DNA from: Bigelowiella natans CCMP2755
Taxonomy: Eukaryota; Protista; Cercozoa
Reading direction: 5' to 3'
Assembly: GCA_000320545.1 (NCBI GenBank)
Contig: ADNK01000048.1
Span: forward strand, 1 to 64,000
Length of the DNA: 64,000 nucleotides
The position numbers and the translations under genes were made by a program. Below, piece by piece: positions 1-64,000 of the stretch. Within the stretch, counting starts at the first letter, position 1, and each line of letters begins with the position of its first letter. The notes under the pieces are model-generated. The model was not told where the DNA came from and did not search any database. It saw only the letters and a list, made by a program, of their open reading frames with translations.

Positions 1-73
1 TAAATGTGATAACTAAAACAAACGCAAACGGCTGATCCAAAACTCTCCTCCTCCTCCTCCTCATTTCTTTCAG

Positions 74-364
74 GTTGTTGGGGAAGAGCTGCTCGGAGCG
101 TTGGTCAGGGAAACGGTGTGTGAGAGATGAGAAGATATAAAGCACACGCGTGCGCGCGCACACACAAAGAGGGAGAGAAAGAGAGAAAGAGAGAGAGAGA
201 GAGAACGAGAGCGATTGTGAAGCGCATTAATCTATGTATCCCTCCCCCTTCCCCTCCACAGGCCCTTAACGCTAGCAGAGCTCGCAGATCGCTCAACGCC
301 ACGTATATGGTATTACGACTACTATCACGATGTTTCAAGATACGTTATACATATAAATAAATAA

Positions 365-398
<34 letters not shown>

Positions 399-915
399 CT
401 AGAAGTAGTGGCAGACCATTGTGACCTCTCTCGCTCTCTTGCATGAGAATCATGAGAGGGACCGACGACGAAAGCTCGAGCCGATCTCCCCCCCCCCCCA
501 ACCCCCCCCTTGCAATAGATAGATACGACATACGACTCCTCTTTCTTTGGTATCTTCTTTTGTTTGATGGTACTACTGCTACTACTACTACTACTACTAC
601 TACAACTACTCAGGGTCCTCTGGGAACTAGGAGGAAGCTGATCAGGGACATTATTGGACGGTACACACATACATATATACATGCATACATACGTCATGAG
701 CACTAAATATAGAAAAATCGGTGGAAGAGAAACAAAAAGAAGAAGAAGAAGAAGAAGAAGAAGAAGAGGCATCGGAAGTGAAAGTGGATTTAAGAGTGAG
801 GTTTTTGCCGCACAATCCGAAATCTGACGGTTTTAACATGATGGCACTCCGTCTTAGATATAGTAACAGAAAGACCCAGGATGATGCTGCGAAGGTAGTA
901 GTCATTAACGAATAA
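74..915 (+). CDS. 3' part of a spliced gene, possibly a NOL1/NOP2/Sun (RsmB-type) RNA m5C methyltransferase-like protein; 5' end outside window
   Basis: Several AG..GT-bounded exons between microsatellite introns. Last exon encodes VRFLPHNPKSDGFNMMALR, resembling the C-terminal R-x-x-P-H-x-x-x-x-D-G-F motif of the family; stop at 915. Catalytic motifs not seen. Confidence 0.4.
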
Positions 916-1505
916 ACAGCAACCGTTTCCACCCAATCGGCTACTTTGAGCTAGTGCAACGTCTAATGATGTCAATCCTGCGTTTGGATGAAGGACCAAA
1001 AGCACCGATTATAAATCCTCACCGATGCATGGTTTCGCTCGATAGAAATGCCTACCTCGCGGCTTAATAGTAACTATTTATCGCTATGCTGATGCAAGAG
1101 AGAGAGAGGAGGGGGGGGGGGGGGGGGGAGGGAAGAGACGGTACGAAGGATATTTCTCGTTGGAAAATCGCCTATTTAGAATCGCTGAAGCACGCCTGAA
1201 GATGGATTGGTGGCCGGGCACAGGAAAAGCCGCGGCAAAAACCGGATCGTATCCAGTGACTTCGTGATTCCGCGAACATCTAGCTCTCTTCTAGGAAAAT
1301 GAGTGGGGAAATTAGCCATTGTTTAGAGATACAGGAAAACGTTCCTTTGTCGATCTGACTTGCTATCAACGACCCGTAGTAGCAATATTTCACTATTAAT
1401 TTCACTCACTATGTGTATACCCTTTCTTAATGAAAAATTATTTTATATCATCACGCTCGCATCACAACACCGCAGTGCCTAATTGCTGTGTATATCATAT
1501 CTTAG

Positions 1506-1597
1506 TGCTGTAGCGGCCGCTTTACATAGCTACGACTTAGGATGCATGACTATTGAAAAAAATTAATCGGAATAATTTCGACTACATACGTCTCACA
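1506..1597 (-). repeat. Dispersed ~90-bp intergenic repeat, copy 1
   Basis: Reverse complement TGTGAGACGTATGTAG..GATTAATTTTTTTCAATAGTCATGCATCCTAAGTCGTAGCTATGTAAAGCGGCCGCTACAGC matches the other copies. Confidence 0.7.
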
Positions 1598-2314
1598 TAT
1601 TATTGGCACGCAGCCAGATAAATATAATGTCCATGCATACAGTGGCTGTTACTAAAATGCATGTACGCTAATAGAGCCAGCTTTCTGGGTAAATTTGACA
1701 ACATTCCAGTATAGCTACATGACACGGCGACTCCCTTGATCATGACGTATCTACATAACGACTACGGCTACGTTGCTATAGTTCTATCTAGTCTGTTTAG
1801 CTGTGACGATGCGCTACACGTAATATCGTATACGATTATCACATGTTGTAGTCGCTTCTAGGCTTGCTTGTGTCTTGAATGAAGCTCACATGCGGTACTA
1901 CTACTGTGCAACACCGACAACTATGCATTTGCTCCCTTGCATTTTTGGTTCAGGACAAGGCTTATTAAGCTTATTTGTAGCAGCTGCGCAGCTAGCTAGC
2001 TAGCGTCTTTTTGATGTTGCTCTTAGCATTCAATTGTTGTTGCATCATCACCGGTGGTACAATCAACACAATAGCACACTGTGTTAAGTTGAAGTAGTTG
2101 CTACTAATGCAAACCAAACCACACCAACTAGCTAATCGGATGCTATGCATAGGATTTAACGATGACTCCGCGGTAAAAATGAAATGCATTATCTAGATAA
2201 TTGAAGGCCAGCCAGTTTTGTAATTAAATGAATCAACATTGAGGTCCACATGGAGGGTCATTCTCTTATTAATATTTTCATTTGATGTTCGATCTAATAC
2301 ATTTTTTGAGGTTC

Positions 2315-3448
2315 CTACGCGATCTCTGCTCTCGCCTTTGACACTGTCCCAGCATTAACTGTGATGCCCAGGCGAACGGAGGCCAGCTGAATCTCTTGAC
2401 GTAAGTTTTCGATCTGTCTTCTTTGAAGCTCCACAATTTTTGCAGCCTCGTTTTGCGAGTATGATGAGTTCTTCGCCTGACTCTTGCTGCTTACCGATAC
2501 CACTTCCTGCATTCATGTCGTAGTAACTTAGTGTGCTAAATCAAACTGGATTACGTTGTTTGAATCAGTGTATCACCTTACTAAGCGACCTCAACCTCAA
2601 TTTCTCCAGATTTGCTCTTAAAACCTTGATCTCTTTCAGTAAGTCCATGTTTTCCTTCATGATCTGATGAATTCGTTATATCTCATATGTCTTATAACAC
2701 TTACCAGAGGAGTGGTCATTACCGTGACAACGTTTTTCCGCCGCTGCTCCGATCCGATTCTCAACTTCCTCTTCAGTTCTTTGACTGTTTTGCGCAAATG
2801 GGTTTCCTGCTCTTTGTATTCGCTCTGCACTTTATCGGCAACCTGCATAGAATACGGCTCAATGAAGAAGAATGGTGACCACCATCATCGTCAAGAGATG
2901 CACTTCGTGAAATATAACTACCTTCACCGTCGATTTATTGATCGTGGCGTATCTTTCACATATTCTCGTCACTTCCTCGTCGAGCTTCGCAGGATGCTGA
3001 ATAACCTGCACAGGGGGGGTAGGGGAAAGGGGTGTGAATCCATGTCCAAGCTACAGAGTGAGTCGTGGCGCTCACAGCAACGAAGGTGGTTTTACCTCGA
3101 CGACAACTTGGATGTACTTCTTTATTTGCTGACAAACGTGCACAAAACTCGTTTAGTGATGAGGAGGTAGCACACGGAAAGCAGAAGCAGGGAAGGGGGA
3201 TAATTAGACTTACTTCCAACTCAATCTGCAGTCTCCTTAACCTTCGTCCCCTCTGCTGGTCCTCCTTTTGCTTATTCGAAAGCTTCTTCTTGAGCATTTT
3301 GATCTCGTCTTCAAGCTTGCCGTTCTCAGAGTGCCTTCGCTCCAGCTCTCCATCTAACCGCAACACCTTGGCCTACGCAGTGTATAATATATTTGATTAT
3401 ATATGTGTATATACACACACACACACACACATATTATAAAAAAATATT

Positions 3449-3493
<45 letters not shown>

Positions 3494-6400
3494 ACATGAT
3501 CGAAAAAAGATGATACAAAAGGTGCTGCTACCTTCATCTGGGCAATTTCCTTCTCCCTTGGCTCGATCTGGAGGTTCTGTTGCTTTATACTATAGTCGAG
3601 GACGTACTTGTGCTTTTCCAGCTCCTGGATGCTTTTCTTCAAGTCGTAGATCTGCGTCTCGCGCTCGCTTATCGTCTGGTCCATCTTTTTGATCTGCCGT
3701 TTCAAGCGCGCGATCTCCTCTTGCAGCCCCGAAACCTTGTCCTCCAGGCGTAGGGACTCCTCCTCTATCTCCTTCTTTTGCTCTATCTGCTCTATGATGT
3801 GCTTTTTCAGCGAGGCGAACCGCTTCTTCATGATACCGTTTTCTCCCTTGAGTCGCAGCGTGCTGTCCCTCTCGAGATTGAGTTTTGCCTCGTATTTCCT
3901 GACAAGCTGCTCGATTTCCAGGTCGGTGTCTAGCTCCAGCTGCCTCTTCGTCTCCTTGAACTGGCGCATCACGGTGTCTCTATCTTCCACAGCCTTGTTG
4001 ACTTTCTCAACCGCCTTGTTCTTCGCCTCTCTGTGGATCCGCTTGGACATCAGCGTTGCCTCCCTGTGCTCCTTCTCCATGGTGCGTATCCGGTTTCGGT
4101 GCTGCAGCTTCGCCTCCTGGTATTCGTTTTCAGCGTCGTTGTACATCTTAATCTGTTCTAAGAGGGAGTTCTGGTCCTGCATATCGATGCGGTCGAATTC
4201 CTCCTTACTCTCCTTGAAGAATCGCTTCTCGCTCTCCTGAAAGTCAACCTGCATGTCGGCCTTCTCCTCGCGGAGGCTTTCGTACTCGTTCTTCTGCTCC
4301 TCCAGCTTAAGCTGGAACTTCTGCGTCGAGTCCTTGAGGTTCTTCTGGTACTGCATCTCGTGCTGCCTGAGCTTGGAGTCGTTCTGTAGGATCAGAATCT
4401 TGACACGGGACTGCAGCTGGTGCATGATGACGTGCTTCTCCTCCAGGTCCGACTTGGTGACCATCACCTCCTCGGACCAAGGGATCACTTCCTTCGTTTC
4501 CTTCCGGCTCCGGAACTCGGGCGAGATGATGTCCCAGAACGCAAGGGTGCCATCGCGAGACACGGTAAACAGGTATTTGTCGTCGCTGGAGATGCACATT
4601 TTGCTCACTGCATCTGCGTGGCAGCTGTAGCCAACACAGTATATAGCTGCGAAGGGATACTTATACGACCAGACGTTTCCTTCCATGTCAGCTACGAAGA
4701 ACATACGCTGCGGCCGATGGCCTATGCATATCTGAGACAACTCTTTCTTCCCATCGATCTCTGGACTTGTGGGCGATTGATCAATGATCTCGACTATTTT
4801 GGATCCCTTTCCTACCGCGTACATCTTCTCGTCATACGAGGAAAGGGCACACGTGAAATGAACTCCCTTGAGAAAGTAGTTATTCACTTGCTCCCTGCTC
4901 TCCCCGAGTTTGGTGAGGAAAACGTGGCCGTCGGCACCTGTGGAGCAGATGGACTCATCGTCCTCACTCCAATATATCGAAGCCACCTTGCTCGAATGGC
5001 ACTTAAGCATCATATCAGGCCTTGGCTTGCACGTGAAGGTCTCAAACACGTGAATGAGTGAGTTCTGAGCCGCAGCGAACAGGTTACCACCGTTGGAGAA
5101 CCGGACTTCGCGGACGTTGCGAAGAGGGAAATCACGCACAGGGCGCAGGTCGTCCATTAGGATGTTGAAGAAACGTAGCTTGTCAGGAAAACCGATGACC
5201 AAGTGAAACCCCGAAGGGTGAAATGCAACTGACAGCGGTTCCTCTGCAAAGTATTTAACATTCTCGAGCGTTTTTGTCATGTAGTCCCAGACCCGCACCG
5301 ACTTATCCTGCCCAACCGTAACCACCAGCGGTTTTCGCTGGCAAATATCCATGCCGTTGATGGTAGCATGGTGACCGAGCTCTCCCAGGGGCTGAAACTT
5401 CATGTCCCTCGGGTTTAAGACATCAGCGTTAAAGGAAGTAAGAGTGTACATTTGGGAGTTCTCCAGCGCGATGCAGGTGGATCTTTGCGTTGGGGAGACA
5501 CTGAGGGAAGTCACAGCTGCAGTTTGTTCTTGTTGCACGACGAATTCCTTTTGCTTCTTGAAATCGTTTGCGAGTTCGTCGTCCTTATGCTGTCTCTGGA
5601 ATACTTCGATTTTGCCGCTACCAGTGCCGACAAGGAAGGACTTATCACGACTACAGACCTGCATATTGGGGGGTTGTCTATCAAGAATTGAATGAATCAT
5701 AAGTCTATAGGAATCGACCTTTATACAAGTCACTGGCATGAGATCAGATGTCGTTGACATCTCCTTTAACAGAGAGAAGTTTTGGAATAGCAATACCTGC
5801 AAAACGTTAATTTAGAATCTCGGTCCAGGAGGAAACCGATCGGGAATGATATGAGTAGTCTAAGAATTCACCTTTCCCGACTCTGTTCCAACCAGAAGTA
5901 GATTTGATGCCAACCACTCATGACATAAGTAGTTTTCCGCGATCTTTCCCTTCGTTTCGATATGTTGCAGTTTTGAATCTGAGTCAATCTTAAAGAAGTT
6001 GACTAGTTTGTATCCCGTCAAGACCAACACCGAGGGATCATGCGGTGAGAAGCTGCAGCGTAAGTTAGATGATGTGGACTTCACTGCAATTGATTCACTT
6101 TGAAGAACCTGTTAGAAGAGAGCAAGTCAATTTCCTGAAGGGCGCGTAAAAAATAACGACGAACCTTCTTTGCTTCCCAGTCCCATGTACTCAAAATAAA
6201 GTCTGGTTCACCCCCTATGCAAAGCAGGTATTTGCTGTCCGGGGAGAATTTTAAAGACGTGTACAATGAACTGGAAACTTCCGGATTTATAAGAGAAGCA
6301 CACAGCTTCAGCGTACGGACATCGTAGATGTCGATCTTCCCATTCGTGTCGGTTCGAAAGGCAGCAGCAATAGTCCTAGAAGAATGCACGCGGGTCACAA

Positions 6401-6987
6401 TTGGAATGGATACCTTTCATCTTCGAGTTATTGGTCATTGGTTCTTAATACCTTCTATTAGGAGAAACAGCTATCGCTGTTATTTCGGAGGCAGAATCTT
6501 CGTTCGCATCCCCAGTCACTATGAACCGCTGGGTCTTCGTGATAGTGTCATAGATTACTGAAGATGACAATTGCCAAAGGTCAGCATTACATAATTCGAG
6601 ATACTATTCAAGAGAATTCTTTAGATTTGGAAAATCAGACAATTTCGTACCGATGTTCCGGCCGCAGGGATAAACTATCACATTTTCTTCAATGTAGTGA
6701 ACGTTGTCAGTCACATCCTCCTTGAGCCCAAACACATGCCTGAAAAACAGATACAATCAAAAATTAAGGCTACGCCGATACGTATATCATAGAGAGCTGC
6801 AATCTTTTGAACAGATAAGGAATTCTAAGTTTTTCACATGGTTTCTTCGACATCTCAGTTTCGCAGAAAGCTTGCAGGTTATGCACCCCCAATCTCGAGG
6901 CGAAGGTCAGGCAGAACTCAGCAAACATAAGCGTTGGTATCGATACCTGAGCTTGAGCTCGGAGGCAATGCTGTTCTCGCCGCTCAT
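2315..6987 (-). CDS. CFAP57: Cilia- and flagella-associated protein 57 (WD40 repeats plus long coiled coil), multi-exon
   Basis: Spliced N-terminus MSGENSIASELKLR|HVFGLKEDVTDNVHYIEENVIVYPCGRNI. WD40 segments such as CQRKPLVVTVGQDKSVRVWDY and SVAFHPSGFHLVIGFPDKLR. Coiled-coil motifs LKGENGIMKKRF and IYDLKKSIQELEKHKYVLDY. Stop at 2315. Confidence 0.92.
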
Positions 6988-7902
6988 GGTGATAGAGCGC
7001 TGGGAAAGGGGAGGGGACGGAGGGCGTATTACTATCGGGCACGTGCAGGTCTTAGGCGAAAATCAGACAGCGAATGGGAAATAATATTGAACGTCTTAAA
7101 ATACCATTGTCTCTAATTGTAAATGGACTCCTTCTTCACTCAGAATTCTGTGCCTGAAAATGCTGGTAACGGACGTGGGTGGCAAGCCCGCTCCAAATAC
7201 ATTCAGTTTTCTCTAAAATCGGAAAGACTCGAATGAGAGATGCCCCAGATTTTAAATTTAATTTAATTTCAGACCATGTTTGCTAGTCTCAGGGTCGAAA
7301 TGCCATTTATGACGGAAGTGGACTCCCTTTTAATATCGTTGTCGCGAGGAAGATTGATAATTTCATGCATTTATTTCTGGAAGAGGTTATTCTGTGTTGT
7401 CGCTAGTAATTCCCCGCATGAAATTATGACTACAGCCGAAAGCAATCTCGTTCCTCCCCTCCTCGATATTGCACGACGATCTATCCCATCACAGTTTTCG
7501 CTCCCCTATCCATTCGCCGCAGAATTTTTTAAGGTAGGGTTCTATGTAAGCAAAGGGAAAGGAAGATCCGCCCTGATACACCAAAATGTTGCATTATTTG
7601 GATATGCGCTCTCCGATGTCGTAGAAGTTGTGAAAGTTTTGCACTCGGAACCTATGTTCGGCTGAGAAAAAGGAATTTAATCGTTGTGCTCAGAAAGCCT
7701 TCGTCTTACATTATGATATAATATATTACTAGGAAGTTGCTTTCTCTTAGGAGCAACATCAAATTATATGCATGTACCCATATTTACAGAAATATGATAA
7801 AATATGTTATCGGTAGGTCGGTGAAAGAGGATAATAGTGCGCTTTGTCTTAGAACCAAATTGGTCTTAAGCAATTATTGCCAACTCTGGGGGGAGGAAGT
7901 AC

Positions 7903-10095
<2,193 letters not shown>

Positions 10096-10724
10096 AAAAT
10101 TAAAGAATATGAACGGAAAAGCATGGGGGCGTGGAATGTGCACACCGCCTCCTGTAGCTGTTGAATCTATAGCAAACATATAATATTTTAGTTGTGAACA
10201 TAAAATGTGATATATAAGTTGTATTTTTCCCACGTGTGATAGTTGATACTGTTTAATGGTTCTATCATCTTGATGAAAGAACATGTATTTATTTGGTAGT
10301 CATCAGTCAGCACGAAATTTAGATTGCATCTTGTTGGATATGTCTTGTCAAACGAGTAACACGAACAATGTTTTACTTGCTAATAATTTACTAGAATGTT
10401 CGATCGCTTGTCATCAAAAACATTATATTTGTCAGCAGTGTGTTTGATTATTGATAGCACAAGCAATGATTGATATCAGTAATGATGAAAGGCAATTGCA
10501 TATGTATTTCAAGGGCAGTATATACATTGTCATAGCATACTCAGCTGCTGAAGCATGCGCATGGTAGATGCAGCGCAAGCTCAAATAGTATCCGCCAGCT
10601 GTCTCGTTGTACCAGCTGTTGTGAATGCACTGTGCACACATTGTAACATCATCGTATACGGCCGAAAGAGGATGCTTTCACATGCATGAAACACATTGTG
10701 GCAGAAACCAACAGACACAACATC

Positions 10725-10805
10725 AGCGCTGTAGCCGCTGCATTGCACAGCTACATCAGGATGACCATTGAAAAAATTTAATTTGTTCATTACATCCGTC
10801 TCACA
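10725..10805 (-). repeat. Dispersed ~90-bp intergenic repeat, copy 2
   Basis: Reverse complement TGTGAGACGGATGTAATGAACAAATTAAATTTTTTCAATGGTCATCCTGATGTAGCTGTGCAATGCAGCGGCTACAGCGCT. Confidence 0.8.
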
Positions 10806-11091
10806 CATCACAATGTGCGTCGCACAATGTAGCATAGCATGCATGTATACGCTACATCCTCCAACATGTGCGGAATAAGTATATCATATACCTAGAATGA
10901 TGATAATCATGATTGCTGACACAACTTTGTTAGATACATGTCTTCTATAGTCTGGCGCAAACATCGTCACATCGGACAAGCCCTGCTAGCCTGTTACGGT
11001 GTATCCAAGCTACATGAGGCCAGGTACCCACGTGAAGAAGGTAACAATTCTGCTGATACTTTGGATATTGCAATTTAAATTTGCATGTTCC

Positions 11092-12217
11092 CTATTTCTT
11101 CTTGTAGATTGTAGCAAGATGAGAAATTTCATGTGCGAGGTCTTCCGCAACTTTAAGATCGGTGGATTGCTTCGCCTGTCAAAATAAGGGTTCCATAAAT
11201 TAGATATCATTGATTATCAACTTGCCACGAGCTTGCTACACTTCCTAAAGTCGAAAACATAGAATCATAACCTTCATAGCAAGGCGCATGACACGATGAT
11301 GGGTTGCCAGAATCTGTAGATATTATGGAAATAATGCAAGTCACATCAGTGTTCATTTCATTCATATGATTCTTGTGACCTCGAGATACGCTGGATAACC
11401 TTCGTCATACTTTGACACGTTTGCAACCTAGAGAAAAGTATTTCACCCCCATTGATAGACACAGACGTATGTTGTTGATGAAATCGAAGTATATCGAGAT
11501 TTTTTGATTCTCTGACCTTTTGAGTAAGAAAATACTCTGCGAGTATGGTGATGATGTTCGACGCATGAGCCTGCATCACAAAGTGATTAGATAAAATGTA
11601 CATAAGCAATAGGCAATTTGAAAAAGCGGGTCAGAACCTCCTTCGTGATAATCCACCTCGTAGCTTGATTCATGCTTCAGATTTAGAAATTAAGTATCAG
11701 CGAAAATTTACAAGCCCATTGTTAACATCTATCAATACCTCTGGGCATTCTTGGCTGGAGAAAGTGAATTGACCTGTAGGTATTCAATGCAAGTCCAAAT
11801 ATAAAAGATGTTATTCGCCATTTTTCGTGAGTAACGTGAAACACGGGACCCGTACCTGATTCATAGCCTTCGTGATGGTCTTGCAGTCCTCTAATAGAGT
11901 GTTAATCCGACCACTGTCGTCATAAATTCCACACGGCACCTTTACAGAATATGAGTTATCGAGAAAGCGAGAGAAGAACATGAGTAACATTCGACAACTG
12001 CATTCATTACCTGGCAGTGCGCAAATGCAGCCTTTGTTGAAAAGAGGGAAAGCGCTGCGAATCCACTAGAAGCGAGAGCAGCGTTACGGAATCCTTTTTT
12101 TAAAAAAAAAATGTAATCGATTCAACACACCCTGTTGTCACCAAGCTGATAATGTCACGTCAGTGGGGAATGGGAAAGGGAGAGGGGGCAGGAGGGACGT
12201 GAGAAAGCGGCCCGCAT
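11092..12217 (-). CDS. sodN: Nickel superoxide dismutase (NiSOD) precursor, 9 short exons, absent from the ORF track
   Basis: Exons 12217-12199 (tentative), 12093-12011, 11939-11856, 11773-11739, 11674-11638, 11570-11517, 11427-11380, 11313-11272 and 11175-11092 join in phase at GT-AG junctions. Product: MRAAFSRFRNAALASSGFAALSLFSTKAAFA-HCQVPCGIYDDSGRINTLLEDCKTITKAMNQVNSLSPAKNAQSMNQATRWIITKEAHASNIITILAEYFLTQKVANVSKYDEGYPAYLEILATHHRVMRLAMKAKQSTDLKVAEDLAHEISHLATIYKKK. Ni-hook H-C-x-x-P-C-G-x-Y is intact. Confidence 0.95.
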
Positions 12218-12387
12218 GGTTTATCTAGTCGCAGATAAAAATCCCCTCTCTCGACGTTTGCAACAAGTGCTTGGCATCACTGGCAGGAACATGCTAGCGA
12301 CGTGAATTTCCTTTTGTCGCACCAGAGAAATTGGGAAGACGCTGACAATTCCACAATTCCCCACTTCGCTCGACGTAAAATTCGCGT
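12218..12387. promoter_or_regulatory. Putative compact bidirectional promoter between sodN and fibrillin
   Basis: Only about 170 bp separate the two divergent predicted start codons. Confidence 0.5.
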
Positions 12388-12791
12388 ATGTGGCCGTGGT
12401 ACTTGCTTCTGCTCCTCACGTCCACAGCATCATCATCGCTGTCATGTAGGCGGGCGGTTCGATCCCCTACTGCAAGAGGATTCCTAAAGTCAATGAAACG
12501 GGGAATTGCCCCTGCTTCAGTGTTCCAGTTTTTGGAGACGGGTGGAGAACAAAGCATACACGTGCATAATGGGGACTACCGGTTTCACATGTATGTGTTT
12601 TAAGGTTGGGGCCAGTCCAATCGCGAAGTATTGAAGACGAATTTGTTGGAAATAATAGCACCCTTGAAGAAAGGCGATGGAGCCACAACAGAGCAGCAGA
12701 TAGAAGTTGAAATGGCAGCAAGGTTTAACAGAGAAAACTAAGACGGAATGTCGCTACGTACCAAGATGAAGTTACATTCACACGAACACAC

Positions 12792-12854
<63 letters not shown>

Positions 12855-13849
12855 CGCACACACACGCGCGCACACACGCACATTCACCCTCATATGAATT
12901 ACAAAGCCATCATATTTCATAAATTTAGGCGTTTAGAACGCGTCAATCCAAGTCCACGTCCATTGAGCTCGTCGCTCTTAAGCGACAAATGGGAGTTGGT
13001 ATAACAGAAATACTTTTATTTACGAGATGCTAGTGTCAACTTTTGTAGTTTGAAACTACTATTGTTATTTGACGTTCTTGCTTAGGTTTACACGACCTCA
13101 GCGCCCATCTTGGGGTCTAAGCGTCTTCCGTTATTTAAACCAAGGAATCTGTATCAGGTAACCTTAAAGTCGAGTAGGATCGCGACCCTACATGATCATT
13201 TTTCTGCTCAAATTTGAATCTAGACGTTAGACATTCAAAATTTACGAGGGAAAAATGAGCAAGAAGGCTTCCTAGGGATCGTGGAGTCCGTGACTGCGAA
13301 TTTTACTCCTGTGGTTTGTTGATTCATTACATTCTGACAAATAAGTTAACATAAAAATCCGCATCACAAACTGGTGCGCGCGCGCGCGCGCACACACACA
13401 CACTGTGTGTACTCCATAATGAGGAATTTATTTGTTTAGACACATTAATACATGATTCATTCTGTCAGAATGAGACGACAGTAAACGTACAGTTTGACGA
13501 GTTTGGGATTGGGCCGATTCGAATCAAGGCACCTGCTTCTTGTAGTGCAACTCTAACCTTCGTCAATGCTAATTGGGGAGTATACGAAGATGCGTACATT
13601 ACTTACAACAGTATTTGATGGATATGCACATAGATATTTGATTTATATTTTTAAATATGTATATCACATTTAGTGCTGTGTGCATGTGAATCAACTACGA
13701 AGAAGGTCATCAGTAAACACTAAAGAATGGTTTTTGATAATTTGTTAGTCAAAGGAGTTCTAAGGACGACATATTTAGATGATGAGATGAGAATATCAAG
13801 AGGGGACAAAGGCAATCTTTTCATATTGTTACGGGCAAGTAGGGAATAA
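12388..13849 (+). CDS. Plastid lipid-associated protein / fibrillin (PAP_fibrillin) with bipartite signal plus transit-like leader
   Basis: Leader MWPWYLLLLLTSTASSSLSCRRAVRSPTARGFLKSMKR. Spliced exons give LKTNLLEIIAPLKKGDGATTEQQ, LERVNPSPRPLSSSLLSDKWEL|VYTTS, VNVQFDEFGIGPIRIKAP and TTYLDDEMRISRGDKGNLFIL; stop at 13849. Confidence 0.9.
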
Positions 13850-15154
13850 GCACCCAGATGTTTTTGTTCTCAGAGATGAACTTAAGTTTGCTAAATGCAA
13901 AAGGTACACACATATACACATGCAAGCATGCATGTGTACCTAACTAGCTAAATGCATGCACACATGCACACTTCCAACTTACCCTGCAATTTTCATGCGG
14001 TGGCATTCAACGCTACGGAAGAAGATGTCTGTCTAATATCAGACACGTGCATTGCAGCATGTAGCCAAATTTGTGCATGGCATGGCATGTGGCATCTAGC
14101 CATGTGTTGTAATCGCGGACCGAAATCGGTACTTTTGCACACAAAGTGGGACTTTTTCGCATCATTCAAATCGGAGCGAGCGCCCGCTCAGTGTGTCAAC
14201 TGCATGCAAAATCCCAATGCTTTCAAAAAAATTGCATCGCTCCAATTGCGATGCATGCTAGCATGGTCTGCATGCATTGAGCTAGTGAGGCTGGCTAGCT
14301 GGACTTGGCCCATCATGCGCCTCGCTAGCTCGGCGAATGATGCATGTGCACACACACATCATTTGGTAGATGTGTGGAAATGACAAGCACTGCTGTGTTT
14401 TCTGACACACTGAGCAAACATTCAAGGTGTCTTTGTTTTCCAAAACAGGAAGTTTTGCCTTGCAAAAAAACAACGGAACCAAAGAGCCAATCTGAACTGC
14501 CTTTTTCATCATGCATGTGAACATGCACCTGCACCTACAGCGATTTCCTCAGAGCTTTTGAGGAGCCTTTAGATCTAAGGATGGCCTTTTGTTGGCCTTT
14601 CATGTGGGCCTAAAATGGAAATAAGTATGGATTTGATGAACGATGTCTAAATTGATTATTTTGCCTTGCGATAGGCCTGGGTTGATCTTTCCACAAGAGA
14701 GTTCAACCGATGCGGAAGCTTGCCCGATGTTGCTCATGACAAATTCTCCTTGTGCTACGAGCATCATTTCGTGGCAAATTTAGCGCCAAACCGGGTATTA
14801 TTGCCTGCGATTGATGCCAAATGGTCTCTGCTGAACTGTGCGGTTCTATAACGACAATGAAAACGTTCAATTTTTAGCCCAAAATGCATGCGACTATCAT
14901 TAATGTGAAATGTCACATCGTCGCAACCTGCGACTAGATTGGGAGGTTGTCGCAGAGGGGGCCGAGTATGCGCTGGCAAGGTCGAGCGGAATACCAAGCG
15001 CCATGCAAGGAAGTGAAAAAGAAGGGACATTACCTCATTTCTCATTTCTAAGGGTGGTGACCATGTAGTTCTAATTCACACTTTCCGACGATTATTATTC
15101 TTTGCACCTTCCTTTAATATGATACATCGATCTGAGATTGCTGTCGACTGACAG

Positions 15155-16724
15155 GGACTGCCAGCATTCCCCGTGATATGTCACAGCCCACCTTTTCGCG
15201 TTCTCGCTCGGGTCTTGATCTTATCGGAGGCGGCATGCTCAAAGAAAGAGATCGAGGTGAGCGAAGTGTAGCAGTATGTCGGACCGTTTCTCAAATTTTC
15301 TTTCCCTAATTAGTACTTCAGTTCGTTGATATGGACGGGATTAAGCTCCTTTACAAGGTAGTAGATGAATGTATGTGTATGAAACTACATCGTCGAATTG
15401 ATACTATCTCATCGAAACATTTCTAGCTTAAGAACAACGAGCACCTCCGTGTCTCACGGGAAAGACGCAAAATAGGATTTGGTAGATGATCCTCTCGATC
15501 TTTAAAAAACGAAATCATGATCTTCATGATCTATTCGGTTTCAGTTCGAAGAATCAAGTTTACAGAGGAGACGTTCTCGTTCAATGATGGCTGGCAGAGC
15601 GTTAGACTACCTGCAAATACTTTCGGAAGAACGATTCTCCAACGTCTGAGCGTCATATGCCGAGTAGCTGGTGTGGCAGGGTAGGAACTGATCATCGTTC
15701 TGAGCGAAACGTCCAAGATTATACTCTATTACTGCACGTAGGTTAGAGAACTGGCACCCACATGCCCTCTGCTGCTCCCAAAAAGGAAGGTACCTTTCGA
15801 AAATGTTATATCTTACTGCGCGTACGGTAACACTGAATAATCATAGGGTGTGGACCGTTCAGTACTCTGAGGGCTTATACGTAAGGAGATCTTTTACCTC
15901 ATGCTCTGACATAACGAACACCTTGAAGAAAGGAGATCAGGTGAAAGAGATTGAAGCGAAAGAGATCGATGGCCAGGTATGGATTACTTTCCATTCCACA
16001 GATTATTTCCAAAGTTGAACTAATCTCTCCAACATACTATGATTTTTTCTCGTTCTTTCAGGTATGGGTAAGGCATAATAAAGATGGTTGGTCTTTGGCA
16101 ACGCGGAAGGGACCTTCTCCTAATATGGATAATAATCTTATGACCATAACTGACGTTCCCGTGGATCAAATTGGACATGTGAAGAAAGCAATACTACGCT
16201 CTAAAAAGAGTAAGGGAAAACTGAAGACGATTGCCTACACCGGCGATGACTCCAAATCTTCGACATCTGTCTCAACTTCTGCGTCCAGTACAGAAAATGG
16301 TTCCCGAAATGTAAGGAAGAAAAGTGCAAGGAGAAAAAAGGGAAGATCACAAAAGAACACTATGGCTGGGGAAGAGGATGTCTTCGGAATGCTTGCAAAG
16401 CGTCGATCTGAAAACAAGTTGGTTGGTTCGACTGTGACTGCTGACAACGAGGTGTCAACAGCAGAATGTAACAGTGGAGACTCTGGAGCAAGTTCAATTC
16501 CCAGAACTTTTCATAAAAGTGACCCATTTGATGGAGACGAAAGTCTTCCTCGTAAAAACAATGTAGGAAAGTCTGATTCTCTTAGTGATGGAACAGCAGC
16601 ATCCACACTAGCAGCAGTTGCAAGTACGAATATCTTTGAAGAACTTGCAGACGATGAAAACAATGTGGACCTTCCTCAGTTTGATATCAAACAATTTGAA
16701 AATATTAAAATTAATCGCCACTAA
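15155..16724 (+). CDS. Hypothetical spliced protein with an SH3b-like (bacterial-type SH3) module and a low-complexity C-terminus; start uncertain
   Basis: Series of AG..GT-bounded exons (FVDMDGIKLLYK, LKNNEHLRV.., WTVQYSEGLYVRRSFTSCSDITNTLKKGDQVKEIEAKEIDGQ|VWVRHNKDGWSL); long last exon ending at 16724. Confidence 0.55.
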
Positions 16725-17658
16725 GCCGAGTAGCTTCCGTCAACCAAGTACATCGCAAGTTTACTTAGTCTATAATGCTGCGCAATAAAATCATCTTACC
16801 AGAAATCGACCCTCAGATATACAGACTTCATTAGTTGATTGTATATTAAGTCGTGCGAACATGATACAAACAATACGAAATCCTTCCATTGGAAGTCACA
16901 AGGGGCATATAAGGCTTATTCCAATCGCCAGATGCGCAATTTGTAGTCAACGGTACTGTGCATCGATCGTACGCGCACGTTGCGTTTCTTGTCTTCGGTC
17001 ATCAATGCTTTATTTGGCTGCATGGAGCAGTGACAGCTCAGCTTGTTGAAAATGACGATGGAAAAGGAAGCCAAGTGAGCACATTAATCACGATATTAAA
17101 TGATCTAGTGATGCCAATAGTTGTGAGTTATACCAGCTAGCTAGCTAGCCATTATACCATCGCAATAGGTTTCACCGCGAAGCCGCTCGAATCTAAACAT
17201 GCTGACTCAGTCGCATAGTGGCTGCAATGACGTGCGCATGCATGCATGCATGTAATGTGCGTTTGACCTGTGCAATCGATCAGCTGCGTGCATGACGTGT
17301 GCACAAGTTGCATGCTGACACAGCCAAACTAGCAAAGTAAGCCATGCGTGCTAACGTGTATTGATGACAAAGGACACATGCATGCTATGCAACATACGAA
17401 GCTACTATCATCAGGTCAGCAAGGCAAAAAGTAAACAGCTTCGCAGCATGATCGGCAAGTGGCAATTCGTGCTATAGCGTGATAGTCACGCTATCCTTTC
17501 GTGTCTTTATGCTCGTTTTTAATATTTATTGGAGGCTGCAAGCTCTGCTAGATGAACAAAATAACACAGTGGCAATCAAACAGCGCGCACACGCTCATAG
17601 CGTAGAGCATTACAGGAAGCCTATCTGGACCTACAGCTTGCACAATTCAAGGTATGGC

Positions 17659-19164
17659 TCAGCTATCCTTGTCACCTCCGTCTTCCTTCTTTGCCTCCTC
17701 TTTGGCTTCAGCATCCTTCTTTTTCTTCTTCTTGTTTCGTCTCTTCTTCTTTTTCTTGCTAACAGCGGTTGCAAGTATCTTTTTAATTCCTTCGTCTTTG
17801 ATCTCCTTGTCACATTTGATTTGGGAGAGATCGACATCGAGCCCTGCTATCTTGACAGTTCCAGAGGACATAAGTAGTGCCGTGAATTTAACATGAGCTA
17901 CAACCTCACCTATAAAACACACGAATAGTAAGTCTGGAGATCCGGGCGGGGGGGGGGGGTGATATTAGGATGCAAGTAGAGAAAGATTTAAATTTTAGCG
18001 TCTAACCATCTTTTTCTTGCAGAACTGGGTATCCCTGAACAAGCTGGTGGGTGATTAATTCGCGAATGCCAAATTTGGCTTTTTTCTCATCCATAGCACG
18101 CATAGTGAAAGGGAAGGAAGTGAATCGTTCCTTTATATCGCTGAAAACAGCTCGGGAAGCCTTCATTTTAAGTTGGTAGGTGCTCTCCATGTCTCGCTTG
18201 AACACCGTCATGCGCTGCTCAAACTCCTTTGGTTTCCCCTCGCCGGAGGACATCACAATGTCGATAGCGTATACCTCGTTTTGGTCGAACTCAAACTCTA
18301 CTTTGCTCTCAGGGTTCTCGGGGTCGACCTTGCTGGCAATGACCTTTTCACCGTCGATGACGTTCCTCTCAAGCTGGTGCGACAGGACGCCCTGAACCGT
18401 GTTGCAACCGAACTCTTCAGCTACCTTGGTGAACATTTCCGTCATAGGCCCATTCTAATCAAAATCATTAACAAAGCGAATGGTCAGTCGATGCTGCACG
18501 TAGCTCCTCGAGTTCGCCGGGACACACAAACCTTGCCCCCAGGCTTCAGCATTCGCAGAGCGCATTCTGCTGCGACGTGAGCTGCCATGAGCACGTCTGC
18601 CTTTTTGCCTTCGGCGGGTTTATCACCCAAAATGAAGGTATGCGCTGCGACAGCTACATATCCATCAATGTGTACCCCCAAGTCTCTGAGAAGATGGAAA
18701 TATTTAAGGTTTCAGAAACAGTGGTCTCCATTAGTGATAAATATTACATCTTCACGATGTCTCCATCCCCAAATTTGGATTCATCATCGCTGAGCGGTGA
18801 GAAGTGCCCGACGACGTGGTTGACAGAGACACAAGTCGGAAAGCCAATACCCTTGTCGATCTTAGGCCTCACCTAACACCCGTTGAGAAAGAAGCATGTA
18901 ATTTAAGGGAATAAAGGAAGAACAGGCTGAAGGCACCCTCACGAATTTTCCAGCATTATGTACCTTGTTGAAGATCTTGCCACACTCCGCGTTTATGTAA
19001 TCGTCGCCGACTTGGCAAGCTTCCACTACCTTTCCACCAACTTTAACGGAAGCCATTACCTTTCGGATAGCTTCGTTCGCGATTTCTGCGGCTTTTTTGT
19101 ACTTCGAAACAACATTGGAGTTCGACAGGTCCTCGGCCTTTTCAGCAGTCGGTTCCGATGACAT
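17659..19164 (-). CDS. PA2G4: Proliferation-associated protein 2G4 / EBP1 (MetAP-fold, peptidase M24-like)
   Basis: VVSKYKKAAEIAN, GIGFPTCVSVNHVVGHFSP, LGVHIDGYVAVAAHT, GVLSHQLERNVIDGEK, EVYAIDIVMSSGEGK, YQLKMKASRAVF, GEVVAHVKFTALL; Lys-rich tail. Confidence 0.95.
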
Positions 19165-20032
19165 TGTTCTTTCTGTTTAACAACATAGCCACTTAGATCA
19201 CGGTTGGCGCGTCAATCAAGAGAGAATTGCACAGAATGATGATGAATTTGTCGCCGCCGCTTAAAACCCCTCTCACACATATCCAAAAAAAACTTTCTTT
19301 AAGAAAAAGGATACGCAATGAGGAAACCAAAAGGACTGAATGAGGCCAGTGTTTCGGTCGTCCCCTTGCACTTCCTGGAAAGGGAAGCCCCAGCGGGGGG
19401 GTCACGCACCTGAGAGCAACACGCACTTTTCAGAACTTTCTTCTGAAGAAAATACGCGCCCTTTTAAGTTTATTTTGTGCTAATGTAACAGATTTATCGC
19501 ATAAATGGGCGGCGTTCCCATCTCTCCCAAGCGTCCAAATCCCCGATACCGCCCGAACAAGCCACGAAAACAAAATTTCGGCGCGGGAGTAGTGGTGTCT
19601 GCCAGACAGGTTTGCATGCGGAAAACATGTGAAACAGCATACTCCCTCGGTCCAGATTATCGTTTAGAGAAAAAGAGATCATCGTGGTGTTGTCTTTGGA
19701 AATAGTCCTAAAAATATCTAATATTTTTGTTCCACAAGACGAGCGGAACGATCGGCTCGGAGAAACTACTCCTCAAAGCCCCTTCCACACTTTGGCAGTC
19801 CCACCCTGGCTATCCTACGGCCTTCTTCTCGTGTTATCGAACATAGATGGATCTGATTTAGCCTTGAACACTGACTGATGAGGGACGTCTTGGGGCAACT
19901 TGCTGCTTTTAACGCATCGCAAACCATATCCAAACCGACAATCTAGACATATAGCGGCGACGTGCGAGCGAGAGATCAGTTCGCGCACCGACCGCGCTTT
20001 TCCTACTGAGCTCTTGGTGTGTCATTTTGCAG

Positions 20033-20948
20033 GAGGTTATCTGGACGGATTTCTCGATGCATCTGATGAGGAAGCTGGCGCCCGAAACCTCAACTTAGCC
20101 ATTGAAAAGTACGCTCTCTCTACCCATGAGCCTTGTTCTGAAACGGTTCGAGCTTTTTCGAAAGGGGCGAGGGGAGAGTTCCTGAATCATTAAGCGAGCT
20201 AATGTTAAATTTTGGGGACAACCCGTAGGATTGGAAAGCATAGCGTGTTCGATGCGATTCTTCGCAGCGAAAAAGAACGGCAGATCTTCGTAAGCAAGAC
20301 CACAGCGAATCAAATCTGCGCAGGGAGAGGCGATGATATGATACCTGTTGCAAGTTTCAAATTTTAGCGGCACAGAAGCTTCTGTGCCTTACCCATCGCC
20401 GCATTATAACTTTGTATTCATGTGATGATGTAGGCTAGGAAAATGCGAGACCGATGGGAATCGGCGTTTGCCGAGCTGGAGCCCAAGTTACAGGAATACA
20501 GGGAGTGTGAAGAGGCCATTCAGCGAGTTGTTTATCTATTTCGCTTTGTTTCTCCTCCCTCTTCTGATAATATTGAATTTTTTGCAGCGCATTAAGCTCC
20601 TAGGACCCAATGAAGAGGACGAAGTGGGGAAACATACCTTACAGAAGGTGATGATAGTTGCAGCACTCGACTAAATTAGCAGCGCATTTTCTTGAGGTGG
20701 AGAAAGCAATATTATTTAACACAATAAACGGTGTAGAAATTAGAACTTCTTCATTTATGCGTCATTCGAAACCACAAGGAGTGCTGGTTGCCACACAGCT
20801 AACCCCCCCCTCATTTATTCATCATCTCTTCGTTTTTAGAGGTTGTTAGCGGAACGAAATGTTCCGAAGGATATCGTTAAGGTCTGCCACTCTCATAATT
20901 AACCGTTCCCTCCTCCCTTTGTCAAGTGCAAAATCTACGGATATATAC

Positions 20949-20983
<35 letters not shown>

Positions 20984-21072
20984 TTCCATAACACCAGTAC
21001 CAAGAGTCTCGCTTCGATCTGGCATTATCAAAGATCAATTTCAATCCCAGCCCTCTGCAGATAATGGGTAGC

Positions 21073-21121
<49 letters not shown>

Positions 21122-21465
21122 GCACCAAGGGGTCGCAGCAAAACACGGATTGTTGACATGCTCCTCTCCCCATTAATTCTCTCTTGGCCAGTGGCGCCTT
21201 CGCCGCTCAGGCTATCGTCATTAACAACACAAATGATTGTCGGGAATCGTACACACGGTCATTCGTCGTGACTAGTCCGTTCGTTGGTGATGTATTGCTG
21301 CAACAACAGGTCTGATGCACGGAATGGGCTTGCGCTTGGACTCCACGACATTTAGGCATGCACAAGCGTATGCACAGGCCAAGAACGATGTACTTTCTGC
21401 TAATGCTACTGCTGCAATGAGTTCCCTTCCTTGGGAAGATTGAGTTTATTGCTAGTAGTAGTAAA

Positions 21466-21509
<44 letters not shown>

Positions 21510-23446
21510 TTTCTCCTACGACCGATGGTGCGAATAACCTAGGTTGGGCTCAAGAGGAAGATCGAGTTTCTCTCCTACTTGTGCTTCATCGCTGACATGT
21601 CATTTGGAGACCTCAAGATGGAGTGCGTGCACGGGGGAAAACGATGGGGAATGATATGCATTAATATGTTTATGTGTCATTGTGTGTGTGTCAGAGAGAG
21701 AGAGAGAGAGAGTGAGCACATGTGTATTGATGCATCACATTAAATGCAAATATATAGATATACAAAATGTTATTCAATATAAAATATGAATATAAGTATG
21801 CACGCAATCTTCCAGACACACAAGCACACATAACTGGATATTTAAGCTAGCATAATTTCTCTGTACTTCCATATTATGATGGGTTTTCGAGTATCATCAT
21901 TTTTGATCGATGGCTGCTGTGTGGCTAACGTCGCAGGGAGCTCCTTAACATGCCTCGATTCAATGATTCTGACATCAAAGCGTTCCGGAGGGAATTTGGC
22001 CTGGAGGACGACGATGAGGTGAGAGTGGGTAGATGCTCAATAGAGAAAGTTTGATCATTAAGAGGAAGAAAAAGGAGGAGGAGGAGGAGGAGGAGGAGGA
22101 GGAGATGCAACCCCTCGCCAATCTACACAGCTATTTCATGTTGGTGTGCGTGCTTAGTGACGAGAGTGTTGTTTGTTCTCTGGGCAGTCGGAGAGCAGTG
22201 AGTATGGGGTGGAGATCCAGCAAGGATACCAAAAGTAACCAAGGACATCGCTCATCATTAACCGGGACGCCCAGAGGGGGGGGGGGGGGCCATGCGGCGA
22301 TTGTCCTACTGTTGTCTTTATTATTACCACAAACGCTACTACCACAATCTGCCCAGAGGAATATTGTTAGCATCTCCTTGGACTTAATACTTCTTGTCTA
22401 ATGAATGTGTTATGATGGTGGTGATGATGATGATGATGCGCGTGCCAGACTTGGGCTGCGAAGGGGGGTCGTGTCGTATGAGAAACTTCTCCAGGTCGCA
22501 TCACCCTAGTAATCATCTAGAGGAGCTGGAGAAGGAGACGGGGGGGGGGGAGGAAAAAGAAGACGACGAAGAGGAGGAGGAGGAAGAAAACCAGAAAGGA
22601 GAGCCCTCTTAATATTAAGAAAATAGAAAATACGGTCTACATGCAATCATCATCATCATCATCATCATCATCACCATCACCTTCATTATCATCATCATCA
22701 CGTATAACCGCATGCTCACCAACTTCTCCCTGCAAAATTATTTCGGAAAGGGATCTTCAAAATCAAGTCATCTTAACGATCTTGGAACTCTTTTTCCATT
22801 GAATAATCCCTCATCAATCCTTATCTCTTCTTCCGTGCTTCCCTCCCCTTCCTTTTCAGGCGTGCGTGAAAACTGGCCACTGGGCGAACGCTATTTCGGT
22901 TTTCCAGTGCGTGATTGCTACTCGAGCAGTGACGTGATAATGACGACGACGACGATGATGATGATGATGGTGGTTGTGATGGTGGTGGCGATGTTGGCGA
23001 GTAAATAATCCTAATGTTACTTTTCCGGTACGTTCGGACAATGTATATAAATGTTTCGAGAGCGCATCGTGTTGGTTGTGAAGGCAACATTTGATTCGTA
23101 TTTGCTGCATGCTATTCTACTCGGAATGGCCAAATAGATCTATGAAGGGTGAGGGTCTCCGCCTCAACGTGAATATGTATCACTCGGCCGTCCTTGCAAC
23201 CTCTGGTGGATAGCAGTACCTTGTTCCTCTCTGCGCATGATGTCACGATGATAGCGATGAGGATGACGACGAGGAGGATGATGATGATGATGAGGATGAT
23301 GATTGCATTGTTGATGATGGTGCGAGCAGTTGAGCAAATTGAAACGATTACAGGGAGCGGGGACTGGTATAAAGGCTTGGAACTACTTGCAGAGATGGAT
23401 CGTAATGGATGCAGGTACTGCTGTGTTTTTGTAGCAGCTGAGAGAA

Positions 23447-23483
<37 letters not shown>

Positions 23484-24032
23484 CGATGTGTAAGATGAAT
23501 ACAAATCAGGTGGAACGAGGAAACCACAGAGATCATTGGGCAAGTGGGGGAACGTATGCTAAATGACACGGGATACGACTCGGTAGAAGAAGAAGAAGAA
23601 GAAGAAGAAGAAGAAGAAGAATATATAATGACACGACGACCTGAGAACAAAACTCACCCTCCCTCCCTCCCTCCCTCCCTTCTATACTTCCTCCTGACGC
23701 CTGAGCACCATCACATTGCCGCACCGCCAGCTAAATAAAACCTCATTGCATCGCAGGTGATGATGAAGGTGGATGGCGTCAAATTCGACTTCGATCGCGC
23801 ACTTCCACCGCCCACAAGCTACTTGAACGTTGTCCCTGATAACCTAACCCTTCCCCACCAATCGGTTGCAGCTTCGTACGCAAGAACTGGTGAGGAGCGT
23901 CAGCTCAACAAGTACGGACACGAAGCGCAGGGACCAGTGAAAACTCTTGCAGAGGCTTACGATGAGGCTTTTGAGAAAGGCTTTGAGGCTGATGCAGAAG
24001 GCATAGATAGCGATGTTCCCGATGCCGATTGA
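20033..24032 (+). CDS. Hypothetical many-exon protein, no family recognised; true start probably at 19.6-20.0 kb
   Basis: Consecutive AG..GT exons with protein-like open frames (GYLDGFLDASDEEAGARNLNLAIEK, IGKHSVFDAILRSEKERQIF, ARKMRDRWESAFAELEPKLQEY, YQESRFDLALSKINF, ELLNMPRFNDSDIKAFRREF). Terminal exon ends GIDSDVPDAD* at 24032. Confidence 0.6.
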
Positions 24033-24128
24033 TGAAGCACATATGAATGTATCTACTCGATTAGATTATTGCACCTTGCTTGCAGTTGCGATGTCAAGTC
24101 ATGTTGCTGTGCGATCGCTGCCTCTATT

Positions 24129-24188
24129 TGTGAGACTGATGTAATGAAGTGATTAAATCTTTTCAATTGTCATCCTTATATAGCTATG
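24129..24188 (+). repeat. Dispersed intergenic repeat, copy 3
   Basis: TGTGAGACTGATGTAATGAAGTGATTAAATCTTTTCAATTGTCATCCTTATATAGCTATG. Confidence 0.8.
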
Positions 24189-24840
24189 TCACGCATGCCA
24201 CTTATGACCACAGCAGCAGGCTAGCGGGACAGGTGCTTCATCTAGCTAGCAGCTGCGCGCGGCCGGTCTAACGCCCTTATTATAGCTGGGTAATCAGTAA
24301 TTACTACTGCACCTACATGTACATACCGTTAGATTCACCGCCACGCCGAGACCACACATAGTGGCCTGTAGTGCGCAACATATGAGTCGCCAGCAGTCTA
24401 AGTAGTTGCGATGTATTTTATGTTCACCTTAATAATGTAGCGTTGTGCAAAGCTTATGCCTGCAAATATTAAGGCTTTGACTTTGCTCAGTAGCATAGGA
24501 TAATGATTTGATTATGTCGCGTAAGGCAGTATGCGTGCGTGAACTACAGAATCAATATGTGCATGGCATGCGAACTCTGAATGTAATTGCTATTTTGACG
24601 CTTGTGCCTATCGTTACTCGAAACCATTCAACTTTTTTGCATAGCTATATAGCGCCTTTATTTTGCATGTGTACGTTTAACATTAAGATGCACAGGTCCG
24701 ATTAAATTTGTTGATTGTAAGGAGAAATTCTCATGTATTAAATGCTTAGATGAAGAAACACTCATATATTAAATGATTGAATGAAGGAAGCACAGGATGT
24801 TTGTTCCTATAATTCTGTAGTTAAATGAAGTGACTAGAAT

Positions 24841-25059
24841 TCACCGGAGCTTTGCAGCCACGACCTGTGATTCATATTATTAGACAATGCTTCAAAATAA
24901 GTGCATGTTTGGGTAAAGTTTTGTTTCAGAGTGCTTACATCCTGCCTCTTCGCTGCCGCTTCAAAGATGGGAGAATATCTCGGCCCTATAAGAGATGAAA
25001 GTTTCTTTGAATGATATTAAATCATGTGCATATAAAGAATACTCTTCTGATAAATTTCT

Positions 25060-25090
<31 letters not shown>

Positions 25091-25152
25091 TATATGAATT
25101 ATACATACGAACTATATCTGCATTTTTTCTTTCTCGCTGCGTCACGCATTCG

Positions 25153-25187
<35 letters not shown>

Positions 25188-26927
25188 TGTGCATCATGTA
25201 TCTAGATTCAAACATCCATAGGCAATTAGATTCAGTACGCGTAGTGCTTCACCTGGAGAGCTCGGTATTAACGTATTTCTTTTCGGCCATCTCCGGGCAG
25301 TACCAAATCTCGCGCTCGGTGCAGATCTGAGCAAACGACAGGATCTCGAAATTTGCTGGAGAAAAACTGTATGATATGAAGCATTCGGCTGTATTACTTT
25401 TCCCTTGCAGAAAACTCGCGTGATACGTTGTAGGAAGGTCCCGGTGTGCTAATCCTGAAAACAATATATTCCTCAACACATGAGTTACAGAAGAAATTCG
25501 TCACTAGAGTACGGGCGGAAGGCGGAGCCTCTTGCTGTAGTAGAAAATCGAGTTGCAGGCGTCCTGAAAATAGGCAGCGGAAGTCTAAGGTTTCTCCATT
25601 CTTAAATAAGCGCCCTGTCTGTTGCGACTCCCGTCTAGCATGCATGATGTGTGGCTGGTGTGTGGAACCGTATCTTTATTGCATTCTTGCGAATAAATGT
25701 TGATGATATTGAGATGGTCGATGACAGTGGAAAGTGCTCATTGCAAGCATTGCAAGCATGGTGATGAGAAATTTTCGAAGAACAAAATCATCGTTGCTTG
25801 CAGAATGTGTGTAATCTTCCAATGAAGATGACTACTTTGGTTTGACGAAGCTCAATGAAGACTCGTAGCGCGGTCCTAGCAGAGTTGGTTTATGATGAGA
25901 AATATATCGTGTTGGAAAACTCCAGATTTTGATGCATTTCATTGTGTCATATCAAAGGTCTTTCTAGAGGCCTCTTCACGATTAACTACCTGGAAGAATG
26001 AAAGCACCAGGTACCGGAAACCTGAATTTACACAGCGGGTCGTGGTGTGAGCAAGGACAGGATTCAAAGTACTGCTGATGCTCTGCTATCTTGAACTATT
26101 TTCCTGGCCCCAGATTCTCTTTTCACTGCATTACCTTCTGGTTGTTCCAACCACGGCCTTAGCAGTTCGTGGCTTTACTATCAATTTATCGCCGTTATAT
26201 TTTGGACCCTGTGGAAGAAAAAAAGTAGTCATCAGCCCAAAATATGCAGCCACGCGGATGCGCTTCGTTTTCCCATTAGTATGTAGAGAGAGCACATATT
26301 ACCGGCGATCCGTTGTTTCTATATCTAAATCTCTGGCTGGAAGAAAATATAGTCCTCTTCGATACAGTTTTTACGGTCTGAGAAGATATTATTCGTCTGT
26401 GCACGTTAGCGATTGCATTAATTTTCAAAAAATTGAAGATAATCACATTAATATCGGGAGTATAAGCCATTCCAGGATGGCACGAGGCTGGATCCTTAGG
26501 GAACCTGCGCTTCTGGGAAAACTGATATGCAGCTGTTCTTTTTAATCTAGAGTCAAACCTAATCAATGTGCATCAAGGTTTTCGATTCGTGCTTGAAGTG
26601 CCAGACACTGGGGATTGTTCACTATCACTCCTGCAACCAATATGCTTCGCCGTGACGAAGAATGCTTTGTCGCGAAAAAGAATGTGAAAGATGCAAAGAC
26701 AACGATGAAAGTGGAGAGGGAGAGGAGTCAAGAGTAACAAGTTCCGAAATTTTGGCTTCACTCGCATCGACATGCAATGAATTTTAGTTGGAGATCCCCA
26801 TAATGTCTGAACAGTATTCGTGTCATATGTCCTTCCCTCACCTCTGGAACGCTTTCAGGTGGTCATATCTGGGCCCAGGGACATCCTTCTGCCTGTATTT
26901 GAACCGTCCACTTGTAGAGAAGGACAT
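24841..26927 (-). CDS. Sperm-tail PG-rich (SHIPPO/ODF3/STPG-like) repeat protein, probable axonemal microtubule-binding protein; boundaries approximate
   Basis: Repeated (S/T/V)PGP-x-Y units preceded by F-(S/G)-T-x-x-R-(F/W): MSFSTSGRFKYRQKDVPGPRY, FSSSQRFRYRNNGSP|GPKY, GPRY, STPGPSY, ARFGTARRWP..SSP|GPRY. Confidence 0.65.
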
Positions 26928-27442
26928 GAAGGCGAAACAAACGCGAGAAAGCGAGAGGAGGGGGCGCTTGCTTCCTGAGCAGTAGTAGATACGAAGAGTC
27001 AAGTTGAGATGAGGGTTCGCTGCGAAACAGTCATCGGATGCGTCGGTAACGTCGGTTCGGATACGTGTAACACATTGCATTTCCCCCTAAGATTTCAGGA
27101 TTTCCTAACAATTATCTAGTGCAACCGAACTAGATCTCGGGAAAGTCTCCGAACATTGACGACGAGCAAACCCAAGCGAACCCAGACGAACCCAAAAATC
27201 AAGCCAAAAACATCGTACAATAATATTTTTCAAACGATCTTTAACAACACTGGGCTAGATCTAGTAAGCGAAGCGAAACAGCGTGAAAAAAGATGATCAT
27301 CGTCAGGGCGTCACGTAATCAAGGGAAAAAGGAAGGGAGAACTATTCGTAGATTCTTATCCTACGACAAGTAATTTCTGGGAAATATTGAAAGAAAATGA
27401 GGGCAAAACTACAAAATAAGCAAAAACTGGTCCAGAGATATC

Positions 27443-28471
27443 ATGGAAGACCATCCGCCTTCCTTCTTCTTATGCCCGATTTCGGGCGAGCTGATGCGCG
27501 ATCCTGTCACGTTGCGCACCGGTCACACATACGATAGGGACTATATCGAAAAATGGTTAGAGTCACGACCAACATGCCCGAATTCAGGGCAGATCCTAGA
27601 AGAGAAGTACAAGAAGCTTCTGATACCGTGTCGAGTGCTCAAAGACATGATCAGCAACTGGGAAGTCAATCGAATTACCATAGTGGAGGAAGGGCAAAAT
27701 GCATCGCGAACGAATATAGAGCGAAAAAAAAAAGAAGATCATCGAGCGCAGCCGCCTGGACTGAGCATCTGGGCGACAGCCACACGGCTTCCAGTCATAG
27801 GAGTTGTGTTGCAAGTGGCAATTAAGTACCTGGAAAATTCGGAAGCTTTGAGCAGCATGGAGAGTATGTGCCTAAATATATTCCTCTTTATACTTGGCTT
27901 GGCACTCTCACTTCATGGGACCGGTCTACAGACCCTCCTTGCTGCGATTGCTGGATATGCCATCCGAAAATTCCTTAAAACGCAAGATGAGCGTGAAATT
28001 CGCGCAGCTCTTGATCCCATAAACGCTAAAATAAAGAACTTCCTGGCAGAAATACCAAAATCGGGCCCCGGCATGTTCTTTGGAGCTGGAGTTTTGATGA
28101 CACTAATGTGGAGGTTGACATCCACTCTGCCGTTGTTCCTCGCCGAGGTAGGAATTTTAACTTTTGCAATGAGTGTAGCTTTCTTCAGAGCGGACCGGAG
28201 AATGAGATTAACTAAGTCTGAGAAGCATATGGCATTGATGATGAACTTATTAATCGTTGTGGCATTCAAACTAGTTCTTACAGTACTTACTTTCACATGG
28301 GGTTACATAGTTGCTCCATGCGTGACACTCTTCGTTTATCTTTTCGGCCATTGTTGGATCTTTATCTTATTCTCACCAATTGAAGGACCTGTTGGGTTCT
28401 TTAGATTCATAATGGCTTTGCTCCCATTTGTATTGTTATTGGTAGCCATGCGAAATCGTCGGTTACGATAA
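27443..28471 (+). CDS. U-box E3 ubiquitin ligase domain fused to a multi-pass membrane region; intronless
   Basis: PPSFFLCPISGELMRDPVTLRTGHTYDRDYIEKWLESRPTCPNSGQ..LIPCRVLKDMISNW followed by about 7 hydrophobic segments in one 342-aa ORF. Confidence 0.88.
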   Translation: MEDHPPSFFLCPISGELMRDPVTLRTGHTYDRDYIEKWLESRPTCPNSGQILEEKYKKLLIPCRVLKDMISNWEVNRITIVEEGQNASRTNIERKKKEDHRAQPPGLSIWATATRLPVIGVVLQVAIKYLENSEALSSMESMCLNIFLFILGLALSLHGTGLQTLLAAIAGYAIRKFLKTQDEREIRAALDPINAKIKNFLAEIPKSGPGMFFGAGVLMTLMWRLTSTLPLFLAEVGILTFAMSVAFFRADRRMRLTKSEKHMALMMNLLIVVAFKLVLTVLTFTWGYIVAPCVTLFVYLFGHCWIFILFSPIEGPVGFFRFIMALLPFVLLLVAMRNRRLR

Positions 28472-28738
28472 CAAACTCGTTGAATATGTTGATGACTAAG
28501 GGCGAGTCAAAGAGATGCAAAATGTGCGTTACTTACACAGTAATGGCGGAATAGAAAATTCAATAGCAGGAAGGAAATTTTACACTCGTGTCACTTAGAT
28601 GTGGTGCCTGCGGTCTGCATTTTAACACAGCAAGCTAATAACTGCTAGCTTTATTACTCGTAAATCAATTTCTGCGAAAGTTGTGCTAATAACTATCTAA
28701 AGCCCGCAATAAAGCGGCAGAATTTTTGCTGACACACA

Positions 28739-28781
<43 letters not shown>

Positions 28782-29291
28782 ACACAGACACACACATACA
28801 CACATGTATATGTATACACATATATGTACATGTATATATACACACATACACACATGTATGTGTACATCGTAGATATAGATGTGAGTGTGTGTGTGTTTGT
28901 GTACAGATGTACAGGCACTACGCACACACATCCGGGCAGCTTCAATGCATGTTATAGCTACATTTTGGCATTCTGTTTGATGCTTGTAGCCAGATCATGT
29001 GTGTCACATAGCACAATATAATACAAAACGTGCATGTGATCCGCTGCCCTACCTAGCTACAGCAGTACGTACACTCGCTAGTTGTGTACATGCTGTCGTT
29101 GCGCTGTTGCACGCTAGCACGGCCTTCATTATACACATGTGTCGCTTTTTAGCTGCATGCTAGCATGGACCGCTGCGTGCCGCCTTAAATTGCCCCGTCG
29201 TCAACAAACAAAATTGCCATTGCAATTATTATAGACAAGGAATACCGTATACATATATGGGATTCCTGATAGACAGCAGGGAATACATATA

Positions 29292-29327
<36 letters not shown>

Positions 29328-29620
29328 GATCCCTGTGTCTATTATAATTTTCAGTGCTCACATCGCCGAGATTAGATCGCCACATGCTAGCATGCACGGC
29401 GGGCCGCGATGTGGTTACGCCTGCAACAGTTTTATTAGGATGCGTAGTGTTCATCGCCGCCATATGATTCGCGCGTCAATTAATAGTTCCAACTAAAAGT
29501 GGCGCTACATAGCGTTGTCGCTCATGAATCAGAACAGAGTAACGTGACACCAGAATATCGAACGCATGTGGCATGGTTACATAGCTCTAGCAACACCACG
29601 AACTATCAAACAATCCTATG

Positions 29621-29741
29621 TCACTTGCTGCTACCTCTGCCTCTCCCTCTTCGACCACTTCGTCCCCTTCCTCTTCTTCCTCCTCTTCCCCCTCGGCCGC
29701 CCCTTCTCCCTCTCCCACCTCTTGAAGAACTAAAGCGTGCC

Positions 29742-29783
<42 letters not shown>

Positions 29784-31014
29784 GGACCACGACCAGGACC
29801 ACGACCACGAGAATGTCCACGACCACCACTACGCCCGGAACCTCGTCTTCCTCCTCCTCTCCGTCCATTTCCTTGACCACCCCTACCCCTTCCTATAGTT
29901 CGGCCGCCCCTAAACCCGCGACCCCGATTTGGGGAATAATTTGTATATTTCTTGGATTCCTCGGTATGTCTAGTCCCTTGTTCGTTCGTTATCTTTCGTT
30001 TTTTGTAGGTACTGTTGCTCTGGTCAGGCTCTGTCTCGGCCTTTTGTTGTGCTCTTGTCCTCCTCCTCTCTGCTTTTGACTTTTGGATGGCACGTTGCCG
30101 TGCGAGCTGCCCATCAACAGCTTTCTTGACCAAGTTCTGAGGCAACGGAAGTAAAACATGATAACCATGAAAATTTAATAGGTTATACATGATAGGTTCT
30201 AAGTATATATGACCTCCTTGGACAAAGTGGGACGCACATTTATGGCTCTGTTATGAAATTTAGTTCGGTGCAACTTCAAGGCCTATGAAATTAAGACATT
30301 AAGTAAAAAATCAAAGGAAGCTGATTGTGAATCATCCTTTGTAGCATGAAGTAATTGAACATTGGGAAATGAAGTTTCTGGTCGACCTTTTTGGCCGCCT
30401 CTTTGGCGTCGGCACCAACGAACTCAACAAACGCCACTCCCTAATTATTAAATGCTCTTTATTGGTCCAAATCTGGCGATCTTACGAAAATCTAGCGTAC
30501 GTGGGCATGTGTGTAATGGAGGGGCAAGATTTTGGGAGCAGACCTTAAATTTCATTGGCTTGCAAGTCCTATCCATCACCATCCGACAGTCAACACCAGC
30601 AGCCTGAGTGTCATCCCCATTGGGCAAAATACCATTAAAAATGGCGATGCAAAAGATGCATCTTCATGTTAGTCGACCGAACATATTCCCGTGCAATGTG
30701 GGAATCTTAATCGCTCGTTGACAGCGAGAATGGATAAATATGATCTGTGACGCACCCCGAGTTTTGAACAGTGTTGGAATAGCTCGACAATTTGTTGCTT
30801 GGTGGCTTCGTAGGGTACTTGGGTGATGTGGACACTGTTTTGATCCTTTGAGGTTGAAGAAGAAGAAGCTCCGGTTAATATCGTCAATTCCGGCTTGTGC
30901 TCTAAATGATCGGCACATCAAAAATCACAAAAATGTGGAAGAGTATACGGCAGCGTACTAAGATAATGCAAGCATATTTATGGGTATATGAAAGAATATT
31001 ATGTATATATATAC

Positions 31015-31062
<48 letters not shown>

Positions 31063-31130
31063 GTGTGTGTATGTATGTGTATGTGTATGTGTGTATGTGT
31101 GTAACACAAACACACGCATCGATGCAAAAT

Positions 31131-31174
<44 letters not shown>

Positions 31175-31523
31175 AAGAGAGTTAATATAGTACTACCCTC
31201 AAAATCCTTGCCTTCATTCTCATCCTCCTCCGCTTCTGCTCATATAGCTCGTAATTAGACATTTCTAACGTCAACCAAAGTATTGAATGCGTAACCTGGT
31301 AGTCCTCCGTCCTCCTCCTCAGCCCACGCGAGAAGTCCCTCGGGAAGCTCGGGATCTGCACAGGGGTGTATTGAGAGCACCATGTTAAGATCTCTCGTTC
31401 AATTTGGACCGCATCCATAAAGGATGGCGTAATATTAATACTGCTTGGTTGGTTGGAAAGCTGAAGGGAGCATTGACCACCTTGTCTGTCGACAGATTTT
31501 CTTTTCCTTGCTCCACCCTTCAT
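29621..31523 (-). CDS. Single-RRM, RG/RGG-tail RNA-binding protein (likely nucleolar)
   Basis: Spliced RNP2 SVHITQVPYEATKQQIVELF, RNP1 FK|GVAFVEF, ALKLHRTKFHNRAINVR; long C-terminal GRG/RGG repeat; stop at 29621. Confidence 0.85.
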
Positions 31524-32545
31524 TCAACGAGCTCTGACGGCGTCTTAAACGTGAGAGGGCTAAATTGGATGAGAGTAGACTTCAGATGCGGTTTCAATTG
31601 CTTTTATACACCCCCCTTCTTGGTGCGTGAGTCGGTAGTTCGTGGGTGACGAGGGGTGTGGGAGATTGACCTGATAATTCTGGCTCGGAAATCCTCGGAA
31701 TCGACCCTGGAAAAGGGTTTTACTTTATATGTTAAGTTAAAAATTTACACCAAGAACTACCAAATCAGGTTTCAGTTTATCATGGTGTTCATCAACTTTG
31801 ATACAGCGCCCTCTCCAAACAGCTTCGTCGCCGGAAGCAAGCCGGCCAATATTTTACGATGTTTTACCCATGGAATGTTGGCTAATTCGCTGCCGCTTTC
31901 TCTCAAGCAGAATTCCGTGAGGAAGGCGTTTCCAAGGGCGAAACGCCGAAACTGCTTTTCCGCTTCTGCGACATTCCACTTAAAAATCCGAGCCATTTCA
32001 TAGGATTTCTCGAAAATTGAAGAAAAGACATGAATTATCAAATAAATGTATACAATATTGGATATCTCGCTTCAAAATCCTCGGCGTTCTTGCCTTGCTT
32101 AGATAGACTTACATCTGAAATATGGAGTACTAAGAAATGGAGACATCAGAGTCTCATTTCCCAATTTCCAGCCAATGCGGTTCTAAAATTGGAGAGCTGG
32201 GAGGCGAATATCGCGTATTTATTCTCACCTTTTGGATTATTGTGAAGTCGCAATGAGAAAACGGTCATGGATTTGAATTGTACGTTGGGAGATAGGGCTC
32301 TGTGAAGTTATTGTATGCCACAGACTTCATCTCTGGATCCATTACTCGGGGGACACACTAATAGAGCAGCCTGCAAGTCCCCTTCCGAGCTCCGTTTCGG
32401 GTCCACCTCGGAAGACGATCTACAATTATAATCAGTTTTCTCAAAACGAAGATTCTTCCCTTGTCCTAATTTAATTCGAAGATGGTGGGCTGCAGACATG
32501 GCTTTCGAGCGTTGATACTCGCTTTGATGATCCATGAGTTTTCAG

Positions 32546-35500
32546 CTACTACTGCCCCATCAACTTCTCCATCAACCTCCCCATCAACAGGTCCCTTTCA
32601 GCAGATACATTTACAACCTAGTACAAAAGAAACTCGTTGCCGTGTGTCCTAACTGGATCCTCTGTATCGCGCGAAAAAAAATGTTAGTCGACGCCAACAT
32701 CGATTCATTTAATCTGACGATTTGTTTGTATCGATTATTTTATCTACTTCAGCACCAAGTAGTAGCCCCACAAATAACCCCACTTTAGTGCCAAGTTGTA
32801 GTCCAACAGGATCTCCTTTCGTCCCAACACCTACGGGCTCTCCCGAGACAATATCTCCAGCAACTTCAAATCCAACTCCCAGGACTTACTCACCTTCACA
32901 GACGCCCTCCCAATCCCCTTCTCAAACTCCCGTTACGCAAAGTCCAAGTTGTACCCCAACCAGTAAAGCTCCAACCATAACAAGGAACCCAACTGCAAGC
33001 CCAAATACAATCGCACCTACTATCACCCAGCAAATCATTACAGACGTGTCCTCTCTCTCGATCACAGAGGTAGAGTATATGGATAGTAACTCATATAGTG
33101 TACACATCTTTGGATTTGATGCGATTGCCATGCTCATGTCCTTTCTTCTTCTCTCTCCTCCCTAGTGTAACTGTACATGCTTTCATAAAAAGTCCACGTC
33201 ATTGATGGCAAAATCTCGATACGCTTTCCTTACACATCTACAGGGTGGTACATCGGGTACAATTGGAGTAAAACTAGCAAGGGCACCGGGACCAAGCTCT
33301 GTGACGCTTTACATTAACCCTCAGGGAAGCCAGCTTACGGCGTCACACATCTACTTCTATTTTACCCCCTCATCCTTCTCTTCCTACCAGTACTTCACAG
33401 TGCAGGCATCCGTAGACAAGTATGCAGAGGGAATTCAAACAACCTATGTTTCGTTCAACCTGACGGGAGGCGTAGCGGCCACTGCGTCAGTACCAGTGCA
33501 CATTTCTGACGACGTTCTTGCAAATTATGTGTCGTTCACTCCGGCGCTCGGCTGGATGACAGGGGGCGCCGAGGTAGTTTTCTCTAAACCCCTTACTGTT
33601 GCTATGAGATAACTTTGTGGAGAGAATCAAAGAGGATCGATGGGTACCGTTTTGATTTTCAATATTTTCGAAGGTGACGGTTACGATGAACGAAACGCTG
33701 GTGAATCCGAGCACGGGCTCTGTGCCAACTCTCAATTGTGTCTTCGGAAACCAGAGGGTACGGAAAGTGGCTTTTTAAAAAAAATTAACGAGAATAATTT
33801 TGAAGCAGAGATGGCTTGCAAATCTAGACAGGGGAGGAGAGTTACGATACTGATTTGTTTAAATCCAAGTCTATTGCCCGGAGAGATGGAGAGAGAGAGA
33901 GTCGCAATTTCACCACGAATGTTGAGGGACAATGAGCAATTGGCATGTGCTGATGACATACTCAGGTGACAGGGACGTTAGAGGGTACTACTGGAGTTAA
34001 ATGTACCGCGCCATCCTGTCAACTTGCGAACAACGGAGTGGCGTGCGCTGGCACTCTAGTGTCGATGCCTCTTTCGGTCGAGGTACTTTGTCATTCGCAA
34101 CAACTAACAACTCATAAATACAGCTGCTGGAATCTCACCATTCATACTCCTCCTCATTGCCAGGTATCCAATCTGACAACTGGAGCGTCATTATTCTTCT
34201 CCTACATGCTGACCCCCAGTGTCAACGACGTGTCGCCGTCCTCGGGAGATCCCTGCTGCGATGAGAACGAGCTCGCCACCGTACGTCTAAGCCACCTGGC
34301 TTCCCAAGTCCAAAACATCGATTCGCTCGCGTTCTGTAAGTTCGGTCTGCTCACATCAAAGGCGTCGTACGATGCCACAGTTGGGGGCACCAGTTTCACT
34401 TGCAACATTCCCGTGCGATACGACCTCAATGGCAAAGAAACCTCGGATACCGTGGACGTACAGATCACTCTGAACGGCCAGCAGTACACTACTTCGGGCG
34501 GATCTTACACGTATCAGGATTCTCAAGTGGTCTTTGACGCACTGGTTATGCAATGGCTACTGACAATTGTGGGAGTCTTGGTGGGCTCTTGGCTCATTTT
34601 CGGCGGTGCACACATGCTGTTTTGCAGTGGTAAGAACGACAAGCGCAAGGGCAAGAGCCAGGAGCCAACGGGTGCAACAGAACTCCTGGAGCACATCTCG
34701 AAGGACCTTCTCCGAGAGTCGATTGAGAAACTGCCAGATGGTGAGAATATTATCTCGAGTGTTGAGCTCCTTGAAAGCAAGCCTTGGGATGAGGTGAAGG
34801 AGGTGCAGTTGTGGAAGCGCATCTTAAGCATTCGTTGCAGCCTCAGCGTAAGGGCGCTAGAGTTTGAGATGGCAAAGCCTTTCTCGGAACTGGACTGCTT
34901 GTTGGCAGATGCATGGTTGTTCTTGTTCAAACACGAGTTCGATCAAAAGCTCGCGAAGGAGGCGAACGATCTCAACGAAAAGGTGAGGCTTGGGCCTTTC
35001 GGACACTGGCCTATCTTCACATCCAAAGCTTTGGAGGGCTACATGAGTAAAAGCGTGAATCGGCGTAAGGAGACTATTCAGCGCGTGCAGGAAGCAGGCG
35101 ACTCTACCATATCAATGGGAATGCAGATTAGCTTCTTAGATCCTGAAGCAATGATGAAGGGATTGGCCAACAAAAAATTGTGTATCAGGGCGAAGGCAAA
35201 TGAAGGGGAAATGATCTTGAGCGAGTGCAGAGTTGAGGAGCAGCTGCAAGGTGGCACTCTCCAGATGAAACAACTCACATTCAATCGCTCGTCTATTGAG
35301 AATCTGAACTCGCCGATCATCTTCGAACTGGCTCCTGTGCACGATGGACTTTTTGGAAGTAAGAAAGGTGCCACTATAACTGTTGGTACCTCTTCCCCAC
35401 TGAACATTGAATCGGAAATTGGAGACGACGAGAGGAACTCAAGCAATCCTTCCTCGGAGCTCAAAGGACTGAAGTCAGACATGAGTGACAAGGACGAGAA

Positions 35501-36013
35501 ATTAGAGCAGAAGAAAGGTCTGCTGACGGAGGACAAGGACCAACTTGAAAGAGAGGCAAGGCGTACAGAGGTTGTGCCGTTTACGATATTAGATTTGCAT
35601 GTGTATGTTTATGTGTGTGTGTTTGTGCGTGCGTATCACCTTTTGCCGTGGATACTTCTTATATCAAGCGTGTTTTGACATATATTTCATCAAACTTCGA
35701 CCAGAACTAATGATTCATATTTGCCTCGCAGGTTGTAGGAAAGTGCACCGTATCCTTCTACGATTTGTACGACATGTCGGCAGCTCATCGGAGAATGTAT
35801 GGTGCCAGCGGCAAGCTCGAGCGCCTTCCAATAGCAACAGTCACATTCAATCAAAGCATATCTGACATAGCAGGCGCTGTTCCTGTTTCCCCTGCCCATA
35901 GAGACCCAAGAGAAGGCAAAGAAAAAAAGCACGATAGCGAGGAAGACGTCGCCGACTTCAAAAACTACAAAAGAAAGTCGGAGAAGAATCTTTCGAAGAA
36001 GCATGCGGTTTAG
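32546..36013 (+). CDS. Single-pass cell-surface protein: mucin-like PT/PS repeats, Calx-beta-like and IPT/TIG-like beta domains, TM helix, cytoplasmic tail; 5' end uncertain (about 32.1 kb)
   Basis: APSSSPTNNPT..SPT repeats; SLSITE|GGTSGTIGVKLARAP..VTL..FTPSSFSSYQYFTVQASVD; SFTPALGWMTGGAE; VNDVSPSSG..FCKFG..FTCNIP..VQITLNGQQYT; TM WLLTIVGVLVGSWLIFGGAHMLF followed by basic residues. Confidence 0.7.
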
Positions 36014-36580
36014 ATTATGATACGCAACTAGCTCCTTCGCTTCGTTTAAGTTAGTCTGCCCGCCACCAGCAGCAGCAGCAGCAGATCGAGGCTGTTCATC
36101 ACGTCTGTGCATTTGTCGGACAAAAAAAAACAAAAGAAAAAACAAGGGTAGAATATCGCGTCCCCCTTGCTGGCACCTTGAAAGTACACTGAGGGACGCT
36201 AAGCGGCCATGTGTGGAGCGAAACCCCTAATAACTGCACAGATCACTCGTTTCCACTGTACACATACATACATTTTCAATGTGCACCCTATCATCGTTTT
36301 ACTCGCGCATAATTCAAATACATTCACTACCTTCCTAGGTGTATTGTTGTGTTATGCCGCTTGAGTGTTGATTTCTTCTATTGGAGTGTGCGTGTTGTTA
36401 ATCATTCTTCACCTCATGATCATCGCTCTACCTAATAGCTAGTGGTTCATCCCTTGCATTTATAACGATGCATATACATTTTGAAGCGCCTTTGTGTGCG
36501 CGCATAGCATATCTATAGACTATAAGACATACGGCGCAATGAAGTGCGATGCGCATCACATCCTCGATATGATGTACACA

Positions 36581-36690
36581 TACGTACATGTAATGAAGCT
36601 GTATAATTATTTCTATCATCATCCTAATATCGATGTGATGTACGTACATGTAATGAAGCTGTATAATCTTTCTATTATCATCCTAATGAA
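36581..36690 (+). repeat. 60-bp-period tandem duplication whose unit resembles the core of the dispersed repeat
   Basis: TACGTACATGTAATGAAGCTGTATAAT..TTTCTAT.ATCATCCTAAT occurs at 36581 and again at about 36640. Confidence 0.75.
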
Positions 36691-36865
36691 GTTTTGCAAA
36701 GTCTGCGTTTACAGCGTGACAAGCGCTTAAGTTGTATTGTTGTATTTGTGCGTCGTCTCCGCTGTTATGTCCATCATGCATGCGAATGGCTATGTATTTA
36801 CTAGATTTAGCCCGCTTGTAACGAGTACCAATACCAAAGGCTAATGAGCACTTTCAGCTGGCAGG

Positions 36866-36953
36866 TGTGAGACGGATGTAATGCATGAAATGATTAAATC
36901 TTTTCAATAGTCATCCTAATGTAGCTATGCAAAGCAGCGGCTACGACAGCGCT
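36866..36953 (+). repeat. Dispersed intergenic repeat, copy 4
   Basis: TGTGAGACGGATGTAATGCATGAAATGATTAAATCTTTTCAATAGTCATCCTAATGTAGCTATGCAAAGCAGCGGCTACGACAGCGCT. Confidence 0.8.
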
Positions 36954-37269
36954 TATTAGCTCTAGAGCTGGTAGGTGTGTGTTTTAGTGAGCCATCCAAT
37001 GCAAGTTTTTGCTCACCACATACTGGCTTTGGTGATGCGGCGGTCATCAATACACGTAGAATAAGCGAAAATGTTGGCATTATTATTTTTATCTTTTTTC
37101 TATTCAAGTTACATTACTACAACATCACTCTTCTAATCCTTATTTCAAGACTCACAATATATGCCCCGCAGCTCCTCGCGAGAAGCATTGTGTGTATGTC
37201 AGCTGCCGTGGTTGCTGCTGCACACATTATTATTCTTCTCACTTTTCTTGCTTAATTCGTTTTGAGCTC

Positions 37270-38079
37270 CTAGTTCCGGAAGCCATCGTCCTTCTTTTTT
37301 GACCACGCTCTGACGCGCAGGAAAACACACACAGATCAGTGAAAATGAGAGCCTACGACAGCCCGATTGTTGTGATTCCCCATTTAGTTTCGAAGCATCA
37401 TTTCTTTGTGTGCATGCTAGCAGGTGGCACCTTTACTCTCAGCCTTCGGTTGAGGCGGGCTTTTCCTGGCCTCCCTCAAGAACGCATTAGGCACCTCCGC
37501 TCTGCTTCGCTTGACCTGCAGTCGAACGTGAATCTCTCTCATTCATTCATTGACAAGATCGTTGAGAATCCTTCTATTCCCCTTCTCAGCCCTCCCGTCC
37601 TCACCACGCCTTCGCTAATTAGAATGCCGAGTAGCTCGGACGTTGCCTCTCCCTTCCCTTTCCTCTCTCCATGCCATCCTCCTCCTCCCACACATGCGAA
37701 ACAACGCCTCACCCTTCGCCTTGGACGAGGTACTTCGCTGTAGCTCGTTTGAACCTAGATGGTGGGAGGTGGTGAGATACGAGTGGTGAGGACATCGATG
37801 AAATATGTCAAAACCTCAACCGTAAGAAATGGGAGGAACTGACCAGCTTGTTTGTGCGTGCGGGGGTCGCATGGTGGCGGTGCTGGTGAGGGTGGGGGTG
37901 GAGGCCTTTTGGAAGATATGAGAACACTAGAGGGTACTCCAGGACCTGAGGAGGAGGAGGAAGAGGAAGAAGAAGAAAAAGGGGAAGATATTAAGATCGA
38001 TAAAGAATAATGAACGAAGAACTCAGTCGAGCCGTGACGTACAGCGGTTAATGTCTCCTCCTCCTTTCAATATCCACAT

Positions 38080-38122
<43 letters not shown>

Positions 38123-38256
38123 TGAGTGATCAAAAGACAAGATGCCATCACAAAGGCTCAAAAGGCTACTGTGCAAAAACACAGAAACCGCTTTTCATTT
38201 CGACGTTTTCCCCGCATGCCCTACAGCACTCTCTACTCATTTCTTGTGAAGTCCGA

Positions 38257-38296
<40 letters not shown>

Positions 38297-38567
38297 ATAA
38301 GTATCATCACCTGGGCCATGGTGGGGCGTTGGATGGACGATTCAGCCAGCATTTTTCTACATGGTATTTGTTGACTCGTCACCACCACTATCATTCGTCT
38401 ACATGAGAGGGGGGGGAAGGGGGGAGGGGGGGGGATCATCATCATAACATAGATCATCCACGAACCAACCGTAAGAGCTGCTGCAAAGGCTTCACGCAGT
38501 TGATGTGTCCTCTCACTTGGGACTTTATCAGAAACTCGACGTACTGGACCCTCGTCTGATGGTTGCA

Positions 38568-38600
<33 letters not shown>

Positions 38601-39923
38601 CACATGTTCAACATGAGGACCACGGGGAGTAGCAGTTGTAGTAGCAGCAGTTATAGTAGTAGTAGTAGTAGTAGTAGTAGTTGTTGTTGTTTATATATAT
38701 ATATATATATATTTATTTATTTATACATGTGTGTATGTGTGTATGTGTGTACGTGCGTCCACGTCTACGTATCTCTACGGTTCTTCTTCTTCTTCTTCTT
38801 CTTCTTCGTTTAAGATTGAGCACCTGGCCAAACGGCGTGTCTTGAATGGCGCAACCCATAGCTAGCTCCAAGATAACGATCCCCAAACTCCAAACATCGG
38901 CCTAGAAGAGAATATTTATCATGAAAACAGCCGAATTTCGTTTGTTTACCAATGGTTTTACGACGTATCTTATTGTTTTATTGTTTTTGGGATCGGTACT
39001 GTGTGAAACGTGGAGGGGGGTGGGGGGGTGGGAGGGGGGGCTGGTCTACGTAACCTTCGATTCGATAATTTTTCTGATCAGAACAAAGAGGAGATGGGGG
39101 TGGAGAGAAAGAGAGGAGGAGGTGGTGGAGGAGGAGGAGGAGGCTGCCCTTCTTGCAACTGACCTCAGTGCCATACGGTTTCTCTGCAAGCACTTCAGGA
39201 GCCATGTAGAGATTGGTACCTTGATATTCAGTCGTCGTGTTTACGAATTGCGTACGCTGTGTATTACAAGGCTTGCGTGCGTGCGTGTGTGCATGCAGTG
39301 GTGGTGGCTTCTTCCGAGAGGTTAGGCAGGATCTTTCACCGCATATGCTCATCTCCGCTGCTCCCGCACTCCACCAGGATGCAGGCTTGGGCATAACCCG
39401 CGACTAGGGAAAATAATAAGGGGAGGGGGGGGGGAGGAGGGAAAGAATGAGGGTTATAATCATGTGCTGGGCTCTCAATCTATCGGCTTTCATTGCTACT
39501 GCAGGCATGCCCACGGAAGGAATCAACTCGAAGACAGTACTTGAAGCTTATTTCTCCTATTATTTCTAGGCCGCAGAAAAGGCGGCAGGGAGGGCGAAGA
39601 TTGGGATGGGTGGAGGGGGAGGGGGAACGAGGACATCTCTCACAGAACGTACACGATAAACAGCCGAATATATAACCGCGAGCACGCACTATTACCAATC
39701 CAAAGTCGGCGATGCGAATGCTGCCATCCGACACGAAGATGTTGTCAGGCTTGAGATCCCTGTGCACGATCTTGCGCTCGTGGATGTACGCCATTGCGCT
39801 GCTCATCTCACCCAACCATTTAAGGAGGGTTTCCTCCTCAAAGCTGTGGTGGTAGGTAGTAGTGAGAGGATAGGAATGAAATTCTAGCCTTCTCCTCCCC
39901 TAGCCTCCCCTCCCCCCTTGCAT

Positions 39924-39973
<50 letters not shown>

Positions 39974-40659
39974 GCATCATGCACATACTTCCTATATACG
40001 CTTAATATCGCCAGTATCTTCTACTATAGTCACATAATGTCTTCTCTATGGCTTAGTCTTTGTCGTTTCCTTCTCTCCCTACTTCTTCTCCTCTCTTCTA
40101 ATTCTTCTTCATCATCTTTTTTCTCTTCTTCTCCCTCCCCCTCTTCCTACTGAGTCTTCTTCTGCAGCAACTCGTAAAGGTCTCCCCCCTCGCAGTATTC
40201 CATTACGATGCACACCTACAAACACACGTCCTTCACACACGTGCCTGTTATTCCTGAGCGGCAGCTACTACTGCTGCTGCTGCTGCTACTAGTAACCTGA
40301 AGGGCCTCGTTCACCTCAGTCGCCGATCGTGCGGTCACACGCTTCATCACCAGCTAAAACATTGTAAGGAGATTCCCCTGCGTTGTGAAGGAAGAAGTCT
40401 CTATACCGCACTATATTCGGATGATCCAGGACACACAGCTGCTTCACCTCCTGAGCGCTTATTATCCTCTACTTGTAGAATGATGTGTATAGCACGTGCC
40501 ATCATCATCATCATCGTCGTCGTCGTCATCATCTTCTTCTCGTCACCATATCGCCGTTCTTCTCTACTTTACCACCCTCGCACCGAATCCTCCCTCGCCC
40601 CCCTCCGACACAAAAAAAATATTTGGACTGAGAACAAAGGAGAGAGGAAGGTGAAAGGG

Positions 40660-40700
<41 letters not shown>

Positions 40701-42020
40701 AAGTTTTTCAGATATGAAAGATCCCCTTCCTCTCTCTCTCTCTCTCTCCTTTCTCATGCACACGCACACACAGACTCCACAACAACGCCTCTCTCCTGTT
40801 GCAGCAGACCCAGCTTCTTGATTACGCGGTATCCGTGGATAACTTCCGGCGGAGCTTTCTTCTTCTTCTTCTTCTTCTCCTCTGCCTTCGGGATGATGAA
40901 AGGGCTCCCAGGACCTAATGCCGGTGGGGTCGACATATCAAATGATGGTGGGGGGCTCTCAGCAACACTAGGCACTATCGATGCAGGAGTCCTGCGCGAT
41001 TCCTCCTTCCGCTGCCGCCTCTTTCGGTTACTGAACGCGCGAAATATCAGGAGGGTGACTATGTACACCACGGCACACGAGATAGTCACGGATTTTATGC
41101 GGGAGGATATCGTCGGGACTGGCCGACAGAGCCCCTCGAAACACTCTGTTGAGATGCAGTCCTCGTCGCTCCAGCACTTGGCGCCATCGGCCCGATGGCC
41201 TCTGGTTGCTGAGCGACATTGCTCTGCAATGCACAAGCCCGATTTGCAGTCGAAGTGTTCCGCACACTTCGCACCGTCTATGCGGAAGAGGTTTGTAGCA
41301 AAACCTGAGGTGATAATTGTAATCATAATAATTCTGAGGGCCATAGCTACTGCACACCACGAACGGCGGTGACTACCATAGAGAGCTTCACCAGTCTGAA
41401 ACGCCCTGACTTCTTTCTCGGCACCGTCTCGATAAAGGATCACCGAACCCATTTTGGAGTCGAATTCAGAGTTGTTGCTCTGCATATTAGACACTCAACG
41501 TCAACATATTACTACGAATGAAAGCAAAATTCCACAATATCACACCAACCTTGGGGTGGATGGAGTGCTCTGCAAAGGTGATTGGAAGACTGCGAAGTTC
41601 TCGTGCAACTTGAACGTACTTTGGCATGAATTCGTTGCATGTTTGACACCAGTTAACCCTTGATATGGGGGAGAGTGTATATGAACAACAGAAGATAAGA
41701 ATGGCAGGCAAAGGGTCTGGCTTCCTCGCTGAGCCATAAGTGGGGCACAGCCGCCTACCTTATGTAGCAAATTACAAGCCTCTTGTTCTCGGTCAGTTTC
41801 TTGAGCTTACCTGCATTTGCTATAGCGCAGCAAGGAGCAGATATGAATCAAGATTCGGAAGAAGGACAGTAGCGTAAAAAGAGAACCGACCGATAGAGAT
41901 GACATCAGTGCTGGATGAGGGGAAATGGCCCTTAGCGTGGGTGAAGCTAGATCCAAACGCAAGAAAGCTCAAGCAGAGTAGACCAGTGGTACGAAATGTC
42001 TTCGCACAACCACCCGCCAT
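37270..42020 (-). CDS. Receptor-like protein kinase: signal peptide, thioredoxin/PDI-like domain (WCQTC), two Cys-rich repeats, TM helix, NEK-like Ser/Thr kinase (two kinase exons out of order)
   Basis: MAGGCAKTFRTTGLLCLSFLAFGSSFTHA; DVISI|ANAGKLKKLTENKRLVICYIR|VNWCQTCNEFMPKYVQVARELRSLPITFAE; DGAKC..DC.S..C....C twice; TM VTISCAVVYIVTLLIF then RKRRQRK; LDHPNIVRY, CIVMEYCEGGDL, IVHRDLKPDNIF, IADFGL, GTNLYMAPE, ADVWSLG, RPTMAQ|VLEYP. Confidence 0.85.
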
Positions 42021-42961
42021 CCTCAATAAATCTTAGCAGCTTACGACAATTTTCACGCGAGTTCGAATGTCCACAGACTATGGAATGCCTCCTGCTCTCA
42101 ACTCTCGTGGTGTCCACAACTGCTCTGATCGCGGTGAGGAATGAGGAGGGGGGCAGAATCCGGAGTTAGAGATTCCGGATAGTAAGACTACTTTTTTACG
42201 AAGTTTTCAGTATAAAATATCATAGTGAAGAAGGTGGAAGAGGTTCCCGCGGTTCGTGTTTTCGGAAACAAGCAAACATAAGTAGACCTATCTTGGGAAA
42301 GGAGAAATGGGAAAGATATGCTAGAGAATGTAGACCATTCAGTGGTCCGTAAAACCAACGGGGAACATCTAGGAGTGGATCATCATGCTCAGATGGTCCT
42401 GTGCCGGTCGTAGGTTGCCACGACTGGTAAAATGGTAAAAACAAAAATCAAGCCGTGAATATCTGGAAATATGTAAAGGACATCATGGAGAATCAAACGG
42501 CTGTCGAACGGCGTTGATCAACGGCTCGACGTCGATGCCGGTGACGTGGTAGCTATCCGGAGGATGGCGTCTGTCCCCACACCATCACCGGCGGGTAGGA
42601 AGCGCAAACGGAGGATTTCGGACTACTTCCAGCTCTCGGCCGCCCAGAATGGCAAGAATGCAACAGTGCTCGGGCCGGTGGTTGCAGAGGCAATGGAACA
42701 GGAATCGGTGCGAACGTCGCCCTCGTAGTCTGATCACCTTCCTCAGTTTCACTCCGCCCTGAGTGACCGAATATCTCTAATTTCCCCCTCTTAGATGGCT
42801 GGGTGGATGGCGGTGCTTGACAGAGCTGATGAGGACAGGAAGCTGCGAGCATTGCTCGTCGTTGATGGAGGAAGCAACTCTTCGGCACCGCACAAGTTCG
42901 AATGCAACACGAATCATTGCAAAGCAAACCAGATAGCTACTAGTTTGCTCCAGTCTGGAAT

Positions 42962-43018
<57 letters not shown>

Positions 43019-43896
43019 ATAATTTATCCTTAATCATTGTGTGGCATCAGGATTTCCGAGAGTCAAAAGCAGGCTGCAACCCCATCATCATCATCTTCTT
43101 CAAGTACACCGACTACATGACTGTTTGTAGTGGACCGTGTCTTACCATTTTTCTCTGTTCTATTGCCGTCCTCCTCCTCACAAACAGGTTCATTGCCCCC
43201 GCCATTGTCATCATCGGTCAGCTCATCTGACCTGTCGGTGTCCACGAAGCAACCAGTAGCATCGTCATGCTCGCCTGCATCTTCCACGCTGGTGGAGAAG
43301 CCATTATTGTTCAAGCCGCACCAAGAATGTACGTACCACATTTGCTAGCTACCAGCAGTTGTCATCATACGCTTGTTGGAAGTGTTCGTTGTTCTCGTGG
43401 TGGCGCTTATGAGAAGATGCTAACATGGCCCGAATGGTGTGTGCGCGTCAGCCGCGAAAAAATGGGGCTCGCTCGTCTCTTCCACTAAGAAATCATCAGC
43501 CTATTTCTATCGATCAACATCCCAGCGGTAATTTTGGTAGTAGAGTTTCCCCCCATCGAGCTGATATTGAATGATTGCATCGCAGTCTCGGACCTTTCCT
43601 TCCCGGTTACAGGCCCGTCTTCCCACACACGTATTAGTATTAGAAGTAGTAGTAGTAGTAGTAGTTGTTGTTGTTGTTAATAGTTAGTAGTAGTAGTGAG
43701 GAATAAAAGACGATGCAACAGCTTATTTATGATGCTTCTTGTGGGGAAGAGACTTGCAGCAGAGGGATGCAAGCGAAGCATACAAAGCGCAATTATGCAC
43801 GCTCACCGTGCGTTCGTCACTAGATATCCCGGCAACGGCCAATATCGTTACTTGGACGGAATTCGCATGGGGGGTTGGGCGGATGGGTGGAAAGGG

Positions 43897-43929
<33 letters not shown>

Positions 43930-46900
43930 CACAACAACTATAACTAGCACTTCATTACGAGACATAATAATACCGTCGAGAGATAATCGCGAAGCTGCCA
44001 ATTCGTAATCTGGATCAAACGAATTCAAGCATGAATGGCGACAGAGCATACCATTCGGTTGACCCTCACACTCTCTTTCTCATTCCCCCCCACCCAACTT
44101 TTTTCATCTCGACTACCGGCACAAACCATTACAGACGACGAAGTCTGAGGAAGAGAGAAGCGCAGAATGCAGCAGCGGCAGCAGCACCCGCTCCCAACTA
44201 CTACTACCGGAATACAGTTGCCTTTGTGGTTAAATGGGGTCAGTTGATTTACCATCAAATTTAGAGAAGAAGATGATGTTGATACATGAACTTACTGGAT
44301 TCAATAATAGCGGAAAGGCTAACATCTGCTGCGGAACAAGCAACGTCGCCTTCCCCATCGCCCCCCCCCCCTCACAACTCGCCCTGGTTTTTACTGTCGC
44401 CCACCGAGCACTCTTTCATCACCAAGTTCCAAAAGCTGGCTCAAGATTCCCAGGTAGGAGATAAATAGAGAGGGGGGGGTCCTAGGGGGGGGGGGGGGGG
44501 GAATGACTTGATGTTGACGGGGCCGAGAGTCTCCGTTTTGAGTGGAAATGATGTTTTTTACCTCCACAGAACCTTCTAGCAGAGACCTACTTCTGTCGCG
44601 GCCCGTGGATACGCGTCGCACAGCTCGACCCCCCCCTCCCGCTGCGGATCGCAGAAGAGCTCTCCTCTTCTCAGCTGGTAAAAGTGGGGAATTTATCATC
44701 GAGCCTCTTCTGACAGATTAGTTGTTCTTCGTTGGCGTTGGCTAATATTGACCTTTTTTTGTTTGTTATTATCGTCATTCTGTTGCCATCTTCGGCCTTT
44801 GAGGTTTGCTACTACCCCCCCTCTCTCCGCCCGAGGACGCTGAGTCGTAGTAGGCCAAATCTCACCGAAATTGCTCGCATCGTGGCGTCGCTATTGATGA
44901 AGGACTTGTGGAGGCTTGTAAGGTCCTTCGCCAGTGCATCCACAACAGGCAATAGCAGCTGGGCAGAGAGGCATGTTGCTGCAGCAAGAAGGGTGGTTAA
45001 GGCAATCGTGCGTGGACGTGAAAGGGGTGGTGTCGATATAGACGCGACAAAGAAGAAGGAGAAGAAGAAGAAGAAGAAGAAGAAGAAGAAGGAGAGCAAA
45101 GACGAGCAAGGGAAGCGCCAAACAGCTGCTCAATCCAAGGGAGGAGTAGCAGCATCATCCTCCAGAGCAATTACTGAGCTAAAGTTTGCGGAGGTGGTGG
45201 GAGGGTAATCAGCACAAAGAGTGTAAATAGCGCTCGCTCTTTCCTCCACACTTGTTTCTTCCCCCCGCTCCTAGCTCCTCGTTTGCGCTGGTTCACGTGC
45301 CACCCCCCCCCCCCCTTGAATCACTTTCCTTTTTCCTACTCTCCTGCTCCCGTAGGGGGGGGCGGATGAAAATGGAATATCGACTAGCTCTGGACCGAAT
45401 CTTCCTCGTGTTTGCGGTCTGTGGGGGGTACAGCAACTCCCAAGAAGGCAAAAACCTGCTACAGGTATTATCAGCAGCGGCCCCTTCGTCGATGCTGCTG
45501 CTGTTGCTGCTACTACCGCTACTGGTGGGGGTTTCAAGGATTCTAGTCTTAGAGAGAGGAATGCCTTGGGAGGAGGAGGAGAGGGAGAAGGAGGATCAAC
45601 TTACGCGAACACACTTCTCACGCATTATCCTCGTCTCTGCCGCCCCCCCTCCTCTCCCCTGCCGTTCTTCTAGGCTGATTTGTCCAGAATTCAATTTCAC
45701 GATAGTTGCGACGACGAGTGCTTTCCGTTCCGAAGCAAAGAGCAATTCCAGCGATTGGAGGTAAAAATCCCTAATAGCCTCGTCCATGCATGCCAGCCCG
45801 TATCACACCAAGTACTGGGAAGAGATACTCGCAAAAATAGAAAGCTACTGCAATGATAAACCTTTATGGTACCGTTGCCTGATTAGTAGGAAAATACTAA
45901 ATTATTTAATTCATGGATAGGCAGCGATCCTGAGGTCGTACAGCCTGGAAAGGGCGGTGGCCAAAGGAGACGCGGATCTTGCGTAATTCCCCCCTCTTCC
46001 CCCATTCTATCTTTCTGTGTCAAACGTGTTGCTTTGCCGTTCGTCTCGCTCTCGCTGAGAGGCACGTAGCAGCATCATCATCATCATCATCAACAACAAC
46101 AATAAGGTATTCTCTGGCTGAGGGCGCATTCTCACGCCTAGCATCGATGAGCAATTTGAAGATAAGGCAGCTTAGTTACCAGAGTGTAGTAAACACCAAA
46201 TCGGACGGCCAGCCGGAGAGTGATACTTCTGTGTTACTTGGAGATTCATCGGTTCGGGAAGGAGGTGACGACAGCAAAGAGGAGAGGACTGCTCCTTCCT
46301 CCTCCTCCTCCTCCTCCCCCATCTTCTCCTCTTCGATCTCGCCTCCTCCATCACCCTCGCTGCCATCTTGCTTCAAGAGTCTTCAAGAGAAGCACAGCGG
46401 CTCACGATTCTCAAACTGCCCAGCCTGTGGAGTTTCAGTGGCAATGTAGGACCCCAGGAGAAAGGGGGGGGGGGGGGGGGGGGGTGGAAAGTATGTTCGC
46501 AGCCGATGCATTGGCGGCGTGATTCGAGACGTTTGAAAAAATAAGTGCAGGAGAGAGTCATCATGTGAAAAGAAGAAGAAGACCTCGGAGTGAGTATTCC
46601 TAGAGGAAAATAACACCTTCTTTATGCACGCACGCTCGCACTCGCATGCATCATATAGATACCTCATCAACGACCACTTGGATCGGTTTTGTCGCTCATC
46701 TACCCCCCCACCTATAATGGCCAACCGCAAGCGGAAGCGGTACTCAACGGGGGGGGACGGAGGAGGCAGCACTATCATCAAAGTGTCCCCTAAAGCCTTC
46801 TCCAGATCCCCGAATACTGCTGCTACTACATCTACTACCAACAGCAGCAAAAGGCCAGGTGCTGCTGCTTGTACGGCCAAGAGCAGTTCATCAACGACGG

Positions 46901-47506
46901 GGCCTCCGTCAATAAAACCGTCATCGTCTGAGGAATCAGAAGAATCGAAGGAAAAGAGGCAGCTCATTGCGAAGGCAGGCGCGGTAACATGTAATGGCGG
47001 CGTCGGCAACTGGAGGCCGAAACCGAGGCAGTTCGTCTTTATCTGGGAGGAACATAGCAAGCAGGTATTGAGATGACTTGCACGATAGCATCGTCGTACA
47101 TCCCATCAAGTTAGTGCACGTATATTCCTCTCTTCGCTCCGCGAGTGCTCGACCTACCATGCTCTTGTCCGTGCCTCTTCGGTTCTTATACATATTATCG
47201 ATGACAATGCTTTGCGCTCGTCTCGTCAGGCCAGACAGGGAAACCCCCCTGTGATTCCGGTATTCTCCGAAGTTTACTTTTGCTACCAGGACGTGCTGAG
47301 GGGGGTCTTGCTGCTGGAGAGGGAGCGACGGTACAAGGAAGCAACCCACGTGCTCTCGCACCTCGTAAAGGTTAGTTGCAGTGAGTTGTGATTGTAGTAG
47401 TAGTAGTAGTAGTAGTAGTAGTGTTTTTAATGGGAGAGGAGAGAGGGAGGTATCTGGGGAATTTACTGAAAATCATTAAGATTCTCCCTGTCCTGGTCTT
47501 CCTTAT

Positions 47507-47557
<51 letters not shown>

Positions 47558-48222
47558 CCCCCCCCCCCCCCTTCTCGATATTGCAACGTATTAGCGGTTG
47601 ATAAATAGCATCGTCTCATCAGGTACCGATCAGTGAAGTAGGCAGCAAGCTGGCGTTTCAAGTCTTTTACAGGTTCTCGATGGCCCTCAGTTATTTGTGG
47701 TGGGGGGGTGGGGGGGGAGGGGGATGGTGGAAAGGCTCTGCATTTGCCACCGCTTTGACGACGGTATATTGTTCTTATTATACATCTGAGATGTTATTCG
47801 TGGTTACCGATCAAGCAATCAATCAATCATCAATTCGTGTGTTTGAATATGGCCAACAACGTAACTAGAATCGCTCAAGACCACATTCATCTGCAGCAGA
47901 AGCGCGTAGCGAGGAAGTTCCTGAAGGACGCTCTGGGTCGGCCATAAAATAACAAAGACGATTTTACGTTCGTCACTGATTCCACGGCCGCTCTTTGTTG
48001 TTGGTTGTTTGGTTGTTGTTGTTGTTGTTGTTGTTGTTATTGTTGTTGTTGTTGGTCGAATCGAGCAGATTCAAACAAGTTCTCGGGAGCCTTCCAGGAG
48101 TCCTTGCATCGTTTGCTGACCAGGTACTCCGGGTGCTATAAGACCTTCATGCATGCGAAAGCACAGAGTCAGCACCAGCAGTTCTTAACCCCCCCATCCC
48201 TCCCCTGTGAGCGAGTGTGCGT

Positions 48223-48254
<32 letters not shown>

Positions 48255-49520
48255 AGGGATGCAATACTGCACAATCATGAAAATCTCGTTCGTTCGCACT
48301 TTCTCCTTGTGCTAGCTAAAACGCTCTGTGATCAAGCAGTGCTAATGTGACTGATATTTCACCAGATGTGGCTTGTCATCCCGATCCTCTCGGCGCAGTA
48401 GCAATAAGAACAACAGCGGCAGTAGTGACAGCAGTGAGAAGAGGAGGTCTAGTTCCAAACAAGATAGGTGTGATTCCTCTTCGAGTAGAAAGCGACGAGG
48501 AGGAGGAGGAGGGGGGATAGGGAAAGAAGATGAGAAGGTGGTAGTGTCGCCCTCAAATAATGATGATAATGAGGAGGAGAAGGAGGATGAGGATGAGGAG
48601 GAGGAGGAGAATAACAACGGAGGGAGCAGTCGAGAAACCGAAGGTGGAGTGCCTCTTCGTCAAGTAACTCGGCCACACCAGAGGGGGGGGTCGGTGGAGG
48701 ATTTCGCTTTGGAATGGTAGAAGAGATAGCACTGCTGTGAGAGATTCGTATCGAAACAACTAACCGTGGCAAGACAGAGGGGGAGAGGGGGGGGGAGGGG
48801 CGCAGAAGTGTTCCGATTCCCCAGCCCCCTCACCCCCCTCCTCTTCCGGCTCCTAAAGAGCATGCTTGCTGCTCTTGTGTTAATAGGTATCGAAGCAGGG
48901 GCTGGGATGGAGTGCACTCTGAGAATGGTGATGATGATGATGATGACGATGATGATGATGATTACAGTGATGATAATGGTGATGATGGACTGTGAACTAT
49001 GATGGACTGTGAACTATGCCAACAACGACTACGATGATTACAATAGACTCGGAGCGACTGAGTGTTTACCTTGTCGCTGCCCTTCTCACCACGCAGGCCC
49101 ATTCTTAACTCTGTTCATGATTTTGTTCTGGGACGTTGTATTCCATCCAGACGAAAGTACTGTATTACTCATATGATACTGCTGATGTGTATATGTGTCT
49201 GAGAGGAGGGCTAGGGGGGGGGGGGGAGGGGGAGGGTGGTTGTGAGATTTTAACGTGTTTGTGTGCATTTCGCCAAAAGTGTTCTCTCTCTGCTCCTTGG
49301 TAACTTAATACAAAGACAGGCGGCAGACCTCATTCCCCATGCAGCAATTCCTCCCCATTCTGAGGAGTATTTCTCTGATTTATGCGATATATTGTTACAA
49401 CATAACTATCTTCCCAGGAATCTGCGCGTCTCATAGGGATTGCCCAATAGGTGTCATCTCTTCAACTTACTTACCGCTCCCACCACCACCTCCTCCTCCT
49501 CCTCCTCCTCCTCCTCTAAT
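37900..49520. repeat. Microsatellite-dense domain: (GA)n, (CA)n, (TA)n, (TAG)n, (GAG)n, (TTG)n, (CAT)n and G/C homopolymers, mostly intronic
   Basis: Directly visible runs, e.g. 38083-38120 (CT)n, 38570-38600 (TAG)n, 42965-43012 (CT)n, 48000-48055 (TTG)n. Similar patches at 1-1130 and 20940-23700. Confidence 0.9.
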
Positions 49521-50723
49521 ATCTGTACGATGAGCCTGCGTCCAGCAACACTAACTAAGTAACTGACAACTCTATCGTTTCTATTCGGCCAGTGCTGAGG
49601 TTTCCGTCTGTGGCGTCTTCAGAGCATTGGAGACGGGTTCGCCTCTTCCTCTTTGTAGCTGTTTTGCCTTTTGAGATCGAAGAAATGTCGGTGTCACCCA
49701 AATGAAATCAGGCAAGGGAGAGACTGACCATGATTACGACTGGTGGAATAGCAGCAACTACAGAGATGCTTTCTCGGCACTACACCGCGTATGAAGGACG
49801 CCAGGCATTCGGGGTCAATCCCTTAAATATAAACATGTGTAGCTTTGGGGGGAAAGGGATGAGTAGTATCGTAATATACGTAAGATAATATACATATATG
49901 CAACATCACACTTTTCAAGATAAAGCCGTCCGTGTTTCTTGTAAATTTCTGACCGGCCAGCACGATTTCCTCGCTGAGAGTCAATTCTCCAATAGACACC
50001 CATCCGCCCTCGTCAGTTATTCTCTACTGCTGCTCAGGTCAATTGGCAGGTGCTGGGCGGCCTGACTGGATTAGAGCAGCTTGCCCGGGGGCTTGGAAGC
50101 GATGCCGTGGCGAAAATATGCTGGTGTTACCTCGACGACCTCGAGGTAATAGACGATTGCAGAGAGAGATAGTAGCTTAGATTAGCATGAGCGGGGAGAA
50201 AGAATGGTAGCAGCTTTCTTCTCCCTAGCCAGATGCTGCTTGACAAAAAGAATATCGATGAGGTTTGTGCAAAGCGTTTCCCTGACCCCGTGAGCCTTCT
50301 CATGCGACGTCTTAAATTGAAGCTGACGATTATTCATATACCCTTGTAATGAAACACACCGCAGGCCTATTTAGGAGGAGTCCCCGATCTATACATCTGG
50401 AGGCGCTCGTCGGCTGCTAGCCCAGGCGGCGGTGCCGAAGCAGTTTCTTCCAACAGGATTGACATCAAGGTAAACAGTAACCGTGTGTCGCTGTCATTTT
50501 TCCTCGCTGGAGGCCAATTCTCCTATTGACATATTATATGTGTGTGCATGTGTGTGTGTGTGTGTGTGTGTGTATTCCACTGGGTTTCCGTCGGCAACGA
50601 CATCCCACGCAGTTGGTTGAAGTGAAAGGGCCGAGGGACAAGCTGTCAGATCGCCAGCTGAGTTGGCTACGCGTCCTGAAAGCTGCCGCTGTTGACGTGG
50701 AAGTGTTTAGAGTTCAAGGATAA
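42564..50723 (+). CDS. FAN1: Fanconi-associated nuclease 1 (UBZ, winged-helix/SAP, TPR, VRR-NUC); some exons appear out of order
   Basis: UBZ CPACGVSVAM|YLINDHLDRFC; GSVEDFALEW|YRSRGWDGVHSEN|GPFLTLFMILFWDVVF; GGVPDLYIW; LVEVKGPRDKLSDRQLSWLRVL..VEVFRV* at 50723. Confidence 0.88.
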
Positions 50724-51153
50724 ATGATAATGGAAAAGATCTAGTGAACATATGAAAGCAATGACACGCGCGTCAATTTGCCTGTCGCATCGAGCACTCA
50801 CATTCCGTGTCAATCATCGTGTATGTAGTGCAGAGAAGTTTGACAAGCATGGCAGTTGTTCCAGCGCTGGTTCCTCTTTGGAAAAAACTTAACGTTAATA
50901 AGTCTAGAAATAGCTATGCTAGCTTGACTATTTGTCCTCCTATCAGACTAGCAGACCTTATCTCTATGAGTGCAATTTTAACTGTAGGAAATTGTCGCAA
51001 TGCAACTGAATTGCAGACTCAGACTTTACCCAACCTGTAGTACCTCGTGTAGCAGCTTGCATTTTCCACGGTAATACTATAATGGGCACACGGCGCTACA
51101 TCTAGAACTATAGACATGAAATTAAATGCGAGTGGATATTTGGACGTTCCCTC

Positions 51154-51242
51154 GTAAGATGGATGTAATCAATCAAATTAAATTTGTTCAATGCTAGAAT
51201 GGTCATCCTCATGTAGCTGTGCAATGCTAGAATGCAGCAGCT
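51154..51242 (+). repeat. Dispersed intergenic repeat, copy 5 (two 8-bp insertions)
   Basis: GTAAGATGGATGTAATCAATCAAATTAAATTTGTTCAATG[CTAGAATG]GTCATCCTCATGTAGCTGTGCAATG[CTAGAATG]CAGCAGCT. Confidence 0.75.
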
Positions 51243-51598
51243 CCCTTGTGTGAGCATGCAAATGGACGAAACCAGCGTCATGGTTTACCTGACTAAATGA
51301 TACAAATGACAAGGCGGTACTACTTCTAGACTTGTTAATTGACTGCTAGACTGGGTGCGCAGCTTTTATGAAATAAACATGTCAACGTGCAGCATTGTTT
51401 GCGCGGGTAGAAAATGTTGCGCGTCGGCGTCTTCCATTTAGAGGCTATGTGTCGCATATGATACGCTGTATAATCGTGTTGAAGAATCTTCGCTTTGCAA
51501 AAATATGCATCGAATAACTTGCGCGAGAAATCTAGAAATGCATTTATGTTTGTGCAGTCTGCCCGTCATTTTTAACCCTCTCGGGCAGGATACCGCTA

Positions 51599-53960
51599 CT
51601 ACAACTTGGCACGTTGTATCCGTTGCTCAAGTTTGGCAATCGTCTTCATATGAACCTCATCTGGCCCGTCTGCCAGCCTAAGGGTGCGAGCCCCTACCCA
51701 CATATAGGCGAGAAAGGTGTCTTGACACACGCCCATTCCGCCGAAAGCCTGGATTGCACGGTCAATCACCTTGGTGGCCATCGATGGCGCCGCTACCTTG
51801 ATCATTGCTACTTGCTGTCGCGCGAGCTTGTTGCCCACCCTATCTATCATCTCCGCTGCCTGCATCGTCAGCAGCCGGCATTGGTCAATCTCAATGCGCG
51901 ACAGTGCAATAGCTTGCTCAATACCCCCGTGCATGGCGATGGGTACTTTGAAGGTAGTTCTCAGCTGCACGCGGTGAACCATCATCTCCAACGCCCTTTC
52001 CGCCATTCCGATGAGCCGCATGCAGTGGTGGATCCGTCCTGGCCCCAGCCTCCCCTGAGCGATCTCAAAGCCTTTTCCCTCTCCAACCAACATGTTCTCC
52101 TTCGGAACCTTGACGTTGTTGAAAATCACCTCCGCGTGGCCGTGGGGAGCATCGTCGTAGCCAAACACATGCAGGGGGCGCTTGATCGTGATGCCTTCGG
52201 CGTCCATTGGGACCAGAATCATTGACTGCTGCCTGTACTGCGATGATGCTGATGATGACGATGAGGAGGAGGAGGAGCCCTTCACTACCCGTCCCATCAA
52301 AATGCAGAGCTTGCAGCGTGGATCCATCGCGCCGCTCGTCCACCACTTGTGGCCGTTGATGACGTAGTGTCCGTCGGATGTTGGCGTGATTGTTGTCTGG
52401 ATATTGGTGGCATCAGAGGAGGCCACACGGGGCTCAGTCATGGCAAAACAAGAACGTATTTTGCCCTCCATCAAAGGCGTTAACCACCGGTCTTGCTGCT
52501 GCTTGGTCCCGTACATGGCCAGCACCTCCATGTTCCCTGTATCAGGTGCGCTGCAGTTGCAGATCTCCGGGGCGAACCATACGGAACGGCCAAGGATCTC
52601 GCACAGGACGGAGTACTCGACGTTTGTCAGCCCAGTGTCGAGTTTATGATGCTTTGATTTTGTGAGGAATAGATTCCAGAGGCCCCTCTTCTTCGCGACG
52701 GCCTTCAGCTTCTCGAAGATAGGGGGTACTACCCAGCGGGAGCCTGTCTTCTCGGTCAGCTCTTTGTGCTGCCGATGAAGCACTCGCTCGTTCGGATAGA
52801 TGTGCTCTTGCATGAACCCCAACAGCTCCTAATCATATATCGCCATTGATCGTCGTCACGTGTCGCAAACAACCAGGTGCGATAATGGTGATGTTGATGA
52901 TGATGATGATGAAAGATGAGCAACATGACCATTATGATCATAATCATTATAATGAGGGGGTGAGGGCGACTATACAATTTGCAAATGCAGATGGCGATTA
53001 AAGGGAGATAAAAGGCATATCGAGTGATTCACTACCGAACGAAGCTTGTGAAACTTCTTGGAAAATTTAAAGCGTGGCAGGAAGGATCCCGGCGATCCTA
53101 GGCCATCAACGCCTTCACATTCTGCAGGGATGCCACGGGCCGCTTCAGCAGCGTCCTCCATCACACTATTTCCTATCTGCGCTGTCAGCTCGACGAACGC
53201 TCCAAACATGTTGGCGCGTGCGGAGGAGGCGTTCCCTTGCTTCGAGCGCTTGTACACCCCCTGTCCAATCGCAGCGATGCGGAAGAAGGACAGGGCCATA
53301 TGGTAGTGGAAGTGCGCCAGTATATCTTCGAGGGCGGGTGTATTGGCGTTGTTGATGTAACTCCGGAGCAGTTGCGCCTTATCCGGAATGCCTAATTTGC
53401 GCACGTTAACTCCCAAGAGGCCCCGAATCGGTGTTCCTGGGGCACTCGGGATATAGTACGGCATGCACAGGTAGGCCACATCCGCCAGCGGATGACCGAT
53501 GGTGGAGAGCTCCCAATCCAGCACGGCTAGCACTCGCGGCTCCCTCGGGTGGAAGATCAGGTTGTCGATGCGAAAGTCTCCGTGGATCAGAGCTTCTGAG
53601 AACATGGCACTGTCATCGGGGAGTGATTCGTTCAAAGTTTTGGTGAGTTTGTCCATCTCCTTTGTCTCATCCCCTGTGCCCGTGCGCGATGATTCGTACT
53701 GGCGGCTCCACGTTCGGAGCTGGCGCTCAGCGTAGGACATCACCCTTTTGTTCGGCTTGGGCTTCTTCCTGAGCTTCGACAAGCCGACGCCGTCAATGTC
53801 CACGGAGTGAAGGTCCGCAACCACTTGAATCATACTTTGATAAATCGCGTACCTTTCTTTGGGATTCAGCTCCTTCAAGGCGGGGTCCTTGAAGATTCGG
53901 CTGCAAAGAAAAAATAACTGAAACAGCAGATTGATATATACAGGCAGACAGACGAACAAA

Positions 53961-53998
<38 letters not shown>

Positions 53999-54685
53999 AC
54001 AAGAGATAGAAGGGATGAATGTCAACTTTCAGTCCGCTATTGTGCCAGAAATATCATCATTTCATCTATGCTTTTAAGTTGTAATAACCACCCTTGAACG
54101 TATTCCATGACGTAAAATGGGGTCCCAATAATGCTTGAGTCCGAGCAAAGATGATATACGACAGGGACGGGAACTCGAGTCTTGTAAAGCGCCGAAAGGA
54201 TCAGAAACTCCCTTTCAATCTGGTGGGCTGAGGGCAACAGCTTTCCAGGAGGCTTTTTGCGAAGAACCCACGAAAGCTTACCACTAGATATGGATCAAAT
54301 TAAAGAAGAACTTCGATTATCTACCATATTAATCATCGTAGTCTCCTAAGCTACGTGTGATTTTTTTTCAAGATGAACACGCTAATTTTTTTTAAAATTG
54401 CGCGAGGCGGTCAAGGTCGTGCGTTGAATACTATGACTTTAAAGGAACATCAATGACGAGGAACCAGTGTTTTGGAGTGAAAAACCATTACTACCCATCA
54501 GATGAGATTTGCGTGAGAAGATACGTCGGGTTCGATTGCCCGTGGGAGAACTGCCGAACGGTGAGCTTCGTGTCGTTTCGAAATCCAGGCAACGCATTGA
54601 TGCGAACGAGGTACGGAATAAGGCTGTCAAGTTTCAGTTCATGGCCCTTCCTCACACTTGTAGTGGCAGACGAGGCGGGAGCCAT
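51599..54685 (-). CDS. ACAD10: Phosphotransferase (APH-like) plus acyl-CoA dehydrogenase fusion, ACAD10/ACAD11/IBR3 family, with C-terminal PTS1 (-AKL)
   Basis: [62 protein letters not shown]; [52 protein letters not shown]; ends QRAKL. Confidence 0.92.
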
Positions 54686-55224
54686 CTGGTTTCTTCTTAC
54701 CGTGCGAAGGAAGAAGATATGTGTGCTCGGTAGGCTACCAATAGTCAATTTCGGAAGTAAAAGCTTGCCATTTTGATCCTGCGTCTGTAGACTTTGTAAG
54801 AAAACGAGGAGAAATGCTCCCTCCCTCCCTATCTATGAAGTTTCGAGGACGAATTTCTGTCTAAGCATCCTCCTTGTCATCGGCAACCATCCTCATGCGG
54901 TCTCCCCCTGCCGTCATGGTTCAGACGACCTAAAATGAAGAAAATCCAGCCGGTTTTCTCTGATATGCGGCCGGGCCAGTGGAGGCGAAGAGAGGGAATA
55001 TGCTGTAGGTAGTTCCCGGCTTAATTTTCGGCCCAAAATCTCTCGTTAAAGACGGAATTTTCCCGCGCAGAAACGTCGTAGCTTGCGCCACTGTTGCCCG
55101 AGGAGGGGAGGGAGAACGCGAAGCACGGACGAATAGAAAGAGGACGGTTCCAGAAGCCCAGGAAGAGGACAAGGAAGACAGACTGAAAACGCGCTATTAG
55201 GAGGACAAGAAAGGAAACAGTGCA

Positions 55225-56275
55225 ATGGCTTCCAAGGTACCCTCATTTTTTGTTTGTTTCGTTTAAGTTGATGGGCTAGCCGTTGATATTGAACCTTACC
55301 CATTGCTCACTTAAATACTGATTATTGTACCTTTTCTCTTTCAAGCCGAAAGCATCGGGAGCTGGAGTCTACAACAAACGTATCTCCGGCACAGGCCAAG
55401 GCGCGGTCATTACCAGATCCAATGGAGAGACCGTTAAGCAAGCAACAGACGAGGAAGCGCAGCTACGGGTAGGTGGTGCCACACCATTGGTGTTGTGTTT
55501 CTTTTCTGGCAACGAATCTTCCAAGCCTGGCGCACTTATTTTAAACAGAGAAGTGCACTGTTGATAATTTTCCAAAGTAAACATTTCATCGGTGGGTGGA
55601 TGAGTGTCGTCTGTATTTTCGAGGGCCAAATTCTCTTCTCTATCGCTGTTTCGCGACAAACGTAAAGAAAGTTTAATGATGTTCATCAGGCAAACGAGTT
55701 GTTGGAAAGTCTGAATAATAGCAACAAGCGACTCACGTTAGAAGAGTTTGTTAAGAAGCACAAAGACACAATGGACGATATAAACATAGCGGACAACGAG
55801 GAATCTCGCATGCAATACAGAAAGCAGTTGGATGCTGAACGAAGAAAGAGGGTGAACACAAATGCTAATGCACTAAAGATAATGCAAAGTAAATTGAGCT
55901 CAAAGGTCGTCAATATTTTGGTAGATGAAACAAATTAAGAAGAGGAAGAAAGAGGAGGAGAAGGCAAAGAAATCCAAAAAGAAAAAGGTAACATGTCTAA
56001 CGAAGCAGTATCTGGTTCTGGTCTAATCTCTCGCTCCTTCTATGCAGAAAAAAGAAAAGAAAAAGAAAAAGAAGAAGGAGAAGAAAAAGAGAAAGAAAAA
56101 AGAAAAGGATTCCGCTGATGATGACGACTCAGATTCGAACTCAGAGGTTCAAGAGCACTTTTATACTATTATCGGAGCATATCTCAGTGGTTGATCGATA
56201 CTTTTTTTTCCACAGGACAGCGATGATGCACCTCAAAGGAAGAAGCAACGAAAAGAAGAACAAAAAAAATCTTAA
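55225..56275 (+). CDS. FAM133-like Lys-rich nuclear protein
   Basis: Spliced MASK|PKASG..; KRLTLEEFVKKHK..MQYRKQLDAERRK resembles the FAM133 core (RPTWEE..K..ELEK.R); poly-K/E tail. Confidence 0.55.
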
Positions 56276-56881
56276 CCTTAATGAGGACGCTGCCATCACC
56301 ACACTCGATGTAAGATAGCTTGAATAATACTGAACCCATGCTGAAGCAGCAACACCATTATGTCATTGATTAACAACGAACGGACCTATTGAGCCTGTGT
56401 TCTCCAATAATAATTACTGAATCGGCAAGCGCCAAACTCGGTTATGTTCATCCTAGATGTTATTAGCTATAGCATTTCTATATATAAGTGCTTCGAGGCA
56501 GACTGCGCCATATCACTACTAGCTTGAAGACATCTATGTGCGTGACGACCGCCATACAATGCACACGATTACAGCAGCAACAGCTAGCATGAAGCTACGT
56601 CTCCCAGCGCTGTAACTGAGACGTCTAACTGATCATTTCGTATTGCATTGCGTGCCATATTAAGCGGCGGTCAGATGTCTAGCTAGCTAGCTAGCTAAAG
56701 AGCTAAGGTCATATGGTACATGGCGCATTGCGCTGGCACGTATACTGCGTGACTATGTATTATACACTTGAGTTGTCAGATCCTTATGTGAATATCGTTG
56801 ATGTCATTGCATGACTAAGCAATAAAATCAACAATCACCGATACAGCCACATCACATATATTATGAGTATGCATAATTTTT

Positions 56882-59107
56882 TTAGTCTGTCTTCTTGGAA
56901 TCCACGTTCGGCCTTCCATCCATCAGATTTCCAATCTCCTTTCCCTATGCACCGGATGAACACAGAGGCTGGCATGAGAATACATATGATAAAGACAGCT
57001 CCTATATTATCACAGAACCATCATTCATTTATGTATCCTCATATGTAATAACCTGAAGTTTAATGTTCAAGTTTGCTCGAGGGCCCCACCAGCATGTACG
57101 GAGGCGCTTCTTGATGAGATCCTGGTAAGGAATTGATGACAACGGAATTGATATATACTACTAATCATCATCTATGGCAGGTAGTGCACCAAAATCTCTC
57201 GTACCTTTTTCTCATCATGGGAGAGCTTATCCTTTGGATCGTAGAATTTCTCCGCCATTTGGTCGTATTCCCTGAATCATGTCAAGCGAGAATTTTCTTA
57301 GTCATACTGTTACTTTCACAGTGCAAAATGACCAGTTGGACTGTGTGTGCGTGGGCATGCTGTGATATTCTAGGATGAACGAGGGAACGGTTTACTATCA
57401 GTCACGCCGCCTCGACCCAATCTATGGTAAACACAGTCTCTAATCTCATCTCTCGTGGATTTCATAGCTAAAATCTTGGGTAGTTGCTGAAAATCGCGTC
57501 CGACCTAAGTATGATGAGGAAGAACATCTCGAACGCATGCGTGTTGCGGAACATTGTGGCCACCTGACGAGAGAAGAAAGTAGAGGGGAATATAATTATG
57601 CTTTACACAGCTCCTGGACGATCGATACCAGGCCCCTCGACGACGTTATCGTGACAGAATGCAGTATAGCAAGCGAGAAATACGTGTGCAAAATTAAACA
57701 TCGAACGCGTTTTTTGTATTTTCTATTTCGTAGAAACTAATTCCAGGAACGATAAAATTATGAACAGGATTGAATCGGAAAAAGGCCAGCCCCAAAGTCC
57801 TCCAATGTAGTAGCACCACGCACATACATGGTCCGCATATTCTCCGGATTTCTCGTGCTTTTTATACAAATCTGGATGTTTGGTCCAGTGAGCCCCAGGA
57901 TACTGATGGTGAACGACCTGAATACCACCAGCAGCACAGCTAAAGTCACCACGCTTGAGTCATGTTGGCAGATAAATGGTTACAGTTGCAACCCTAAAAA
58001 ATGGGCAACAGTTAGGGTGTTTTTATGTCCTGTATGATGGAAGTTTTCGGATTCATTGCTTTGCGTGGCTCGAATTTCCCTCCTCTTATAAGTTTCCACT
58101 TAACGAGTTCTCGTTTAGAAGAGAATTGGGGGGAAAGTAGGGTGGGAGAGGGGGGAGGATCTTACGTGGTAGTCTTCATGCAATACGTTGATGGGTCCGT
58201 CAAAGATCGTGATAGAGCCGACGTATCTGCACCATCAACATTCTTTAAAGAGAATCAACGACGAAAACTTCATCATCGTCGTCATCATCATGATCATCAT
58301 CATCTTTCAGAATCATTTTATCATCACTACCACGAAAACGTTTGACAACTACTGCAACTACAACTACAACTACTACTACTACTACTACTACTACTCCTCC
58401 TACTACGCACTCGTCCTCAGGGTCATCGGGACTAAGGAACGCATGCCAGCACCAATTGACGCAGGCAAGCAACAACACATTCTCGCCCATGGGGAAGAGA
58501 ACAAACCTGGCAAACAACAACAAACGCAACAACGTGAGGCTCTCAATGGCGTGGAGATTCGAACAGATATCTTATCGAACATCTCGTTTGTTTGCTGCAT
58601 ACCAGAAGGCGAACGTCGGACTCAGGAAGCTCACGAGGCACGCGAACGAAACAAAGTACAACGACCCTAACGTGTTGAAGCATAATCAGCCTACAAGAGG
58701 GGGGGGAGGGTGGTCAACTCTGAAATGCCGAATTATAGATACTAACGATGTGTTTAGATCCCAGAGAGGTATATGATGATACCTGTGACCATTTTCATAG
58801 CGATTTGGAGGTTTCCTTCCTGGAGAAGGGAGGGGAGGGGAGGAAGCAGGTCATGATGAAATTGTAGACAAAATGATGCTAGAGCTTAAAACCTCCCCTT
58901 CCCACACCATTACCATCACCATGATTATCAACACCATCACGACCCCCTTCTTCATCGTTATTCTTACGTTATAGAACTGGATAGTAGTGGTGATGTTGGA
59001 AGCATAGCCGAACCATCTCGGCAGGTAGCACAAGAAATTACGGAAATTATCCCTAGGTTTGTCCGACGTCGTTACCTGATGATATTAATTCCATAAGGTC
59101 TACTATG

Positions 59108-59138
<31 letters not shown>

Positions 59139-60969
59139 TGTGTGTGAAGCTGAAATTTAAATGTTGCGAATGGGAGAGAAATCGTATGCGAAAGTGGCTC
59201 GAATGCGACGGGCAAATGGTCGCGCGGAGATAATGTAAAGCGACGTACCACATCATGAGGGCCGTTGTTGTATTTGTGGTGGTTGATGCTGTGCCCGTAC
59301 GCAAAGGAAGAGGGAAGGACCTGACGTAAAAGTTTATAAATGATACAACGATAATGTTATTGCTTGACAGCGAACATATTCCCTATGACAGGGGTCCGTG
59401 CTACTTATGATAATTGTTTTTCGCTCTGTGTTAGCAGCTCGATTCCAAAGGGAAGGCTACGAGCACGCGCACGTAGGTACCCCGTAGAACAAGCCAATCC
59501 ACCAATTGAAAATGTTATTCAGAAACCTACATGCACAGAAAAGTAGCATTAGTGCCTATCAAAGTATCATTGGTATTCATCAACGTTGTTGGCCACATCC
59601 TATTGGATATTACTGTATTATCAAGTGTTGTTTCTTCTCCGTGTTAGTATACCATACAAACACACACTCAGACACACACGCAAACTACTTGTATTGCGGT
59701 CGCCAAAGGCCGAGGCGTGTATGTCCCTCCTAATGTATGGAAATACACTCATAATTGCCTTCTACAATAAACATTAATCGGTGCCGAAGAAGCCTACTTT
59801 GTGGCAGAGCGTGTACACGTAAGCGAAGTTCATGAAGTATGGGCCAATACGGAACACGTGATACCTGCCACAATCCCGAGTTTTAGTGTCACAATGAAAG
59901 TCTCATTAAGAAAATATATGACTCACGCGAAGCACAGAAGGGGAGAAAATCCATGTGTAACTGTAGAATAGAGGCAGTAGAGCCAGCATGACGGGACAAC
60001 AACCCCTAGCAGTATCACAGTGTTCACCTAATATGTTAAGGAACATGCATTCTTGAGTTATAAATATAGCGCATGAATCTCAGTTTCTAATTGCCGCACC
60101 ATATAAGAGTCTTCGCTGTTCTTTACAAACTTCTTGTTGAAATCCTGGTCGCATTTATTGATGATTATCTATCAGCTGCTGAATTTTATAAATTTCGAAT
60201 CAAAACTTCCCCCCATCTTTCTTAAACCGACATGAGTGAGGTCATTGAACTTTGTTGCCGAAGTCATGAGGATGCCATCCAAGGGCCTACCCATGAAGCC
60301 ACTGTATAGTAGAGAGATGCATAGGCGTCACGTTCTTTACCAAAACTCCTGACTTGAAAGCATTGAAGACATGATATCGTTTACCGATCCAAAGCATCCC
60401 AAAGCACAGCGACGCCCACAACAGTCCCCACGAACGGTAGCAATACGACTACCATCATACTCCCAACAACCAGTGATACCTTTAAGATTTATCATCCTCG
60501 TTATCATAGGAACCTTGGTTGGAAGGGTGAATACGTTCTTACCTTCTCGTACCATAGCAGCTGGTCAGGAGGGATCTTGGACTTCACGGCTGATTTTTGG
60601 TTAAGTTTGGCCAAGCCTGATTAAAGCATTCAGAGATAATGAAGGGCGTCATTTAAGAATTGTTGCGCCTTCCCCGATGCACATTCCACGGAAAGAGTCT
60701 TATTCATCGCAAAGATACATTGTTTGGACGAGGCCTCTTTGGCACCATCGCCATTACCTACCACCACCATTATCACGCATCCTAATCACCACAGATATCC
60801 CGCCGTAACACACCTTTCGACGGTTGGGGGGCCATGATACGCAGCGGAGGTAACTCTTGTCCGATTCGGAGGTGGAGGGCGAGTTGCCAGAAGAACCGTT
60901 CCGATTAAATAATGCCCAGCATGTGACGGGACGAAATACTCCAGATTTATTTGCTTGCGTCAAGCCCAT
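56882..60969 (-). CDS. Membrane fatty acid desaturase-family protein, about 20 exons; start tentative
   Basis: Three His boxes recovered across splice junctions: YTLCHK|EGH, YGHSINHHKYNNG and EDYH|VVHHQYPGAHW. Also VNWCWHAF and several TM segments. Exons colinear. Confidence 0.85.
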
Positions 60970-61064
60970 GTCGGTGTCGCACGTGTAGAATTCCGGAACG
61001 CTCCTCAACCCATTACGACCCTGTGCAAGAGCCCCGGATGATTACGGAAAAATATCGGGTACCG

Positions 61065-63535
61065 ATGGCAAGTTCGTTCTCGAGGTTGGGGGAGATTCGG
61101 AGAGATTCGTGGGTTTTCTCCAATCCCCCTTTTTCTTCTCCGTCTGGGAAAAGGCTACGTCGACGTCGTGTCGCCGAGCCCGAACGCATTCGGAAAGCAT
61201 CGAAGACTCCGGTGCAGTTAGAATAGGAATAACCGGCGAAACATCGTAATGAGACTGAACTACCGGTACGTCGACAGAAAAGACTCTCACACTAATTGCT
61301 TCCTGCCCAGCCCCTACCGATCGGCAAGTGGCCATTTGCTCCTATGGCTTCGTCTGAGCTTTAGTAGTTCTTGTGCATCTCTGCTACTGCTAGTGCTACT
61401 GCTAGTGCTACTGCTGCTGCTGCTGCTCCCGTGTGAGGACTTCAGTGCGTTCCCGTCAGTTGCAACAAGCAGCTGCCCTCAGCTTGGTTGGAGATAAGAT
61501 GTTGAGAAAGAAATTCTTCTGGAGCATATCACGGAGATTCGACACCTCATTTGCACTGAATGGTCGTCGGATACTACGCCTCAAAAGATTAAAGTCCGAT
61601 AAGAATGAAAGAGCTTCACAAGAAGTGAAGGTCAAAACGACATGGCAGAATATTGTCATTATGTGTTAGGATTGAATCGAGATTGAATCGCTATTACTCG
61701 ATGAACAGATAATGAATAGAGGGCCTACGCACTGGCCTGGGGGTATGTACAACAATTGGGAAAGAGCTTGGATTAATGTCTCCAAAGGGTATTTGACGAT
61801 TCACTCTCTGATCTCACCCCCAAATCCTAAGAAATTATTAAATCAGAGGCGGCAATTTTCGGCAATGGATGATACAAAAGAGACGTTTCAGTGCTTTTGG
61901 ATACGGTTCTGAGCATCATATGTTTGTTAACGGAGCGACGGTGTATCATTCTGACGTATATTTATATATTCCATGTTCTTCTACCATGTTCTTCTACCAC
62001 TGTTTCAGAAGTTGAGATGTCAGCTTCGGAGATATGTGGACACGCATCCTTCGGCATGCTGGCAATCTCGTAATGCCTTAAGCATACTCAATAAAAGTGT
62101 ATAGTGAGAATACCTAGCTGAAATTCGCTCTTTGATTTCCTAGATATGCCGAGTCGGACATGTTGGCATTACGCGCTTTTGCTATAGCATCAATAGGATC
62201 GATGATGGCTTTCAACTACTGGCACCCAGGCACGTTCCTCGTCTAACATTATCTTCTCTAGAGCCTTCATTTACGAGAGATGCATACTCTCTCTCTCTGT
62301 CTGTCTGTCTCTTCCAGTGGGATTTCCTCTTTGGCTGCCTTTCCGATGGAACGCACTGTTTCTGGCCATCAATCTGCTATGGGTGAAAATACTCACATCC
62401 TGCAAACTAACTTCAATTCGATAAGACTGATGCCGCCGCTGATGCTGCTCTTCTCTAATAGGTAGGCGACCTATACTACAAGAGTCGTATGTCGTGGATC
62501 GATTCCAAGGTTGTAATAAGTTGCCGCCATTACCCCCGCTGCGCCTCCTGCCTTCCTCATGGAACATCTCCTCCTCCTCATGGTACTTTATTTTCTTATT
62601 CAGGTAAATCTGGATGAGGTTCACAGGCATGTGTTTCCCAGTCTACAGAAAACGGACTTTGCCAGCCTAATGAAAACCGCGGTGTCCGAGGAATACACGA
62701 AAGGAACTGAGCTGACGAAGGTGTTGAGAGTAGCGTCAATTCCGTCAAAATAAGTTTTATTTCCCGATTCGATCGTGGAACATTTGAGTGGGTTGCCTTA
62801 TTACAAACCTTCTGCATGCCTCTTGCTCTCCCTGTGCAGGAAAATGCGCTGAACGACAAGGTGTTCTTGATCGTGAACGGCAAAGTCACAGTCACAAAGG
62901 GGGGGAAACCGCTGTATAATCTAACCACGTGTCAGTTTGTGGTGAGCAATCAATTCAATAACGCAGAACTCTTATTGATATGAAAGCAATGCTATTTATT
63001 ATTATTATCATCATCATCATCATCATCCTCCTCATTGACGTCGTCGTCGTCATCATCATCATCCTTATATTCGTCATCACCATCATTCCTCATATGCCTC
63101 GATATGAGCGGTAGCATATCACCATCTACGATATGATTGGAGTTTCTTCTTTCTGTTGCCTGCTCCACATTGTTCTTCTTTTTGCTGCAGGGCACTCTCG
63201 GTGTGCACACTTCACTGTACATCGACAAATCGATGTCTTCTACCGAGGTCATTTGTCATTTTTTTAACCATGAGAGCTGCGGATCTCATTTTGTTTGCAT
63301 AAAAAGAATCAGTCTAAAATGATGTTTGATCTTGGTCTTCTCTTCCTTTATTTGTCCTTCTTCGCCTATCCGACCTCCTTGTTGCTGACAGGTTACCTCT
63401 CGCACATTGCGTTGCCTTGTGTGGAGCAAAGATGACTTGGTTCGAGCATTATTACTTTTACTACTACTACTACTAGATTGTACGATAGTCTAGGTAGCAA
63501 TGGAATACATTTTTGTATATGCCATATATACGCAT

Positions 63536-63600
<65 letters not shown>

Positions 63601-64000
63601 AGGGAGAGAGAGAGAGAGAGAGACACGATACTTCAATAAGTATAAAATATAAGCCACTTTCCTTCTGGACCGCCAGGCACGAGCAGTGGAAGGAAATTCT
63701 AGGCTGTTGGCAGCCGTTGATGCCGCTCTAAGCATCGATGAGCTTCGGAAGACCTTCGCAGCAGCCGACCCCGCCCAACATGTAGGCAAAGTGCAGAGTT
63801 TCTGTTTTTGTACTTTTCGCGAAGCTTGTTATGTGTGGAAAATACCGATTAAATTGTTGCCTGCCATGCTGCGAAGAGAGCTATATCGACGTCCCATAAC
63901 AATGACCACTGGTGACGTTCTGAAAGATGTTTCTTTCTTTCCTCTTTCTTTTCTTCCAATGGTGATCCTCATCATCATCATCGTCGTCGTCGTCGTCGTC
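61065..64000 (+). CDS. Popeye-domain-like membrane protein with cyclic-nucleotide-binding fold; 3' end beyond window, start tentative
   Basis: CGHASFGMLAIS|YAESDMLALRAFAIASIGSMMAFNYWHP|VGFPLWLPFRWNALFLAINLLW, then VFPSLQKTDFASLM..ELTK|ENALNDKVFLIVNGKVTVTKGG..LYNL..QFV|G..LRCLVWSKDDL. One junction needs a GC donor at about 62230. Confidence 0.75.

Follow-up and report, generated by a model that had tools for sequence, protein, structure and literature searches.

The window analyzed here, a stretch of 64,000 nucleotides of the Bigelowiella natans CCMP2755 genome (contig ADNK01000048.1, positions 1 to 64,000), carries on its minus strand, at 37085-42171, a gene of 19 exon blocks whose product is a receptor-like kinase of 640 amino acids (P0151/P0292). 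The exon blocks come from a blastn comparison of two transcript contigs, L011 and L012, with the window, and the extent given for the whole gene is that of L011, from this comparison together with the joints of RNA contigs. A library-wide HMMER search with the exon that bears the HRD and DFG motifs gave three relevant matches, being P0092, of 159 amino acids and identical to the window, and two relatives at 75-77% identity, P0051 and P0055. The first of these corresponds to the B. natans JGI model Bigna1 aug1.1_g595, which begins only 3' of a patch at 40216-40605 and represents a partial C-lobe only, with the whole N-lobe left out. When P0055 was used as the query, the complete 640-amino acid product of an MMETSP transcript (P0151) was retrieved, which matches the window exons, along with orthologues in Lotharella oceanica, L. 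globosa, and Amorphochlora amoebiformis. P0292, a cluster mate of P0151, is encoded on the two JGI transcript contigs L011 and L012.

In P0151, the match to the Pfam kinase domain (PF00069) is complete, covering positions 1-262 of 263 with an E value of 1.6e-63, and the domain holds the β3 lysine and the HRD, DFG, and APE motifs. The elements expected of a eukaryotic protein kinase, i.e., Gly loop, β3 lysine, helix-C glutamate, HRD, DFG, and APE, follow each other in this order in the mRNA-derived protein; a colinear reading of the window does not give the same order. The best solved relative is NEK1 (E value of 6e-43), colinear across the whole domain, followed by Aurora A and NEK2 (1e-33), and the closest named homologues outside chlorarachniophytes are STKLD1 and NEK proteins; by these best matches, the kinase may be called NEK-like. 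The motifs HPNIVRY and IVMEYCEGGDL are common to this kinase and to NEK1, NEK2, and STKLD1-like enzymes. Unlike them, the protein described here is built as a type-I membrane protein, in which a weak thioredoxin-like CxxC domain is combined with a Cys-rich region, and this architecture finds matches in chlorarachniophytes only. The layout of the 640-amino acid product comprises a signal-like N terminus, the weak thioredoxin-like domain (WCQTC), the Cys-rich region, a membrane span, and the NEK-like kinase. The N-terminal thioredoxin match of P0151 has an E value of 0.0046, below the Pfam cut-off.

The exons that encode the N-lobe, all on the minus strand, start with the large exon 5 (40810-41304), which runs from the Cys-rich region through the membrane span and the juxtamembrane part into the beginning of the kinase (..IHGYRVIKKL), and whose donor is the GT at 40809-40808, the sole GT option there. 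In the window, it is followed by the Gly-loop exon (40547-40598, GEGGFGAAFKVEKNGDM in the mRNA), a 96-nt GT..AG stretch with a (GAT/GAC)n microsatellite (40451-40546), and a 75-nt exon, called X' in what follows (40376-40450, EVKQLCVLDHPNIVRYRDFFLHNAG), which covers the end of helix C through β4. A 22-nt spacer, GAATCTCCTTACAATGTTTTAG (40354-40375), separates X' from the 57-nt exon Y (40297-40353, LVMKRVTARSATEVNEALQ), which encodes β3, including the catalytic lysine, and the first part of helix C. Then come an 81-nt GT..AG stretch with an (AGC)n microsatellite (40216-40296) and the exon VCIVMEYCEGGDLYELLQKKT(H) (40151-40215), corresponding to β5 and the hinge and joined straight to X' in the mRNA. 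Both X' and Y are 100% identical to the mRNA. Among the exons of the window, X' comes seventh and Y eighth; in the mRNA, Y comes seventh and X' eighth.

An earlier note, made from the letters of this DNA, had already placed an exon X beginning EVKQLCVLDHPNIVRYRDFFLHNAG from 40450 on the minus strand, exon Y (LVMKRVTARSATEVNEALQ) at 40353-40297, and VCIVMEYCEGGDL from 40215, and reading the window bears out the three assignments. Its statement that the window has X then Y, and that a kinase needs Y then X, is also correct. Exon X alone retrieves from the PDB nearly only protein kinases, always from the end of helix C through β4 (NEK1 74-96, NEK2 56-77, and MKK5 77-99); moreover, the mRNA-derived protein is colinear with NEK1, and all orthologues have Y then X. 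A PDB search with Y alone (20 amino acids) gave no match. In Pfam searches with single exons, only the larger exons score, X alone and Y alone being without match, and when the open frame that runs through X was used as a protein query, for open reading frames on contigs of DNA runs, no candidate was obtained. A 24-nt piece of X' also had no exact match among metagenome contigs, a set in which B. natans records seem to be missing.

Other details of the note have to be revised. Exon X had been described as 90 nt long and ending at 40361, but the transcribed X' stops at 40376 (..FFLHNAG, 75 nt), and ESPYN is noncoding. Also, the GTTTTAG that had been taken for a 7-nt intron remnant belongs to the 22-nt 3' splice region of Y. 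Both strings form the spacer GAATCTCCTTACAATGTTTTAG. This pyrimidine-rich stretch, absent from the mRNA, is the 3' splice region of Y and leaves X' with a GA instead of a GT donor. The GT at 40360, proposed as the donor of X, is unused, the options in the window after X' being GA, AA, or GG only. In this way, the AG/GT borders ascribed to both exons stand for Y and for the acceptor AG of X', but not for the X' donor.

The transcript contigs L011 and L012 have the order Gly-loop exon, Y, X', VCIVMEY, and P0151 accordingly reads ..IHGYRVIKKLGEGGFGAAFKVEKNGDM, then LVMKRVTARSATEVNEALQ, then EVKQLCVLDHPNIVRYRDFFLHNAG, then VCIVMEYCEGGDL. In the blastn alignment, the Gly-loop block (mRNA 1048-1099) matches the window at 40600-40547 with 90.7% identity, whereas the Y block (mRNA 1099-1157, window 40354-40296), the X' block (mRNA 1153-1232, window 40454-40375), and the VCIVMEY block (mRNA 1231-1296, window 40216-40151) match with 100% identity. 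This confirms that an active kinase is unreadable colinearly from the window, the mRNA order of Y then X being noncolinear with the reference. Two of the junctions anticipated by the earlier note, from 40547 to 40353 and from 40297 to 40450, are present in L011/L012; the third, from 40361 to 40215, is really from 40376 to 40215. Fifteen of the 18 junctions are colinear and of the GT-AG type. The three exceptional ones are adjacent to each other: 40810 to 40598 (GT..GG), Y to X', which runs backward by 154 nt yet has GT and AG signals, and X' to 40215, which is GA..AG at best.

Two other RNA runs from other studies (X15 and X16, in the form of Logan contigs) join 40375 to 40214. In X16, the 185 letters from 40375 to 40600 equal the sum of 76 (X'), 52 (Gly-loop exon), and 57 (the length of Y), and by this length arithmetic the order Gly-loop, Y, X' is consistent with X15 and X16, whose depth bins are compatible with coverage of Y. 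In the raw RNA reads of X21, the gene is almost uncovered. In four data sets, the RNA contigs follow the canonical order without branching, and no branch in them corresponds to the cis isoforms, i.e., Gly-loop exon to X' over the 96-nt intron or Y to VCIVMEY over the 81-nt intron; the stretch 40451-40546 as an intron by itself is used by no transcript seen. Y is always present, contrary to the suggestion that transcripts might always skip it. Circular RNA produced by back-splicing was considered as a source of the Y-to-X' junction and rejected, the junction being found with its flanking exons inside full-length linear contigs (L011/L012) that extend over 42171-37085.

The Gly-loop exon is also altered in the window. 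Its acceptor is GG and not AG, and the exon ending VEKNGDM, which the earlier note had regarded as intact, is broken in frame, with GEGGFGARVVK (40599-40567) and VEKNGDM (40567-40547) lying in different frames. Pairwise alignment locates the difference at 40571-40578 on the minus strand, where the window has AGGGTGGT and L011 has GCGTTT. With 6 nt replaced by 8, the window is 2 nt longer here and loses the conserved FGAAF motif, the orthologues having GAAF or GAAY at this site. The RNA contigs of X15 and X16 also depart from the window here, with 1 nt missing at 40572 and 1 nt at 40578. These two 1-nt omissions are the only differences recorded for X15 and X16 at the site, whereas L011 has in addition two substitutions (GCGTTT versus GGGTGT once two letters are removed). 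In this case, either the read table omits mismatches beside gaps or the strains differ, and then the mRNA of the reference strain would encode FGAGC, and that of the other strain, as in all orthologues, FGAAF.

Every disagreement in splicing or frame between the reference and the mRNA falls within approximately 40216-40605, a patch bounded by microsatellites, and outside it the RNA and the reference differ by point differences only. Six further point differences outside the patch occur in L011 alone, and for this reason L011 seems to come from another strain. Position 40964 is A (plus strand) in the window and C in the DNA run X2, in X15, in X16, and in L011, and corresponds to a reference-specific base around 360 nt from the patch.

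A comparison with the orthologues, as the earlier note had advised, agrees with the mRNA. The four chlorarachniophyte orthologues (L. oceanica, L. globosa, A. amoebiformis, and one Logan contig) and NEK1 all carry the order Y then X. The orthologues read ..VLK..NEALQ/VEVKQL..FFLHxxGVCIVME, and in the alignment the joins NEALQ/VEVKQL and FFLHxxGVCIVME are common to P0151 and all four of them.

With respect to copy number, searches of the 91.4-Mb assembly with the genomic stretch and with the mRNA segment found no second locus. The nuclear genome of B. natans is reported to be haploid (PMC4007541, PMC12730881), for which reason a second-allele explanation was set aside. A single locus in a haploid genome means that the mRNA must come from the locus at 37085-42171.

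The sole independent DNA run that was placed, X2, is available as contigs and shows no difference from the window over long stretches including introns, for example 39155-39888. Its only contig on X' matches 40436 to 40375, the remaining 106 letters being unplaced, and no contig is placed on 40256-40374, two points that speak against the arrangement of the reference. Such holes prove nothing, and matching tails near repeats stay unplaced (for example, a 69-letter loose end at 40600 matches 40809-40877). If they were colinear with the window, the contig on X' and the next one, which has a head of 44 nt above 40255 (contigs 15 and 14 of X2), would overlap by 31 nt, which is the word size of the assembler behind X2, and the spacing may be the same as in the reference. 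Taken together, the X2 evidence is ambiguous, displaying neither the X'-spacer-Y junction nor the canonical one. The contig depth of X2 is about 40-50 at the center and about 88 in the flanks, values that are uninformative because the depth ranges from 25 to 89 elsewhere in the gene. The introns at 37200-42100 are packed with microsatellites, (TC)19, (AT)19, (AGT)n, (CT)17, (GA)19, (CAT)11, and (TTC)n, and the Logan DNA contigs all break at them; none of the 14 DNA runs contains more than 0.85 of the sampled words.

Based on these data, it is very probable that the transcribed DNA is colinear and that the reference is corrupt in the patch at approximately 40216-40605, either by a cloning or consensus artefact or by a lesion in the sequenced culture. 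The earlier note had kept a recent local rearrangement or a mis-assembly as its fallback, and this is the best explanation. The exon-internal replacement of 6 by 8 nt cannot arise by splicing, and the most economical view is that the mRNA was transcribed from DNA unlike the reference in this patch, the swap then being no real feature of the expressed gene. The expressed gene would then be ordinary and colinear, with Y before X' in the template of its mRNA, and the reference patch would differ from this template by two swapped blocks, a frame-broken Gly-loop exon, and the loss of its AG acceptor. As to the origin of the corruption, the chances that it is a rearranged-clone artefact or a low-quality consensus in a Sanger-era assembly appear about even; a genuine complex lesion of the culture that was sequenced, or an additional dead copy, is a possible but more doubtful origin. 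An artefact might have come from rearrangement of a clone, from PCR or finishing, or from a consensus of poor quality beside microsatellites.

The swapped blocks would be one of 83 nt (CGCTCAG, X', and G) and an adjoining one of 114 nt (the spacer, Y, and 36 nt). Exchanging them would restore the exon order of the mRNA with no base gained or lost, and the resulting introns would be of about 110 nt (GT-AG), 43 nt (GT-AG), and 46 nt (GC-AG). The shortest other intron of the gene has 70 nt, and because the 43- and 46-nt introns fall below this minimum, the true sequence may differ further. The 9-mer CGCTCAGGA is present twice in the 64-kb window, where 0.54 copies would be expected with both strands counted, one at the X' acceptor boundary (40457-40449) and the other 43 nt past the Y donor, inside the 81-nt stretch (40260-40252). 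The borders of the blocks carry short homologies that would be compatible with a polymerase template switch, whether the patch is an artefact or a real lesion. A cut-and-paste model, with X' placed between CGCTCAG and the GAAT 3' of Y, was also tried and discarded, as the intron that remains is of 38 nt with GA-AG ends and as the model disagrees with the X2 depths.

Nonetheless, some observations speak against a corrupt patch. The 31-nt overlap in X2 hints at the spacing of the reference. Also, the reference shows X' and Y free of errors, which would be unusual if the patch were of low quality, and the block-swap reconstruction requires introns of 43 and 46 nt in a gene with a 70-nt minimum otherwise. 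Moreover, a swap of less than a read length is an atypical assembler error, and a real molecule, either a clone or a culture variant, must therefore have carried it. In a rival explanation, the order X'-Y would be real and universal and the mRNA would be made by trans-splicing between two pre-mRNAs of the same gene, going from the Gly-loop exon to Y, from the Y donor to the X' acceptor of the second pre-mRNA, and then to VCIVMEY. In its favor, X' and Y stand in this order in the reference and match the mRNA at 100%, Y is bordered by AG and GT and X' is preceded by an acceptor AG, the locus is the only one in a genome reported as haploid (PMC4007541), and the length coincidence of X2 contigs 14/15 is perhaps the spacing of the reference seen in independent DNA. 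A trans route would be needed because the canonical mRNA is impossible in cis from the reference order, the splice from the Gly-loop exon to Y removing X' in the lariat. However, X' is without a GT, GC, or AT donor in the reference, the neighboring exon carries a replacement that splicing cannot give, and the efficient cis products expected from the 96- and 81-nt GT-AG introns are absent from the RNA contigs. The flanking introns also have no complementarity to pair two molecules: there is no inverted repeat between 40451-40546 and 40216-40296, and the best regional pairs, of 10-19 nt and low complexity, lie elsewhere. The trans reaction would need to prevail over two good cis introns and to use a GA donor, and we are unaware of any mRNA that is obtained solely by obligate trans-splicing between copies of one pre-mRNA. 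A full-text literature search on B. natans and scrambled genes returned nothing relevant. We consider this route highly improbable, and hold the same view of X' before Y as the sole arrangement, with obligate trans-splicing or an unknown reordering step and a noncanonical GA donor after X'. The trans-splicing or DNA unscrambling that the earlier note had proposed is unsupported in the face of the exon-internal replacement, the missing X' donor, the missing cis isoforms, and the introns without complementarity.

On the other hand, the assembled locus could be a real rearranged dead copy, the mRNA coming from an intact second copy missing in the assembly. The clustering of the swap, the replacement, and the lost acceptor resembles a single replication-repair event with short homologies, and the X2 depth of about 40-50 at the center against about 88 in the flanks goes in the same direction. 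Still, this explanation is improbable. No second locus was found in the 91.4 Mb, the genome is reported as haploid (PMC4007541), the depth carries no information with values of 25 to 89 elsewhere in the gene, and the reference equals X2 outside the patch in exons and introns, such that the duplication would have to be very recent. The idea that transcripts skip Y or X, and that the gene is a pseudokinase or in decay, can be practically discarded: the JGI model does leave out the whole N-lobe, as this idea would have it, but both exons are in frame in all transcript contigs, and they encode a full kinase domain that bears the β3 lysine, HRD, DFG, and APE.

The patch also resembles a local reference defect or a microhomology rearrangement: three neighboring junctions are anomalous and one small replacement is present, all within about 400 nt flanked by microsatellites; the block borders carry short homologies (CGCTCAGGA and GAAT); and the transcripts all disagree with the reference in the patch only. 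It is unlike a low-quality reference patch in that both displaced exons are free of errors, and unlike a classic assembler mis-join in that the swap is smaller than a Sanger read. Trans-spliced or exon-permuted genes are represented by mod(mdg4) and lola of Drosophila, Hsp90 and dynein of Giardia, and mammalian exon repetition or scrambling, and these systems involve separate transcription units, complementary intron halves, or rare or circular by-products. The locus is like them in joining a downstream Y donor to an upstream X' acceptor with GT and AG signals; however, here there is no complementarity, no donor after X', and no cis by-product, and the differences extend into an exon. A trans-spliced gene would have functional signals at every junction, and here the X' donor is GA, AA, or GG and the Gly-loop acceptor is GG; it would also have complementary introns or another joining device, and none was found in the flanking introns. 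In the scrambled germline genes of ciliates (Oxytricha/Stylonychia), segments are joined at pointer repeats. The locus shares with them coding segments that are out of order in one DNA version and ordered when expressed, but its segments coincide with spliceosomal exons, and we know of no germline/soma genome duality in chlorarachniophytes. Pointers of the ciliate type were rejected, the junction overlaps of 1, 5, and 2 nt being splice consensus, and so was CGCTCAGGA as a pointer, which lies in the flanks and not at consecutive segment ends.

Alternative splicing is seen in other parts of the gene. A joint 39217/39338 occurs in X16 only, one X15 contig retains the 39217-39338 intron, and in P0092 exons are skipped toward the 3' end (38309-38903, minus strand). 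Heavy alternative splicing has been reported for B. natans, and the splice variants found here agree with this.

Finally, if the swap were true of the transcribed DNA, this would be the first nuclear protein-coding gene whose sole mRNA needs exon reordering, a major finding for RNA processing, although the evidence points the opposite way. What follows for the B. natans reference is that it very probably has a corrupt patch at this locus and that its JGI model is truncated, with 159 amino acids against the 640 of the real protein. Scans for scrambled genes in the B. natans draft assembly should then be compared first with public transcriptomes. Moreover, judging from its sequence, the gene appears as a member of a chlorarachniophyte-specific family of receptor-like NEK-type kinases that currently has no such annotation.
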